Source: Alphaproteobacteria bacterium
GTDB lineage: Bacteria; Pseudomonadota; Alphaproteobacteria; MPNO01; UBA830
Reading direction: 5' to 3'
Assembly: GCA_965243135.1 (NCBI GenBank)
Contig: OZ251539.1
Span: forward strand, 1,760,001-1,824,000
Length of the DNA: 64,000 bases
Shown here: piece by piece, positions 1 through 64,000 of the stretch
How the letters are laid out: each line of letters begins with the position of its first letter
Numbering within the stretch: position 1 is the stretch's first letter
Position numbers and translations under genes: made by a program
Notes under the pieces: generated by a model
The model's database searches: none
The model's input: only the letters and a program-made list of their open reading frames with translations
What the model was told of the DNA's origin: nothing

Positions 1-1
1 G

Positions 2-61
2 AGCCAAGGCGAGGCGGCGGAGGGCGCTTCCGGGCGCACCTTCCTGTCTCAATTGCTGTGA
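2..61 (+). CDS. 3' end of a gene running in from the left edge, possibly an amino-acid ABC ATPase
   Basis: Frame 2 reads SQGEAAEGASGRTFLSQLL* (TGA 59-61); RTxxFLSQ(I/L)L resembles the C-terminus of polar amino-acid ABC ATPases. Confidence 0.3.
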   Translation, partial: SQGEAAEGASGRTFLSQLL

Positions 62-512
62 TGGCGCAGGCTCCTTCGGCAGTCGCTCTCCGCCCGGCCG
101 TCGGCAAGGGTCGCGAAAGTGGATTCCGCTCGAATCTGCGGCAATCGAGGCGAACTAGAGGCGCGCCGAATCGCCAGTCCGAATGCCGTTCAAGCTGCCG
201 GGTTCGAACATGTCGACCAGGCTCACTTCAGTTCGATGTTCGACGCGTGTTTCGCTCGCACGAAACGCGGCTTGCCGTCGAGGAAACAAAATACGCCGCT
301 TCGTCGATCCCGCTGCTCGACAACGGTCTTTTCTCGAAGGCCTGTGAAGGCCTTTATCGAAGTGGGACGAACGACATTTCTGCCGGTTTTCGGGTTGATC
401 TTTTCCGGCGAATCGAATATCGTGAAGAGCGTCGTCGCTCATCAGTGGCGGCCCCTCGCCTGTATTGCGAGGATCGCGCTGCAGCTGCTAACGTTTCAGG
501 GTTGAGCGGAGG

Positions 513-1364
513 ATGACGAAAATGATTGGAGAAAATCCAATCCGTTTCGGAGGAGAATGGACGGAGAGAAAACTTGATATTCTACAGCGTTATCTGGATG
601 CATATACGACCGTTATGACAAATCAGCGCTTCCGCCTGATGTACATCGATGCGTTTGCCGGCGAGGGCCAGATTGGTATACGTGAAGATGACGATGGCGT
701 CCGTTTCCTGCGCGGTTCGTCCGAAAGAGCGCTGAGTATCGGAAATAGACCGTTTGACCGGCTCGTCTTTGTCGAGAAGGATCGGGGAAGATGCGAAGAA
801 CTCGAACTTCTCCGCGAACAACATCTTGAAAGGGACGTGAGGATAGAAAATGCGGATGCAAACGATTTTTTACGCAATCTTCAAGAAGACTGGAGGAACT
901 GGCGCGGGGTTCTTTTCCTCGATCCGTTCGCCGCTCAAGTCAAATGGTCCACGATAAAGACTATAGCGGCCTTCAACGCGCTCGATACGTGGCTTCTTTT
1001 TCCGGTGTCCGCGATCGCGAGAATTCTTCCGAGGACACGCAGGCCGGAGGACGTTTCAAGGGAATGGGAGGCACGTCTGAATCTCGTTTATGGAGACGAG
1101 AGTTGGAAAGACCTTTACAGAGTGCGGAGGCAGGGGAATCTCTTCGGAGAACGTGAATACGAAAGAAATCCTGGCGTTGACGGGTTGATGGAAATTTACA
1201 AGAAAAATCTGCGTAATTTGTTTGGGGAAAGATTTTCAAATAGATCGGCAACATTCACGAGTTCCAGAAATTCCCCGCTGTTCGAATTTCTTTTTTGCGT
1301 CGGACATCCGAGCGGAGTTAAAATTGCAACCAAGATAGCGAAGCATATCCTTGATCACGAATGA
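513..1364 (+). CDS. tcmP: Three-Cys-motif partner protein TcmP (SAM-dependent methyltransferase-like fold)
   Basis: FGGEWTERKLDILQRYL, YIDAFAGEG (SAM-binding motif I), FVEKD, LFLDPF; adjacent to a DUF5131 gene. ATG 522 is better spaced from GGAGG (508-512) than ATG 513. Confidence 0.85.
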   Translation: MTKMIGENPIRFGGEWTERKLDILQRYLDAYTTVMTNQRFRLMYIDAFAGEGQIGIREDDDGVRFLRGSSERALSIGNRPFDRLVFVEKDRGRCEELELLREQHLERDVRIENADANDFLRNLQEDWRNWRGVLFLDPFAAQVKWSTIKTIAAFNALDTWLLFPVSAIARILPRTRRPEDVSREWEARLNLVYGDESWKDLYRVRRQGNLFGEREYERNPGVDGLMEIYKKNLRNLFGERFSNRSATFTSSRNSPLFEFLFCVGHPSGVKIATKIAKHILDHE

Positions 1365-2101
1365 GCAATCCGCAAGCGTTTCGGATCGGGGAATTCGTCC
1401 CAGGTTCTGCCGTCCAGCTTTCTCCCGCCCGACTTGGCGCGCGCGCCGCCCCACTGCTTGAAGAAGAACGCGGTTTCGCGGCCGCTGCATTGGTCGCGCA
1501 GCTCTCGCGCCCATTCGGGTTCCATCGGCCGCGCTCCCGGACCGCTTTCGCCTCCGACGATCGCCCAGGCGATGCCGTCGAGGTCGATGGGACAGACAGG
1601 GCCGAGCAGGGGCTCGAACGAAACGAACCGGACTGCCGCCGGCGTTCGTTTCAAATGCTCCAGCCGTCCGGCGCGCTCGCGGTTCTCGATCGATACTCCG
1701 AGCCATATATGGCCCGGCGCTCCGGCTTCGCCGTAGCGCCGACGGATATAGCCGCGCATGCGGGACGAACGCTTGGTCAATACCTGATAGACATGTCGCG
1801 ATGTCCGCTCCATGGCTTCGAACACCTGGTCCACGAACGCCTCCGGCACCCGCTTGTGGAAAAGGTCGCTCATCGAGTTGACGAATATCCGCTTCGGCTT
1901 GCGCCAGCGTTCCGGCGCGGCGAGCCGCGCCGGCCATAGCCTCAGATCGAAACCCTGCTGATACGGATGGCCTGCGACGCCGCGCCAGCGCTCGGCGAAT
2001 CGGGCCGCGTAGCAATTGTCGCAGCCGGGGCCGATCTTCGTGCACCCCGTCACGGGATTCCACGTCGCGTCGGTCCATTCGATTTGCGTCGCTTGCGCCA
2101 T
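1355..2101 (-). CDS. DUF5131 / phage Gp37-Gp68 family radical-SAM-like protein
   Basis: IEWTDATWNPVTGCTKIGPGCDNCYA (C-x6-C-x2-C), IFVNSMSDLFH, QVLTKR, SFEPLLG, IVGGESG, FFFKQWGG; start at ATG 2101. Confidence 0.92.
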   Translation of the reverse strand: MAQATQIEWTDATWNPVTGCTKIGPGCDNCYAARFAERWRGVAGHPYQQGFDLRLWPARLAAPERWRKPKRIFVNSMSDLFHKRVPEAFVDQVFEAMERTSRHVYQVLTKRSSRMRGYIRRRYGEAGAPGHIWLGVSIENRERAGRLEHLKRTPAAVRFVSFEPLLGPVCPIDLDGIAWAIVGGESGPGARPMEPEWARELRDQCSGRETAFFFKQWGGARAKSGGRKLDGRTWDEFPDPKRLRIAHS

Positions 2102-2111
2102 TTCGACGTTC

Positions 2112-2126
2112 GTTCTAGGCTTGTTC
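2112..2126 (-). promoter_or_regulatory. Alphaproteobacterial LexA (SOS) box
   Basis: GTTC-TAGGCTT-GTTC on + (GAAC-N7-GAAC on -), 10 nt upstream of the DUF5131 ATG. Confidence 0.7.
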
Positions 2127-2140
2127 TCTTTCGGCGTCAA
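2112..2140 (-). promoter_or_regulatory. Sigma70-type promoter of the DUF5131 gene
   Basis: Minus strand TTGACG (2140-2135), 17 nt, TAGAAC (2117-2112); no Shine-Dalgarno, predicted TSS only a few nt before the ATG. Confidence 0.6.
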
Positions 2141-2365
2141 CGGTATTTTATCGCCGCCTCGCCCTGACTCAACGTGCGAGCGCGTCCATACTTCCTCGAA
2201 CTTCGTCAGTCCCTGTCGCATCCACCTTCTTGGTTTGGAAGCGTTCTAAACAGGGTACATGGACCGGACATATCATCTGTTACTGACAGCGGCTCCGCCG
2301 GCGTCTGGCGGCGGTCACGACGGGCTGTTAGGCTTCAGGCGCCGCCATAACGAAAGGGCGCTTCA

Positions 2366-4006
2366 ATGAACGGAGCCGACGTCGTCGCCGATATCCTCAA
2401 GATCGAAGGTACGGAATTCCTTTCGTGCTATCCCCGAAACCCGGCGATCGAAGCGTGCGCGAAACGAGACATCCGGCCGATCCTGTGCCGACAGGAACGG
2501 GTCGGAGTCGGCATCGCCGACGGTTACACGCGGATCCGGCGCGGCAGGGTCAACGGCGTGTTCGCCGTCCAGCACGGTCCGGGAATCGAGAACGCGTTCG
2601 CCGGGGTCGCCCAAGCCTATTCGGAGAACGTTCCCGTTCTCGTTCTGCCGGCCGGATCGGCGCTCGACCGCCAGTACCGGCATCCCACCTTCAGCGCCGT
2701 CGAGGCTTTCGCTTCCGTGACCAAGTGGCGCGCTCGCGCCCACGACGTCCGGGAATTGCCGGACCTGCTTCGCCAGGCCTATCAGGCGATGCGAACCGGC
2801 AAGCCGGGTCCGGCGCTGCTCGAAATCCCCGCCGAAGTCTGGGACCAGGACTACGAGGGCGAACTGGACTACGAGCCGGTGCGGTTTCTGCCGCAGGCGC
2901 CGGATCCCGCCGCCGTGGCCCGCGCGGCCGAACTCCTCGAGGAAGCGGAAAACCCGGTTATCTGGGCCGGACAGGGCGTTCTGTACGCCGACGCGGCCGC
3001 CGAACTCCTGGCGCTCGCCGAAGCGCTTCCCGCGCCGGTCATGACCACGAACCCGGGCAAGAGCGCGTTTCCGGAAGACCATCCCCTCGCCCTCGGCGCC
3101 AGCACCCGCTCGAGGCCCCGCATGCTGACCGGAATGATGCGGAAATGCGACCTTCTCTTCGCGGTCGGATCCAGCCTGACGAAAACGCCGTTCGGCCCCA
3201 TGGTCCCGCCCGGCAAGCGGATCGTCCATTCGACGAACGACGCGAGCGACATCAACAAGGACTACCGCGCCGAACACGCCGTGCTGGGCGACGCGAAGCA
3301 AGTTCTCGCAGGCATCGGCAAAGCGGTCGGCTCGTCGAGGAACGAGAACGCGATGCGCCGGCTGACCGGAGAAATCGCCGATCTGAAAAGCGCCTGGCTC
3401 GCCGACTGGAGCGATCAACTGAATTCGGACGAGGTTCCTCTCAACCAGTACCGCATCATTTCCGACATGATGAACGAGGTGGATCGCGACCGGGTCGTCG
3501 TCACGCACGATTCGGGCAGTCCGCGAGAGCAGATGATCCCGTTCTGGCGGGCGACGCGGCCGCTCTCCTATCTCGGATGGGGCAAGTCGACCCAGCTCGG
3601 CTACGGGCTGGGCCTGAACATGGGAGCGAAGCTCGCGGCGCCGGACAAGCTCTGCATCAACGTCATGGGAGACGCCGCCGTCGGCATGACGGGCATGGAT
3701 CTCGAGACGGCGGCGCGCAACGGCATCGGCATTCTCACCGTGGTGTTCAACAACGGCGTCATGGCGGCGGAGCGCGACGTGCTCCGGGTTTCGACGGAAA
3801 AATACGGCGCCCTCGCCGTCGGCGGAAACTACGCCACGGTCGCGAAAGGACTCGGCGTATCCTCGATTCGGGTGGAAGCGCCGGACGCGTTCGTCCCGGC
3901 GTTGCGCCGGGCGACGGAGGTCACGGCTTCGGGCAGGCCTTTCCTGATCGAGTGCGTCGTCAAGGAAGGATACGACTTCTCCCGCGAGCAGCTCGCCGGA
4001 TTGTAA
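2366..4006 (+). CDS. Thiamine pyrophosphate-requiring enzyme (acetolactate synthase large subunit-like)
   Basis: CRQERVG catalytic Glu, QHGPGIEN, MGDAA...NN TPP motif. Confidence 0.9.
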   Translation: MNGADVVADILKIEGTEFLSCYPRNPAIEACAKRDIRPILCRQERVGVGIADGYTRIRRGRVNGVFAVQHGPGIENAFAGVAQAYSENVPVLVLPAGSALDRQYRHPTFSAVEAFASVTKWRARAHDVRELPDLLRQAYQAMRTGKPGPALLEIPAEVWDQDYEGELDYEPVRFLPQAPDPAAVARAAELLEEAENPVIWAGQGVLYADAAAELLALAEALPAPVMTTNPGKSAFPEDHPLALGASTRSRPRMLTGMMRKCDLLFAVGSSLTKTPFGPMVPPGKRIVHSTNDASDINKDYRAEHAVLGDAKQVLAGIGKAVGSSRNENAMRRLTGEIADLKSAWLADWSDQLNSDEVPLNQYRIISDMMNEVDRDRVVVTHDSGSPREQMIPFWRATRPLSYLGWGKSTQLGYGLGLNMGAKLAAPDKLCINVMGDAAVGMTGMDLETAARNGIGILTVVFNNGVMAAERDVLRVSTEKYGALAVGGNYATVAKGLGVSSIRVEAPDAFVPALRRATEVTASGRPFLIECVVKEGYDFSREQLAGL

Positions 4007-4032
4007 ACCGTTCGCCGCGTTTCCGGCTTCGG

Positions 4033-5427
4033 TCAGGACATCGTGCGCGGCAGCCACAGGACGATGTCGGGCACGGCCACCAGCACGGCGACCGTCAGCA
4101 CGTCCGCGACGAAGAACGGGCCGATGCCGCGGAACACGTCCTGCAGCGGAATCGCGAGGGACTTGCCCTCTTCGTCGCGCAGTTCGCGCGAAACTCCGGC
4201 GACGACGAAGCAGTTCAGGCCGATGGGCGGCGTCACGAGGCAGATTTCCGCCATCTTGACCACGATGATGCCGAACCAGATCGGGTCGTAGCCGAGCGCG
4301 ATGACGGCCGGATAGACCACCGGCAGGGTCAGCACGAGCATACCTATGGCGTCCATGAACATGCCGAGCACGGCATAGGCCAGCAGGATGCAGATCATGA
4401 TCAGGATCGGCGGCAGATCGAGCGAAACGATCCAGTCGGCGAACGCGCCGGGAAGGCCGGCGAAGCCGAGGAACCGGACGAACAGGAACACGCCCCATAT
4501 CAGGCTGAAAATCATCGCCGTGAGCTTGGCGGTTTCCATCAGGGCTTCCCGCAGCCTGCCCTTCATTTGCTTGAGCGATTTCTCCCTCCAGGCCCGCAGA
4601 ACGTAGAATCCGAACACGACCATCGCGCCCAGCGCCCCCGCTTCCGTCGGCGTCGCCGCGCCGGTGTAGAGCGCCCCGAAGATGATGCCGATCACCAGGA
4701 ATATGGGGAGCGTGCCGGGCAGGCTCGCGAAGCGCTGCCGCCAGGTGAAGCCGCCGATGGGCCGTCCGAGGTCGCGCCGGGCCGTGCACATGGCGACGAT
4801 CAGGGCCGCGTAGATGAGCGCCGACACCAGCCCCGGCAAGAATCCGGCGAGAAGAAGCTTTCCGACCGACTGCTCGACGATGATCGCGTAGACCACGAGG
4901 ATCGCCGACGGCGGGATCAGCGACGCCAGCGTTCCGCCCGCCGCGATGACGCCCGCGGTCAGCCTCCGGTCGTAGCGGTTGCGGAGCATGTCGGGTATGG
5001 CGACGCGGGAAAAGACGGCGGCCGTCGCCGTGGAAGCGCCGGACACGGCCGCGAATCCGGCGGTCGCGAAAACGGTCGCGACCGCCAGCCCGCCCGGCAC
5101 CCATCCCACCCAGCGCCGGGCCGCCTCGAACAGCCGCGACGTGAGCCCGGCGTAGAACGAGAGAAAACCGATAAGAATGAAAAGCGGCAGCACCGACAGC
5201 GGATAGGTAACGATCTTCGAATGGGGAATGGTGCCCGCCACCGAAGCGGCCACGTTCCAGCCCTTCAGGACGAGCAGTCCGAGAAAGCCGGTCAGCGCGG
5301 CGGCGACGAACACCCTGACGCCGAGCGCGACCAGGACGACGAGCAGGCAGACGCCGGCGACGCCGAGCGAAAAGTCGTCAAGAACCAGAGGGAGCCCCTC
5401 CCCTTGCCGGCCTGTTCCCTCCCGCAT
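4033..5427 (-). CDS. dctM: TRAP transporter large permease
   Basis: AGGTLASLIPPS, TPTEA, TPPIGLNCFV; highly hydrophobic; start uncertain. Confidence 0.92.
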   Translation of the reverse strand: MREGTGRQGEGLPLVLDDFSLGVAGVCLLVVLVALGVRVFVAAALTGFLGLLVLKGWNVAASVAGTIPHSKIVTYPLSVLPLFILIGFLSFYAGLTSRLFEAARRWVGWVPGGLAVATVFATAGFAAVSGASTATAAVFSRVAIPDMLRNRYDRRLTAGVIAAGGTLASLIPPSAILVVYAIIVEQSVGKLLLAGFLPGLVSALIYAALIVAMCTARRDLGRPIGGFTWRQRFASLPGTLPIFLVIGIIFGALYTGAATPTEAGALGAMVVFGFYVLRAWREKSLKQMKGRLREALMETAKLTAMIFSLIWGVFLFVRFLGFAGLPGAFADWIVSLDLPPILIMICILLAYAVLGMFMDAIGMLVLTLPVVYPAVIALGYDPIWFGIIVVKMAEICLVTPPIGLNCFVVAGVSRELRDEEGKSLAIPLQDVFRGIGPFFVADVLTVAVLVAVPDIVLWLPRTMS

Positions 5428-6004
5428 GCCGGATTTCCTCGGCGGCGAGCGCCTCCGCGTCCTTCAGCGTCGGAACCGCGACCGCCCGGCGGGAAGGGTC
5501 CGCCGTCAGCCGCAGGTAGTCGGCCAGCTGCAGCGCCAGGCGAAGCAATAAAACGCTCAGCGCGGCGGGCACGAGGAGCTTGGCGGGCCAGGTCGCGATC
5601 TCGATGTCGATCGTGCTGTCGCCGAATTCGAGAGCGCGTTCGAAATGGCGGTAGGAATAGGGAATCAGCACGGCGACGATGAAAATAGCGACCGCCGCGC
5701 CCGCCGCCTCGACGATCCACAGGAGGCGGCCCTTCAAGCGCGAAACCAGAAGTTCCATCCGCACGTGGCCGCCGACGCGCTGCACGAACGCTATCGACAG
5801 GATGGCGAACCCCACCATGGAAACCTCGACGATGTCGATGTAGCCGAATATGGGCGTCCGGAAGGCCGTGCGCAGGACGATCTGGACCATGCCCAGAAAC
5901 ATCAGCGCGAAGATCAGGAGGCCGGCGCCCAGATTCAGCCAGTTCTCGACGGCCGCCAGCAGGCGGTCGGCCCGGCCGAGCCATCGCCCGAAAGGATCGG
6001 TCAC
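5378..6004 (-). CDS. dctQ: TRAP transporter small permease
   Basis: 4 TM segments, GGHVRMELL; lies between dctP and dctM. Confidence 0.88.
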   Translation of the reverse strand: MTDPFGRWLGRADRLLAAVENWLNLGAGLLIFALMFLGMVQIVLRTAFRTPIFGYIDIVEVSMVGFAILSIAFVQRVGGHVRMELLVSRLKGRLLWIVEAAGAAVAIFIVAVLIPYSYRHFERALEFGDSTIDIEIATWPAKLLVPAALSVLLLRLALQLADYLRLTADPSRRAVAVPTLKDAEALAAEEIRHAGGNRPARGGAPSGS

Positions 6005-6032
6005 GACGGTTCGACCGGCGAGCCGCTCTTGC

Positions 6033-7067
6033 CTATTCGTAGGTTCGGCCTGCGGCCTTGAACATGGTCTGCACCAGGCCCCGGGCGTCGAACTTGTCCT
6101 TGTTGGCTTCGATCCACGCCTCGATCACCGGCTTGCCGGCCGCGTTCCGGAAAGCGGCGAGTTGTTCTTCCGTATACCGGACCTCCTTGAGCTTGGACTT
6201 CAGCATCGGCAGGTTCTTCTTGTCGATGTCGATATAGGCCTGGATCTGGGCCGCGATGACGTCTTCCTTTACGTCCTCGAGAAGCTTCCGGTACTGCGGC
6301 GGCAATTTCTCGTAGGCCTTGATGGAAAACACCACCGGACAGTCCGACGTGCCCGGCGCCAGGTTGGCCGTGTACCACTCGGTGACCTCGTGGATCTTGT
6401 AGGCGACGTGACTGTAGGTGAACGGAAAGGACGCCGCGTCCATCGTGCCCTGCTGCACGCCGGTGTAGACCTCGGTCGCGGTAGAGCTTGTCGGGGTCGC
6501 GCCGAGCGTCTTCATCGCCTGACCGACGCCGCCGCCGGCGCGCACGGTGAGGCCTTTCCAGTCATCGAGACTGACGGGCGGCTTTCCCTTCCCGAGAAAC
6601 TCGTATTGCGGCAGGTAGGACGACGTGTAGGTCATCGCGTTCCAGCGCGCCAACTCCTTCATGACCGCCGGATGGGCGTAAACCGCGTCGCGAATCTTGC
6701 GGTTGGCCGCCCAGTCGCTCATCGGCAGGAACGGCATGGTGAGAACCATCAGCGCCGGGTTCTTCTTCGGATGATAGAAGTTGCAGAACATCGCCGCTTG
6801 GAAAGCGTCGACGGAGATCCCGTCGAGATTTTCGCGGGATTTGGACAGCGCGCCGCCGTAATGCAGAACGATCCGCCAGTTGCCGCCCGTTTTCTCCCCG
6901 ACCATCGCGGAGAGCCGTTCCACGCCCGCGGTGAACGCTCGCTTCTTTCCCCAAAGGGACACGTCCCATTTGAGTTCGGGACCCTGCACATCCGCCGCTT
7001 GGGCCGCCGGGATCGCCAGAGCGCCGATCACGCAAGCCAGAACGCCAGCCTTCGTTATTCTGTTCAT
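6033..7067 (-). CDS. dctP: TRAP substrate-binding protein
   Basis: Signal peptide, DWKGLTVRAGG, EVYTGVQQGTMD. Confidence 0.9.
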   Translation of the reverse strand: MNRITKAGVLACVIGALAIPAAQAADVQGPELKWDVSLWGKKRAFTAGVERLSAMVGEKTGGNWRIVLHYGGALSKSRENLDGISVDAFQAAMFCNFYHPKKNPALMVLTMPFLPMSDWAANRKIRDAVYAHPAVMKELARWNAMTYTSSYLPQYEFLGKGKPPVSLDDWKGLTVRAGGGVGQAMKTLGATPTSSTATEVYTGVQQGTMDAASFPFTYSHVAYKIHEVTEWYTANLAPGTSDCPVVFSIKAYEKLPPQYRKLLEDVKEDVIAAQIQAYIDIDKKNLPMLKSKLKEVRYTEEQLAAFRNAAGKPVIEAWIEANKDKFDARGLVQTMFKAAGRTYE

Positions 7068-7181
7068 CCGATCTCTCCCTTGTCGCCGCTTTCCTCGCGG
7101 CCATACCGGATATTATCGCAGAGCGGTCCGGCAAGAAACTCCCGTCCCGGACGGCGCCGAAACGACAGGAGACGACGCAGC

Positions 7182-8345
7182 ATGGAGTTCGCGCTTACGA
7201 CCGATCAGACCGCCGTCGTGGACGGGATCGGAAAGGTTATCGAAGGTTTCGACGACGCCTACTGGTTGCAAAGGGATCGGGACGGCGAATTTCCGGACGC
7301 ATTCTACCGGGCGATCGCCGCGGGCGGCTGGCTCGGCATCGCCCTGCCGGAGGAGTACGGCGGATCGGGGCTCGGCGTTGCGGAGGCGGCCCTCATGATG
7401 GAAGCCATCGCCGGGTCGGGCGGCGCGATGGCGGCCGCATCGAGCGTTCACATGAACGTGTTCGGGCCGCGCGCCATCGTCGCGCATGCCGATCGCAGGC
7501 AAAAATCCAGCTGGCTGCCCGCCCTCGTCGCAGGCGAATCCAAAATGTCGTTCGCGGTGACGGAGCCGGACGCCGGTCTCGATACGACGCGCATCGCCAC
7601 GCGGGCCGTGCGCGACGGCGACCATTACCTGGTGCATGGACGCAAGCTCTGGACGTCAACGGCGCAGGTCGCGGACAAGATCATGCTGCTCGCGCGAACG
7701 TCCCCGCGGCGCGACGAAGAGCCTTCCCGCGGGCTGAGCCTTTTTTTCACCGACCTGGACCGCCGGACGGCCGAGGTCCGGGAAATCGACAAGATGGGGC
7801 GAAAGGCGGTGGATTCCAACGAAATCCGCTTCGACGGCATGCGCGTTCCGGCGGAAGACCGGATCGGCGAGGAGGGAATGGGGTTTCGTTACCTTCTCCA
7901 CAGCCTGAACCCGGAGCGCATTCTCGTCGCGGCCGAGGCGGTCGGCATCGGCCGGGACGCGCTGAGACGAGCGGCGCGCTACGCCGGAGAGCGCGTCGTC
8001 TTCGAACGCCGCATCGGGCAGAACCAGTCCATCCAGCATCCGCTGGCGGCGAATTGGGCCGCGCTCGAAAGCGCTTTCCTCAGCGTCATGAAGGCCGCCT
8101 GGCTGTACGACCGCGGACAACCTTGCGGAATCGAGGCCAACGCGGCGAAGTACCTCGCCGCCGAGGCGGGGTTCGACGCCTGCCGGCAGGCCGTCTTGAC
8201 GCATGGCGGGATGGGATACGCGCGGGAATTCCACGTGGAGCGGCTGATGCGGGAAGTCATGATCCCCTGCCTCGCTCCGGTGAGCCAGCAAATGGCGCTG
8301 AATTTCATAGCCGAGCGCGCTCTCGATCTTCCCAAATCCTATTGA
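7182..8345 (+). CDS. Acyl-CoA dehydrogenase
   Basis: MEFALT start after AGGAG; PEEYGG, FAVTEPDAG, GRKLWTS, HGGMGYAREFHVER. Confidence 0.92.
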   Translation: MEFALTTDQTAVVDGIGKVIEGFDDAYWLQRDRDGEFPDAFYRAIAAGGWLGIALPEEYGGSGLGVAEAALMMEAIAGSGGAMAAASSVHMNVFGPRAIVAHADRRQKSSWLPALVAGESKMSFAVTEPDAGLDTTRIATRAVRDGDHYLVHGRKLWTSTAQVADKIMLLARTSPRRDEEPSRGLSLFFTDLDRRTAEVREIDKMGRKAVDSNEIRFDGMRVPAEDRIGEEGMGFRYLLHSLNPERILVAAEAVGIGRDALRRAARYAGERVVFERRIGQNQSIQHPLAANWAALESAFLSVMKAAWLYDRGQPCGIEANAAKYLAAEAGFDACRQAVLTHGGMGYAREFHVERLMREVMIPCLAPVSQQMALNFIAERALDLPKSY

Positions 8346-8472
8346 AGAAAAGGGTGGACGTCGGCGCGCGCGGCCCGGGCCCTGGAAACTCGGCGCGCGG
8401 CCTGCGGACGGACCGGCCGCGCGGCGGATTGTGTTACACTTCAACGCTTCCCGAGACGACGCGAGGACAGGG

Positions 8473-9684
8473 ATGAGCGCGATTGCCAAGGCGAAGGACG
8501 ACGCCGGTCCCGAGGAATTCGTCGCTCGCGCGGCCGCTCTCCGCCCGATGATCGCCGAACGGGCGGCGGAAACGGAGGCCGGCCGGCAGGTTCCGATGGA
8601 TATCGTCGACGAGGTCCGCGCCGGCGATTTTTTCCGCCTCCTGCAGCCCCGGCAGTTCGGGGGACTGGAATACGACATCGCCACTGCGATGCGTTGCGTC
8701 ATCGAATGGGCTGCGGCCGACTGCTCCACCGGCTGGGTGTGTTCGCTCGGGGTCGTCCATCAATGGTTGATCGCCCAGTTTCCCCTGCCCTGCCAGGAAG
8801 AAGTCTGGGGAAGCGCCCCGGGAACGATCGCTTGCGGTTCCTACGCTCCTGCGGGCGATTGCGTCTCGACCGAAGGCGGCTATCGGGTAACCGGCCGCTA
8901 TCATTTCGCGAGCGGCGTCGACGTGACGGACTGGGCGATTATCGGCGTCTTCTTTCCGTCCGAGGAGGACGGGGAAGAACCGGTTCCGGGTTTCGCCATG
9001 GTTCCGAAGACGGACTTCCGGGTCGAGGACGACTGGCACGTGATGGGTCTGGCGGGAACGGGGTCGAAGACCGTGGTTTGCGAGAACGTCTACGTCCCCG
9101 CGCATCGCCGCGTCACTTTCGCCGATCTCGCGTCCGGAAATTCGCCGGGATACCGCGCTCTGCGGAGCGATCTGTATCGCTACCCGGTCCTGTCGCTTGT
9201 CGCGTACGGCATCGCGACGCCGGCGCTCGGGTGCCTGAAGGGCGCGCTCGAAGACTGTCTGAACGTCATGGACGGCCGCGTAACGCGGGGGGCCGTCGTG
9301 CTCGGCGGCCAAAGGGTTCGGGACTTTCAGGCCGTGCAGATGCGGGTCGGCCGGGCCGCCGCCAGTCTCAAGGCCGCTCGCGCGATGCTGTTCGAGCAAC
9401 TCGAACTGTCGCGCGCGAAGATCATCGACCGGAAAGAACCGTTGACCGTCGCGGACCGGATGGAAAACCGGATCGCGCAGGCGAAAATGGTCGAGATGTC
9501 GGTCGAGGGATTGGAACAACTGTTCGGAGCGGTCGGCGGCCAGGGGATTCGCGCGTCCCACCGCGTTCAGCGGGCGTGGCGCGATGCGCATGCGATCGCG
9601 CACCACATCAGCTTCAACTGGGATGCGCTCAGCGCGATGTACGGGCAACATCTGATGGGACTCGAGCCGCAGGGACAATATTGA
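8473..9684 (+). CDS. Two-component flavin-dependent monooxygenase, oxygenase subunit (HsaA/C2-HpaH-like, ACAD fold)
   Basis: LLQPRQFGG, FASGVD, DDWHVMGLAGTGSK, QRAWRDAHAIAHH. Confidence 0.85.
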   Translation: MSAIAKAKDDAGPEEFVARAAALRPMIAERAAETEAGRQVPMDIVDEVRAGDFFRLLQPRQFGGLEYDIATAMRCVIEWAAADCSTGWVCSLGVVHQWLIAQFPLPCQEEVWGSAPGTIACGSYAPAGDCVSTEGGYRVTGRYHFASGVDVTDWAIIGVFFPSEEDGEEPVPGFAMVPKTDFRVEDDWHVMGLAGTGSKTVVCENVYVPAHRRVTFADLASGNSPGYRALRSDLYRYPVLSLVAYGIATPALGCLKGALEDCLNVMDGRVTRGAVVLGGQRVRDFQAVQMRVGRAAASLKAARAMLFEQLELSRAKIIDRKEPLTVADRMENRIAQAKMVEMSVEGLEQLFGAVGGQGIRASHRVQRAWRDAHAIAHHISFNWDALSAMYGQHLMGLEPQGQY

Positions 9685-9820
9685 ACTCCGCTGCCCCGCC
9701 CCGGCGGCGAAGATCCCGGAAAAATGTCCGTGAGCCGCGATTCCGGAACGTCGTCCGGACTTTCGGAACGCGGGACCATGATCGTTTCCGGCGGGGCGGG
9801 CGCGGCAGAAGGAGAAACTA

Positions 9821-10690
9821 ATGAAAATTATGCCGATTTCGCGGGCGGGAGGCGCCGAGATCAGCGGCCTCGATCTCGCGACGAAGCTGACTGCGGAGGA
9901 AGTTTCCGAGATCCGTCAGGCGTTTCTCGAATTCGGAGTGATCGTTTTCCGCGGCCAGAATTTGTCGGACGCCGATCAGCTTCGTTTCTGCGAATGCATG
10001 GGGGGCGTCGCGCGGCGCGGAAAACCGCTGGAACGGCGACAGCGAGATCGGGACAGCGCGTACGGCGGCAGCGTCCACATGGTGACGAACGCCGTAAAGG
10101 ACGGCGCGCCGCTCGGTTCTTTCGGCGACGGCGAGGTCTGGTTCCACCATGACGGGAGCTTCAAGGAGATTCCCTATGCGGCGACCGTCCTTTATTCGCT
10201 GGAGATTCCTTCGACCGGCGGGGAAACCGTTTTCGCCAACATGTATTCCGCATACGACAAGTTGCCGCAGCCCACGAAGGACCGCCTCGAGGGTCTCCAC
10301 GCCCTGAACGTTTACGATTACGCCCGCACGGGACGCGTCGATCTCAGCCTCGACATCGCGACGATGAATCACTGGGTTCATCCCGTGGTGATCCGGCATC
10401 CGGACACCCGGCGCCCGGCGCTTTATGTCAGCCCGCTTATCACCGCGCGGATCGAAGGGATGGGGCAGGACGACAGCGACGCCTTGCTGGAAGAGCTGTT
10501 TCGGTTCGCTGAGGACGACGATCTGATATTCGAGCATGCATGGCGAGTCGGCGACCTCGTGATGATGGACAATCGCTGCATTACGCATGCCCGGAAGGAT
10601 TTTCCCGCAAGCGAACCCCGGACCCTGCGCCGAACGATGGTGGAAGGCGTGCCGATCGCGACGCCGCGTTGCGGCGAGAATACTGCGTAA
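9821..10690 (+). CDS. TauD/TfdA Fe(II)/2-oxoglutarate dioxygenase
   Basis: WFHHDG (HxD), GGETVFAN, WRVGDLVMMDNRCITHAR. Confidence 0.92.
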   Translation: MKIMPISRAGGAEISGLDLATKLTAEEVSEIRQAFLEFGVIVFRGQNLSDADQLRFCECMGGVARRGKPLERRQRDRDSAYGGSVHMVTNAVKDGAPLGSFGDGEVWFHHDGSFKEIPYAATVLYSLEIPSTGGETVFANMYSAYDKLPQPTKDRLEGLHALNVYDYARTGRVDLSLDIATMNHWVHPVVIRHPDTRRPALYVSPLITARIEGMGQDDSDALLEELFRFAEDDDLIFEHAWRVGDLVMMDNRCITHARKDFPASEPRTLRRTMVEGVPIATPRCGENTA

Positions 10691-11173
10691 ACACCCGGTT
10701 CGCCGGACGTTGACGCGCCGCGCCCGAAGCATTATCTGTCCGCATGCAGGCATTGGCCGGTCCACTCACCGATGGCCATTGCCGGGCGCCGCGGCTCGGG
10801 TGGGAGCCGCGAGCACCATGTCCTACCCATAGCCCCGTTCGCAGGCGCCCGGGCGTCCGGCCCGAAAGAACGTGAGGCCGGCCCACCGCCCTCCGTCGAT
10901 ATCGGCGACCATGCCCACCGTTCCGCCCTTGCCTGTCTTGACCTCCCGGGCGTAGCGGCGGCGGTCTGCGGGCGACGAGAAGGTCTCGGGCCGCGCCCCC
11001 TCGCCGACGACGAAAGCCGCGCGGGACGGGACGCCCGGCGCGGCGCCGCGCTATCGCAGCCGGAGAAGCAGCGCCAACGTCAACGACCGCCGACGGCTTC
11101 GGCAAGGCGCGCCTTGCGCTGCGCTCCGCCGAGGCTTGAGCGCAAATTTTCCGGCCAAGTCATCCGGCGAGGG

Positions 11174-11875
11174 TCATACGCCGAGATATCGGTGCTGCAG
11201 ATCTTCGCTGGCGCGCAACTCCGCGGAACCGCCGTTCCAAACCACCTTTCCGCGCTCCACGATATAGTGACGGTCGCCGATCTGCGTCAGCGCCTCGACG
11301 CTTTTGTCGATGACCAGAATCGACTGGCCGCGCTCCTTGAGCCCCGCGAGGCACTTCCATATCTCGAGACGGATCAGCGGCGCCAACCCCTCCGTCGCTT
11401 CGTCGAGGACAAGGAGCCTCGGGTTGGTCATAAGCGCTCGCCCGATGGCCAGCATTTGCTGTTCGCCGCCTGAAAGCTGGTTGCCCATATTGTTCAGACG
11501 GTCGCCGAGATTGGGAAACATCTCCACGACCCGTTCGAGCGTCCAGGGATCGGAGGCGCCGGACCGGTTGTCCGCAGTGGCGACCAGGTTTTCGCGCACC
11601 GTCAGGTTGGGAAAGATCTGGCGGCCTTCGGGAACGATGCCGAGTCCGAGCTTGGCGATCTTGTAGTCGGGCAGCTCTCTCATCTCCTGTCCCGCGAAGG
11701 AAATGGAACCGGCATGCGCCCTGATCATCCCCATTATCGCGCGGATGGTCGTCGTCTTTCCCATTCCATTGCGCCCCATCAGCGACACGACCTCCCCCTC
11801 GTTGACGGTGAAGGACATGCCGAAAAGGACCTGGCTCTGACCGTAGGAAGCCTCGACGTTCCTGACTTCAAGCAC
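11174..11875 (-). CDS. livF: Liv-type ABC transporter ATP-binding protein (LivF-like)
   Basis: GRNGMGKT, LSGGEQQML, LDEATEGLAP. Confidence 0.92.
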   Translation of the reverse strand: MLEVRNVEASYGQSQVLFGMSFTVNEGEVVSLMGRNGMGKTTTIRAIMGMIRAHAGSISFAGQEMRELPDYKIAKLGLGIVPEGRQIFPNLTVRENLVATADNRSGASDPWTLERVVEMFPNLGDRLNNMGNQLSGGEQQMLAIGRALMTNPRLLVLDEATEGLAPLIRLEIWKCLAGLKERGQSILVIDKSVEALTQIGDRHYIVERGKVVWNGGSAELRASEDLQHRYLGV

Positions 11876-12632
11876 CCGCCGATACCTCGTCTTCGCCGAG
11901 ATACGCGGCCCGCACCTCGTCGTTGTTGCGAATCTCGGACGGCACGCCGGTCGCGATCGCGCGTCCGTAAACCAGCACGGTCAACCGGTCGGCGAGAGTG
12001 AACACGGTGTCCATGTCGTGCTCGATCAGTACGATCGAATAGCGGCCCTTGAGCGCGGCGAGGAACTTCCGCATGTTCTCGGAGTCCTCGGGGCCCATGC
12101 CCGCCGTGGGTTCGTCGAGCAGCAGCAGCTTGGGACCGGTCGCCAGCGCCATCGCGATCTCGAGTTGGCGCTGTTCGCCGTGGGCCAGATTTCCGGCCAG
12201 CACCAAGGCCCGCTTGCCGAGCCCCACGTCGTTCAGAATGCCGCGCGCCGGTTCCGTCAGCTTGGGATCCGTCGACGCGCGAACCCAGAACCTGAAACTG
12301 TGACCGGCGCGCGCCTGGATCGACAACGCGACGTTCTCCAGCGCCGTGAAGTTGCGGAACACGCTGGTGATCTGAAACGAGCGGGCAAGTCCGGCATGAG
12401 AGCGGGCCGGCGCCGACAGATGGCCGATGTCCTTGCCGTCGAAGACGATCCTGCCGGCATCCGGCGCGAGCATGCCCGCCAACTGGGCCACGAACGTCGT
12501 CTTGCCCGCCCCGTTGGGGCCGATCACGGCGTGTATCTCGCCCGGCAGGACGTCGAAATCCAGGTTGTTGGTCGCGGTGACGCCGCCAAAGGACTTGGTC
12601 AGTCCTTCGACCCTGAGAATGGGTTCATTCAT
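11868..12632 (-). CDS. livG: Liv-type ABC transporter ATP-binding protein (LivG-like)
   Basis: GPNGAGKT, RSFQITSVF, LLLDEPTAG, AYLG. Confidence 0.92.
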   Translation of the reverse strand: MNEPILRVEGLTKSFGGVTATNNLDFDVLPGEIHAVIGPNGAGKTTFVAQLAGMLAPDAGRIVFDGKDIGHLSAPARSHAGLARSFQITSVFRNFTALENVALSIQARAGHSFRFWVRASTDPKLTEPARGILNDVGLGKRALVLAGNLAHGEQRQLEIAMALATGPKLLLLDEPTAGMGPEDSENMRKFLAALKGRYSIVLIEHDMDTVFTLADRLTVLVYGRAIATGVPSEIRNNDEVRAAYLGEDEVSAGA

Positions 12633-13575
12633 CGGAAATGTTCTCTTTCCCCGGCAGCAGCCCCCATAGTCCACGCTTGGCGAACAGCACGAGCAGGATG
12701 AGGAGCGGCCCGAAATAGAACTGCCAGTATTCCGTGAACCCGGAGAGGAAATCCTCCAGCATTATGTAGCCGAACGCGCCGAACAACGGACCGAAAAGCG
12801 TGCCCATGCCGCCGACCATGACCATGATCATCAGTTCGCCCGAGCGGAACCAGTGCATGTATTCAGGGGTCAGGAACTCCGTCAGGTTGCCGAGCAGGAA
12901 TCCCGCAAGGCCGCAGACCACCCCCGCTATCACGAAGGCCGTCAGGCGGTACCGGAAAGTCGGATACCCGATCGCCTGCATGCGCGCGTCGTTCGATTGC
13001 GCGCCGCGCACCACCATGCCGAAACGGGAATTGACGATCTTCCAGAGCACGGTCGTCGTCACGATCAGGGTGCCGAGGATCAGATAGTACATGTTCCATG
13101 TTTCGTTCAGGTCGAAGAACGCGAAGAACTCGCTGCGCGTATCGATCGGCAATCCGTCGTCGCCGCCGTATTCCTCGAGGCTGATGCCGAGAAAATAGAA
13201 CATCTGGGCGAGCGCGAAGGTGATCATGATGAAGTAGATGCCGCTGGTCCTGAGCGAGATCAGGCCAAGAACGAAAGCGATCGCGGCGCAACCTGCGATG
13301 CAGACGGCAAGCTGCAGCCAGCCGTTGGTGACTTCGTAGTACGCGAGGATGCCGACGGCATACGTGCCGAGTCCCATATAGAGGGCATGGCCGAAGCTGA
13401 TCATCGCGCCGTAGCCCAGAATGAAATCGAGGCTCATCGCGGCGATCGCGAAGATCATCACCCGCGCGATCAGATCGACGTAGAACGGCTCGTCGATAGC
13501 CTCGGCGACGACGGGCAGCGCCGCCAAGACCGCGAAGCAGCCGAGCAGGAACGAAATCTTCAGGCGACTCAGCAT
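12625..13575 (-). CDS. livM: Liv-type ABC permease (LivM-like)
   Basis: ISFGHA, GIYFIMIT, GGDDG, VGGMGTLFGP. Confidence 0.9.
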   Translation of the reverse strand: MLSRLKISFLLGCFAVLAALPVVAEAIDEPFYVDLIARVMIFAIAAMSLDFILGYGAMISFGHALYMGLGTYAVGILAYYEVTNGWLQLAVCIAGCAAIAFVLGLISLRTSGIYFIMITFALAQMFYFLGISLEEYGGDDGLPIDTRSEFFAFFDLNETWNMYYLILGTLIVTTTVLWKIVNSRFGMVVRGAQSNDARMQAIGYPTFRYRLTAFVIAGVVCGLAGFLLGNLTEFLTPEYMHWFRSGELMIMVMVGGMGTLFGPLFGAFGYIMLEDFLSGFTEYWQFYFGPLLILLVLFAKRGLWGLLPGKENISDE

Positions 13576-13579
13576 GGCG

Positions 13580-14503
13580 TCAACCCGTCCGCGCCGGGAA
13601 AAGACCCTGCGGCTTGAAGAACAGTATGGTCGCCATGAGTATGTAAACGAGCATCGAAGCCAGAGCCGGGCCGGCCGTCTGCGCCGCTTCGGCCGATACG
13701 ACTTGAAGCATGACGAAGGGGAGGATGGAACGGCCGACCGTTTCGAAGATGCCGACGATTATCGACGCCACGAGAGCGCCGCGAATCGAACCGATGCCGC
13801 CGATGACGATGACCACGAAAGCGAAGATCAGCATTTCTTCGCCCATGCCGCTCTCCACGGAGAGCAACGGAGCCGCCATCAAACCGGCAAGTCCGGCGAA
13901 GACGGCGCCGAGACCGAAGACCAGGGTATAGAGAAACCGGATGTTGACGCCCAGGGCACCCACCATCGGCCGGTTGCTTGCGCCCGCCCGGATGAGCATT
14001 CCGACGCGGGTCCGCGTGATCACCCAGTACAGCGCGACCGCGACGGCGATCCCGACGCCGATAACGATCAACCGGTAAACCGGATAGGGCGCGCCCGCGA
14101 TGATCTCGACGTTGCCCGAAAGCCAGTCCGGCAGCGTCAGCGGCTGCGCGTCCACGCCCCAGACGAGCCGCACCAATTCGTTGAAGAACAGGATCAGGCC
14201 GAAAGTGGCCAGGACCTGGTCCATGTGGTCGCGTTCGTACATCGTTCGCAGCACGACGAACTCGACGATCATTCCGATGACGAGCAGCACCGGCACCATC
14301 AACACGAGGGACAAAAGCAGGCTTCCGCTCCAGGTGAAAAACGTCGACGCAAAATAGGCGCCGAGCATGTAGAGCGAGCCGTGCGCCAGATTGACGACGT
14401 TCATGATGCCGAGGACCAGAGTCAGGCCGGCCGATATCAGAAAAAGAAAAACGCCGAACTGGATCCCGTTCAGGAACTGCTCGACGAACAGCAACCAGGT
14501 CAT
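13580..14503 (-). CDS. livH: Liv-type ABC permease (LivH-like)
   Basis: GLTLVLGIMNVVNLAHG, VIGGIGSIRG, KPQGLF. Confidence 0.92.
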   Translation of the reverse strand: MTWLLFVEQFLNGIQFGVFLFLISAGLTLVLGIMNVVNLAHGSLYMLGAYFASTFFTWSGSLLLSLVLMVPVLLVIGMIVEFVVLRTMYERDHMDQVLATFGLILFFNELVRLVWGVDAQPLTLPDWLSGNVEIIAGAPYPVYRLIVIGVGIAVAVALYWVITRTRVGMLIRAGASNRPMVGALGVNIRFLYTLVFGLGAVFAGLAGLMAAPLLSVESGMGEEMLIFAFVVIVIGGIGSIRGALVASIIVGIFETVGRSILPFVMLQVVSAEAAQTAGPALASMLVYILMATILFFKPQGLFPARTG

Positions 14504-14544
14504 CGCGCCACCGCGTCAGAACGGTCCTTGCCGGGGAAAGCGCT

Positions 14545-14573
14545 CCGGGAAACGCCGCAAGGGCGTTCCCCGG
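14545..14573 (-). terminator. Intergenic stem-loop between SBP and permease genes (mRNA stabiliser or partial terminator)
   Basis: CCGGGAAACGCC-GCAA-GGGCGTTCCCCGG imperfect hairpin just after the SBP stop. Confidence 0.35.
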
Positions 14574-14591
14574 AACGGAAGACTGCAGAGC

Positions 14592-15776
14592 CTACCACTT
14601 CATCTTGCACTTCTTGTAATGGCTGTCCTTGGCCTGCGCAAAGACCTTGCCGCGCACGACGATCTGGGGATTGCCGTCGGCATCGGCGATCACCTCGCGC
14701 TTGTAATAGTCCTGGATCGGGCTGTGGTTCACGTTGAAGGCGAACTTGCCTCGCGGCGACTTGATGTCCGCCGTCCGCATCGCGTCGCGGATCGCGTCGT
14801 GGTTCTTGAGGTCTCCCTTGGAGCCGCGGACGCCGAGGTCGATCAACAGCGCGCCGTCATATCCCTGGACGGAGAACATCGAAGGATGATGGCCGTACTT
14901 CTTGATGTAGTCCTTGATGAAGCGCTGGTTGACTTCGTCCTTCGAATCGTTGTCCCAGAAGGTCGTGTGGTAGCTTCCGATCGCGTTCTTCCCGTGGGCC
15001 TTGAGAGTCCCGTAATCGACCGTATAGACGGTATAGAGCTTCACGTCCTTGTCGAGTCCGGCCGCCTTGTACTGCTTCATGAAGGATACGCCCATCGCGC
15101 CGGGGAGGAAGCCGAAAATCGCCTTCGGCTTGATGGCGCGCATCTGCGAGATTTCCGCCTGCCAGTCGCTCTGGCCCAGCTTGTAGAGGATCTTGCCTTT
15201 CGTCTTCTGCTGGTACTGGCGATTGAAGCCGGCCAACATGTCCTTGCCCGCCTGGTAATTCGCCGAGAGCTCGAAGACGTCGCTCACGCCCTCGTCGCGC
15301 ATCAGCTTGCCCATGGCTTCGGGAATCATGTCGTTGTTCCAGGACGCGCGGAAGAAGTACGGATTGCAGTTCTTGCCGTCCATGCCCGACCAGCCCGCGT
15401 TGGTGCTGATCAGGAAGGTCTTGGCCCTGAACGCCTGCTTCCAGACGGCGGCAAGGACGTTCGACCACGTGATTCCGGCGACGAAATTCACCCTGTCCTT
15501 CTTGATGTACTCGTTCATGACCTGGCGGCCGACATCAGGCTTGTGCTGGGTATCCTTCTTGATCACTTCCGCGGTCAAGCCGCCCAGCTTGCCGCCGAGG
15601 TGATCCTCCACCGCCAGCATGAACCCTTCCCACTGGTAACGGCCGAAGATGCCGCGACCGCCCGGAAAACCGTTCATGAAACCGACCTTCACGCTTTCGG
15701 CGAAAGACGGCGACGCCGCCGGCGCGGTCAGGAACGCCGCTGCCGCGGCGGCGGCGAAAAGAACCGATTTCTTCAT
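14592..15776 (-). CDS. Liv-type ABC substrate-binding protein (aromatic-acid binding subfamily)
   Basis: MKKSVLFAAAAAAAFL signal peptide, GGKLGG, ANYQAGKD, GYDGA, SPRG, PIQDYY. Confidence 0.9.
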   Translation of the reverse strand: MKKSVLFAAAAAAAFLTAPAASPSFAESVKVGFMNGFPGGRGIFGRYQWEGFMLAVEDHLGGKLGGLTAEVIKKDTQHKPDVGRQVMNEYIKKDRVNFVAGITWSNVLAAVWKQAFRAKTFLISTNAGWSGMDGKNCNPYFFRASWNNDMIPEAMGKLMRDEGVSDVFELSANYQAGKDMLAGFNRQYQQKTKGKILYKLGQSDWQAEISQMRAIKPKAIFGFLPGAMGVSFMKQYKAAGLDKDVKLYTVYTVDYGTLKAHGKNAIGSYHTTFWDNDSKDEVNQRFIKDYIKKYGHHPSMFSVQGYDGALLIDLGVRGSKGDLKNHDAIRDAMRTADIKSPRGKFAFNVNHSPIQDYYKREVIADADGNPQIVVRGKVFAQAKDSHYKKCKMKW

Positions 15777-15894
15777 GGATCTCTCCCTTGCAGGATTGCA
15801 ATTGTGAAACGAGACTGCACGACCCGATACTAGCCTATCCGGCCGATGTCCGAAAGCCCTCGATCGACCGCCATTTTCGACCCTTCCCTGCCCG

Positions 15895-16371
15895 ATGCCG
15901 CAAGCAATCCGAACGCTGATCGATCGTCTCCTTCGTCGCTCCCGCCGAGGCGTTCCGCTGTCTCCCGACCTGCCGGAAGCGGATCGCAGACGGGTGCTGG
16001 CCGACATGCGCGCCTGCCTCGACCGAAGCGGCGGCGCTCTCGCCACCCTGCGGCGCGCCGATGCGCTGGCGAGCGCTTACCGGAAACTCACTCCGCTCGG
16101 CAGGGCGCGGTTCGCCGACGCGATCGTTCAACTCGGCATGGAAGCGGACCACTACGCCAGGATCGAAGAGATGGAGTTTTTCGGGCGACCGGCCGACAGG
16201 CTCGCGGCGCTCGAGTCGTTCGCGCCGCCTGCGAGACGAATGCTCGAGCTGATCCGGGACGCGGCGGACGGCGGCGAAGCGCTCGACGGGCTGAGGCAGG
16301 ATGGCCGTCTGGTCGCCGAAATCGACGCCGTGACGATCCGCGAGGACGAACGCTCTCCCCTTTCAGGGTGA
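15895..16371 (+). CDS. Stand-alone protein resembling the N-terminal helical domain of malonyl-CoA decarboxylase
   Basis: LSPDLP..MRACL..GG...RA..L..AY..L...GR.RF ... PP.RR.L......G...L..LR.D follows the MCD N-terminal pattern; no catalytic domain. Confidence 0.5.
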   Translation: MPQAIRTLIDRLLRRSRRGVPLSPDLPEADRRRVLADMRACLDRSGGALATLRRADALASAYRKLTPLGRARFADAIVQLGMEADHYARIEEMEFFGRPADRLAALESFAPPARRMLELIRDAADGGEALDGLRQDGRLVAEIDAVTIREDERSPLSG

Positions 16372-16583
16372 ACGGCCGCCGCCGGGAAGAGGAGCGATCA
16401 TCGTTCGCGAGGCGCCGCCGGGCGGCGCGGCCCGCAAGCGGAAGCCTCTCCGCGCCCGGACGAATCCTGCCTGACCGGCACCGCGGCCGCCGGGAACCTG
16501 AACGCGGACGCGGCGGACGGACGAAGGGTTACCGAGCAGCCGTCCGCCATGTTATCTTTCATTGGAACAGGGAGAAGCGCCGT

Positions 16584-17591
16584 ATGTCCAGCAAACTCCG
16601 GACCGCCATCATCGGCTTGGGCTGGTGGGGAAAAATCCTTACCCAGACGCTTGAAAGCAGCGAACGGATCGACGTCGTCCGCCTTTTCGACATCGACGAG
16701 GAAGCGGGCGGCGCGTTCGCCGCCGAACGCGGCATCGAATTCGCGAGCAGCTTCGAATCGGCGATCAGTGATGCCGGCGTCGACGCCGTCATCCTGGCGA
16801 CGCCGCATTCGCTGCACGAGAATCAGATCGTCGCGGCTGCCGGAGCCGGCAAGCACGTTTTTTGCGAAAAGCCCCTCTGCCTCGACCGCGCAGCGGCCGT
16901 TCGCGCGCTTGGCGCCGTGAAATCCGCCGGCGTTCGGATCGCGATCGGCCACGAACGCCGCTTCGAACCGCCGATCATGGACGCCATGGAACTCGCGCGC
17001 GCAGGGCAGCTCGGACAGCTTGCCCACATCGAAGCGAATTTCAGCCATGACCTCTTCGCCGCGATCGACGATTCCAACTGGCGGCTCGACTCCGCGGAGA
17101 GTCCGGCGGGAGGGCTCACCGCGACGCTCATCCATCTCACGGATCTGTCGATCAGCCTGTTCGGCCAGCCGGAGCGGGTGCTGGCTTCCTGCGAGTGCCA
17201 TGGCGGCGTCGTGAGGAACGGCGACACGCTGGCGGTGCAGGTGAAGTTCGAGGGAGGCCGGACCGCCTCCCTGAACGCCCTCACCCACACGCCGTTCTTT
17301 TCCCGTTTCGCGATATTCGGCACGAAGGGCTGGACGGAGGTGCGCGACAAGGCTCATGTCCAGGCGCCGGAAGGCTGGTTCCGCGCGACCTGCCTGCAGG
17401 GCGGCAAGGCGGAAACGATCGAATACGACGTGGCCCAACCGGTTCTGGCCAACCTCGATGCCTTCGCCGACGCGGTGGCGGGAAAGGGAAGCTATCCGAA
17501 CGCGCCGGAACAGATGCTGATGAACGTTTCGTTGCTCGAAGCGATCGTGAAATCGAGCAAGTCCGGAGAAATCGTCGCGATAGAACGCTGA
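16584..17591 (+). CDS. Gfo/Idh/MocA oxidoreductase
   Basis: IIGLGWWG, ATPHSLH, HVFCEKP, GHERRF. Confidence 0.92.
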   Translation: MSSKLRTAIIGLGWWGKILTQTLESSERIDVVRLFDIDEEAGGAFAAERGIEFASSFESAISDAGVDAVILATPHSLHENQIVAAAGAGKHVFCEKPLCLDRAAAVRALGAVKSAGVRIAIGHERRFEPPIMDAMELARAGQLGQLAHIEANFSHDLFAAIDDSNWRLDSAESPAGGLTATLIHLTDLSISLFGQPERVLASCECHGGVVRNGDTLAVQVKFEGGRTASLNALTHTPFFSRFAIFGTKGWTEVRDKAHVQAPEGWFRATCLQGGKAETIEYDVAQPVLANLDAFADAVAGKGSYPNAPEQMLMNVSLLEAIVKSSKSGEIVAIER

Positions 17592-17677
17592 CGGGAGACC
17601 CTTCCCCTCGCCCCGGACGGGGCCGGCGGCAGGCGCTCCCCGCTTCCGCCGGGACGCCGAGCCGGACAAGCTTTGGG

Positions 17678-18310
17678 TCAGGATTCGAGGCCGCGTTCCG
17701 AAACGGCGGCGTGCCAGCGGTGGACGTTGCCGCATTCGTCGGGTATCGGCAACCGCCGAGAAACGCCGAAATCGATGGCGCAATAAGCGGTGATGTCGGC
17801 CATCGTGAACCGGTCGCCGACAATGAACTCGTTTTCGCCGAGCCTTCCGTCGAGCTTGGCGAAGAACAGGCCGAGACGAAATCTGCCGCGTTCCGCAAGC
17901 TCCGGTATCTGGGGGATTTCGCGGTCGTAGCCGGCGAGGCCGCGGCCGGCGAACGCCTTGTGGGTGTTGCGGAAATATTCGGAAACCGCCATCAGTCCTT
18001 CCCATTCGGCGACGCGGTCCCACATCTCGACCAGCGCCGCCTCCTTCGGGTCGCGGCCCATGAGCGGGCGTTCGGGATTGAGAGCTTCGAGATAGCGGCA
18101 GATCGCGAACGCTTCGCCGATCCAGTCACCGTCGTCCAGTTCGAGAAGCGGCACGCGGCGATGCGGGAAGCTTGCGCAGAACTCGTCGCTCAACCGTCCC
18201 GGATTGTCCGGGTCGGAGGCCTCCGCGACTTCGAGATCGATCCGCTTCTCTGCGAGGAAGAGCTTCACCCGTCGCGGGTTCGGCGCGGTGGACCAACTGT
18301 GCAGTTTCAT
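17678..18310 (-). CDS. Glutathione S-transferase
   Basis: APNPRRV, VPLLELDDG, AICRYLE, FTMADIT; overlaps the stop of the Rieske gene. Confidence 0.9.
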   Translation of the reverse strand: MKLHSWSTAPNPRRVKLFLAEKRIDLEVAEASDPDNPGRLSDEFCASFPHRRVPLLELDDGDWIGEAFAICRYLEALNPERPLMGRDPKEAALVEMWDRVAEWEGLMAVSEYFRNTHKAFAGRGLAGYDREIPQIPELAERGRFRLGLFFAKLDGRLGENEFIVGDRFTMADITAYCAIDFGVSRRLPIPDECGNVHRWHAAVSERGLES

Positions 18311-19323
18311 TCTCTCGCCTCCTTGGCGATCATTTTCTCGATCAGATTGCGCGCTTGGACGACCGGCGCGTCGGCGGCGACGTCGATGCGGCGCCCGGGC
18401 CCTCGATCCAGCGATCTCTGCTGCGCCTCGACGATCTCGACGTCTTCCGAAAATATACGCGAGAACTCCGCGTGCAAGGCGTCGGTGACTTCCGTCGAAT
18501 CGATCCGGTAGTTCCGGCCGACCGACCAGAAATAATGACAGGTCGTTTCGGTTTCCGGCGTCATGAAATGCGCAGTGTGCAGCGTCACTCCGCGCGACCT
18601 GTCGCCCCGCTCCGCGCCGCTGCCGGCCGGCGCGCAACCGATATCGAAGGCGCAGAGCGACGGCGGCGTAAACTCCCACAACAACCAGCGGTCGACGTTC
18701 GCGCCGGTCCCCAGCGCCCGCGCGAAAGTCGGCGACGGAGCGACGTCCATCATCCAGCGCGCCGCCTTCACGCTGCGGGCGGAGCGTTCGATTTTTGGAG
18801 GCGTGTCCGTGATGGCGCTCGAACCGAGCGTGTCGGGGTGGACGAAGGGCGCATGGGTGTTGTCGAGCTGAATGTCGACCAACAACTCGTAACCGCAGTT
18901 CGCATGCCGACGTTCGCCGGTGGCAACCCAGCGCGGATCGTCGCGCCAACGCAAGTCCGGCGGGACGTTGCCGTCGGCCTCTTTCTCGCCGCCCATCCAG
19001 ATCCACAACCAGCCGCAGCGTTCGACCAGAGGATATCGCCTGACCCGCGCTCCGGGCGGGATGCGGGTCTGGCCCGGCACCCTGACGCAGGCTCCCGTGG
19101 CGTCGAACTCAAGCCCATGATAGCCGCACTGTATCCGGTCTTCGACGACGCGGCCCATCGAAAGCGGCAGCGATCTGTGGCAACAGCGATCTTCCAGCGC
19201 CGTCGCCCGGCCCGTCGCGCCTCGATAGAGAACCACGGACTCGCCGAGAAAGACCCGGCCCAGCGGGCCGTTGCCGAGCTCTTCCGAAAGCGCCGCCGCG
19301 TACCACGCATTTCGAAGATACAT
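18307..19323 (-). CDS. Rieske oxygenase alpha subunit, VanA-like O-/N-demethylase type
   Basis: RNAWY, DRCCHR...CGYHG Rieske ligands, DNTHAPFVH, ED..I.EAQQ. Confidence 0.9.
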   Translation of the reverse strand: MYLRNAWYAAALSEELGNGPLGRVFLGESVVLYRGATGRATALEDRCCHRSLPLSMGRVVEDRIQCGYHGLEFDATGACVRVPGQTRIPPGARVRRYPLVERCGWLWIWMGGEKEADGNVPPDLRWRDDPRWVATGERRHANCGYELLVDIQLDNTHAPFVHPDTLGSSAITDTPPKIERSARSVKAARWMMDVAPSPTFARALGTGANVDRWLLWEFTPPSLCAFDIGCAPAGSGAERGDRSRGVTLHTAHFMTPETETTCHYFWSVGRNYRIDSTEVTDALHAEFSRIFSEDVEIVEAQQRSLDRGPGRRIDVAADAPVVQARNLIEKMIAKEARE

Positions 19324-19382
19324 GCCCACCTCGCCGCGTTTCCGGCAAATGCTACTTCGGAAAGCGGGTCGGGGAAAGGAGC

Positions 19383-19740
19383 GCGACCTGGGACTGTATC
19401 GTGGTCGGCGGCGGCTCGGCCGGCGCTGGCCGCCGGCTCGGCGGCAAGCGCGTACTGCCGTTCGAAGCCGGCCGCGACGCGCCGCAAGGCCGGGAAGGCG
19501 CCGAAATCTTCGCGAGCGACGATGCATTGGAAACCTGGATTCGCGAAAATTGCCGCGGGTTTTTCCATCCCGTCAGCGCCTGCCGGATTGGCGCGGCGAA
19601 AGACCCGATGGCGGTCGTGGATCCCGCCTGCCGGGCTTGCGGCGTGCAGGGGCTGCGAGTCGTCGATGCATATGCCGACAATCGTCCGGGCCAACGCCGA
19701 CGGCTATAATGGTCGCAGAGAAAGTACCGGATGAAATGAC
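19383..19740 (+). pseudogene. GMC oxidoreductase relic (N- and C-termini fused)
   Basis: WDCIVVGGGSAG...KRVLPFEAG followed almost directly by FHPVSACRIG..DPMAVVDP...GVQGLRVVDA, then frameshifted MPTIVRAN and TAIMVAEK. Confidence 0.8.
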
Positions 19741-19761
19741 GAAATCGCAGGAGGCGGCATC

Positions 19762-20688
19762 ATGGCGTACGTCGCGTTCATCGGCCTCGGCAATATGGGC
19801 GGTCCCATGTCCGGCAATCTCGTCCGGGCCGGGTACGAGGTAACGGGCCACGATATCGTGCCGGAAAAGACCTCGCGCGCGGCGGAGCGCGGCGTTCGCC
19901 CCGCCGCCTCGAACTCCGAAGCCGCCGCAGGCGCCGATTTCGTGTTCACCATGCTACCCACCGGCAAGGAGGTGCGGGAAGTGCTCGTGGACAAGGATGC
20001 GGTTCTTGACGTCGTGACGTCCGAAACGATCGTGGTCGATTCCTCGACGACCGACCTCGCCACCACCGACTACATTCATTCGGCCGCTGCGGAACGCGGG
20101 ATCGCATTGATCGACTCACCCGTTTCGGGAGGCATGGCAGGCGCCGAGGCGGCGACGCTCACCTTCATGGCCGGCGGCGACGGCGACGCGGTGGACCGGG
20201 CCGAGCCAGCGTTTCTTGCGATGGGGCGCAAGGTCGTGCGGGCGGGCGGTCCGCGCTCCGGTCAGGCCGTTAAAGTCTGCAACAACATGTTGCTCGGAAT
20301 CTCGATGGTTGGAGTTTGCGAGGCGATCGCGCTCGGCGAAGCGGCCGGCGTGGACCATCAGGTTCTGTTCGACGTGATCTCGACCTCGACGGGCAATTGT
20401 TGGTCGATGAACGTGAACTGTCCGATTCCCGGCATGGTCGACACGGCGCCGGCCAACCGGGGCTATGCTCCGGGTTTCACGGCGACGCTGATGCTCAAGG
20501 ATCTGACCCTCGCCCAGGAAGCGGCGTCCCGCGTGGGAGCGGCAACGCCGCTCGGCGAACATGCGCGGGCTCTTTACCAGCGTTTCTGCGCGGAGCGTGG
20601 CGGCGAGGTCGATTTTTCCGCGATGGTCGAAATGGTGCGCGAAATGACGAGGGATCAAGGCTCTCCTGAGGCCCGCCTCGCCGAATAA
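19762..20688 (+). CDS. mmsB: 3-hydroxyisobutyrate dehydrogenase
   Basis: FIGLGNMGGPM, DSPVSGG, KVCNNMLL, CWS...CPIPG, LMLKDL. Confidence 0.9.
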   Translation: MAYVAFIGLGNMGGPMSGNLVRAGYEVTGHDIVPEKTSRAAERGVRPAASNSEAAAGADFVFTMLPTGKEVREVLVDKDAVLDVVTSETIVVDSSTTDLATTDYIHSAAAERGIALIDSPVSGGMAGAEAATLTFMAGGDGDAVDRAEPAFLAMGRKVVRAGGPRSGQAVKVCNNMLLGISMVGVCEAIALGEAAGVDHQVLFDVISTSTGNCWSMNVNCPIPGMVDTAPANRGYAPGFTATLMLKDLTLAQEAASRVGAATPLGEHARALYQRFCAERGGEVDFSAMVEMVREMTRDQGSPEARLAE

Positions 20689-20843
20689 GAAGGGGCTTTT
20701 GCTTCGCCCGGTGCGGGCGTCGCCATCGTCGGCGGCGGCATCAACTCGGAGCATTGGGAGGTCGAAAGTGCCGGCCGGGCCGAGCTGCTGCGAATCGGAC
20801 GGCAGCATGACGCGGAGGCGGACAGCATCGTCGCCGCGCAGCG

Positions 20844-21584
20844 CTACCGCCCCTTCGGGTCCGAGAGCGAACCGAACGGACCGTCGTCGGCAAAGGTCGA
20901 GATCGCTGATTGGCGCATCGCTGGGACCTGCCGCTTCACTCGCTCGTCAAGAACGCTCTCCTGCGTATCGAGTTCGCGGGCAAACCGAATGAGTAGTCGT
21001 CGGTAAAGGTCGAATTCCCTGTTCTGCCGCGCCCCGGCCAACTGCCGAATGGCAAGGTCATCGCGCCGTGGCGAGCCGCACTTGCGCATGAGGAGAAGCG
21101 CGGCATCCCCGCGTTCGGAGAGGCGGCTTTTGCGATGCGCCGCATCTTCCAACGCCTCGTCGAACGCCGTTCGCGCTTCCTCGGCCAATCTGGTCCTGAG
21201 CGTCGTATAGAGGGCTGGCGTCGCCACTCCTATCCAGCACACGGGATCATCGACTCGCGTAAAGGTTATCTCCGAATCAAGGAGTTCGACTTCGGCAATC
21301 GCGGCGGCCTGTACGAATTCTGCCCCCACAGCGACCAATCCTTGGCCGGAAGCAATCGGCCAGGCGCATGTCGGCGGCAGCAACGTCCCCAGCGCCGACG
21401 CCTCGTCCGGGTCGGCGACGACCAGCGCCTTGGTATCGTTCCGCCAATCGAGCCGGCGCGCGAGGTACAGCGCGGGGTCGCCCTCGAACGAGAGCAAGGG
21501 GCAGCAAAGATGCATCTGGTCGCCAATATCGGCGACGGATATGTGAAATCCCCGCAACATGGCGGACTTGCGCACGTCAACCAC
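20844..21584 (-). CDS. Hypothetical protein
   Basis: 246 aa ORF with GGAGG 6 nt before a GTG start; overlaps the stop of the upstream ORF; no recognisable motif. Confidence 0.6.
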   Translation of the reverse strand: MVDVRKSAMLRGFHISVADIGDQMHLCCPLLSFEGDPALYLARRLDWRNDTKALVVADPDEASALGTLLPPTCAWPIASGQGLVAVGAEFVQAAAIAEVELLDSEITFTRVDDPVCWIGVATPALYTTLRTRLAEEARTAFDEALEDAAHRKSRLSERGDAALLLMRKCGSPRRDDLAIRQLAGARQNREFDLYRRLLIRFARELDTQESVLDERVKRQVPAMRQSAISTFADDGPFGSLSDPKGR

Positions 21585-21909
21585 GGGCGGCCTCCCGCGC
21601 CGTTGATTCCCTTACCGATCGCGCCATCGACTTATTTTGCCTCGGCACGATGACGCGGTCGGAGATCCGCCGGTAGATTCGGAGGCTTTCGCTTTCCGCC
21701 GGCGGACTGCGCCGGAGCCAATCGACGTAATCGTCACGACTGACTTCGGTCGTATAGACTGCCCGTAGCGTCAGGCGGCCGGGAATCAGGGATGCAGACT
21801 TCCCGCGTCCAGGCTCGCGCCGCGTTCTGATGCCCTTTGACGATGGTGAATCCGGTCGCTGGAAACTGACTCCCGGACTTGGGGGCGCATCCCTCAAGGT
21901 AGTCTCCAT
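21577..21909 (-). CDS. Hypothetical protein
   Basis: About 110 aa ORF coupled to the next gene (GTGGTTGA overlap); start uncertain. Confidence 0.45.
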   Translation of the reverse strand: METTLRDAPPSPGVSFQRPDSPSSKGIRTRREPGRGKSASLIPGRLTLRAVYTTEVSRDDYVDWLRRSPPAESESLRIYRRISDRVIVPRQNKSMARSVRESTAREAARG

Positions 21910-22077
21910 AGTGGGCGCGGACGTACTGTGCATCCTGCCAATTCCGCAACGGAACATCCAGCGTCTGGAAGGCCGTTTGCCGTGCTGTCAAGCGGTGGAG
22001 CAGTACGGATCTTGTCCGTTTCGGAGCGAAGCGCAACCGGTTGCGCGGTCCCGAAAAATCTTTCCCGAAAACGCCGG

Positions 22078-23511
22078 TTACGAAAACAGAACCTGGATGT
22101 CGGTGTATTCCGTAAGTCCTTCTTCGCCGAACTCGACGCCGATTCCAGAGGACTTGACCCCGCCGAACGGCGCGTTCGGCTGGATCATGCCGTGCTTGTT
22201 GATCCAGACCGAACCGCACTCCATCCGGCGGGCGACCTTCGTTGCCAGCGCAATGTCGCGACTCCAGACCGAGCCGCCGAGCCCGCTGGGATTGTCGTTG
22301 GCCATCTCGATCGCTTCCTCGGCATCGGAGAATCTGACGACGGGCAGCACCGGCCCGAACTGCTCCTCGTCGACCAGCCGATCGCCGTTCTCGAGATCGG
22401 TTATGATCGTAACCGGAAAAAAGTACCCTCCGGACTTTCTCAACTTTTTCTTCAGGCTCTTTCTCGGCCTGCCGCCCAGCAGAACCGTCCCTTTCCGTTT
22501 CCCGTCCCGGGCCAGTTCCGCGACTTTCGCGTACTGCCGCGAATTCTGCACCGGACCGAGAACGCTGTCCGGATCGGTTCCTGTCCCCATCGGCATCTTC
22601 CTCGCGAATTTCACCAACTCGCGGCATACGGCATCGTGCACGTCGTCGTGAACGTAGAGCCGCTTCAGCGCCGCGCAGGTCTGGCCGGCATTGATGAACG
22701 CGCCCCAGAACAATCCTTCCGCGATCGCCTTGGGATCGACGTCCGGCAAAACGATGCCGGCGTCGTTGCCGCCGAGTTCGAGCGTCAAGCGTTTCATCGT
22801 CCCGGCGGCCGTCTCCATCACCTTCCGTCCGGTCTCGCAGGATCCGGTGAACACGATCTTGCCGATGCCGCGATGCGAGGACATGGCGGCGCCGATCCTG
22901 TCCTTGCCGGCGACGCAATTCACGACCCCTTTCGGCAGAACCCGGTTCATCAGTTCGATCAGGCGCAAGGTCGCCAAGGGCGTAAAGGGAGACGGTTTGC
23001 AGACGACGGTGTTCCCCGTGACGAGCGCCGGAACGATGTGCCAGATCGCGATCAGAACGGGAAAATTCCAGGGCGTGATCGAACCGACGACGCCGATCGG
23101 CTTTCTGCGAAGTTCGACGCGACCCTCGTCGTCGTCCTGCAACGTCCTCGGCGGCAGCGACAGGCTGGCGGTGTATCTCGTCCATGCGACCGCGCCGCCG
23201 ATTTCCCAGCGCGAACCCAACCCGTTCAGAGGCTTGCCCTGTTCGAGCGTGAGCAAATGCGCCAGTTCCTCCGCGCGCTCCTCGATCTTGTCGGCGACGG
23301 CGAGGCAAGCCTGTCGGCGCTTCTTTTCCGTCGTATTTTTCCAGGTTCGAAACGCCCGGGCGGCCGCGTCGACCGCCCGGTCCAGGTCGCCCGGCCCGGC
23401 GAGCGGCGCGAGGCCGGCGACCTTTCCGTTCGCAGGGTTGACGACCTCGAACAGCTTTTTCGTCGGAATTTTCTTGCCGTCAATCACCAGTCTTTGCGGG
23501 TCCATCTTCAT
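22078..23511 (-). CDS. Aldehyde dehydrogenase
   Basis: ITPWNFP, FTGS, LELGGND (Glu), AGQTC (Cys), EEQFGP, PFGGVKSSG. Confidence 0.93.
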   Translation of the reverse strand: MKMDPQRLVIDGKKIPTKKLFEVVNPANGKVAGLAPLAGPGDLDRAVDAAARAFRTWKNTTEKKRRQACLAVADKIEERAEELAHLLTLEQGKPLNGLGSRWEIGGAVAWTRYTASLSLPPRTLQDDDEGRVELRRKPIGVVGSITPWNFPVLIAIWHIVPALVTGNTVVCKPSPFTPLATLRLIELMNRVLPKGVVNCVAGKDRIGAAMSSHRGIGKIVFTGSCETGRKVMETAAGTMKRLTLELGGNDAGIVLPDVDPKAIAEGLFWGAFINAGQTCAALKRLYVHDDVHDAVCRELVKFARKMPMGTGTDPDSVLGPVQNSRQYAKVAELARDGKRKGTVLLGGRPRKSLKKKLRKSGGYFFPVTIITDLENGDRLVDEEQFGPVLPVVRFSDAEEAIEMANDNPSGLGGSVWSRDIALATKVARRMECGSVWINKHGMIQPNAPFGGVKSSGIGVEFGEEGLTEYTDIQVLFS

Positions 23512-24837
23512 CTACTCCCGTTTCGCCGGCGACTCGCCGGCATGCCAGTCGCGGAAATGATTCCGGTGGGTGTCCAGATAGGCCCCGGGCTTCATGTGAG
23601 CGTCGTAGAAGTCGAGGTCCAGATGATGGGCCTGAATCAGCACGCTCATCTGAATCGGATCGACCGTCGCCGGAAACTTGCCGAAGGTGTCGTGGACGTA
23701 GCGGCAGATGTCCTTGACGCAAGCCAGCCCCTCGGGCGACGCCTGAACGGTCGCCGCGTCGAAACTCCGGTTGTCGGCCGTGTGCGGCTTGAGCATGCCG
23801 CGAGCTTCCCATTCGTCCATGCTCAGCGTGGCTCCCTCGACCGCGGCGTCCACCGCTTCGTCCATGTCGCCGTGGAACGGCGGGCAGTATCCCTCGAAGA
23901 CGCCCGGGCGGCCGACCGGCACTGGAAAAGGTTCCGATTCCGACATCAGGAACCGAAACCCGAGTCCCTTCGCCGCCGGCGTTCCGCCGAGCAGGACGAG
24001 CGACGAGAAGCCGCCGTAAACCCAGCCGCCGAGACCCATCGCCTGCATCGCCAGCATCATCAGCTGACCCATGAAGGCGGCCTCGGCCAGCATGCCGTCG
24101 CTGATGATTTTCTCCAGCCGCGAGAGGGGCAAGACCTTCTTTCTGGAAAGAAAACCGCTGTCGACCCACTTGCCGTTGCCGCAGGGGCGCATCCCGTTGC
24201 GGTCGTCGACGAGGTAATACCCGCCCCCGTCGCCGGAATACCGTCCGGCCTTCGCGTCGCTGAAATTGAGTATGAGCTTGATCAGGTCCTTGGTCACGTC
24301 GATGACCGGCATGAAGAGCGTCGTGCCGGGCTTGTTGCAGACCCATTGGTTGTGCGGCCATACGCCCGGTTCGCGCGCGGGCAGGTCCATGCGCCCGTCG
24401 TCGAGTTTCTCGACGAAGTTTTCGTAGAAGCCCAGAAACTTCGAGCGATCGTCCCTGCCCTCGTATTCGCGCATCTTCGTCATCTTCGCCTTGTCGGCGT
24501 TGACCACGTAGACCCCTCGATCGTCGGTGAAGAACAATCGGGCGCGGTGGGATCCCATGGCGGAGGGATAAGGCTTGCCGATCGTCTTGACCATGCCCCC
24601 GGGATACTCGGTCTCGGCGAGAATCGGTCCCGTGGTGGCGGTCGCCGCCGCGACCAGCATCGCGGTCTCGAGGTCGTCGAGAGGAACCGGGCGCTTGTCC
24701 GAGCGGTACCGGAACGGTCCGCCTTCCATTTCCATGCCGAGGCCGAACCGCCTCGAACGCCGGCCCATGATCGCGTCGAACAGGGGATAGTTCCACGCCG
24801 CCTCGACCTGCGGCGGCAGCCCTTTCGGTCCGCTCAT
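23512..24837 (-). CDS. Uncharacterised nitroreductase/SagB-fold-like flavoprotein
   Basis: AIMGRRSRRF (FMN-phosphate Arg motif), YPSA, E..F.GQ.MML..QAMGLG. Confidence 0.6.
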   Translation of the reverse strand: MSGPKGLPPQVEAAWNYPLFDAIMGRRSRRFGLGMEMEGGPFRYRSDKRPVPLDDLETAMLVAAATATTGPILAETEYPGGMVKTIGKPYPSAMGSHRARLFFTDDRGVYVVNADKAKMTKMREYEGRDDRSKFLGFYENFVEKLDDGRMDLPAREPGVWPHNQWVCNKPGTTLFMPVIDVTKDLIKLILNFSDAKAGRYSGDGGGYYLVDDRNGMRPCGNGKWVDSGFLSRKKVLPLSRLEKIISDGMLAEAAFMGQLMMLAMQAMGLGGWVYGGFSSLVLLGGTPAAKGLGFRFLMSESEPFPVPVGRPGVFEGYCPPFHGDMDEAVDAAVEGATLSMDEWEARGMLKPHTADNRSFDAATVQASPEGLACVKDICRYVHDTFGKFPATVDPIQMSVLIQAHHLDLDFYDAHMKPGAYLDTHRNHFRDWHAGESPAKRE

Positions 24838-25067
24838 CGCCCTGCCCCGCCGCGACCGGCGACCGCACGAAACGGAAGCGCCGCCAGAAAGCCCCAGAAG
24901 GCCGGCGAACCGATGGCAAGCCGCAAAATCCTGGCGACGTCTTTCCGATCCATTCTGGTTTCCGCTTCCCAGACGCCCATTTTTCCGGTCAACACCAACT
25001 CGCCGCCGGAAACGCGAAGCGCCTCGACGTCGAACGCGAACTCTCCCGCCGCGGATTCGATCCTCAT
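24834..25067 (-). CDS. Small hypothetical protein with hydrophobic C-terminus (77 aa)
   Basis: MRIESAAGEF...LTGKMGVWE...; GGAG/AGGG SD; ATGA overlap with the next gene. Confidence 0.7.
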   Translation of the reverse strand: MRIESAAGEFAFDVEALRVSGGELVLTGKMGVWEAETRMDRKDVARILRLAIGSPAFWGFLAALPFRAVAGRGGAGR

Positions 25068-25081
25068 TCCCTTTTCTCTCC

Positions 25082-25507
25082 TTAGCGAACGCCCTTCCAG
25101 TAGGCGTCCTTGCGAGCGATCAAGCCGCCCCGGATCCGGTAGACGTCGAGGCCGCGAGCCTTGCGTCGGATCCCGTCGGAACCGGCGTACTTCACGCGAT
25201 AGGTCTGGATGACGGTGAGGCCGTGGAACTTGAATCGCGATTTCGAGAATTCGGGACCCGCCGGCAGTCGGAAGCGCCGTTCCATTTCGGCCAGGGCCGC
25301 CTCCTTGCCGAGAAAGCGTTCGCCGGTCGGCGGACGCCACTCGAACGCAGGCGAAAGGCACTTCGACACGGCGTCGAGGTCCTGCCGCTGGAACGCCATC
25401 TCGAATTCGTGGAACAGGATCTTCGCGGCCAGTTCCTCGGATACGGGGCCCGGATCGCGGAGGATTTCCTCTTCGATTTGCCTCGACCTGTTTCTGACGA
25501 TCCTCAT
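25082..25507 (-). CDS. SnoaL/NTF2-like protein
   Basis: AFQRQDLDAV, GKEA, RGLDVYRIRGGLIARKDAYWK. Confidence 0.8.
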   Translation of the reverse strand: MRIVRNRSRQIEEEILRDPGPVSEELAAKILFHEFEMAFQRQDLDAVSKCLSPAFEWRPPTGERFLGKEAALAEMERRFRLPAGPEFSKSRFKFHGLTVIQTYRVKYAGSDGIRRKARGLDVYRIRGGLIARKDAYWKGVR

Positions 25508-25512
25508 CGCGG

Positions 25513-26811
25513 TCACCGGGCGAGTTCCGGCAGGAAGGTCGCGATTCCGGGAAAGGCGACGATCAGGCCGATCAGGACCAGCAGCGCCGCGCAAAACGGC
25601 ATGACCCCGATGAAAACCTCGCCGAGCGGCAAATCGTCGACCAGCCCGCGGATCACGAACACGTTTATCCCCATCGGCGGGGTTATGAGGGCGAGTTCGA
25701 CCACCATCACGACCAGCACGCCGAACCAGACCGCGTCGAAGCCCAGCGCCGCGACGATGGGGAAGAAGACGGGTATCGAAAGGATGATCATCGCCATCGT
25801 GTCGAGGAAGGCTCCCAACAGGATGTAGACGCCGATGATGAGAACGATGGTCGTCGTCGGCGACAGTTCGAGTCCGGCGATCCACCCGCCGAGAAGAGAC
25901 GGGGTGCCGCTCAGGGAGAGGAAGCCCGAGAACAGGATCGCGCCGATCAGTATCAGAAAGATCATCGCCGTCGTTTGAACGGTATCGATCAGGCATTCGG
26001 CGATCTGGCGAAGTCCGAGCCGCCGCATGGCCAGCCCGATCGCCAGGGCTCCGACCGCGCCGATGCCGGCCGCTTCCGTCGGCGTGAATATTCCGGCGTA
26101 GATGCCGCCGATGACCACGCCGAACAGCGCCAGGATCGACCAGACCTTTCCGAGTCCGGCGGCGCGCCGCTCGGCCGCCGCGACCGGCGCCGGCGCGGCC
26201 GACGGGCTGACGCGAACGATCGCGGCGACGGTGACCATGAACAGGAGGGTGAGCAGCGCGCCGGGAACGATTCCGGCGAGGAAGAGATCTCCGATGCTGG
26301 TTTCCGTGAGAATGCCGTAGATCAGCATGATTACGCTGGGCGGAATCAGGATGCCCACCGTTCCGCCGGCGGCGATGGAGCCCGTGGCCAGCCTGGCGCC
26401 GTACCCGAAACGCCTCATCTGCGGCAGAGCCACCTGCCCCATCGTCGCCGCCGTCGCCAGCGACGATCCGCAGACCGCGCCGAAGGCCGCGCAAGCGGCG
26501 ATGCTGGCGTGCGCGAGACCGCCGCGGGCGCGCGCCAGCCAGCCATGGAAAGCTTCGAAGAGGTCGCCGCTGATTCCGGAAGCGGAAGCGAACGTTCCCA
26601 TCAATACGAACAGGGGAATGACGCTGAGTTCGAAGTTCTGGGCGGATTCGTAAACCGAAAGCCCGGCGAGAGAAAGCGCCGCCTCCGGCCCGACGATCAT
26701 CGACGTGCCCAACACCGCCGCGCCGGACATCGCGAGGCCGAGATGCGCGCCCATCACGAGCGCGGCGAACATCAGAAAGAAGATCAGGGGCACGAGAAAG
26801 TCGATGGACAT
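25513..26811 (-). CDS. dctM: TRAP transporter large permease
   Basis: GSSLATAA, GGTVGILIPPS, FTPTEA, TPPMGINVFV. Confidence 0.92.
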   Translation of the reverse strand: MSIDFLVPLIFFLMFAALVMGAHLGLAMSGAAVLGTSMIVGPEAALSLAGLSVYESAQNFELSVIPLFVLMGTFASASGISGDLFEAFHGWLARARGGLAHASIAACAAFGAVCGSSLATAATMGQVALPQMRRFGYGARLATGSIAAGGTVGILIPPSVIMLIYGILTETSIGDLFLAGIVPGALLTLLFMVTVAAIVRVSPSAAPAPVAAAERRAAGLGKVWSILALFGVVIGGIYAGIFTPTEAAGIGAVGALAIGLAMRRLGLRQIAECLIDTVQTTAMIFLILIGAILFSGFLSLSGTPSLLGGWIAGLELSPTTTIVLIIGVYILLGAFLDTMAMIILSIPVFFPIVAALGFDAVWFGVLVVMVVELALITPPMGINVFVIRGLVDDLPLGEVFIGVMPFCAALLVLIGLIVAFPGIATFLPELAR

Positions 26812-26817
26812 CCGCGT

Positions 26818-27321
26818 TCACTTCCCGGCGTCGCCGGCGAACAGGTTGCGGAATTCCCGCGCGAGCCGGAAGGCCAGCACGACGACGAACAGCAGGATGC
26901 CGACGGACATGACGACGGACGTCGGCCAGAACGGCAGTTCCCAGATCTGCGTGGTTTCGCCGGACTCGACGACCGAAACCGTCTTGACGACCAGCCGCCA
27001 GGCGAGCAGCCCCGCGACGCCGGCGGCCAGGACCGCGTTGATCGCGGCGGCGACCAGCCTCGCCTTTTCCGGGAACGTCAACTGGAAGGTGTCGACGACG
27101 ACGTGCCGTCGATTCGCTTCGGTCAAGGCGAGGCCGCAGAACACCAGGACCCCCATCAACAGCATGACGCTCTCGACCGTTCCGACGAGAGCGCCCCCGA
27201 GCAGGTTGCGGCCGATCACGTCGAGAAAGGTCAACGTCATGATCGCGACCAGCGCCGCGGCGCCGAACCAGGCGAGCAGCGACGCCGCTCGCCTAGCCGC
27301 GTCTTCCGGGGAGCGGCGCAT
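26818..27321 (-). CDS. dctQ: TRAP transporter small permease
   Basis: DVIGR, HVVVD, 4 TM segments. Confidence 0.88.
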   Translation of the reverse strand: MRRSPEDAARRAASLLAWFGAAALVAIMTLTFLDVIGRNLLGGALVGTVESVMLLMGVLVFCGLALTEANRRHVVVDTFQLTFPEKARLVAAAINAVLAAGVAGLLAWRLVVKTVSVVESGETTQIWELPFWPTSVVMSVGILLFVVVLAFRLAREFRNLFAGDAGK

Positions 27322-27333
27322 GCCGGCGCCCGG

Positions 27334-28347
27334 CTATTTCCGAAGTTCGGCGACGATCGCCTGGAGATCCGCCATCAGCGCCTTGCCGTCCAGCCCGGCC
27401 GCGTCGGCGTCGGCGATCCACTTGTCGGCCAGCGGCCGGGTCAACGCCTTCATCCGCGCCGCCTCGGCGTCGCTCAGAACCGTGACGACGTTGCCCTTGG
27501 CCTTCACCGCGTCGATTCCGGCTTGTTCCGCCTCGTCCCATTTGCGGGAGATGAAGCGCGATCCCCATTCGCCGCTGACCTTCATGACGGCCGCCCTTTG
27601 CGTCTCGCTCAGCTGCGACCAAGTCCGCGGGCTCATGGTCAGGAAGAATATGCCGGTGTAGGTGCCGTCGGGAACGTCGAGATGGTGGGTGGTCACCTCG
27701 GCGAGGCGGAAGCCTTTCACCGATTCCCAGGGGAACTGGGTGACGTCGATCGTCCGCCGCGCGAGCGCCTCGTGCGTCTGTCCCGGGCGAAGGAACACCG
27801 GGACCGCGCCGAGAGCTTCGGCTATCTTCACCCCGTTGCCGCCGGCCCGGACCTTGCGTCCCTTGAAGTCGTCCAGCTTCACGAGCGGAACGGCGCTGTG
27901 ATAAATGTGCGGCGCATGAGCGAACAGCGCCAGCAGTCGGGTGTCCGCGGTGTCCTTGGCGATGAAGCCGTGTTTTTCGTACCAGCGCCACGCCGCCACG
28001 CCGCCGATTTCGGCCGTGGGCACGGCGAACGGCACTTCGACGGCGAACATCTTCCAGAAACGCTTGGGATAATAGGCCGCGACGCTCCACGCGACGTCCA
28101 CCACGCCGTTCTTCGCGAGCTCGTATTGCCCGTTGGGCTTGGCGAGCGGGGTCTTCATGACCTCCGCTTTCAGTTCGCCGCCCGAAGCCTTCTCGAGTTC
28201 GTCCGCCCAGGCCCGAAGGGTCGCGGTCATGTGATGCACCGGAGGCAGCCAGTTCGCGACCCGGATGTTGCGGGTTTCGGCCGTCGCTTCGACTCCGGCC
28301 GCAGACAACGCGGCCAGCAGAATTCCTTTCGCCAAGAAGCGGTTCAT
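27334..28347 (-). CDS. dctP: TRAP substrate-binding protein
   Basis: Signal peptide, WLPPVH, DFKGRKVRAGG. Confidence 0.9.
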   Translation of the reverse strand: MNRFLAKGILLAALSAAGVEATAETRNIRVANWLPPVHHMTATLRAWADELEKASGGELKAEVMKTPLAKPNGQYELAKNGVVDVAWSVAAYYPKRFWKMFAVEVPFAVPTAEIGGVAAWRWYEKHGFIAKDTADTRLLALFAHAPHIYHSAVPLVKLDDFKGRKVRAGGNGVKIAEALGAVPVFLRPGQTHEALARRTIDVTQFPWESVKGFRLAEVTTHHLDVPDGTYTGIFFLTMSPRTWSQLSETQRAAVMKVSGEWGSRFISRKWDEAEQAGIDAVKAKGNVVTVLSDAEAARMKALTRPLADKWIADADAAGLDGKALMADLQAIVAELRK

Positions 28348-28553
28348 CGTGAAGTTCCTCCCCCTTGAGACGCCTGCGGCGCCGGACCGCCGCCCCGGCG
28401 AACGTTCTTTCGGTTGAAACGACCGCCCGACCGGCTCGCGCGCATGGTATGCCGCGCGAAAACCGGGATCAAGAAAAAAATGAACCCGAATTCGTATTTG
28501 GTTCGCGGCCCTCGCCGTTCTATGATCGACGCGAACGTCGGAAAGCGAAACCC

Positions 28554-29207
28554 ATGAACCTCGACGCGCCCGATGAACGGATTCCGGGCGTTTTCGAGGC
28601 CCGGCAGAAACGCAGCGTGCGGATCCGCGACGCCTACGTGGACGCGGGCGTCGAGATGCTGAACGAGATGCGGTTCGACGATCTGCGCATCTCCGACCTC
28701 GCCCGCGATTGCGGCCGCTCCGTGGGCAGCTTTTACTCGCGGTTCCGCAACAAGGACGCCTATTTCCGCGCGCTCCGCGCGGCGACGATTTCCGCGTGCA
28801 ACGACCAGATCGAACGGCGCGCGGCGCCGCCCGTGCTGTCGGCCATGGAGCCCGGCCAGGCGCTCGACGAGCTCGTCGACCTGATGGCGGACATCTTTTC
28901 CGGCAGATTTCGGGGCGTGCTCCGGGAATCCCTTCTCCGGATTCTCGAACCCGAAGATCCCTGGGCGCCGATGCGCGATTCGGCGCGCCGCGTGATCGGA
29001 TGCCTGCACGAAGCGCTCGACCGGCGGTTTCCGCAGTATTCGCCGGCGGAAGCGAGGCTCAGGTTAAGCTTCTGCTTCCAGATCGTCGTCGGCGTCCTGC
29101 AGAACGACCTCGTCAACGACTATCACGCGTTCTCCACGAAGGATCGCTCGATCCGGCGGGCGCTGAAGGAGGCCGTCAGGCGCTACATGTCCCTCGAGGC
29201 GTCCTGA
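28554..29207 (+). CDS. TetR family regulator
   Basis: RQKRS, ISDLARDCGRSVGSFYSRFRNKD helix-turn-helix; divergent from the TRAP operon. Confidence 0.88.
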   Translation: MNLDAPDERIPGVFEARQKRSVRIRDAYVDAGVEMLNEMRFDDLRISDLARDCGRSVGSFYSRFRNKDAYFRALRAATISACNDQIERRAAPPVLSAMEPGQALDELVDLMADIFSGRFRGVLRESLLRILEPEDPWAPMRDSARRVIGCLHEALDRRFPQYSPAEARLRLSFCFQIVVGVLQNDLVNDYHAFSTKDRSIRRALKEAVRRYMSLEAS

Positions 29208-29215
29208 AGGCGGCG

Positions 29216-29944
29216 GTGTTGGAGTTTTCCGAAGCGCAGCTCGCGCTCCATTTCGCGACCTTCTGCGCAGCCGCCCTGCAGACGATCATCGGGATCGGAT
29301 TCGGCGTGGCGGCGGGGCCGGCGCTCATGCTGGCGATGCAGGGCGCCTCCGCCGTCCAGGTATCCGTGCTGTTGAGCTTTCTGGTCTCGGCGGCCTTGTG
29401 CCGCTCGTCCTTCCGGCAAGCGGACAGAATCGCGTTTCGGGATTTTCTCGGCGGCGCCCTTCCCGGCGTTCTTCTCGGCGCGCTGGCCTTTTTCCTGATC
29501 GCCTTCGACCTCCTGAAGACGCTTGCGGGAGCGACGGTGCTGGCGATGCTCGTCCTCACCTTCCTGGCGCCGAAGCGCGCCGGAAGCCGGGACAGCCGTT
29601 CGGGGCGGCTTATGGCCGGCGGCGCCTGCGGATTCCTGACCGCCCTGCTTGCCATGCCCGGACCGCCGCTCGCCGCATATCTGCTGTTCGCGCGAATCGA
29701 CGTCGCCAAGGTCCGGGCGACGACGCTGGCGATGTTCATGTTCGCCTATCCGGCCGCTTTCGCGGCGCAGGCTCTGGCCGCGGGCGTAGAGAAGGCGACC
29801 TTATCGACTGCGGCTGCGCTTGCGCCCGCGGCGCTGCTTGGGGTTTGCTGCGGCGCGCTGCTTGCGAAGCGCGTGTCCGAACGGCTGTTCCGCCAGGTGG
29901 TGAGAGTCGTGCTGCTGATCGCCGGATCGGCGTTGTTGCTCTGA
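29216..29944 (+). CDS. TauE/SafE (TSUP) family exporter
   Basis: GIGFG, MPGPP, RAT; hydrophobic; GTG start assumed. Confidence 0.8.
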   Translation: MLEFSEAQLALHFATFCAAALQTIIGIGFGVAAGPALMLAMQGASAVQVSVLLSFLVSAALCRSSFRQADRIAFRDFLGGALPGVLLGALAFFLIAFDLLKTLAGATVLAMLVLTFLAPKRAGSRDSRSGRLMAGGACGFLTALLAMPGPPLAAYLLFARIDVAKVRATTLAMFMFAYPAAFAAQALAAGVEKATLSTAAALAPAALLGVCCGALLAKRVSERLFRQVVRVVLLIAGSALLL

Positions 29945-30043
29945 AGGGATGCCGCCAAAGAACGTTCGCCGCCGCATGGCCCCGGAGCGGCTCGCGCCGG
30001 TGATAGAATGTCCGGCGCGTCCGGCTGAATTGGAGAACGCATC

Positions 30044-30835
30044 GTGGACACGGAATATCAAAATATCGTTACGGAAACGGACGGCGAATTGCTGATCGTG
30101 ACGCTGGAGTGGCCGGAGCGCCTCAACGCGTTGAGTCACCGGATGAGGGTCGATCTGCTCGATTGCGTTCGCCGCGCGGAGGAGGAAGAGACCGTAAGGG
30201 CCATCGTGCTCACGGGCCGCGGCGACAGGGCGTTCTCGGCCGGAGCGAATATTCCGGAACTGGAAGAAAGGAACTTGAGGTCGGAACTCGGGAGCGCGGC
30301 GACGCTCAGAAAGGAATTGCCCACCGCTGTCGAACGCCTCGCGAAGCCGAGCGTGGCCGCGATCAACGGATACTGCTTCGGGGCCGGGCTCGAGCTGGCG
30401 CTTGGTTGCACCATCCGCATCGCCAGCGACAGCGCGACCCTCGCCCAGCCCGAAATCAAACTGGGCCAGATACCCGGAAGCGGCGGCACTCAGCGCCTGT
30501 ACCGGTACGTGGGCCTCGGCTGGGCCATGCAAATGATCCTCACCGGAGAACCGGTGGACGCAAAAACGGCGCTCTCGATCGGATTGGTGACCGAGGTGCT
30601 TCCTCCGAGCGATCTCCTTCCGCGGGCGAAGGCGCTGGCGCGGACGCTCGGCTCGCGGGCGCCGCTGGCCTTCGCCGCCGGCCGGGATGCCGTTCTGCGT
30701 TCGACGGAATCCGACCTGTTGACCGGAATCGATTACGAACGAAAGCTCTACGCCATCTGCGCCGCCACGGAGGACAGCAAGGAAGGTCTCCGGGCCTATG
30801 CCGAGAAGCGTCGACCGGTCTACAAGGGCCGCTGA
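30044..30835 (+). CDS. Enoyl-CoA hydratase/isomerase
   Basis: AFSAGANI, GAGLEL, PEIKLG, GGTQRL. Confidence 0.92.
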   Translation: MDTEYQNIVTETDGELLIVTLEWPERLNALSHRMRVDLLDCVRRAEEEETVRAIVLTGRGDRAFSAGANIPELEERNLRSELGSAATLRKELPTAVERLAKPSVAAINGYCFGAGLELALGCTIRIASDSATLAQPEIKLGQIPGSGGTQRLYRYVGLGWAMQMILTGEPVDAKTALSIGLVTEVLPPSDLLPRAKALARTLGSRAPLAFAAGRDAVLRSTESDLLTGIDYERKLYAICAATEDSKEGLRAYAEKRRPVYKGR

Positions 30836-30857
30836 CCGGTTTTGCAGGAAGAGGCAG

Positions 30858-32435
30858 ATGCAACCGTCACGGTTCGGAAGAAGCGATATCGAGGCCTTTC
30901 TCGAGGCAGGTTACTGGTCTCGCGAAACGATGGTCGATCGCTACCGGTTCTACGCCGCCGCGCTTCCGGCCAAAGTCGCTTGCCGCGATCCCGCGGAGAC
31001 GCTTACCTGGAAAGAGTTGGACGCCGCCACCGACCGCGTTGCCGCGAGCCTCGTCGAACTCGGACTGGAACGCGATGCGCGGGCTTTGGTCCGGATGCCG
31101 TCCTCGTGTCGGGAAGTCGTACTCAGAATCGCCTTCAAGAAGGCGGGGATCATCGGCGCTTTCGTTCCCCTGCAGTGGCGTCGAAGGGAACTGGATTACG
31201 TCCGGGAGCGGATCGAACCTGCGCTGGCGGTCATGTCGCCCGTCGAGCCGGACGAAACGGCGTCTCTGGACGCAATGTTCGCCGCCGGCTGCCGCATCGA
31301 TCCGACGGACGACCCCTGCGACGGCTGGCTTGCCTGGCGAGAACTCCTGTCGCCCGGCGAACCCGACCGTTCCCGATCTTTCTCGTTCGACGAGGTTTCG
31401 CTCGTTACCGCATCCAGCGGCACCAGCGGCCTCGCCAAGTTGTGCGAATGGCCCGAAGCCGCCCAGATGTGCGTTGCGCGCGGCATTGCGGACAGGATGG
31501 GGATTGTCGCCGAAGACAATGTCGGCGTATTCGCCCCCATGTCGGGAGCCGCCGGGGTAATCGTATGGATAGCGTCCGGTTCGGCGCCGTGCAGCTTCAG
31601 TTTCCCCGGCAGCTATCGTGCGGCCGCATTGCTGGACGACGTTCAACGATGGGGAATCACCGTCGGCACGACAGTGCCGGTAATCCTGGCCCGGCTCGCC
31701 GAAGAGCCTTTGACGTCCTTCGACCTGAGTTCGCTCCGGGCGCTCCGCGTCGGCACCGCGGCGGCGAACATCGACGCGGCGCAGACCTTCGAGCGCCGAA
31801 CCGGATGCAGGGTTGTCGTGGCGTCAGGCAGCATGGAATGCCCCGGTTTCGGGCACGCCGGCGCGGACGAGCCGCAACGCGCGCGGTTGAGCGGCGCCGT
31901 GGGACTGCCCCTCCCCGGCTGCCGGCTTCGGATCGAGGACGAACGGGGCCGGGAACTGCCCGCGGGAAGCGCCGGCGAGCTGAAGGTTTCGGCGCCCTAC
32001 GCGTCTTCCGGCTACTGGGGAGACCCGGAAGCGACGAAAGCCGCGTGGTCCGACGGGTGGTACGCCACCGGCGACCTCGGAGTTCTCGACGGCGAAGGGC
32101 GGCTCACTCTCCTGGGGCGCATCAAGGAAGTGATCAACCGCAGCGGACACAAGATCGTCCCCAACGAAATCGAGCGGGAAATTTCCAGGCATCCGGATGT
32201 CTTCGAATGCGCGGTCATAAAGGCGCCTGACTCCGAATACGGAGAGGTCCCCTGGGCTTTCGTGCAAATGCATCCCGGCAAATCGCTCGATGCCGAGGCG
32301 CTTGCCGCAACCCTGCAAGGGCTCGCAAGCTACAAGATGCCCGCTCGCTTCGTCGAATTGCCGGAGTTTCCGCGCGTAAGCGGCAACAAGATCGACAAGA
32401 AAGCGCTTCTTGCGGCGCCTTCCGGGGAAGCCTGA
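30858..32435 (+). CDS. AMP-dependent acyl/aryl-CoA ligase
   Basis: SSGTSGLAK, TGDLG, GRIKEVINRSG, GNKIDKK. Confidence 0.88.
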   Translation: MQPSRFGRSDIEAFLEAGYWSRETMVDRYRFYAAALPAKVACRDPAETLTWKELDAATDRVAASLVELGLERDARALVRMPSSCREVVLRIAFKKAGIIGAFVPLQWRRRELDYVRERIEPALAVMSPVEPDETASLDAMFAAGCRIDPTDDPCDGWLAWRELLSPGEPDRSRSFSFDEVSLVTASSGTSGLAKLCEWPEAAQMCVARGIADRMGIVAEDNVGVFAPMSGAAGVIVWIASGSAPCSFSFPGSYRAAALLDDVQRWGITVGTTVPVILARLAEEPLTSFDLSSLRALRVGTAAANIDAAQTFERRTGCRVVVASGSMECPGFGHAGADEPQRARLSGAVGLPLPGCRLRIEDERGRELPAGSAGELKVSAPYASSGYWGDPEATKAAWSDGWYATGDLGVLDGEGRLTLLGRIKEVINRSGHKIVPNEIEREISRHPDVFECAVIKAPDSEYGEVPWAFVQMHPGKSLDAEALAATLQGLASYKMPARFVELPEFPRVSGNKIDKKALLAAPSGEA

Positions 32436-32607
32436 ATACCGGGTTTCCGGAAGAATCCCGGGGAAAGACATCCCGTACGGTCCGGGGAAGACGTTCGGCG
32501 TCCCTGCCTGGAAATGGTTGTTCCTTCCGGCCCCCACCCTGCCCGTCCACTCGTTATTCGGCGTCTGTCCGCCGCAGAGTTCTCGGTTTTCCGGGATGCG
32601 GGCAGCG

Positions 32608-34041
32608 TCAATCGAAGATCGCCGGGAACTTTCGCCGCACTTCCGCGGCGAGTTCGGGCGAGGTCATGGCGACGTCGGGAAAGTCGTCGATGCGTTCGTA
32701 GGGTATGCAGGCGTCGATGACGACGCGGCTGTTGTAGAGCTTGTCGTCGAACACCATCGTATCGAGGCGCGACGACCAGTTGCGGTCGAGGATCGTGAAG
32801 TCGCGCTTCGGATCGGAACGCGTCCCCATCGCCCAGATCACGTCGTTTATGTCGGTCGGGTCGATGTCGTCGTCCACCACCACGATGTAACGGCCGACAT
32901 AGCCCGTGGGATTCACTTGCGAGGCTACGAGGCCAACCTGGTTGGCGTGCCCGAAATATCTCTGCTTGATCGATACTGCGACGAAGGTGCGGCCGGAACC
33001 CGCCTGATGGACCCAGACTCCCCTTACGTCGGGGATGCCGGCCCCTTCCAACGAGTCCAGCAGCCCGGCGGAGCGGATGAAGCAGCGTTCGAAGAGATGC
33101 GAATGGGGAGGCTTCTGGCTGGCGGCGCAGGTCAGGATCGGCTCGTCCCGGTGATAGACGCGCTCGATATGAATGACCGGCTCTTCCCTGGCGTCTCCCG
33201 CGTAGTATCCGGTCCATTCCCCGAACGGTCCCTCCAGCGCGGTCTCGTCCGGCGAAACCCAGCCTTCGAGGACGAGTTCGGAACGCGCGGGAAACGGCAG
33301 GCCGGTCGTCTCTCCTTCGACGCAATCGAGCGGCTCTCCGGTCAATCCGCCCGCCCAATCGAACTCCGGCACGTCGTCCGCCAAGGTGTAGCGCGCCGCG
33401 ATGTAGGTCGCCGGATCGATCCCCACCACGATGACCATGGGGCACTTCTTTCCCGCCTCGAGGTACTTGTCGCGCTGGATCCGTCCCTGCTTGCCGTTGG
33501 AAATATAGGAGGTCGCGACGTTCCTGCCGTTGATCATCACCCTGTACGTGCCGACGTTGATCCGTCCGGTGTCTGGATCCCTAGTGACGACGCCGCAGGC
33601 GGTGCCGATATAGCGCCCGCCGTCCTTCTCGTGGTGAATCGGAACCGGGAATTTCAACAGATTCACCTTGTCGTCCCGGTCGACGTTCTCGAACACCGGC
33701 CCTTCGGGCACGATGCGCGGCGGCACCGGTTCGTACCGCTTGATGCGCTTGCGGTACGCGTCGAGCATCGCGCGGCGGTCCCCGGAGGCCGCGGAATCCA
33801 GCCCCAGCCCCAAGGCCAGTCGAAGCGGCGAGCCGAGCATGCCGTAAAGGCAGCGAAAACCCTTGGGATAGCCGGGCACCTCGTCGAACAGCAGGAGCGG
33901 CGACCTGTCGACCTTTTCGCGATAGAGGACCTCGGTCACGGCGCCGATTTCCTTGTCCCAGTGAGCGCCGGAAACGGTCCTGAGCTCGCCGCCGTCTTCG
34001 ACCGCCGCAAGAAAATCGCGGAGGTCGGTCTGCACGCGCAT
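32608..34041 (-). CDS. UbiD family prFMN decarboxylase (copy 2)
   Basis: DLRDFL, DGGRYIGT, NVGTYR, EGPFGEWTGYY, VVVDDDIDP. Confidence 0.92.
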   Translation of the reverse strand: MRVQTDLRDFLAAVEDGGELRTVSGAHWDKEIGAVTEVLYREKVDRSPLLLFDEVPGYPKGFRCLYGMLGSPLRLALGLGLDSAASGDRRAMLDAYRKRIKRYEPVPPRIVPEGPVFENVDRDDKVNLLKFPVPIHHEKDGGRYIGTACGVVTRDPDTGRINVGTYRVMINGRNVATSYISNGKQGRIQRDKYLEAGKKCPMVIVVGIDPATYIAARYTLADDVPEFDWAGGLTGEPLDCVEGETTGLPFPARSELVLEGWVSPDETALEGPFGEWTGYYAGDAREEPVIHIERVYHRDEPILTCAASQKPPHSHLFERCFIRSAGLLDSLEGAGIPDVRGVWVHQAGSGRTFVAVSIKQRYFGHANQVGLVASQVNPTGYVGRYIVVVDDDIDPTDINDVIWAMGTRSDPKRDFTILDRNWSSRLDTMVFDDKLYNSRVVIDACIPYERIDDFPDVAMTSPELAAEVRRKFPAIFD

Positions 34042-34078
34042 ATTGCTCCCGTTCATCGTCGCTCTCCGGGCGGCTGCG

Positions 34079-34112
34079 AAAAAGCCCGCCGCTTCTTCGC
34101 GAAGCGGCGGGC
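34079..34112 (-). terminator. Intrinsic terminator between the two ubiD genes
   Basis: Minus strand GCCCGCCGCTTC-GCGAA-GAAGCGGCGGGC-TTTTT (12-bp perfect stem plus U tract). Confidence 0.6.
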
Positions 34113-34148
34113 CCGGGTTCGGCGAAGAGCCCTTCGCCTCGTCCGAGT

Positions 34149-35657
34149 CTATTCGCAGAGATGGCCCCACTTTTCACGCGATTCCCGAGCCAATTCGGGC
34201 GATGGCGCGTTGACCGGCGGGAACTCGTCCTTCCAGTGGAACGGACGGCAGGCGTCGATGATCGCGCGGCTGTTGGTGAGATTGCCCTTCTCTTTTTCCC
34301 ACGGCGGGATGCGGGGGTCGAGGTGGGTCGACCAGGCGCCGTTGATGATGTCGATCGACGTGGCCGGATCGGAGCGCGTGAGCATCGCCCAGATCAACTC
34401 CTCGAGGTTGGACACGTCGACGTCCTCGTCGGTGACGATTACGTATTTGCCCGCGTAGGCGCCGACATGGCACTGGCAGGCGACATGGCCAGCCTGCTTG
34501 GAATGCCCCGGATAGCGCTGCTTGATCGAAACGCCGATCAACATGCGCGCCGTGCCGACTTCGTGCAGCCAGGCGGCGGTCACGTCCGGCACGCCGGCCT
34601 TCGCGATGTTTTCCTTGAGAAGGGCCGAACGCGTCACCGCGCGGTAACGGGCGAGTTCGTCCGGCGGGCGCTGGGGCGGGCAGCCGAGGATGATCGGGTT
34701 GTTCCGATGATAGATCGCCTTGATCTCCATCACCGGCTCCTCGCGCATCAGCGAACCGTAATACCCGGTCCACTCCCCGAAAGGACCCTCGGGTTTCTTG
34801 TTCGTCGGATGCACGAAACCCTCAAGCACGATCTCGGCGTCGGCGGGAAACGGCAGGCCGGTGTGCCTGCCTTCGATCATCTTCATCGGCTCGCCGCGGA
34901 AACCGCCGACCACGTCGAACTCGCACACGCCCGGCGGCACTTCCGAGCAACCCATCAGGAAGGTCATCGGATCTCCGCCGCACACGATGACCGCCGGCAT
35001 CGGTTCGTTGCGCTGCTGATACTTGTCGCGGTGGACCCGTCCGTGCTTGCCGGGCGAAATGTAGAAGCCGACCTCGTTCTTGCTCTGAACCATCACGCGA
35101 TAGGTGCCGATATTGATCCAGCCCGTGTCGGGGTCGCGAGTGACGTTGTAGGAACCGGTCCCGATGTAGCGTCCGCCATCCTGCTCGTGCCACATCGGCG
35201 TCGGAAAGGCTTCGACGTCGACCGCGTCGCCTTCGATCACGTTTTCCAGCACCGGGCCGCGCTCGACGATCCGATGCGGAATCTGGGCCAGCTCTTCCAT
35301 GTAGTTCTTCCGGAAAGCGTCGGTCAGCTCGATCTTGCTCAACTCCGAGGGAAAGCCGAGCGTCATGTTGGCGCGCTTGCCGGCGAAGAAGTTCACGAGG
35401 ACCCGCGATCCGTCGAGCGTTCCGGGCACGTTTTCGAAGACCACGCAGGGCGCCTTTTCGTCGTGAAGCACGACCTCGGCAGCCATGCCGATGTCGCGCT
35501 CCCAGCTGGCTCCCTCGACGTGCTTTACCTCGCCGAGCTTCTCCGCTTCCTCGAGCCATTCGCGCAGGTCTTCGTACGGAATCCGGAGTTCGTTCGGCGT
35601 CGCGGCTACGGGTCCGGCAGACACCTTGCCGATTGCGTTTCCCATATCGTCGGCCAT
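34149..35657 (-). CDS. UbiD family prFMN decarboxylase (copy 1)
   Basis: YEDLREWL, DGGRYIGT, NIGTYR, EGPFGEWTGYY, VTDEDVD. Confidence 0.92.
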   Translation of the reverse strand: MADDMGNAIGKVSAGPVAATPNELRIPYEDLREWLEEAEKLGEVKHVEGASWERDIGMAAEVVLHDEKAPCVVFENVPGTLDGSRVLVNFFAGKRANMTLGFPSELSKIELTDAFRKNYMEELAQIPHRIVERGPVLENVIEGDAVDVEAFPTPMWHEQDGGRYIGTGSYNVTRDPDTGWINIGTYRVMVQSKNEVGFYISPGKHGRVHRDKYQQRNEPMPAVIVCGGDPMTFLMGCSEVPPGVCEFDVVGGFRGEPMKMIEGRHTGLPFPADAEIVLEGFVHPTNKKPEGPFGEWTGYYGSLMREEPVMEIKAIYHRNNPIILGCPPQRPPDELARYRAVTRSALLKENIAKAGVPDVTAAWLHEVGTARMLIGVSIKQRYPGHSKQAGHVACQCHVGAYAGKYVIVTDEDVDVSNLEELIWAMLTRSDPATSIDIINGAWSTHLDPRIPPWEKEKGNLTNSRAIIDACRPFHWKDEFPPVNAPSPELARESREKWGHLCE

Positions 35658-35750
35658 CGCCTGTTTCCTTTTCGGTGGGTGGGGAACACGGCGCGATCAT
35701 GCGCCGAAAGCACGAAGCCGAGCTTACCATCGCCCGGCGATTTGCCACAA

Positions 35751-35774
35751 ATACCTTATCGCGATACATGCGAT
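35751..35774. promoter_or_regulatory. Putative LysR binding site
   Basis: ATAC-N7-CGAT (T-N11-A) overlapping the palindrome ATCGC-N7-GCGAT in the ubiD/lysR divergent spacer. Confidence 0.4.
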
Positions 35775-35795
35775 CTCGAATTGAGAACGCTTGAC

Positions 35796-36701
35796 ATGGA
35801 TCTTCGCCAACTCCGGTACTTCGTGCGCATCGCGGAGAGCGGCTCGTTCCGCGAGGCCGCCGGGCGCGCGAACGTCGCGCAATCCGCGCTCAGCCGCCAT
35901 GTGCGCGCCCTGGAGGAAGAGCTGGGAGTCGTTCTCCTCGAACGCCACGCCCGCGGCGTGCGCCTGACGGCGGCCGGCGGCCGCCTTTTCGAGCGCGCCT
36001 CCCAGATTCTCAAGGACGTCGAGGACGTTCGCGCCGAACTGACCGCCGAAAGCGCAAGCCCGGGCGGCACGGTCAGCGTCGGCGCGTCGGCGACGACCAG
36101 CCGGCTGCTCTACGGTCGCCTCGCGGAAGCGGCCGGGACGCGGTTTCCCCGCATCGCCATCAACATGCTGGAAGGCGCGCCGTACTTCCTTCTGGAGGGT
36201 CTCGACACCGGGCGCATCGACCTCGCGGTAATGGTCGATCCGGAGCCCCGCAGCCGCCTCGCGACCGAACCGCTGGTCAACGAGACGCTTTACCTTATCG
36301 GCGGCAACCGGAAGTCCGGAATGCCGGCCCCGCCCTGCGCGGTCCGCGATCTCGAGAACCTGCCTCTGGTGCTGTTTTCGCGGCCGTCGGGCAGCCGCAT
36401 GTCGGTGGAGGCGGCAGCGGCGGAACAGGGGGTCAGGCTGAACGTGCGTTTCGAAGCCGCGAGTCCGGACGTGGCCAAGGACTTCGTCCGGCGCGGCCTT
36501 GGATTCGGCCTGATGCCGCATTCCTCGATCTATCGAGACGTGCAGGCCGGCGAACTTTCCGCCGTCAGGTGCGACGGCCTCCGGCTGACGCGCGCCTTCG
36601 TTCGCCGCACCGACCGGCCCTCCTCCCCTGCCGTCGAGGCCGTCGCCGGCCTGATTCGCGACGAATTCCGGGCGTTGATCGCCGAACGCGCATTCGGATG
36701 A
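35796..36701 (+). CDS. LysR family regulator
   Basis: MDLRQLRYF...AQSALSR..LEEELG..LLER. Confidence 0.93.
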   Translation: MDLRQLRYFVRIAESGSFREAAGRANVAQSALSRHVRALEEELGVVLLERHARGVRLTAAGGRLFERASQILKDVEDVRAELTAESASPGGTVSVGASATTSRLLYGRLAEAAGTRFPRIAINMLEGAPYFLLEGLDTGRIDLAVMVDPEPRSRLATEPLVNETLYLIGGNRKSGMPAPPCAVRDLENLPLVLFSRPSGSRMSVEAAAAEQGVRLNVRFEAASPDVAKDFVRRGLGFGLMPHSSIYRDVQAGELSAVRCDGLRLTRAFVRRTDRPSSPAVEAVAGLIRDEFRALIAERAFG

Positions 36702-36780
36702 ACCGCGGCGCGAACGGCGGACGGTTTGACCGGGCGGAGGCGTCGCCGCATAAACGATCCGTCGCCGAACGAGGAAGACG

Positions 36781-38592
36781 ATGATGGGACCGCCCGGTTA
36801 TCACGAAACGCCCGTCAATCTGCCGGCCAACCGGTCGGAACCGCAATACGTTTCGGATGCGATCGCGGATCTGCTCGCCGGCATGGAGTTCGGGCATGTC
36901 TTCCTGCTGCCCGGCGCGAGCTACCGCGGCCTTCACGATTCGCTCGTCAACCACAATCGCAACATCGATCCGCAGATCGTGCTTGCGACAAGCGAATTGT
37001 CGGCGGTCTCGATGGCGCATGGCTACGCCAAGGCGACCGGCAAGCCGTCCCTCTGCATTCTGCACGATCTGGTCGGCGTCATGAACGGCTCGATGGGCGT
37101 CTACAACGCCTGGTGCGACCGCGCCCCGGTCGTCTTTCTCGGCGGGTCGGGCCCTCTTGACCCGGACCGGCGGCGCTTCATCGACTGGAATCATTCGGCC
37201 AGCACGCAGTCGGATATCGTCAAGAAGTGGGTGAAGTGGACGGACGAGCCGCCCACCGCCGCCGCGATTCTTAAATCCATTCTGCAAGGCCGCGCCATCG
37301 CCGCGACGCCTCCGACGGGCCCGGTATATGTGTCCGTCGACAGCCACGTTCAGGAAGAGCCGCTCGACGAACCGCTCGAGACATTTGATCCGGCGCTGCC
37401 GCGCTATCGGCCGCCGCCTCCCGCGGCGCCCAATGAAGAGGCTCTGGCGCAGGCCGCCGCGTGGATCGTCGACGCCGAGTTTCCGGTCATCGTCGGCGGA
37501 CGGCTCGGAATCCGAGAACGAATGCGCGCCCCGCTGATCGATCTGCTTGAAGTTACAGGCGGGGGCGGCCTCAACGACCGCGCGGTATATTGCTGGCCGA
37601 GCGATCACCCGCAGAACCTGTCGGGCGACCGGGACGCGATCCGCGAGGCCGACGTCATCGTCTGTCTGGACGTAATCGACGTCAACAACGTCATGGGCGC
37701 CTACGCCGTCCGCCGCCGTTCGGACCGGCTCGACGCGCGCAAGAAACCGCCGCCCCGAATCATCGACCTGTCGCTCAATCCGTTGGACAACAATTCATGG
37801 ACGGGTTTCGGCGGACCGACGCCTCCCGTCGACCTGCAAATCGTTTGCGAACCGGAACACGGCGTCGAACGCCTGACCGCCGCGGTCCGGAAGGCGGCCG
37901 AGGGCGGCGCGAGAGCCCGCATCGAAGCCCGTCGAAAAATGCTCGCCGAGCGCCACGAAAAATTGCGGGTGGCCCAGACCGAAGAGGCACGCAAGGAATG
38001 GGACTCTTCGCCGATCAAAGTGGATCGCATGATCCACGAGGTGTACCAGGCCGTGAAGGACAGGCCGTGGGCGCTCACCGCCGCCAACCACAGGAGTTTC
38101 AACGAGGTTGTATGGAACTTCCCCGGCGCGGGCGCCTATCTCGGGGCCGATGGCGGCGGCGGCGTGGGATACAACGCGCCAGCGGCGGTCGGCGCCGCGC
38201 TGGCTCTGCACCGGCAAGGAAAGTTTTGCGTCTCGCTGGGCGGCGACGGCGATTACCTCATGGCTTCCGGGTGCATCTGGACAGCGGCGCATTACCGCGT
38301 CCCGATGCTGCATGTCATCAACAACAATTCGACCTGGGGAAACGACGAAGTTCATCAGATAGAGGTCGCCCATGCCCGCAACCGGCCGGAGGACAACGCG
38401 TGGATCGGCCAAGCGATGCGCGATCCCGTCATAAATTTTGCGCAGGTGGCCCGCGGCTTCGGCGCCTGGGCCGAGGGTCCGGTAAGCGATCCAAGGGACC
38501 TTGCCTATGTGCTGCGGCGGGCGGTGTCCGCGGTAGATAACGGGGGCGTCGCCCTCGTCGACGTTAGAACGCGGTTGGGGCGCGTTTCATAG
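36781..38592 (+). CDS. Thiamine pyrophosphate-binding enzyme (decarboxylase/lyase-like)
   Basis: PGASYRGLHDS, ATSE..AV.MAHGYAKA, GDGD...NN. Confidence 0.9.
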   Translation: MMGPPGYHETPVNLPANRSEPQYVSDAIADLLAGMEFGHVFLLPGASYRGLHDSLVNHNRNIDPQIVLATSELSAVSMAHGYAKATGKPSLCILHDLVGVMNGSMGVYNAWCDRAPVVFLGGSGPLDPDRRRFIDWNHSASTQSDIVKKWVKWTDEPPTAAAILKSILQGRAIAATPPTGPVYVSVDSHVQEEPLDEPLETFDPALPRYRPPPPAAPNEEALAQAAAWIVDAEFPVIVGGRLGIRERMRAPLIDLLEVTGGGGLNDRAVYCWPSDHPQNLSGDRDAIREADVIVCLDVIDVNNVMGAYAVRRRSDRLDARKKPPPRIIDLSLNPLDNNSWTGFGGPTPPVDLQIVCEPEHGVERLTAAVRKAAEGGARARIEARRKMLAERHEKLRVAQTEEARKEWDSSPIKVDRMIHEVYQAVKDRPWALTAANHRSFNEVVWNFPGAGAYLGADGGGGVGYNAPAAVGAALALHRQGKFCVSLGGDGDYLMASGCIWTAAHYRVPMLHVINNNSTWGNDEVHQIEVAHARNRPEDNAWIGQAMRDPVINFAQVARGFGAWAEGPVSDPRDLAYVLRRAVSAVDNGGVALVDVRTRLGRVS

Positions 38593-39068
38593 GCACAGGT
38601 CTGGAATTGCAAAACCAGAAAATATGCAAGAAATTGATTTTCAATCATTATCCATGTGCAAGCTGAGATGCGTCAGGATTAAAATCGGCGATTTCGTGAT
38701 AAAATGCCGTTTCGGGCGCGGATTTTGGCACGATCAGGGATCTGACGGGCAAAAAAGAAGGCTTCAAGCGGCAAGGTGCAGCAGAATGTTGGCGGAAATG
38801 CGATTGCCCGATGCTTGCGTTGCCTCCGAAAGTTTTGCAAAATAGAATTACACCCCATGGACAAAGCTTTGCGGTTATCCTCCGCCAATGCACCTTTGGT
38901 GCGTATCACGAAAGGCTTGATTTACAATTCGTATTGACGAAGAGTCATGGCGGCAGCCAAAAGCCAAACAAGCCCTTGGGAAAGAAACCAACTCCGCAGT
39001 TCATTGGGATTATCTTCATTATCAATACGATTTGCAAATTGAGTCTCACGAAATGTTGGAGCGTTGAG

Positions 39069-40697
39069 CTATCCTTCATCGACCACATCCAACCAATCCG
39101 TGAAGATGTGGACCGGCTCGCATATCTCGTGCAGGCCCGTTCGTCCGCGGTTTCCTATTTGGATGCCGTGAAACCGAGTTCCCGCCTCGCGTATCCGCTG
39201 CACATCCGAGATCAAGCCGGGAGGCGCGGGCCATTCGCCATCGCTAACGAACAGCACATCGGCTTTCGACCATTCGCCCTCCCGTAGCCGTTTTAGAACC
39301 TCAGTTATCGCCTCCGTGGGGTCGCTACCGCCACCAAAGGAGAGCGCAAGAAATTTGAGAAATCGGGAGATGCCCTCCAGGGACAGTTCGAGCTCGTGCT
39401 CCTCAATCTGGCTAGGACCACTGAAAGAATAGAGGCGGCAGCTACGTTTCTCTGCGTGCGCCGTGCGGAGCGTTTCCAAAATCAGCGCCTTCGCTACCTG
39501 TTCCGGAAGGCCGTGCATCGAGCCGGACGTGTCGACAACTGCGAGAATGGGTCCCCTGTCCAACCTTGGCTTGCGATTTTCGGAGCGCTCCATTGTCTCG
39601 CACTCTATGGGCACCCGTACGATGTCGACGCCCTCGATCCGGTAGGTCAGCAGGGCCTGTTCCGCCCGGCGCGCGTGCCAGAGCATCTTAAGTTTGGGGT
39701 GGCCGAGCATCGCGGCTTCGACCGGCAACATTCTGGCGATAGACCCGGTCCGCTCGATGCCGCGCGTATCGGCGGGAACCAACGGCAGCGGCGCTTCCCG
39801 TCGCTCTTCCTCCAGCCGCCGCATGGGAATGAACACCCGTTCGGCAACGGATTCCTCCGTTTTGGAAACGTGAAGTCGCCCCAGCGATCTGATGACCTCG
39901 CGAAGGTCAGGCAGCCGCTGGACCAGTTCCCGCAATCTGAGGAGGTCGCGCCATCCGACGTGATGGAGTACGCCGAGCGTGAGATCCCAACCGCGTCCCA
40001 ATACTTGTCCCAAATCGCCGAAGACGTCCGCAATGTCGGCCCATAGGCGCGCTCGTTCCTCCCACTTCTGAAGCACGACCGTGTCAGCGTTCTGTGGACC
40101 GGCAAGAACATCGCGCATGGCTTGGTCGCGCAGGCGTCGGAGAACTTCCCTGTCCAATATGATCTGCTTTCGTCGCTCCCTCATACGATTGGAGCGTTTC
40201 CCCGTTTCCATCTTTTCCTTCAATAGCAAGAGTCGACGTTCCAAATCCTCCCGCTCGCGCAGTTTCTTGCGTTCGATTTCTTCCAACTCGCGTATCCGAT
40301 GAGCAACCTTCATGCGAATCGTTTCATTTTGACTGGAAAACGCTACGAGAATGTCCTTAAGTAGTTCGTCGACCAGCTCTGGGTGATCTTTGCAAAAGTG
40401 AGCTAATCCCATCTGACCCAAGGCCCGGTATACTGGTGCGGAGATCTCTTTCGGAGGCCATAGGTTAACGGGTGGAAGCCGTCCTTTCAGAAGCGCCTCC
40501 CGCCATGCGACTACGCCGCGGACTCGCTCGCGCAGGTCACCGATAGGCATAGTGATAACGTCGTCGAGCAAATGCTCCGGGCATTCATCTAGGACGGCGT
40601 AGCTCCGCTCCAATGCGGCCGCATCGAACCCGCGACTCGCCCGATCTTCAGTATCAGCCAAGCGAGGATCGCGAACTTTCTTCGTCATAATTTTCAT
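39069..40697 (-). CDS. ViaA-like von Willebrand factor A domain protein
   Basis: GPILAVVDTSGSMHG (MIDAS), FGGGSD, ADVLFVSDGEW; directly downstream of the MoxR ATPase. Confidence 0.85.
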   Translation of the reverse strand: MKIMTKKVRDPRLADTEDRASRGFDAAALERSYAVLDECPEHLLDDVITMPIGDLRERVRGVVAWREALLKGRLPPVNLWPPKEISAPVYRALGQMGLAHFCKDHPELVDELLKDILVAFSSQNETIRMKVAHRIRELEEIERKKLREREDLERRLLLLKEKMETGKRSNRMRERRKQIILDREVLRRLRDQAMRDVLAGPQNADTVVLQKWEERARLWADIADVFGDLGQVLGRGWDLTLGVLHHVGWRDLLRLRELVQRLPDLREVIRSLGRLHVSKTEESVAERVFIPMRRLEEERREAPLPLVPADTRGIERTGSIARMLPVEAAMLGHPKLKMLWHARRAEQALLTYRIEGVDIVRVPIECETMERSENRKPRLDRGPILAVVDTSGSMHGLPEQVAKALILETLRTAHAEKRSCRLYSFSGPSQIEEHELELSLEGISRFLKFLALSFGGGSDPTEAITEVLKRLREGEWSKADVLFVSDGEWPAPPGLISDVQRIREAGTRFHGIQIGNRGRTGLHEICEPVHIFTDWLDVVDEG

Positions 40698-40773
40698 TTC
40701 TCATTATTGGCCCAAAACGCTATCTGGCTTCGGCTTTCGGAGCATCTTCGGTTTAGTTTGGGATTTCTCGGCG

Positions 40774-42288
<1,515 letters not shown>

Positions 42289-42720
42289 GCCCGTATAGCC
42301 CAAATATTCAGTGCGCCGTGGAAAGTGCTTATCTACTTACCTCGCCCGACAACTGTCGTTCCGGTTATTATAGGACAAGCTGATTTCAGCTTGCAACAGG
42401 GACCGTCAACTTTCTCAGCATACGCCGCGCTGCTGCCGGGAGATCACCCGCGAAGCCTTATGCTGCCGGTTGTCAGCGCTGACGGTCCCAGCGCCGGTCC
42501 ACGAGCCACGAAGTTCATGGCGTCAAGCCGCCGTGTGGCGGCCGCCGCTTCGCGTCAACGTGTAGACCCGCAATGTACGGGTCAGGTGGCCTTCGGGACA
42601 GTCTCTGCTTTGCACATACCTTTCCGCATCGCTTGATCGCACTACAGCATGTATACGGTTACCCAAGCTGCGCATTCTGCGTGTTATGCTTCAAACGGGC
42701 CTGCTTGAAGAGGAGAAAAA

Positions 42721-43065
42721 TCATCCGCTCAGCGCTTGCCTCTGGGCATCGCCAAACCCAACCAGTACGAGTTCTTCGGCGTCAAAAACCGGGCGCTTTA
42801 TCAATGCGGGATTGGCCAGCATAAGCGCTTCCGCCTTGGCGGCATCCAATCCGGTCTTGTCGGCATCGTCGATGTTGCGCCATGTGGTGCTGCGGCGATT
42901 AAGCAGCGATTCCCAGCCGAGCGCCTCGATCCACTTCGCAAGATCCTCGTCGGCCAGGCCGTCGCTTCGCAGATCGTGAAATCGGCATTCGATCCCCTCG
43001 GCTTCCAGCCATCGCAGCGCCTTGCGGCAAGTATCGCAGTTCTTGAGGCCGTATACGGCGATCAT
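42721..43065 (-). CDS. ArsC/Spx family protein (YffB-like)
   Basis: YGLKNCDTCRKA, LNRRSTTWR, LIKRPV. Confidence 0.9.
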   Translation of the reverse strand: MIAVYGLKNCDTCRKALRWLEAEGIECRFHDLRSDGLADEDLAKWIEALGWESLLNRRSTTWRNIDDADKTGLDAAKAEALMLANPALIKRPVFDAEELVLVGFGDAQRQALSG

Positions 43066-43550
43066 TTTCCGTGCTCCCTCACGGTATCGTGGAGAAGTTC
43101 CAGCGCAGAATCGGCGAATGCCCGCATGTTTTCTTTACGATCGTCATTGCCTGTGCGAAGAACGCGGGAAGACGAAGAGGGGCCTGCTACCGCAAGCGCC
43201 ACATGCCCCGCCGGGTCGCCGTAGCGATTGCCGGACGGGCCCGCGGCTCCCGACTCGCCGACCGCCCAGTCGGCTTCAAGCAAATCCCGAACCGTTTCCG
43301 CGCACAAAAGCGCATACCCCTCGGTCGCCCCGCGCATTTCCGCCTTGGCGTCGTCGAAACGCAACAGACCGCGCCGCGCGTTTCGCGTGTAGACGGTCGC
43401 GCCTCCCAGGAAAAATGCGGAGGCTCCCGGAACCGACAGAAGCGCAGCCGATATCAGTCCGCCGCAGGCGGACTCGGAAACCGCGACCGTCTGTCCGCGT
43501 TCCTTGAGAAGAAGACCCACTTTCTCCGCAATCGGCGCGAGAACGGTCAT
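43062..43550 (-). CDS. CinA C-terminal / PncC family protein
   Basis: VAVSESACGG, VPGAS, GAAGP; the catalytic Lys of the Y..AK motif appears as Arg. Confidence 0.85.
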   Translation of the reverse strand: MTVLAPIAEKVGLLLKERGQTVAVSESACGGLISAALLSVPGASAFFLGGATVYTRNARRGLLRFDDAKAEMRGATEGYALLCAETVRDLLEADWAVGESGAAGPSGNRYGDPAGHVALAVAGPSSSSRVLRTGNDDRKENMRAFADSALELLHDTVREHGK

Positions 43551-43661
43551 GATTCGATCCTGCGAGGCCGTCGAAGGTGGATGTCCGTTCCCATGTTGTC
43601 TCTCCTCGCTGGTTTGCGGGGCGGCTCCGGCGTCCGCGGAGGCCCGTGCTGTCGCCGAAAA

Positions 43662-44645
43662 TCAATTCAGCTTGTCGCTCTCGCCGACAACGTGGAGCGG
43701 CGTTTCTCCATCCAGCAATCTGCGCGCGTTCTTTGCGCCGCGACGGACCGCCTCGAGCGTCGCGCCATGCGTCATGGCCGAGTTGTGCGGCGAGGCGATA
43801 ACGTTCGGCAATTCAAGAAACGGATAATCGATCTCGAAACGGCCGTGACGAATCGGTTCTATCCACCACGATTCAATACAGGCGGTAAATCCCGGATTGG
43901 ATGCGAGGTGCCGATAGAGCGCTTCCTGTTCGACAATCTCGCCGCGAGCGACGTTAACGAGAATTGCATCGGCTTTCATCAGGGCCAGCCTTTCCGCTCC
44001 GATCAGGGCATTCGTTTTTGGCGTCAGCGACAACGTGATCACGAGAATGTCGGAAACGGCCAGCACCCGTTCGAGGTCGTCGAGCGTTCCTATGAAATCC
44101 ACCGACTCGTCCGTTCGCCCCGAACGGTTCACGGCCTGTATGCGCACGCCGAGAGCCCGCATCAGCCGCGCCACTTCCCGACCGGTCGCGCCGTATCCGA
44201 GAATTCCGCAAGTCAGGCCTGCAAACCGCTTCGTGGACTTGAACTGGTTGAACTCGCCTTCCCGCATCAGCGCGTGCTCGCGCGCCAGGCGCTTCGCTGC
44301 GCCCAGCGCCATCGCCACCACGTGTTCGGCCATCGGTTCCGCATAGGCGCCTGCGTTGCAGGCGACCGGGATGCGTTCAGGCAGCGAACGCAGCGGCAGG
44401 TAATCCACTCCGGCCGTCAGGCATTGGATCAGTTCGCAGTTTTCGAGACGACGGATCGCGGCGATGCCAAGATCCTCGAACGGATCGTAGGTCAGCACGA
44501 CCCGGGTTCTGCCCAGGATGCCGTCCTTCGAACTCTCGTCATGGTCCGGCCAGAACCTTACCTCCGCTGCATCTCCGACAATGTCGGCGATCGCCCGGCG
44601 TTTTTCGCCGTCCGGCGCATAGGTTACGAGCACTACGGGTTTCAG
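43662..44645 (-). CDS. D-isomer 2-hydroxyacid dehydrogenase
   Basis: AGVD, GILGYGATG, NVARG, SPHN; start uncertain (GGAG 8 nt before CTG 44645, or a nearby GTG). Confidence 0.85.
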   Translation of the reverse strand: MKPVVLVTYAPDGEKRRAIADIVGDAAEVRFWPDHDESSKDGILGRTRVVLTYDPFEDLGIAAIRRLENCELIQCLTAGVDYLPLRSLPERIPVACNAGAYAEPMAEHVVAMALGAAKRLAREHALMREGEFNQFKSTKRFAGLTCGILGYGATGREVARLMRALGVRIQAVNRSGRTDESVDFIGTLDDLERVLAVSDILVITLSLTPKTNALIGAERLALMKADAILVNVARGEIVEQEALYRHLASNPGFTACIESWWIEPIRHGRFEIDYPFLELPNVIASPHNSAMTHGATLEAVRRGAKNARRLLDGETPLHVVGESDKLN

Positions 44646-44682
44646 CGTGCTTGCTCCGTCACTGCATCGCGCCCGCCGGCCG

Positions 44683-45301
44683 TCAGTCGCGGACGTCCTG
44701 CGAAAACCATTCGGTCTCGCGGCCTTTCCCCAAGGCGCGCGCCTTTCGGTAAACGAGTCCGCCTGCCGCAGCGAACTGCAGCCCTTGGAACCCGACATTC
44801 CGCTGGGTATCCGAGGTCCCGCCCGGCGTCTTGCCGGTTACGAGATCGCAGCAATTCGGGCAGCGTACCCGAAAGCTGCTGCGTCCGTAACTCCGGGACG
44901 GAAGGCGTGTCATTTCCTCTTCGATGCCCGCAATGAACGGCCCTACCCCGCTCGTCAGACGCGAACCTTCGTCCATCTCCGCGCCCGGCGTCCCCTGCCG
45001 AACCTTGACGTCGCTTCTGTCCAGCGCTTCTAGGCTCGTCTCGTCGGGCCCGAGATTCGTCACATGCATGTTGGCTTCGAGCCAATCCGCCCCGAAGGTC
45101 GATTCCATGGAGTCCGTCGCCGTCGACAGGATATCCGCGCCCTCCATCGTTCCCCAACGGCCGCCTTCGCAGGGCGCGTACATGTCGAGCCGCGGGCGCG
45201 GCTTCGCCCGACGGAATCTTCCCGAAAGCGCGCTCCTGAACTTCAATGCGCTCGTCTATCGACAGCGGTTCGGACGCGAGAGCGTTGTCGATTATCGGCA
45301 T
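44683..45301 (-). pseudogene. Ornithine cyclodeaminase/mu-crystallin family relic with internal deletion and frameshift
   Basis: MPIIDN...IEVQERAF (frame A), RPRLDMYAP..RWGTMEGA joined to DILSTATDSM...MHVTNLG...DLVTGK.PG...QGLQFAA...WFSQDVRD (frame B). Confidence 0.7.
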
Positions 45302-45305
45302 GGCG

Positions 45306-46295
45306 TCAGACCCGGAATTCGCTCAATACTTCGTCGGGAAACAACTCCTCGATGGAGACCTTTCGACTGCAGACCCCCTGCTCCGCGCTGTATTGCAGGA
45401 ATGCCTCGAGGGTGGTTCGGTTCTTTTCTACGCCATAAGGAAAGAAGTCGTCCCCGAACAAACGCCTCGCCCGGCGAGCGGCTTCATAGCACCAGGCGAA
45501 CGGCACGCGGGTCGCCGTGATTTCCTGAACCCGCTCGAGCGCCCGGTTCTTGGCGTTTTCGAACGCCTTGAACAGATTCATCGCGATCCACCGGTTTTGC
45601 CGAAAGACATCCCCGCGGATCGCGATTACGTGCATGATGGGAAAGATGCCGGTTTCCCGATAGTATTGCTCTTCCACCTCCCGGTAGTCGGGATATAGAT
45701 GGACGATGGTTTCGTGTCCCTCCTCCACCGGGGCGGGAGGGTGCGCCGCCATGATGCAGTCGATCTCGCCGGCCAGCAACAGTTCGGTCAGCGACGCGTC
45801 GGGTCGCGGCGTGCAGGTTACGCCGTCGGGAAGGTTCAGCTTTACCTTTTCCTGACGACCGGGCTGATTGACGCCCGCCTGCACCCAATCGATTTCCTTC
45901 AACGGAATGCCGATGTCGTGAACCAGCCATCCCCGCGTGTAGATCGAAGCGGTCTGCGCCCATTCCGGAACGCCGATCCTCTTGTTCCGCAGATCGGACG
46001 CATTTTTGACCGGACCGTCCGGCAGCACGAAAAGCGACGACTGCCGAAACACGCGTGACGGAAAGACGGGGATCGCGGTAACGCTGTCGTCGTCCTGCGA
46101 TTTGAGCGCGACGTACTTGCCGAACGACATTTCCGAAACGTCCCACTCGCGGAACTTGATGAAGCGGTAGAACGTTTCCTCGATTTGCAGGTTGAGGTAA
46201 CGGAGATCGATTCCGCTGGCCTTGATGTCGCCGCGAGTCAGATCCCTCGTGTGTTCGTAGTCGCTGGCCGCGAAGGTCAATGTCAGGTCGGTCAT
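45306..46295 (-). CDS. 4,5-dihydroxyphthalate decarboxylase-like protein (Pht5/OphC family)
   Basis: DVSEMS, AIPVFPSRVFR, IGVPEWAQTA, GIFPIMH, PYG. Confidence 0.8.
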   Translation of the reverse strand: MTDLTLTFAASDYEHTRDLTRGDIKASGIDLRYLNLQIEETFYRFIKFREWDVSEMSFGKYVALKSQDDDSVTAIPVFPSRVFRQSSLFVLPDGPVKNASDLRNKRIGVPEWAQTASIYTRGWLVHDIGIPLKEIDWVQAGVNQPGRQEKVKLNLPDGVTCTPRPDASLTELLLAGEIDCIMAAHPPAPVEEGHETIVHLYPDYREVEEQYYRETGIFPIMHVIAIRGDVFRQNRWIAMNLFKAFENAKNRALERVQEITATRVPFAWCYEAARRARRLFGDDFFPYGVEKNRTTLEAFLQYSAEQGVCSRKVSIEELFPDEVLSEFRV

Positions 46296-46362
46296 GCGCT
46301 TTCCCGGTCGTTGCAAGTATTCCGGCGTCCGAGTCGACGGGTGCCTTGCCGGCGATCTTCCC

Positions 46363-47109
46363 TCAGGCGACCTTTTCGTGCCAACCCATTTCCTTGTCCT
46401 TGGCGTCGCCGGCATCGGCAACGCCGTTGAGATAGTGGTCCCAGACGATCAGATTTTCCTCGCAAGCGTCCACCACCTCGTCTTCCATACGCAGGTCCGC
46501 GGCGTATTTGGCGACCGTCTGCCAGCCGAGGTTGGAATGCTTGATGTCCGCTTCGGAATGCATGCCGAAGAACAGCCGCTGCTCCTCCGTCAGATCGAAG
46601 AGCTGTCCCCAGCGGCGGTTTTCGTTGCCGAACCACCCTTTCTGGCGCACTTCCCCGTCGCCGTAGCCCGGGATGTTCGAGCGTTCCGCGCAGGTATTCG
46701 CCATGAGGCCGAGTAGCCAGTGCCTGTTGCTCATCAGCCCGTCCCAAGCCCGCCATGCCAGCCGCGTGGAGGGCAGAAGGTCGGCGTTCGTGATCTGCGA
46801 GCGTTCCATCCCGCAATCGACGCCGAGATCTTCGAGCACCTTCCAGTGCGGCCGTCCGTCTCCGTGTTCGGTGTCGGAAACGATCTCTTCGACGCAGGCT
46901 TCCAGAATCCCGAGCTTTACGTCCCACTCCGGGCAGTTGGTCGCGACCCGAAGCTTGAGGACGGAATTCCGCTGCCTCGTGTTTTGCCGGTGTTGCATCA
47001 CGAACGTATGCGCCCGGCCCCGCGTCATCGGCTCGTTGATCAGGCGCGAGCGCCTCGAATAATCGTCGACGACCTTGTCGAGGCGGGCAATCACGGTCTC
47101 CGTGGACAT
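46363..47109 (-). CDS. Heme-oxygenase-like dimetal enzyme (PqqC/CADD/TenA superfamily)
   Basis: EE...PHW, CAE, FFGMHSEADIKH (H-x3-D-x2-H). Confidence 0.75.
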   Translation of the reverse strand: MSTETVIARLDKVVDDYSRRSRLINEPMTRGRAHTFVMQHRQNTRQRNSVLKLRVATNCPEWDVKLGILEACVEEIVSDTEHGDGRPHWKVLEDLGVDCGMERSQITNADLLPSTRLAWRAWDGLMSNRHWLLGLMANTCAERSNIPGYGDGEVRQKGWFGNENRRWGQLFDLTEEQRLFFGMHSEADIKHSNLGWQTVAKYAADLRMEDEVVDACEENLIVWDHYLNGVADAGDAKDKEMGWHEKVA

Positions 47110-47211
47110 TGTCTCTCCCCTGTTTCCGGTTTCAGCGGCGCAACCTATTCCTGTCGGGCGCCCCGGACAAAGACCGTTGATCGATACCTCGTATGCCGAA
47201 AATCAATATCG

Positions 47212-48132
47212 CTACGGCCTTCTCCAACGGCTGCCGTCCGCGGCGGCGATCTCGCCGATCACGCGGTCGACGATCTGTCGCACGGCGCGCGAAACGTTCG
47301 TTTCCACGTGTCCGGAAGCGTAAGCGAGGCTGAGCGTACGGGATATCCGCGGTCGGGTGATTCTGGCGGCGGCGAGGCGTCCGGAGGCGACCGCCCTGGC
47401 CACGGCGGCGTAAGGCAGGATCGTCGACCCGATTCCGCTTTCGACCAGTTCCCTGATCGTGGAGACGGAATTGATCTCGAACGCCACGTCGACGGGCAAC
47501 TCTCGTTTTCCGGCTGCGGCCTCTATCCTCTCGCGCAACCCGAAGCCCCGGCCCGGCAGTATGAGGGACGCGCCGCATGCTTCCCGGAACGGAATGGCGT
47601 CGCGCTCGCCGCCGATGGCGGCGGCGGATACGTAGTAAAGATCTTCGATCAGCAAAGGCTCTGCGGAGATGCCGTGGACGGCGGTGGGATTGTAGGTGAA
47701 ACCGATGTCGATGGCGTTCTCGCCAAGCTGGCGCATCACTTCTTCGCTCAGTCCCTCCACGATATTGAGGGAAATGGACGGGTAGACTTCACGGCACGCG
47801 CTGATCAGCGGCGTTGCGAGCAATGCGCTTGCCGTCGGCGTGATGCCGAGCGCGATGCTCCCGCGCGGCGGCCCCGAGAGATCGATTATCTCCTGCCGCG
47901 CCAACTCGATCCGGCGAAGGATCGCATTTGCGTGATCGAGCAGCAGTCTGCCGGCTTCGGTCGGCTCGACGCCGCGAGAGTGCCGGACGAGCAGGGAAAC
48001 GCCGAGCTCCTCTTCGAGTTTTCTGATCTGAATGCCGAGAGCCGGCTGCGAAACGCGCACGCGATCCACTGCCTTCGTAAAACTCCCGGCGTGGACGACC
48101 TCCGAAAAATACCGGAGTTGGCGGATATCCAC
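47212..48132 (-). CDS. LysR family regulator
   Basis: VDIRQLRYF...SQPAL..QIRKLEEELG. Confidence 0.92.
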   Translation of the reverse strand: MDIRQLRYFSEVVHAGSFTKAVDRVRVSQPALGIQIRKLEEELGVSLLVRHSRGVEPTEAGRLLLDHANAILRRIELARQEIIDLSGPPRGSIALGITPTASALLATPLISACREVYPSISLNIVEGLSEEVMRQLGENAIDIGFTYNPTAVHGISAEPLLIEDLYYVSAAAIGGERDAIPFREACGASLILPGRGFGLRERIEAAAGKRELPVDVAFEINSVSTIRELVESGIGSTILPYAAVARAVASGRLAAARITRPRISRTLSLAYASGHVETNVSRAVRQIVDRVIGEIAAADGSRWRRP

Positions 48133-48348
48133 AGGCTTCGCTCCTCGTAAAGCGACTGCGAAGCGCAGCCCACGGCAGCGTTTCCCGAGAATAGCATGTT
48201 CGCGCGCACCGCCGCGGCCGGCTACGGCGGCGACCCTCGCTGCGCGCAGTTGCGAACAGGTCTGCTTGCTCCATCCCGGAACGCGCCGCCGCATGTCTCC
48301 GCACGACGCCTTGGCATCGGACCCTCTCCAGCCCCGAGCGTCGAGCGA

Positions 48349-49461
48349 TTACTCTCGCGCCACGGCGCTTGCGACTTCACGAATCCAGGCCGCGAATTCA
48401 GGATCGGCGAGCGCCCATTCGCCGGTATGGGTATCCGCAAGCCCAAGTCGTTCCAGCCGCCGCAAAGCAGCCTGAACCCGTCCCGCCGACGGCGGGGATT
48501 CGTCGAGAACGGCGCCCAGAGATTCGCGAAAGGTTCGGCCGAACGGCCGGCAGGATCCGTTCGCCAGGACCTGCGCTACGGCGCGCTGGATAGGGGCGAG
48601 CCGCAACCAGATTCCCGGATAGTCGAGATCGGCGGCGATTCGGGCGCGAAGCCGACTCAAGCTGGTTGTAACCCCGATCGACGGATCGTGAAGCAGGATT
48701 TCGACCAATAAGCGGAAGAAGTATGGATTGGCATGCAACCGGTCGAAGGCGGAAAGCATCTCGCCGCGTCCGAGCGTTCGCCGCGACGCTCTTTCGAAAG
48801 CGCCAAGGATATGATCCACGAACGCCTCGCCGAGCACGGGCAGCTCGATCGGAGTCGCGAAATGAAAGAACGGCGCTGCGCGGGAGGAAAACATGGCCAT
48901 GAGCCCTTCGCGGCTCGACCCGGTAAACACTCCTTTCAGCCGATCCGTCCGTTTGTCGAGACTCGTTCTCAGCGCCGCCGCAAGGGGCGCGTTGCCCCGC
49001 GCGAGTTCCTGAACTTCGTCCAGCAGCAGGATCGCAGGCTTTCCGCGCCCCGGAACGCGCTCGAGAAGGTCGTCGAGGTGGAGAAGCAGCTCGTTCGGCG
49101 GTTTTCCTGCAAGGGTCGTGAGATCGACCTCCGCTCCCAGCCCGGTCCCGGGTATCGACAGCTTCAGTTTTGGCGCAAACGCGGCGGTCCGCAACCGGTC
49201 GCGGAAACGCCCCTTGCCGAGAGAAGTCTCCAGCGCATGTAGAAGCACCGCCAGAGGAGAAAGCGGCGCCTGCCAGAAGGACGCGTAGATCACGCGATGG
49301 CCCGCCTTTTCGGCGAGCGGCGCGAGATCCTTGATCAGGAATTCCGTCTTGTCCGTTCGGCGGGGAGCGAACAGGGTGAGGATTTGCGCCGGGCCGTCAT
49401 TGAGGAGGGCAAGGACGCTCCTGCTGAAATCGCGGCGTTCGAAGTGCCATGGATCTTTCAT
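48349..49461 (-). CDS. P-loop ATPase with C-terminal winged helix; degenerate Walker A
   Basis: LFAPRRTDKT (G->D), LLLDEVQEL, FTGSS, PFF, C-terminal VQAALRRLERLGL...DPEFAAW. Confidence 0.75.
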   Translation of the reverse strand: MKDPWHFERRDFSRSVLALLNDGPAQILTLFAPRRTDKTEFLIKDLAPLAEKAGHRVIYASFWQAPLSPLAVLLHALETSLGKGRFRDRLRTAAFAPKLKLSIPGTGLGAEVDLTTLAGKPPNELLLHLDDLLERVPGRGKPAILLLDEVQELARGNAPLAAALRTSLDKRTDRLKGVFTGSSREGLMAMFSSRAAPFFHFATPIELPVLGEAFVDHILGAFERASRRTLGRGEMLSAFDRLHANPYFFRLLVEILLHDPSIGVTTSLSRLRARIAADLDYPGIWLRLAPIQRAVAQVLANGSCRPFGRTFRESLGAVLDESPPSAGRVQAALRRLERLGLADTHTGEWALADPEFAAWIREVASAVARE

Positions 49462-49474
49462 TTTCAGCCATCTT

Positions 49475-49508
49475 TAGCCGTAAACGAATAATTATACGCA
49501 AACGGCTA
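49475..49508. promoter_or_regulatory. 34-bp imperfect palindrome, putative operator
   Basis: TAGCCGTAAACGAATAA|TTATACGCAAACGGCTA, 13 of 17 positions symmetric, 13 nt upstream of the ATPase ATG. Confidence 0.55.
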
Positions 49509-49545
49509 TAAATTGCCGCCGCGGCAGCCCGGTTGCCGCGCGAGG

Positions 49546-50376
49546 CTACGCCACCGCCTCTCCCTTGATCGTAATCCGCCGCAGCATGCGCCTTTCCTCC
49601 GGGTCGAAATCCGTGCGCGCATGCATCGAGCACCGATTGTCCCACATCAGCAGGTCGCCCGGACGCCATTCATGCTCGTAAACGAATTCCCGGCGCTCCC
49701 CGTGAGCGAACAACGTCTCCAGCAGGTCGCCGCACTCCTCCTGCGTCAGCCCTTCGATGCGATCGGTCATCAGGCGATTCACGTACAGCGCCTTCCGCCC
49801 GGTGCCCGGGTGCGTCCGGGCGACCGGATGCCAGTGCTGCGGCGCATTCGGATCGACGCTCTCGCTTCGCTTCAGGGGATTGCCGGAATAGTCGTATATG
49901 TGATGGGCCTTGCGCCCTTCCAGTCTGTCGCGGACCTCGCCCGGCAGCGTCTCCCAGGCTTTGTAGCAATTGGCGAAGAGCGTATTTCCGCCCGTCCGGG
50001 GAATCTCCATCGCGTACAGCGTGGACGCCCGCGCCGGCACCTCGTAATAGCACTGGTCCGAATGAAACCACATCTCGCCGTTTTCGAGGGCCGTGGCGAA
50101 ACCGCTGTCCGTCACGTTCGTGATCATCATCGTGTAGGGCTGAGCCTCGTTCGCATGCTTGCCGGTGCGAACGGATTCCAGCTCCCCGAAATAACGGCAG
50201 AACCGTATCTGATCGTCGTTGGAGATGTCCTGATCGCGGAACGCCAGCACGAGGTGCTCGTACCATGCCTTTTCCACCGCCTTGACGGTCGCGTCGTCGA
50301 GCGGTTGCGAAAGGTCGATGCCGGACACCTCCGCGCCCAACGCGTCGGAAAGCGGCGCAACCCGGATCTCGGACAT
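49546..50376 (-). CDS. TauD/TfdA Fe(II)/2-oxoglutarate dioxygenase
   Basis: WFHSDQ, GGNTLFAN, GDLLMWDNRCSMHAR. Confidence 0.92.
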   Translation of the reverse strand: MSEIRVAPLSDALGAEVSGIDLSQPLDDATVKAVEKAWYEHLVLAFRDQDISNDDQIRFCRYFGELESVRTGKHANEAQPYTMMITNVTDSGFATALENGEMWFHSDQCYYEVPARASTLYAMEIPRTGGNTLFANCYKAWETLPGEVRDRLEGRKAHHIYDYSGNPLKRSESVDPNAPQHWHPVARTHPGTGRKALYVNRLMTDRIEGLTQEECGDLLETLFAHGERREFVYEHEWRPGDLLMWDNRCSMHARTDFDPEERRMLRRITIKGEAVA

Positions 50377-50752
50377 GTCTTCCTCCCTGGCGCATTCTGC
50401 AGAATCAAGCCGCAGTATATTCCCGCTCCCCGGTCTCGCAAGGCGGCGGCGCGCGCCGGCGGAGAGAATCGCGACCGGGCCGGCCTCGCCAGGCGGGGGA
50501 ACGGACCTTCGCGCTGCCGCGGGCTGCCCGCCGTCACGAACGACGCGGCGCGAACGCCTCGACCCGAACGGGGATTCGCCTTTTCGGCGCTTCCGTCGAT
50601 ACTTGCCGGAAGGGTCGGCCGGAAAAAGCTGGGCCCCGGACCGCGACGGTCCGGACGGCGCCGCGCTCGCGAAGGCCGTCGTTTCGGCCGCCGGGACGGC
50701 GGCGGGCTTCCCGGCCGCAGGCCCCGACGCGAAACCTTGGGGACAGGACGCT

Positions 50753-51541
50753 ATGCATGAAGATCTGACCGTGGAGAAGCTGTTCCGGATGGACGGCGAC
50801 GCCGTTTTCGTCACCGGCGCGGGCAACGGCTTCGGCCGAATAGCCGCCCTGGCGCTCGCCAACGCCGGAGCTTCGGTCGTCGTCACCGACATCGACAAGG
50901 CGGCGGCCGACAACGTAGCGCGCGAGATCGCCGAAAGCGGCGGCCGCGCCGTCGCGCTGGAACTCGACGTGTCGGAGCGGCAGGCCATCCGCGAGGCGGT
51001 CGACGCCGCGGCCAAGACGCTGGGCGGGTTGCACGTGCTGATCAACAATGCGGGAATCGCCCGGCGCGGCCCCACCGAAGAACTGGCGGACGAAGCCTGG
51101 GACGAGATCGTCGAGGTCAATCTCAGCGCGGCGATGGCGGGCTGCCGGGCCGCTGCGCCTCACATGTTCCGGCACGGCGACGGCCGGATCGTAAGCATTT
51201 CCTCGATCATGGGGTTGGTCGGAAACGCCATCTTCCCGCACGCCGGCTACCAGGCCACCAAAGGCGCGCTGGTCAACCTGACGCGTTCGCTCGCCGTCGA
51301 ATGGGCCGGACGGGGCGTCAGGGTCAACGCCATCGCGCCGTCTTTCTTCCGCACCAACTTCGGCGCGGCGTTCATGCAGTCCAACCCGGACGTCGTCGCG
51401 CGAATCGAGGCCTCCACCCCGATGGGACGCTTCGGCGAGCCGTGGGAATTGGCCGGTGCGCTGCTGTTTCTCGCGAGCCGGGCGTCGACGATGGTGACCG
51501 GCGTCACCCTGCCCGTTGACGGCGGCTGGACCTCGGCCTGA
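50753..51541 (+). CDS. SDR family oxidoreductase
   Basis: TGAGNGFG, NNAG, YQATK, NAIAP, VDGG. Confidence 0.92.
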   Translation: MHEDLTVEKLFRMDGDAVFVTGAGNGFGRIAALALANAGASVVVTDIDKAAADNVAREIAESGGRAVALELDVSERQAIREAVDAAAKTLGGLHVLINNAGIARRGPTEELADEAWDEIVEVNLSAAMAGCRAAAPHMFRHGDGRIVSISSIMGLVGNAIFPHAGYQATKGALVNLTRSLAVEWAGRGVRVNAIAPSFFRTNFGAAFMQSNPDVVARIEASTPMGRFGEPWELAGALLFLASRASTMVTGVTLPVDGGWTSA

Positions 51542-52238
51542 ACGGCTGCCGCGCGGACGCCTGCCGGGATCGGACGACCTGATAGCCCGGCCGCCAGATG
51601 TAGCGGACCGGCGCGCTGAGCATGTGGACGAGCCGCGTGAACGGAAACGCGAGGAAGAGCGTGAGCCCCAGGAACAAATGCAACTTGAATATGGGATGCG
51701 CGTCCTCGATGTAGGACGCGGCCGCCGGGTCGAACGCGAAGATGCCTTGGGCCCAGGCCATGAACGTCAGCATTTCTCCTCCGTCGAGATGCCCCAGCGA
51801 CAACGGAATCGTCGCCAGCCCGAGGACAAGCTGGATCCACAGCAAGACGATGACCGCGTTGTCTCCGAAGCTCGACGTCGCGCGGATGCGGGCGTCGAAC
51901 AGCCGGCGATGAGCCAGCATGGTGGCGCCGGCGAGCGCGAACAGCCCTGCGATTCCGCCCACGACGATCGCCATGACTTGCTTGGCTCCATGGCCGATGC
52001 CCAACGCCTCGAACGCGGCGATCGGCGTCAGCAATCCGACGAGGTGCCCCGCGAAGACGACCAGAACGCCGGCATGGAAGAGAACGGATCCCCACATCAG
52101 CTGCCGCCGCCGCAAGAGTTGGCTAGAGCCCGAGCGCCACGTGTACGGTTCGCGGTCGTAGCGAACGATCGACCCCACGACGAGGACGGTCAGCGCCACG
52201 TAGGGATATATTCCGAAGACGAGGGTATGCGCGCTCAC
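51504..52238 (-). CDS. narI: Respiratory nitrate reductase gamma subunit
   Basis: GIYPY, TWRSGSSQLL, FHAG..GH, PFTRLVH. Confidence 0.95.
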   Translation of the reverse strand: MSAHTLVFGIYPYVALTVLVVGSIVRYDREPYTWRSGSSQLLRRRQLMWGSVLFHAGVLVVFAGHLVGLLTPIAAFEALGIGHGAKQVMAIVVGGIAGLFALAGATMLAHRRLFDARIRATSSFGDNAVIVLLWIQLVLGLATIPLSLGHLDGGEMLTFMAWAQGIFAFDPAAASYIEDAHPIFKLHLFLGLTLFLAFPFTRLVHMLSAPVRYIWRPGYQVVRSRQASARQPFRPRSSRRQRAG

Positions 52239-52873
52239 GGCATTGGGTCTCCCGGCGCGGCGGCGGGCCCGAACGTTACCGCCGTTTCCTCCCAGACGCG
52301 GTCGATCGCGGCGAGGTCGCCCGGATCGTCGTCGGGTTCCTGAAGCAAGGCCCTCACTTCGCCGGCGTCGGCCGGCACGTTCGCGAACTCCTCCAACGCC
52401 TCGAACGCGGCGGCGTAAAGACTGTCCCGCCGCCTGAGACGCTCCGCTAGCGCGCCGAGTATGTCGAGCGGCTGGGCGACGAGGTCGCGCGCCTCGGACG
52501 GCGGACGCGTCGCGGCGAATTCGAGGAACAGCGGCAGGTAGTCCGGAAGTTCCCGCGCAGCGACCCGGAAGCCGTTGCGTTCGTACAGCTCCGACAGGTC
52601 GACCATCGCCTGCCCCCGGTCGCGGCTTTCCCCGTGCACGTGCTCGAAGAGATGCAAGGACAAGGATCGCGTTCGGTCGAACAGGTAGACGTAGCGCTCG
52701 CGCGAGTCGTAGAGGTCGCGCGCCGCGATATCGTCGATAAGCGCCGTCACTTTCGCGCGGCATGCCGGCGACAGCAGGGCCTCGCCGTCAAGCGCTTCCG
52801 ACAGGTCGCGAGCGGGAAGCTCCCCGTCCGGATAGGAAAGGAGAATCGAAAGAATCTTGAGGGTTCGAATCAC
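52235..52873 (-). CDS. narJ: Nitrate reductase molybdenum cofactor assembly chaperone
   Basis: LLSYP, SLHLFEHVHGESRDRGQAM, ELPDYLPLFLEF. Confidence 0.95.
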   Translation of the reverse strand: MIRTLKILSILLSYPDGELPARDLSEALDGEALLSPACRAKVTALIDDIAARDLYDSRERYVYLFDRTRSLSLHLFEHVHGESRDRGQAMVDLSELYERNGFRVAARELPDYLPLFLEFAATRPPSEARDLVAQPLDILGALAERLRRRDSLYAAAFEALEEFANVPADAGEVRALLQEPDDDPGDLAAIDRVWEETAVTFGPAAAPGDPMP

Positions 52874-54384
52874 CGCTCCGCAGCCTTCTTGCGTCCCGCG
52901 CCGCCGAAAAGATTGCCTCCTCCGGAGCCGCCGGAACAGCCGTTGCCGAACGAGAAGCCGCAGGATCCGCGCAGATCGTAAGCGTCCTCGACCTCTTCCC
53001 TGTGCGACGTAGGAATGACGAAGCGATCCTCGTAGTTGGCGATCGCCATCAGCTTGTACATTTCCTCGATCTGGCCGGAAGAGAGGCCTACGCGCTCCAG
53101 GACCCTTTCGTTCGGCGACCCTTCGACGGTGACGCTTCTCATGTAGATGCGCATCGCGAACAGGCGCTCGAGCGCGCCCGCGATCGGCTCTTCCTTGCCG
53201 GCGGCGAGCAGATTGGCGAGGTAACGGACGGGTATCCGGAGCGAGCGCACGTCCGGGATGTCGTCGTCGAAGCCGATCATCCCGTTCTCGGCCGCGGACT
53301 GGATCGGCGACAGCGGCGGCACGTACCAGACCATGGGAAGGGTCCGGTATTCCGGATGGAGCGGAAACGCGACCTTCCAGTCGACGGCCATCTTGTAGAC
53401 GGGCGAATTCCGCGCCGCCTCCAGCCATCCGTCCGGAATTCCGTCCCGGCGGGCCTGCCGGATCACCCCGTCGTCGTTGGGGTCGAGAAAGATCCCGAGC
53501 TGCTCCTCGTAAAGATCCTGTTCGTTTTCCGTCGCGGCCGCGGCCTCGATCCGGTCCGCGTCGTAGAGCATCACGCCGAGATAGCGGATCCTTCCGACGC
53601 AGGTCTCCGAGCAGACCGTCGGCTGCCCGGCCTCGATGCGCGGGTAGCAAAGCGTGCATTTTTCCGACTTTCCGGACGACCAGTTGAAGTAGATCTTCTT
53701 GTACGGGCAACCGGACACGCACATCCGCCAGCCGCGGCATTTCTCCTGATCGATCAGGACGATCCCGTCCTCCTCGCGCTTGTAGATCGCCCCCGACGGA
53801 CAGACGGCCGCGCAGCTCGGGTTGAGGCAGTGTTCGCACAGGCGCGGGAGATACATCATGAACGTGTTCTCGAACTGCCCGTAGATTTCCTTCTCGATTC
53901 CCTCGAAATTCTCGTCCTTCGAGCGCTTCTCGAATTCTCCTCCGAGAATCTCCTCCCAGTTGGGCCCGGCCTCGATCTTCTCCATGCGCTCGCCGGTGAT
54001 CCGGGAGCGCGGCCGCGCGGTCGGCGTCGCCTTCATCTCCGGCGCCGACTGCAAATGGTCGTAATCGAAATCGAACGGCTCGTAGTAGTCGTCGATTTCC
54101 GGCAGGTCGGGATTGGCGAAGATCTTCGCCAGAATTTTCCATTTGGCGCCCATGGTGGGCTGAAGCTTGCCGTTCTTCTTGCGCACCCATCCGCCGTTCC
54201 ACCGATCCTGGTTCTCCCACTCGTTCGGATAGCCGGTTCCGGGCTTGCTCTCGACGTTGTTGAACCACGCGTATTCCATGCCGTCGCGATTCGTCCACAC
54301 GTTCTTGCAGGTGACGGAGCACGTATGGCAGCCGATGCACTTGTCGAGATTGAGGACCTTGCCGATCTGGGCGCGAATCTTCAT
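52870..54384 (-). CDS. narH: Respiratory nitrate reductase beta subunit
   Basis: MKIRAQIGKVLNLDKCIGCHTCSVTCK, CEHCLNPSC, CRGWRMC. Confidence 0.97.
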   Translation of the reverse strand: MKIRAQIGKVLNLDKCIGCHTCSVTCKNVWTNRDGMEYAWFNNVESKPGTGYPNEWENQDRWNGGWVRKKNGKLQPTMGAKWKILAKIFANPDLPEIDDYYEPFDFDYDHLQSAPEMKATPTARPRSRITGERMEKIEAGPNWEEILGGEFEKRSKDENFEGIEKEIYGQFENTFMMYLPRLCEHCLNPSCAAVCPSGAIYKREEDGIVLIDQEKCRGWRMCVSGCPYKKIYFNWSSGKSEKCTLCYPRIEAGQPTVCSETCVGRIRYLGVMLYDADRIEAAAATENEQDLYEEQLGIFLDPNDDGVIRQARRDGIPDGWLEAARNSPVYKMAVDWKVAFPLHPEYRTLPMVWYVPPLSPIQSAAENGMIGFDDDIPDVRSLRIPVRYLANLLAAGKEEPIAGALERLFAMRIYMRSVTVEGSPNERVLERVGLSSGQIEEMYKLMAIANYEDRFVIPTSHREEVEDAYDLRGSCGFSFGNGCSGGSGGGNLFGGAGRKKAAER

Positions 54385-57300
54385 GGCGTTTTCTCCCCTG
54401 CCGCCGTTTCTCCGGCGGGTTCGTCGAGCCAGTCTATCCGGCCCATCTTGCGAACGACGACGAATTCGTCCCGGTTCGAGCCGACCGTTCCGTAATAGTT
54501 GAAGCCGTACGATTGCTGCGCGTAACCGCCGATCATGTGCGTCGGCTTGACCACGGCGCGCGTCACCGAGTTGTGTATTCCGCCGCGACGGCCCGTCGTT
54601 TCCGAACCGGGCGTGTTCACCACTTTCTCCTGGGCATGGTACATGAAGAGCGTGCCTTCCCTGATCCGCTGCGAGACGACGGCGCGCGCGGTCAGGGCGC
54701 CGTTGCGGTTGTACGCCTCGACCCAGTCGTTGTCCCGGATGCCCGCCTTCGCGGCGTCGATCTCGGAGATCCACACGACCGGGCCGCCCCGGTTGAGCGT
54801 CAGCATCAGGAGGTTGTCGGTATAGGTGGAATGGATCCCCCATTTTTGGTGGGGAGTGATGAAGTTGAGGACGATCTGCGGGTTGCCGTCCGCTTTCTCG
54901 TCGATCAGGGATCCGATGCTCTTCGTTTCGATCGGCGGCCGGTACACGCAAAAACCCTCGCCGAAGGCGCGCATCCACAGGTGATCCTGATAGAGCTGCT
55001 GGCGCCCGGTAAGCGTGCGCCACGGAATCAGTTCGTGGACGTTCGTATAGCCCGCGTTGTAGCAGACGGCCTCCGATTCGAGGCCGGACCACGTCGGCGA
55101 GGAAATGATCTTGCGGGGCTGGGCGACGATGTCGGCGAAACGAATCTTTTCGTCCTCCTTCGATTCCGCCAGATGGGCGTGCCGCCTTCCCGTCGCCTTC
55201 GACAGCGCATCCCAGGCGCGAACCGCGACTTCGCCGTTGGTCTCCGGCGCCAGCATCAGAATCGTTTCGGCCGCGTCGACGTCGCTTTCGATGCGCGGCA
55301 ATCCGGCGGTCGGCCCGTCCCCGCTCGCAACGCCGTTCAGCGCCCTCAAACGCTCGATCTCGGGATCGGTATTCCAGGCGATCCCCTTGCCTCCGTTGCC
55401 CAGCCGGGACATCAGCGGCCCCAGCGCCGTGAAGCGGGCGTAAACGTTCGGGTAGTCCCGTTCGACCACGGCGACCGCGGGCATGGTCTTTCCGGGCGCC
55501 GGATCGACCTCGCCCTTCTTCCACTCCCGCACCTCGAACGCCTGGGCGAGCTCGAGCGGCGTGTCGTGAAGGATCGGCGCAAGGACGACGTCCTTCTCCA
55601 CGCCGAGGACTTCGGGCGCCACTTCGGAAAACGTTCGCGCCAGCCCCTTGAAGATCTCCCAGTCGCTACGGCATTCCCAGACGGGATCGACCGCCGCGGT
55701 CAGCGGATGGATGAACGGATGCATGTCCGAAGTGTTGAGGTCGTTCTTCTCGTACCAGGTCGCCGTGGGCAGCACGATGTCCGAATAGACGCAGGTCGTG
55801 GACATGCGGAAGTCGATCGTCACGAGCAGGTCGAGCTTGCCCTGCGGCGCCTCCTCGCGCCAGACGACCTCCCGCGGCTTGCGGTCCCCGGTCTCTCCGA
55901 GATCCCGGTTCATGACGCCGTGGTCGGCGCCGAGCAGGTGCTTGAGGAAGTATTCGTGGCCCTTGCCGGACGAGCCCAGGAGGTTGGAGCGCCACACGAA
56001 GAGGTTGCGCGGCCAATTGGCGGGATTGTCGGGATCTTCGCACGACATCCTTAGTTCGCCGGCCTTCAGCGCCGCCGCGACGTGCTCGGAGGGATCGGCC
56101 CCGGCTTCTTCCGCCCGCCTGGCGACGTCCAGCGGGTTGGTTTCGAGCTGCGGCGCCGAAGGCAGCCATCCCATGCGCTCCGAACGGACATTGTAGTCGA
56201 CGAGCGCGCCGTCCCACGACCCGTCCGGCGCAGTCGGGGACAGCAGTTCGTCGACGCCGAGCGTTTCGTAGCGCCACTGGTCGGTGTGAGCGTAGAAGAA
56301 CGAGGTGGAGTTCATGTGCCGGGGGGGTCTGCTCCAGTCGAGCGCGAAGGCGAGAGGCAGCCAGCCGGTCTGCGGCCGGAGCTTCTCCTGACCGACGTAG
56401 TGGCACCAGCCGCCGCCCGACTGACCCACGCAGCCGCACATCACCAGGAGATTGATGATCCCCCGGTAGTTCATGTCCATGTGGTACCAATGGTTGAGTC
56501 CGGCGCCGAGGATGACCATCGAGCGCCCGCCCGTCTTTTCGGCGTTGGCCGCGAACTCGCGCGCCACGGCCGCGATGCGTCCGGCGGGAACGCCCGTGAT
56601 CCTCTCCGCCCAGGCCGGCGTGTAGGGCGCGTCGTCGTCGTAGGAAACGCCGACGCCGTAATTCGCGACGAGGAGATCGAACACCGTCGCCGCGAGCGCC
56701 TCGCCGTTCCCGAGCGCCACCCGCTTCGCGGGCACGCGCCTTTCGAGGACGTCCGGATGATCGGTGCCTTCGAAGTGATCGTGGGACCGGTTGCCGAAAT
56801 AAGGGAAGCCTACCGCGACGTCCGGCTCCCCGGCCAGCGACAGGGCGAGATCGACCGTTCGCCCTTCGGCGTCGCGGGTTTCGAGATTCCAGCCGCCCTG
56901 CCCTTCCCATCGGAACCCCGCCGCCCCGGCGGGCGCGACGAAGCCGCCCGACGCGCGATCGAACGCCACGGTCTTCCACTCGGCGTTGCCTTGCCGGCCC
57001 AGTTCTCCGTCGAAGTCCGACGCGCGGAGGAAACGATCCGGAACGTAACGGCCGTCCCGCTCCGTCAGCAGGACCAGCATCGGCATGTCGGTGAAGCGCC
57101 GGGCGTAATCGGCGAAGTACTCGACCTGCCGGTCGATATGGAACTCGCGCAGGACAACGTGCCCCATGGCGAGGGCGAGGGCCGCGTCGGTGCCCTGCTT
57201 CGGATGGAGCCACAGGTCGGCGAATTTGGCCGCCTCGGAGTAATCGGGGCAGATCACCACGGACTTGGCGCCCCGATAGCGCGCTTCGGTATAGAAGTGC

Positions 57301-58088
57301 GCGTCGGGCGTCCGCGTCTGCGGCACGTTGGAACCCCAGAGAATCAGGAAGCCCGAATTGTACCAGTCGGCCGATTCGGGCACGTCGGTCTGCTCGCCCC
57401 ACGTCATGGGCGACGCCGGGGGCAGGTCGCAATACCAGTCGTAGAACGACATGCACACGCCGCCGAGAAGCGAAAGGTACCGGGAACCGGCGGCGTAAGA
57501 CACCATCGACATGGCGGGGATGGGAGAGAAACCGACGATCCGGTCGGGACCATGCGTCCGGATCGTATAGGCGTTGGCGGCCGCGACGATTTCGTTCGCC
57601 TCGTCCCATTCCGCGCGGACGAAGCCGCCGAGCCCGCGTTTCCGCGTATAGGACGCGCGCCGGTCCGGATCCTCGACGATGGAGGCCCAGGCGGCGACCG
57701 GCGGAAGATTTTCGCGCGCCGCGCGCCACAACCTGAGCAGCGGCGTGCGGATCAGCGGATGCTTCACCCGGTTGGCGGAGTACATGTACCAGCTGTAGCT
57801 CGCGCCGCGGCTGCAGCCGCGGGGCTCGTGATTCGGCAGTTCGGGACGGGTCCGGGGATAATCCGTCTGCTGGGTTTCCCAGGTGACGATCCCGCCCTTG
57901 ACGTAGATCTTCCACGAGCAAGCGCCCGTGCAGTTCGCTCCGTGGGTCGAACGCACGACCTTGTCGTGTTGCCAGCGTTTGCGATAGCCGTCTTCCCAGC
58001 GCCGGTCCTCTTCGGTGACGACGCCATGCCCGTCCGAGAACGAATCGCGCGGCGACAGGAAATTCAAGCGGTCAAGCAGATGGCTCAC
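54381..58088 (-). CDS. narG: Respiratory nitrate reductase alpha subunit
   Basis: VRSTHGANCTGAC (FS0 ligands), SFYDWYCDLP, HYVGQEKLRP, TPHQKWGIHS. Confidence 0.97.
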   Translation of the reverse strand: MSHLLDRLNFLSPRDSFSDGHGVVTEEDRRWEDGYRKRWQHDKVVRSTHGANCTGACSWKIYVKGGIVTWETQQTDYPRTRPELPNHEPRGCSRGASYSWYMYSANRVKHPLIRTPLLRLWRAARENLPPVAAWASIVEDPDRRASYTRKRGLGGFVRAEWDEANEIVAAANAYTIRTHGPDRIVGFSPIPAMSMVSYAAGSRYLSLLGGVCMSFYDWYCDLPPASPMTWGEQTDVPESADWYNSGFLILWGSNVPQTRTPDAHFYTEARYRGAKSVVICPDYSEAAKFADLWLHPKQGTDAALALAMGHVVLREFHIDRQVEYFADYARRFTDMPMLVLLTERDGRYVPDRFLRASDFDGELGRQGNAEWKTVAFDRASGGFVAPAGAAGFRWEGQGGWNLETRDAEGRTVDLALSLAGEPDVAVGFPYFGNRSHDHFEGTDHPDVLERRVPAKRVALGNGEALAATVFDLLVANYGVGVSYDDDAPYTPAWAERITGVPAGRIAAVAREFAANAEKTGGRSMVILGAGLNHWYHMDMNYRGIINLLVMCGCVGQSGGGWCHYVGQEKLRPQTGWLPLAFALDWSRPPRHMNSTSFFYAHTDQWRYETLGVDELLSPTAPDGSWDGALVDYNVRSERMGWLPSAPQLETNPLDVARRAEEAGADPSEHVAAALKAGELRMSCEDPDNPANWPRNLFVWRSNLLGSSGKGHEYFLKHLLGADHGVMNRDLGETGDRKPREVVWREEAPQGKLDLLVTIDFRMSTTCVYSDIVLPTATWYEKNDLNTSDMHPFIHPLTAAVDPVWECRSDWEIFKGLARTFSEVAPEVLGVEKDVVLAPILHDTPLELAQAFEVREWKKGEVDPAPGKTMPAVAVVERDYPNVYARFTALGPLMSRLGNGGKGIAWNTDPEIERLRALNGVASGDGPTAGLPRIESDVDAAETILMLAPETNGEVAVRAWDALSKATGRRHAHLAESKEDEKIRFADIVAQPRKIISSPTWSGLESEAVCYNAGYTNVHELIPWRTLTGRQQLYQDHLWMRAFGEGFCVYRPPIETKSIGSLIDEKADGNPQIVLNFITPHQKWGIHSTYTDNLLMLTLNRGGPVVWISEIDAAKAGIRDNDWVEAYNRNGALTARAVVSQRIREGTLFMYHAQEKVVNTPGSETTGRRGGIHNSVTRAVVKPTHMIGGYAQQSYGFNYYGTVGSNRDEFVVVRKMGRIDWLDEPAGETAAGEKTP

Positions 58089-58097
58089 GGCGTCCTC

Positions 58098-59462
58098 TCA
58101 ACAGGGAACCGGCGCGTTGCGCCGCGTGTAGCAGGTCCACGTGATGCACAGGCAGAGGGCGTAGAACCCCATGAAAACCGCCAGCGCGGCTTCCGGTCCG
58201 CCGGTGATCGCGATCGAGCTTCCGTAGGCTTTCGGAATGAAGAAGGCTCCGTAGGCCGCGACCGCGGAGGTGAACGCGATGATCGCCGCCGACTCGCGCC
58301 CCGATTGCAAGCGGCGGCCCTCCTCGTCGAGATCCGGCATCAAGCGCGCGACTTCCTTGCCCATGATGCTCGGGATCATCTGGAAGGTGGACGCGTTTCC
58401 GACTCCGGTCGCGAGGAACAGCGCCATGAACATCGCGAAAAAGCCCCAAAACGCGCCGGGCGCGTCCTTGATTCCGAGAAAGAAGAGCACCCCCGCCACG
58501 GCGAGCAGCATCGCGAGGAAGGTCCAGAACGTGACGCGACCGCCGCCGTACCTGTCCGATACCCAGCCCGTCGCCGCGCGGCTGAGAGCGCCCACGAGCG
58601 GTCCGAGGAAGACGTACTGGAGGGAGTCGATCTCGGGAAACTGGGTCTTGGCGAGAAGCGGAAATCCGGCCGAGTACCCGATGAACGAACCGAACGTTCC
58701 CGTGTAGAGAACGCACATGATCCAGTTGTGCTTGCGCCGAAAGATTATCGCCTGCTCCCTGAAGGAGGCCCTCGCGGAAGAGATGTCGTTCATGCCGAAC
58801 CAGGCGGCGGCGGCGCAGATCGCGAGGAACGGCACCCAGACGAAGCCGGCGTTCTGCAACCAGAGCTTTCCGCCTTCCGTGGTGGTCTGGGGCGCGCCGC
58901 CGAGGGCGCCGAACACGCCTGCCGCCACCGCCAGCGGCACCGCGAATTGCATGACCGAAACGCCGGCGTTGCCGAGTCCGGCGTTGAGCGCGAGCGCGTT
59001 GCCTTTTTCCGACTGGGGAAAGAAGAAACTGATGTTCGCCATCGAAGACGCGAAGTTGCCGCCGCCGAGTCCGCAGAGAAGCGCGAGTCCGAGAAACAGG
59101 ACGTAGGGCGTTTCGGGATCCTGCACCGCGAAGCCGATTCCGGCGGCGGGCACGAGCAGGGAAGCGGTGGACAACGTCGTCCAGAGGCGGCCTCCGAAAA
59201 TCGGGACCATGAACGAATAGAATATGCGGAGAGTGGCCCCCGACAGGCCGGGAAGGGCCGCCAGCCAGAAAAGCTCGTCCGTCGTATACGTAAACCCGAC
59301 GGCGGGCAGCTTGGCGACGACGACGCTCCACACCAGCCAGACCGAAAAGGCCAGCAGCAGGCAGGGTATCGAGATCCAGAGATTGCGCGCCGCGATCCGC
59401 TTGCCGCGGTCCCGCCAGAACGCGGGGTCGTCGGGCCGCCAGTCGATCAGCGCGCGGGCCAT
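58098..59462 (-). CDS. narK2: Nitrate/nitrite antiporter (NarK2 type)
   Basis: RNLWIS, GGGNFASSMANISFFFP, GNASTFQMI. Confidence 0.92.
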   Translation of the reverse strand: MARALIDWRPDDPAFWRDRGKRIAARNLWISIPCLLLAFSVWLVWSVVVAKLPAVGFTYTTDELFWLAALPGLSGATLRIFYSFMVPIFGGRLWTTLSTASLLVPAAGIGFAVQDPETPYVLFLGLALLCGLGGGNFASSMANISFFFPQSEKGNALALNAGLGNAGVSVMQFAVPLAVAAGVFGALGGAPQTTTEGGKLWLQNAGFVWVPFLAICAAAAWFGMNDISSARASFREQAIIFRRKHNWIMCVLYTGTFGSFIGYSAGFPLLAKTQFPEIDSLQYVFLGPLVGALSRAATGWVSDRYGGGRVTFWTFLAMLLAVAGVLFFLGIKDAPGAFWGFFAMFMALFLATGVGNASTFQMIPSIMGKEVARLMPDLDEEGRRLQSGRESAAIIAFTSAVAAYGAFFIPKAYGSSIAITGGPEAALAVFMGFYALCLCITWTCYTRRNAPVPC

Positions 59463-59469
59463 GCGTCCG

Positions 59470-60807
59470 TCAACCCCGCTTGGGATGCGACGGCGGCGGA
59501 CCGACGGAGACGTCGGGCACGTCGCTCAGATAGATCTCTTCCGCGAGGGCCGGATGGCGGCGGCGCTCCATGAGACGGATGGCCGCGTGCATCCAGACCA
59601 GGCTCACGAGGACGATCGCGAACATCAGCATGAAGCAGCTCGTCCACACCCCGGTCAGATCGTTCATGATCCCGAACGCGATGGGCAGGGCGAATCCGCC
59701 GAGGCCGCCGATCATGCCGACAAGGCCTCCGACCGCGCCGACGTGATACGGGTAGTAGACGGGGATGTGCTTGTAGACCGCCGCCTTGCCGAGCGACATC
59801 ACGAAACCCAGCGCGATGGTGAGAAAGGCGAAAAGCGGCACGCCCACGCCGAAGGAGAACGTCAGCGGACCCTCGATGCCTTTCACGGTGTAGCGCGTCT
59901 CGGGATAGCTGAGAACGAACAGGCAGATCAGGGAGACGACGAAGGTGACGTACATCACCGCCCGCGCGCCCCATCGGTCCGACATCCAGCCGCCGAGCGC
60001 GCGGAATACCGACGCGGGAAGAGAATACGCCGCGGCCAGCATGCCCGCGGCCTCGAGGCTGAGGCCGTAAGCGCCAACGTAGTAGCGCGGCAACCACGAG
60101 GCGAGCGCGACGAAGGCGCCGAAAACGAAGAAGTAGTAGGTGGCGAACCGCCATACCTGCCAGTTCTTCAACGGCGCCAGCTGTTCGGCGGCCGAGACGG
60201 ACTTGCGCTTCTCGCGCCGGCGCGCCTGCAACGCCGGATCCTCTTTGGCGAACGCGTAGAACGCGACCGCCACCGCCGCCAGGCAGACGGCGTAGGTCTG
60301 CGCCGCCGCCTGCCAGCCGAAGGCGACGACGAGAAAGGGCGCGCCGAAATTGGTGACCGCGGCGCCGACGTTCCCCGCCCCGAATATGCCGAGAGCCGTG
60401 CCTTGCCTCTCTTTCGGAAACCAGTGCGACACGTATGTGACGCCGACGATGAAGGATCCTCCGGCCAGCCCGACGCCGAGGGCGGCGACGAGGAACATCG
60501 CGTAGCTGTCGACGCTCGACAGCAGCCAGGTGGCGACGGCGGTGGCGATCATCTGAAGCGCATAGACGAGACGCCCGCCGTATTGCTCCGTCCAGACGCC
60601 GAGAAAGATCCGGCTTACCGAACCCGTCAGAACCGGCGTGGCGACCAGAATGCCGAATTCGGTCTCCGAAAGGTCGAGGTCGTCCTTGATCTTCACGCCG
60701 ACGATCGAAAAGATCGTCCAGACCGCGAAGCACACAGTGAACGCGAAAGTGCTCCAGCCAATGGCGCGGTATTGTTCGCCGCGCGTAACGTCGTCCACAA
60801 AATGCAT
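59470..60807 (-). CDS. narK1: Nitrate/proton symporter (NarK1 type)
   Basis: AFTVCFAVW, GIFGAGNVG, GKAAVYKHIP, GGLGGF. Confidence 0.92.
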   Translation of the reverse strand: MHFVDDVTRGEQYRAIGWSTFAFTVCFAVWTIFSIVGVKIKDDLDLSETEFGILVATPVLTGSVSRIFLGVWTEQYGGRLVYALQMIATAVATWLLSSVDSYAMFLVAALGVGLAGGSFIVGVTYVSHWFPKERQGTALGIFGAGNVGAAVTNFGAPFLVVAFGWQAAAQTYAVCLAAVAVAFYAFAKEDPALQARRREKRKSVSAAEQLAPLKNWQVWRFATYYFFVFGAFVALASWLPRYYVGAYGLSLEAAGMLAAAYSLPASVFRALGGWMSDRWGARAVMYVTFVVSLICLFVLSYPETRYTVKGIEGPLTFSFGVGVPLFAFLTIALGFVMSLGKAAVYKHIPVYYPYHVGAVGGLVGMIGGLGGFALPIAFGIMNDLTGVWTSCFMLMFAIVLVSLVWMHAAIRLMERRRHPALAEEIYLSDVPDVSVGPPPSHPKRG

Positions 60808-60875
60808 GCGGCAGCCTCCGACACGGCCTCGCCGTCCGTCTCGGCGCCATTGTGGGCATTTTCCCGTCCGGCGAA

Positions 60876-60889
60876 TTGATCCGAATTAA
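60876..60889. promoter_or_regulatory. FNR/CRP-family box (FnrL/NarR/NNR type)
   Basis: TTGAT-CCGA-ATTAA, one mismatch to TTGAT-N4-ATCAA, between narK1 and the dksA-like gene. Confidence 0.75.
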
Positions 60890-61009
60890 ACGACCGGGCC
60901 AATTGCGAAAAAAAAGCGCCGACGCTTCGCTTTGCGGTACACGCGACGCTTTCCGTGGTAAAACTCGGACGCCGCAAGAAACCGGGCGCAGCATTCAGGG
61001 AAGCGTGCG

Positions 61010-61336
61010 ATGATCGACACCGAGAGCGTCAGAAAACAGCTTGAGGAGCGTCTGGCGACACTGACGTCGAAACTGACGGAAATCGACGAAGACCTCAAGG
61101 AACACGGCACCGAGGCCGACTTCGAGGAACGCGCAACGGAAATTGCCGGCGACGAGGTTCTCGAGGGCCTGGGGCTTCAGGGCCAGAAGGAAGCGCTGCA
61201 GATCAGGGCGGCGTTGAAGCGAATCGGGGACGGAACCTACGGCATCTGCGTCCAGTGCGGCGAAGACATTCCCGAAAAGCGCCTCGAGCTGTTGCCGCAC
61301 ACGCCGCTTTGCACGGCCTGCATGTCGGCGAGCTGA
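61010..61336 (+). CDS. TraR/DksA C4 zinc-finger protein
   Basis: AALKRI..GTYGICVQCGEDI...RL...P....CTAC. Confidence 0.9.
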   Translation: MIDTESVRKQLEERLATLTSKLTEIDEDLKEHGTEADFEERATEIAGDEVLEGLGLQGQKEALQIRAALKRIGDGTYGICVQCGEDIPEKRLELLPHTPLCTACMSAS

Positions 61337-61340
61337 CCGT

Positions 61341-62072
61341 TCATTTCGACGACATCACCAGCGCCAGCAGGTTGGCGGCGTAGTCGGCCGCCTTGCCGGT
61401 ATCCATCAGCCGCGCATTGGCGAGATAGGTCTTGCAGGTGACCAGCGCGGTCCGGTCGCGGCCGCAGAGGACCTCCAGATGCGCCTCGCAGGCGGACGCG
61501 AGTTCGCCGGCCGGAACGACGCTGCTCACGAAACCGGCGGCGCAAGCGGCGGCCGCGTCGATCTCTCCGGTCGAGTAGACCATCCAGCCGACGGATTTCG
61601 GCATCGACCGGTCGATATGGGCCGACATCGCCGCCGTCGGCGGCAGGTCGTGCTTCATTTCCGGGAGCGAGAACCGCGCGTCGTCCGCCGCGATCGCGAT
61701 ATCGCTCACCGCGGCCGCGGCGCAGCCGAAGCCCGCGGCGCGACCCTGCACCGCGGCGACCACCGGAACCTCGGCGCCGCGCACCGCCTCGTAGAAACCG
61801 AGGATCGGCGCGGCGAGCGCCGCGCGCATCTCGACGGCCGTTCTCGGCGTATGTTCCGGCGCGCTCTCGGGATCGCGGCCGAGGCAGAAGTCCGGACCGG
61901 CCGTGGCGATCGAGACCGCCTTGACCGCAGGGTCGCGGCCCGCCTCCCGAATCCATCCCGACAACCGATCCAGCATGCCGAGCGTCAGCATGTTGCCGCG
62001 CTCCGCGCGATCGACGAAGACGCGCGCGACGGCGCCGTCCGTTTCGAATTTGAGAGCTTCGTCCATTTCCAT
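61341..62072 (-). CDS. Enoyl-CoA hydratase/isomerase family protein
   Basis: DFCLGRD, AAGFG, FSLPE. Confidence 0.85.
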   Translation of the reverse strand: MEMDEALKFETDGAVARVFVDRAERGNMLTLGMLDRLSGWIREAGRDPAVKAVSIATAGPDFCLGRDPESAPEHTPRTAVEMRAALAAPILGFYEAVRGAEVPVVAAVQGRAAGFGCAAAAVSDIAIAADDARFSLPEMKHDLPPTAAMSAHIDRSMPKSVGWMVYSTGEIDAAAACAAGFVSSVVPAGELASACEAHLEVLCGRDRTALVTCKTYLANARLMDTGKAADYAANLLALVMSSK

Positions 62073-62079
62073 CTCCTTC

Positions 62080-62387
62080 TACTCGCGCGCCCGGACTGCG
62101 CCGCACTCCGGAAGCCGCGAGACTTCGCCCGCGTCCGCATCTTCGCGCAGAACCGCTGCGCCGTCCGCGCCGAGACGTGGAGCGGCGCCCGTCGGAGCGC
62201 GACGTCTTCGCCGGATTGCCCGCTACGCCGGTCGCGTTCCCCTCCCCGTCGTTCAGCGGCAGCATGCCGACGCTTCGACCTTGATCGCCTCCGCCCAGAG
62301 ATCCGCGAGAATCACGGTCGCGTACGGACCGGCGAGAAACCGGGTTAGGTCCGACATCCGCGGTCCAGCCGGCGGTCCCGGTTTCAT
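62080..62387 (-). pseudogene. CoA-transferase family III (CaiB/BaiF) relic
   Basis: MKPGPPAGPRMSDLTRFLAGPYATVILADLWAEAIKVE then, frameshifted, VAGNPAKTS...PRLGADGAAVLRE. Confidence 0.75.
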
Positions 62388-62395
62388 GCCGCCGC

Positions 62396-62878
62396 CTACA
62401 GGATGAAGCTGACCGAGCCCAGCGCGCCGAGCTCCTCGGAGTCCAGGATCGCCCGGCGTTCGGCTATTTTCAGGCCTTCGCCATCCATCGCCAGCCGATG
62501 CACGTAGCGGCCGACATACTCGCCGCCCCTGCCCCCGCGGCGGAACCTGTGGACGGAGAAATTGGCGGTCACAACGGCGGTCACGCCGTTATCTTCGAGA
62601 ATCCGGACGTTGGCGAGCAGACGGCGGGTGCGCGACGGCGGAAATTCGGCATGGGCGTCCGGGCTCTTGAGGCGTTTCACCCGTGCCCGTATGCGCTTGA
62701 TGTCGTCGGCAATGATAAACAACGTCGTGTCGGGGTCGGCGTCCGGCGCCTCGTTGGGCGGCACCAGATAGCGCGCATCCTCGGCGAGAAGTCCCAGCCA
62801 TGCGTCGAGGTCCCAAGCGTCCAGAAGCGCCGCCTCGTGAAACAGAAACTCTTCGGCCTGCTGCCGCGCAAGTCCCAT
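62396..62878 (-). CDS. Aromatic ring-hydroxylating dioxygenase beta subunit
   Basis: FLFHEAALLD, RVKRL, AEFPPSRTRR. Confidence 0.92.
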   Translation of the reverse strand: MGLARQQAEEFLFHEAALLDAWDLDAWLGLLAEDARYLVPPNEAPDADPDTTLFIIADDIKRIRARVKRLKSPDAHAEFPPSRTRRLLANVRILEDNGVTAVVTANFSVHRFRRGGRGGEYVGRYVHRLAMDGEGLKIAERRAILDSEELGALGSVSFIL

Positions 62879-62881
62879 GAC

Positions 62882-64000
62882 CTATACCGCCGCGGGGGCT
62901 GGCGCCGTCATCAGCGCATTCCAGCGCCGCCAGAACGTGCGCAGATGCAGTTCGTCGGAGTTGAGCTGTTCGCCCTCCTTCGCGATCCCGCGAGTCATCA
63001 CCGACCACCGCACTTCTCCGACGGTCTCCGCGATCCCTTCCTGAACCTGTTCGAGCGCTTCCACGTCGTCCGGGGTGGCGAGGCCCCCCGGACCGTAAAA
63101 GGTGAGGAAGGAATCCAGCCTTACCTTCCGCATGACCGGGCTTTCGCCGACCGGCCCGACGGCCCAGGCGGTTACCCTCATGCGATCGGCCGCAGCGGGC
63201 CAAAACGTGCGAACCGTGACGGAAGACCCGTCGTTGATCATGAGGTTCGGAAAGACGAGCAAGTTGCGGTTGGTGTTCGCCACCCGCTCCGCCCGGTCGG
63301 TTCCCAGACGCGCCACGAGCTCGGCCTTCGCCGCCTCGACGGCCGGTTTCGCGGAATCCCCGTATAGCGGGATCCAGGCCGCCACCGGACGCCCCCGGAA
63401 ATTGACGTTGTCGATTACCGCGTGTCCGTTGCCGAGATCCTTTCCCACGCCCCGGCGGGGCAGCAACAGGCCCTTCGGCACGGTTACGTCGACGCCGGAA
63501 TCCTTCATGTACTCAAGCCATGTCGAATGGGTCGAACGCAGGTGATAGTCGTCGAAGGAATTCTCGACGAGCAGCTTCCAGTTGGCGCGAACGTCGTATT
63601 CCTGCACGCCGCCGATCACTTCAAGCCGTCCGTCCGGGGATTGTTCCGCCACAAGGTCGATATATTCCCTCGCCCCAGCGAGATAGTCCGCGAGCGCGGG
63701 CGCATGGCGCGAGAAGGCGGCGAACCAGAAGCCGCGGTATTCTTCGAAGCGGGGCGCCGAGGCCAGTCCGAGCGCCTCGCGGTCGAAAGTGTCGGGATAG
63801 GCGTCGTCCCCCGGGACCGCCGCGAGGCGTCCGTCGTTGTCGTAGGTCCAGCCGTGATAGAAGCAATAGAAACGCCGGGCGTTGCCCCGGCGTTCGCGAC
63901 AGACCTGCGCGCCGCGATGTCGGCACGTGTTCAGGAACAACCTGATCCTGCCTGCGGCGTCGCGGCAGAAAATCACGGGACGTCCGGCGACGCCGCGCGT
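62882..64000 (-). CDS. Aromatic ring-hydroxylating dioxygenase alpha subunit (p-cumate/benzoate-like), 5' truncated by the window
   Basis: NTCRHRG..CFYHGW Rieske ligands, NWKLLVENSFDDYH...H, GPGGLATPDD. Confidence 0.92.
   Translation of the reverse strand, partial: TRGVAGRPVIFCRDAAGRIRLFLNTCRHRGAQVCRERRGNARRFYCFYHGWTYDNDGRLAAVPGDDAYPDTFDREALGLASAPRFEEYRGFWFAAFSRHAPALADYLAGAREYIDLVAEQSPDGRLEVIGGVQEYDVRANWKLLVENSFDDYHLRSTHSTWLEYMKDSGVDVTVPKGLLLPRRGVGKDLGNGHAVIDNVNFRGRPVAAWIPLYGDSAKPAVEAAKAELVARLGTDRAERVANTNRNLLVFPNLMINDGSSVTVRTFWPAAADRMRVTAWAVGPVGESPVMRKVRLDSFLTFYGPGGLATPDDVEALEQVQEGIAETVGEVRWSVMTRGIAKEGEQLNSDELHLRTFWRRWNALMTAPAPAAV

Follow-up and report, generated by a model that had tools for sequence, protein, structure and literature searches.

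As defence candidates, 145 PDC systems have been predicted by embedding (Payne et al., 10.1101/2024.01.29.577857); according to the available part of that work the candidates were predicted and not tested. Two of them, PDC-M41, with TcmP as component A and DUF5131 as component B, and PDC-M30, comprise the same adjacent gene families, TIGR04474 and PF07505, as the gene pair analysed here. A RadicalSAM.org table names DUF5131 and places it in megacluster 5 together with spore photoproduct lyase (available text of PMC9477430). The accessible part of PMC8565304 gives GTTC-N7-GTTC as the LexA motif of Alphaproteobacteria, counts SplB/COG1533 among the known SOS genes and describes COG4277-COG1573, a LexA-regulated operon of a radical SAM protein and a uracil-DNA-glycosylase with a putative DNA-processing role. 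Elsewhere the families are mentioned in passing, TcmP in two Sinorhizobium tables and PDC-M30 and Gp37Gp68 as listings. A literature search, which reached few subscription papers, found neither LexA control nor a fold nor a clamp motif reported for the pair. A 'GMT' system is said to have been described by the Aravind group; no description of it was found in this search. Because the pair is catalogued as PDC-M41/PDC-M30, TIGR04474 and PF07505 it is not undescribed, and the term 'undescribed system' used in a preliminary description of this DNA was too strong, both genes matching these PADLOC candidates.

In the window, which is the whole stretch of 64,000 nucleotides of an alphaproteobacterial genome analysed here, the DUF5131 (Gp37/Gp68) gene occupies positions 1355–2101 of the reverse strand (ATG 2101–2099, stop ending at 1355) and encodes 248 amino acids with a predicted radical-SAM barrel. 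The tcmP gene is located at 522–1364 of the forward strand and encodes 280 amino acids. The protein is of the short form, which lacks a winged-helix tail at its C-terminus, and its predicted class I SAM-binding fold is most similar to RlmJ. The tcmP open reading frame as a whole spans 513–1364 and offers an alternative start at ATG 513; ATG 522 is the likelier start because a Shine-Dalgarno-like GGAGGA (507–512, forward strand) sits 9 nucleotides ahead of it, but abuts ATG 513. The two genes are convergent and their stops overlap by 10 nucleotides (1355–1364), just as the preliminary description had read them, and both frames are intact with every invariant residue present. A longer DUF5131 frame starting at 2221 was ruled out, as the family begins at Met 2101 and the extension crosses a dispersed repeat. 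The convergent layout is a minority form: among 80 named loci, DUF5131 precedes tcmP in tandem in 62, the genes are convergent in four, reversed in two and divergent in one, and 11 are without tcmP. The DUF5131 protein scored 329.2 bits against PF07505 (cut-off 28.9, E 2e-98) and the TcmP protein 168 bits against TIGR04474 (cut-off 53, E 3.9e-49); with the PADLOC models TcmP was recognised as PDC-M41A (E 3.2e-73) and DUF5131 as PDC-M41B (E 2.1e-100), PDC-M30 being matched as well. Profile searches with a 95 amino acid open reading frame at 155–442 yielded no family match, and an Rfam search of positions 1–2500 no family. Prediction of a complex of DUF5131 and TcmP gave a score of 0.00, which was counted neither for nor against.

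Upstream of DUF5131 a putative LexA operator, GAAC-AAGCCTA-GAAC (GAAC-N7-GAAC), is found at 2112–2126 of the reverse strand, 10 nucleotides before the ATG. It covers the −10 of a candidate promoter, TTGACG-17-TAGAAC, at 2112–2140 of the same strand (−35 at 2140–2135, −10 at 2117–2112), which has the layout of the lexA promoters of the class. The perfect repeat over the −10 had been pointed out before and was located exactly, at 2126–2112. Of the near-consensus promoter claimed with it, the hexamers TTGACG and TAGAAC and the 17-nucleotide spacer stand; the final T of the −10 is missing, and a sigma-70 consensus scan leaves this site uncalled and calls instead, at 2172–2145, a second promoter-like site, TTGAGT-16-TAAAAT (2145–2172, reverse strand), the −35 of which lies inside the dispersed repeat. 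The scan found two sites versus 0.9 expected. Transcription may start from either promoter, and the nearly leaderless mRNA proposed earlier is one of two possibilities. The missing Shine-Dalgarno sequence was likewise read correctly: no GGAG or GAGG occurs in the 10 nucleotides between the box and the ATG, and none accompanies either candidate promoter. There are 313 instances of the exact GAAC-N7-GAAC motif in the 6.10 Mb of the genome (about one per 19 kb) and two in the window, N7 being the rarest among the spacings 3 to 12 in this genome; one exact box near a given start is unlikely to arise by chance, yet it is no proof. With a scoring matrix made from 46 boxes of other genomes the window box scored 19.3 bits, which places it seventh among the 56 genomic sites scoring more than 13 bits, with 28.1 for lexA and 16.1 for recA. 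A decayed second genomic copy has kept both half-sites, two letters of the spacer being changed. The window tcmP has no exact box upstream; of the two genes only DUF5131 stands behind one. That LexA represses the DUF5131 promoter of the window is quite probable.

The host has a single lexA, the promoter of which (TTGACA-17-TAGAAC, with GAAC-CAAACTA-GAAC over the −10) shares its layout with window DUF5131, and the host recA promoter contains GAAC-N7-GTAC. The eight best matches of host LexA in the plasmid collection are alphaproteobacterial, and the N7 repeat was present in 28 of 30 lexA promoters fetched from sampled members of the class. Judged by its own lexA and recA promoters and by its LexA matches the host uses the GTTC-N7-GTTC motif, and the earlier designation of this motif as the alphaproteobacterial LexA box agrees with the available text of PMC8565304.

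The enrichment scan proposed in the preliminary description was run on an even class-wide sample, in which PF07505 was present in 65 of 401 genomes. The analysis comprised 58 near-full-length loci, after removal of fragments, of six divergent matches and of the genome to which the window belongs, and a box was defined as an exact N7 repeat within 200 nucleotides of the first gene of the cassette. An exact box was observed in 17 of the 41 cassettes with adjacent tcmP, compared to 0.32 expected from shuffles (maximum 2 in 100 shuffles); the spacings from 3 to 12 other than 7 were found in 0 to 2 of these 41, and a downstream control yielded a box in one of 37. Unpaired DUF5131 genes had a box in one of 17 cases, and that one locus has a tcmP 1.7 kb away. 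The box precedes whichever gene of the pair comes first, standing ahead of tcmP in three of the eight loci where tcmP is the first gene. The 17 boxed cassettes span 15 families, kin among them still not being independent, and on a 40-row DUF5131 tree the presence of the box needs 11 changes (at least 8), so the boxed cassettes are not one clade. In 48 named alphaproteobacterial loci, with the class assigned from record titles, an exact box within 120 nucleotides was found in 20, and a degenerate box in five of the 28 others. Among the 27 loci where a box lies close, six showed a strict leaderless layout, with the −10 right after the box and the ATG 4–8 nucleotides on; Shine-Dalgarno-like words occurred in seven of these 27 versus 35 of 76 loci without a box, and the GAAC orientation of the window box is the rarer one (three of 27). 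An exact box is lacking in 24 of the 41 paired cassettes, although lexA is present in 36 of 38 of those genomes, and the exact box is absent from Sinorhizobium meliloti 1021 and three cultured plasmid copies.

Outside Alphaproteobacteria 26 named loci were inspected. In Solirubrobacterales GAAC-N4-GTTC precedes the pair in five of five loci, and the same motif occurs in three examined lexA promoters of this order. One gammaproteobacterium has a CTG-N10-CAG box before the pair like its own lexA, Gemmatimonas an N7 repeat like its own lexA, and in one myxobacterium a 9-nucleotide stretch is common to the promoters of the pair and of lexA. In even samples the host-type box was found in two of 18 loci from the phylum of Solirubrobacterales (of 28 loci inspected, 10 had no DUF5131 within reach) and in two of 21 from the gammaproteobacterial class, with 0.10 each in shuffles and never the N7 motif; box enrichment outside Alphaproteobacteria is weak. 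Genomes of two other groups were also searched for TIGR04474, which was present in 39 of 301 and 43 of 300, respectively. A LexA-like gene stands directly ahead of the pair in loci L236 and L220 and on a Comamonas plasmid. In Mycobacterium tuberculosis the DUF5131/TcmP pair is presumably Rv2734/Rv2735c. Going by the available texts, Rv2735c is co-transcribed with recA (PMC3062782), mitomycin C raised Rv2734 3.7-fold and Rv2735c 6.2-fold (PMC5057432), and Rv2735c is labelled hypothetical in PMC9846648.

The DUF5131 model was predicted with a pLDDT of 91. Its best Foldseek match was spore photoproduct lyase (E 8.5e-5); a wide fold search gave lyase 4fhc first (Z 12.9, rmsd 3.0, 196 residues aligned) and viperin next (Z 11.0, rmsd 3.4, 185 aligned), and the top 21 rows were all radical SAM enzymes (Z 8.7–12.9). 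In Pfam only PF07505 was matched and not PF20903 of the lyase, single-sequence and profile searches of the PDB gave no match, the DUF5131 profile against one PF20903 member reached a probability of 0.2%, and a weak match to TIGR04471 was obtained. The cluster motif noticed at the outset was confirmed as C20-x6-C27-x2-C30 (2012–2044, reverse strand), followed by Y31, with a spacing of six in 141 of 141 sequences; this CX6CX2C spacing is non-canonical for the radical SAM superfamily. Besides the three cysteines and Y31, also S76 (1874–1876, reverse strand) and D79 are invariant in the 141 sequences. In the lyase, C140 donates the closing hydrogen and a C140S mutant leaves an adduct (available text of PMC3467042). 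By an ungapped alignment of motifs, with the lyase motif derived from primers in the same source, S76 would stand at the place of C140. Another cysteine, C205, is near-invariant (139 of 141) and sited elsewhere than the position of C140. DUF5131 very probably performs radical SAM chemistry.

For TcmP a model with a pLDDT of 89 was obtained. RlmJ was its best fold match (E 2.1e-8), with Z 15.6–15.7 in the wide search, where Trm1 reached 15.5; the TcmP profile matched RlmJ with E 0.0046, and an Atlas search with 0.81–0.83, which is a lead only. No Pfam family was matched by TcmP, PF04378 of RlmJ included. Motif I, D43-x-F45-x-G47 (648–662, forward strand), is predicted to bind SAM and aligned to motif I of RlmJ, with D in 142, F in 135 and G in 148 of 148 rows. 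Motif IV, D134-P-F (921–929, forward strand), has its D in 148 of 148 rows and aligned to D164-P165 of RlmJ, where D164 is catalytic (available text of PMC3814359); TcmPs have DP[YF]G in place of DPPY. K17 is found in 147 of 148 sequences, followed by H in 71, as K18-H19 in RlmJ; the profile alignment puts K17 about one helical turn from K18, to which it may be equivalent. One TcmP row in the pooled counts derives from G448, a genome marked unpublished. QxxLF-type motifs are the consensus for binding to the sliding clamp. In the window TcmP a clamp-like QGNLF (Q204–F208; 1131–1145, forward strand) is located in the least confident inner loop (pLDDT 70–75, residues 201–220). QxxLF occurs in 57 of 161 TcmPs versus 11.6 when shuffled, in one of 177 DUF5131 proteins and in 44 of 1419 host proteins, the stricter QL[SD]LF in two of 161 TcmPs. 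A long C-terminal tail is present in 97 of 161 TcmPs and contained the winged helix PF22560 in the one congener protein tested.

The cassette is situated in a 3.9-kb island between inverted copies of a dispersed repeat. The copy at the right edge (2151–2289) belongs to a repeat of 140 nucleotides with 31 matches in the genome; on the left, 1.6 kb outside the window, there is a partial copy in inverted orientation. The search for a clean empty site was unsuccessful: in three of four congeners different genes stand upstream of the neighbouring TPP-enzyme gene, and in the fourth this gene has no match. The GC content of tcmP is 48.6% (GC3 0.50), compared to 65.2% for DUF5131 and 65.0% for the genome, and in 136 of 148 pairs the TcmP gene is lower in GC than its own DUF5131. 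DUF5131 proteins have a median identity of 53%, TcmPs one of 20%, and half of the 144 comparisons in which the DUF5131s are at least 80% alike have TcmPs less than 25% alike. The nearest relative of the window TcmP (59%) comes with a DUF5131 only 54% alike, and the nearest DUF5131s (68–70%) come with TcmPs 15–35% alike. Judged by these identities, TcmP is swapped between close DUF5131s. In the second genomic copy tcmP is lost; genes of a methylase and an HNH nuclease are found in its place.

DUF5131 was found in 181 phage and 440 plasmid records, and the window TcmP in at least five phage records, a floor from a single query. DUF5131 stands without TcmP in 17 of the 58 class loci and in most of the 181 phage records; in five DUF5131 phage regions viewed, two had a converging methyltransferase-type partner and three had none, one of these with a DNA methylase 1.1 kb on. 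In Gordonia phage Angelique the pair follows the gene of the immunity repressor, and on pSymA it adjoins hna; in Sinorhizobium meliloti 1021 the DUF5131 gene next to hna comes with two tcmP genes. The neighbours (Pfam run on 109 and PADLOC on 111 of 222) are mixed housekeeping, toxin-antitoxin, restriction and mobility genes. PADLOC gave 15 matches, eight of them plausibly defence genes, and plausible defence genes lie within two genes of the pair in seven of 29 loci, a count without background control. No conserved third gene emerged: apart from the two genes and their shadow frames, every neighbour family was confined to at most seven of 109 loci.

It is well supported that the window locus is a LexA-boxed copy of a catalogued mobile pair, the function of which is putative only. 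The leading reading, a tentative one with somewhat less than an even chance, is that of a mobile, damage-induced two-enzyme module which modifies a DNA base and is used in genetic conflict. DNA is probably the substrate because of the lyase-like and RlmJ-like folds, the QxxLF motif and the winged-helix tail PF22560, and the two predicted folds would also fit the nucleic-acid chemistry initially suggested. Conflict is slightly favoured over repair because of the patchy presence (65 of 401 genomes), the low GC of TcmP, the partner swapping and the methylase and HNH nuclease in the tcmP slot of the second copy, and likewise because of the position at the Angelique immunity repressor, the hna neighbour on pSymA and the PADLOC embedding candidates.

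In such a module LexA would, as the box strongly suggests, repress DUF5131, and RecA-triggered cleavage of LexA would free the promoter. In the window copy tcmP would have a promoter of its own, apparently free of LexA, whereas in most relatives both genes would belong to one boxed operon. TcmP may dock on the sliding clamp via QxxLF, bind SAM and, in the manner of RlmJ, methylate or present an exocyclic amine on a flipped-out base. DUF5131 would cleave SAM at a [4Fe-4S] cluster held by the three cysteines and take a hydrogen either from a base or from the methyl group just added. With Ser at the place of the hydrogen-donor Cys of the lyase, the radical would more likely give rise to a new covalent product than restore the base. 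The weakest step concerns the role: the exchangeable TcmP might set the target, and the mark might shield the DNA of the carrier when SOS mobilises it, or damage replicating foreign DNA.

Several observations stand against this conflict reading. Most paired cassettes are boxless (24 of 41), and QxxLF is restricted to roughly a third of the TcmPs. DP[YF]G, the offset of K17, the tie of Trm1 with RlmJ and viperin as the next match after the lyase weaken the analogies. Defence neighbours are few (seven of 29 loci), and DUF5131 often occurs without TcmP.

The alternative which survives best, possible though doubtful, is repair or tolerance of lesions within the SOS response, where DUF5131 would use radical chemistry to reverse or process a base that is cross-linked or carries an adduct, and TcmP would load DUF5131 at gaps bound by the clamp, whether or not a methyl group is transferred. 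The lyase as best fold match, its common megacluster with DUF5131 and the SOS regulation of SplB/COG1533 are what repair would lead one to expect, as are the LexA boxes, QxxLF, and the recA co-transcription and mitomycin C response of the presumed mycobacterial pair. A cassette which is patchy, low in GC, often broken and swapped in its partner is unlike core repair genes, however, and the unmatched N-terminal domain of the lyase and the apparent Ser at the hydrogen-donor position also argue against it. Rather improbable is RNA or a free nucleotide as the substrate, with a damage-induced pair making a modified nucleotide as viperin does or modifying tRNA or rRNA: viperin comes second in the fold search, the closest TcmP folds, RlmJ, Trm1 and METTL16, are RNA enzymes, and RlmJ is inactive on single-stranded DNA according to the available text of PMC3814359, but the clamp-like motif and the winged-helix tail point to DNA, and such strong partner turnover would be unusual for a housekeeping modification of RNA. 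Equally improbable is a real but incidental box, either on a constitutive or element-controlled defence pair where LexA control serves only to keep the cost of DUF5131 low in certain hosts, or on a rearranged copy whose two genes no longer cooperate, a view which draws on the many cassettes without exact box, the boxless window tcmP, the mismatched kinship of the partners and the decayed second copy without tcmP, and which is opposed by the recurrence of boxes differing in orientation, position and type over the tree and phyla and by the two intact window frames with all invariant residues.

Returning to the damage-induced DNA-modifying module, a common pair without tested function had been a PADLOC defence candidate without a trigger, and the LexA boxes suggest SOS induction as the condition under which it works. 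The folds point to an assay, for SAM cleavage and modified nucleosides, and QxxLF to the place of action. Should the module exist, a radical DNA-modifying reaction would join the SOS response, and damage signalling would be tied to conflict with mobile DNA. A more far-reaching version is speculative: in a widespread but hitherto unrecognised SOS function, an amino-methyltransferase that docks on the clamp and is exchangeable, and a radical SAM enzyme resembling the lyase, might act one after the other and introduce a new covalent modification of a base into replicating DNA, exclusively after damage, the pair having come time and again under the LexA operator of each host. The window locus itself is one more copy; the LexA link, the folds and the clamp-like motif make a long-open family testable.

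Compared to the described systems, the window pair differs from PDC-M41 in its convergent genes, those of PDC-M41 being in tandem. With the lyase SplB, DUF5131 has the fold and a three-cysteine cluster motif followed by Tyr in common, but at an identity of 12–13%, with CX6CX2C in place of CX3CX2C, about 90 residues less, the N-terminal domain of the lyase unmatched (aligned range 71–341), Ser at the apparent hydrogen-donor site and, unlike SplB, a partner of methyltransferase fold; damage-linked regulation is common to boxed DUF5131 and SOS-regulated COG1533/SplB. TcmP resembles RlmJ, the 23S rRNA m6A2030 methyltransferase, in fold, profile, motif I and catalytic Asp, but at 12–16% identity, with DP[YF]G for DPPY and without the insert of RlmJ after motif I, and it is, unlike RlmJ, mobile, variable and often equipped with a winged-helix tail and a clamp-like motif. 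COG4277-COG1573 is likewise a two-gene LexA-regulated unit, made of other families, with a glycosylase as the partner where the pair described here has a SAM-binding transferase fold.

The host genome holds two further copies of the DUF5131 gene besides the one in the window. The second copy, at 87,596-92,448 of the same contig (G000:C1:87596-92448), is frameshifted but retains 93% identity across 822 nt, the same promoter as the DUF5131 gene of the window and the highest-scoring LexA box of the whole genome. It also shares its left flank with the window cassette, and the final approximately 19 nt of tcmP remain there, the former place of tcmP being taken by two other genes, one for an HNH nuclease and one for an N-terminally extended methylase of the N4/N6 type. 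To the left of tcmP in the window lies a degenerate reading frame without a start (155-450, minus strand), which occurs a second time at 87.6-87.9 kb of the genome and within which a 24-nt deletion at window position 328 was found in three runs. Apart from the box of the DUF5131 gene, the window contains only one exact GTTC-N7-GTTC, at 14233. The third DUF5131 gene (G000:C1:590089-590922) is located within a Mu-like prophage and has neither tcmP nor the box. Its identity to the window protein is 81% in the C-terminal part but 44% in the N-terminal part, which suggests that prophage and cassette copies have recombined.

The 3.9-kb island around the cassette is flanked by inverted copies of a dispersed repeat of about 140 nt (window 2151-2289 and G000:C1:1758353-1758426) with 31 matches, for which an Rfam search yielded no match. 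Many of its copies are adjoined by a multi-copy gene family, presumably resembling an AAA-ATPase. Further multi-copy elements within the island (G000:C1:1758611-1759915) include a 190-amino-acid reading frame with glutamine-rich tandem repeats.

In other genomes or phages, two dissimilar tcmP genes accompany a single DUF5131 gene at loci L054, L058, L060, L067, L068, L083 and L298, three of them with a HipA-like gene upstream and four with an unannotated gene of about 330 amino acids downstream. In the Gordonia phages Angelique and BaxterFox (L282, L287) a match to TcmP or a 'methyltransferase' lies between the immunity repressor and the integrase and overlaps the repressor gene at its end. 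Divergent PF07505 members from small genomes (L167-L172, E about 1e-40), which have no tcmP within 2 kb, were excluded from the counts; the one member scanned (n = 1) gave a weak GP88 match. At two Gemmatimonas loci (L187, L070) GAAC-N7-GAAC occurs in the lexA promoter, and the DUF5131 promoter matches this direct repeat, which is the same as that of the class of the window, the Alphaproteobacteria.
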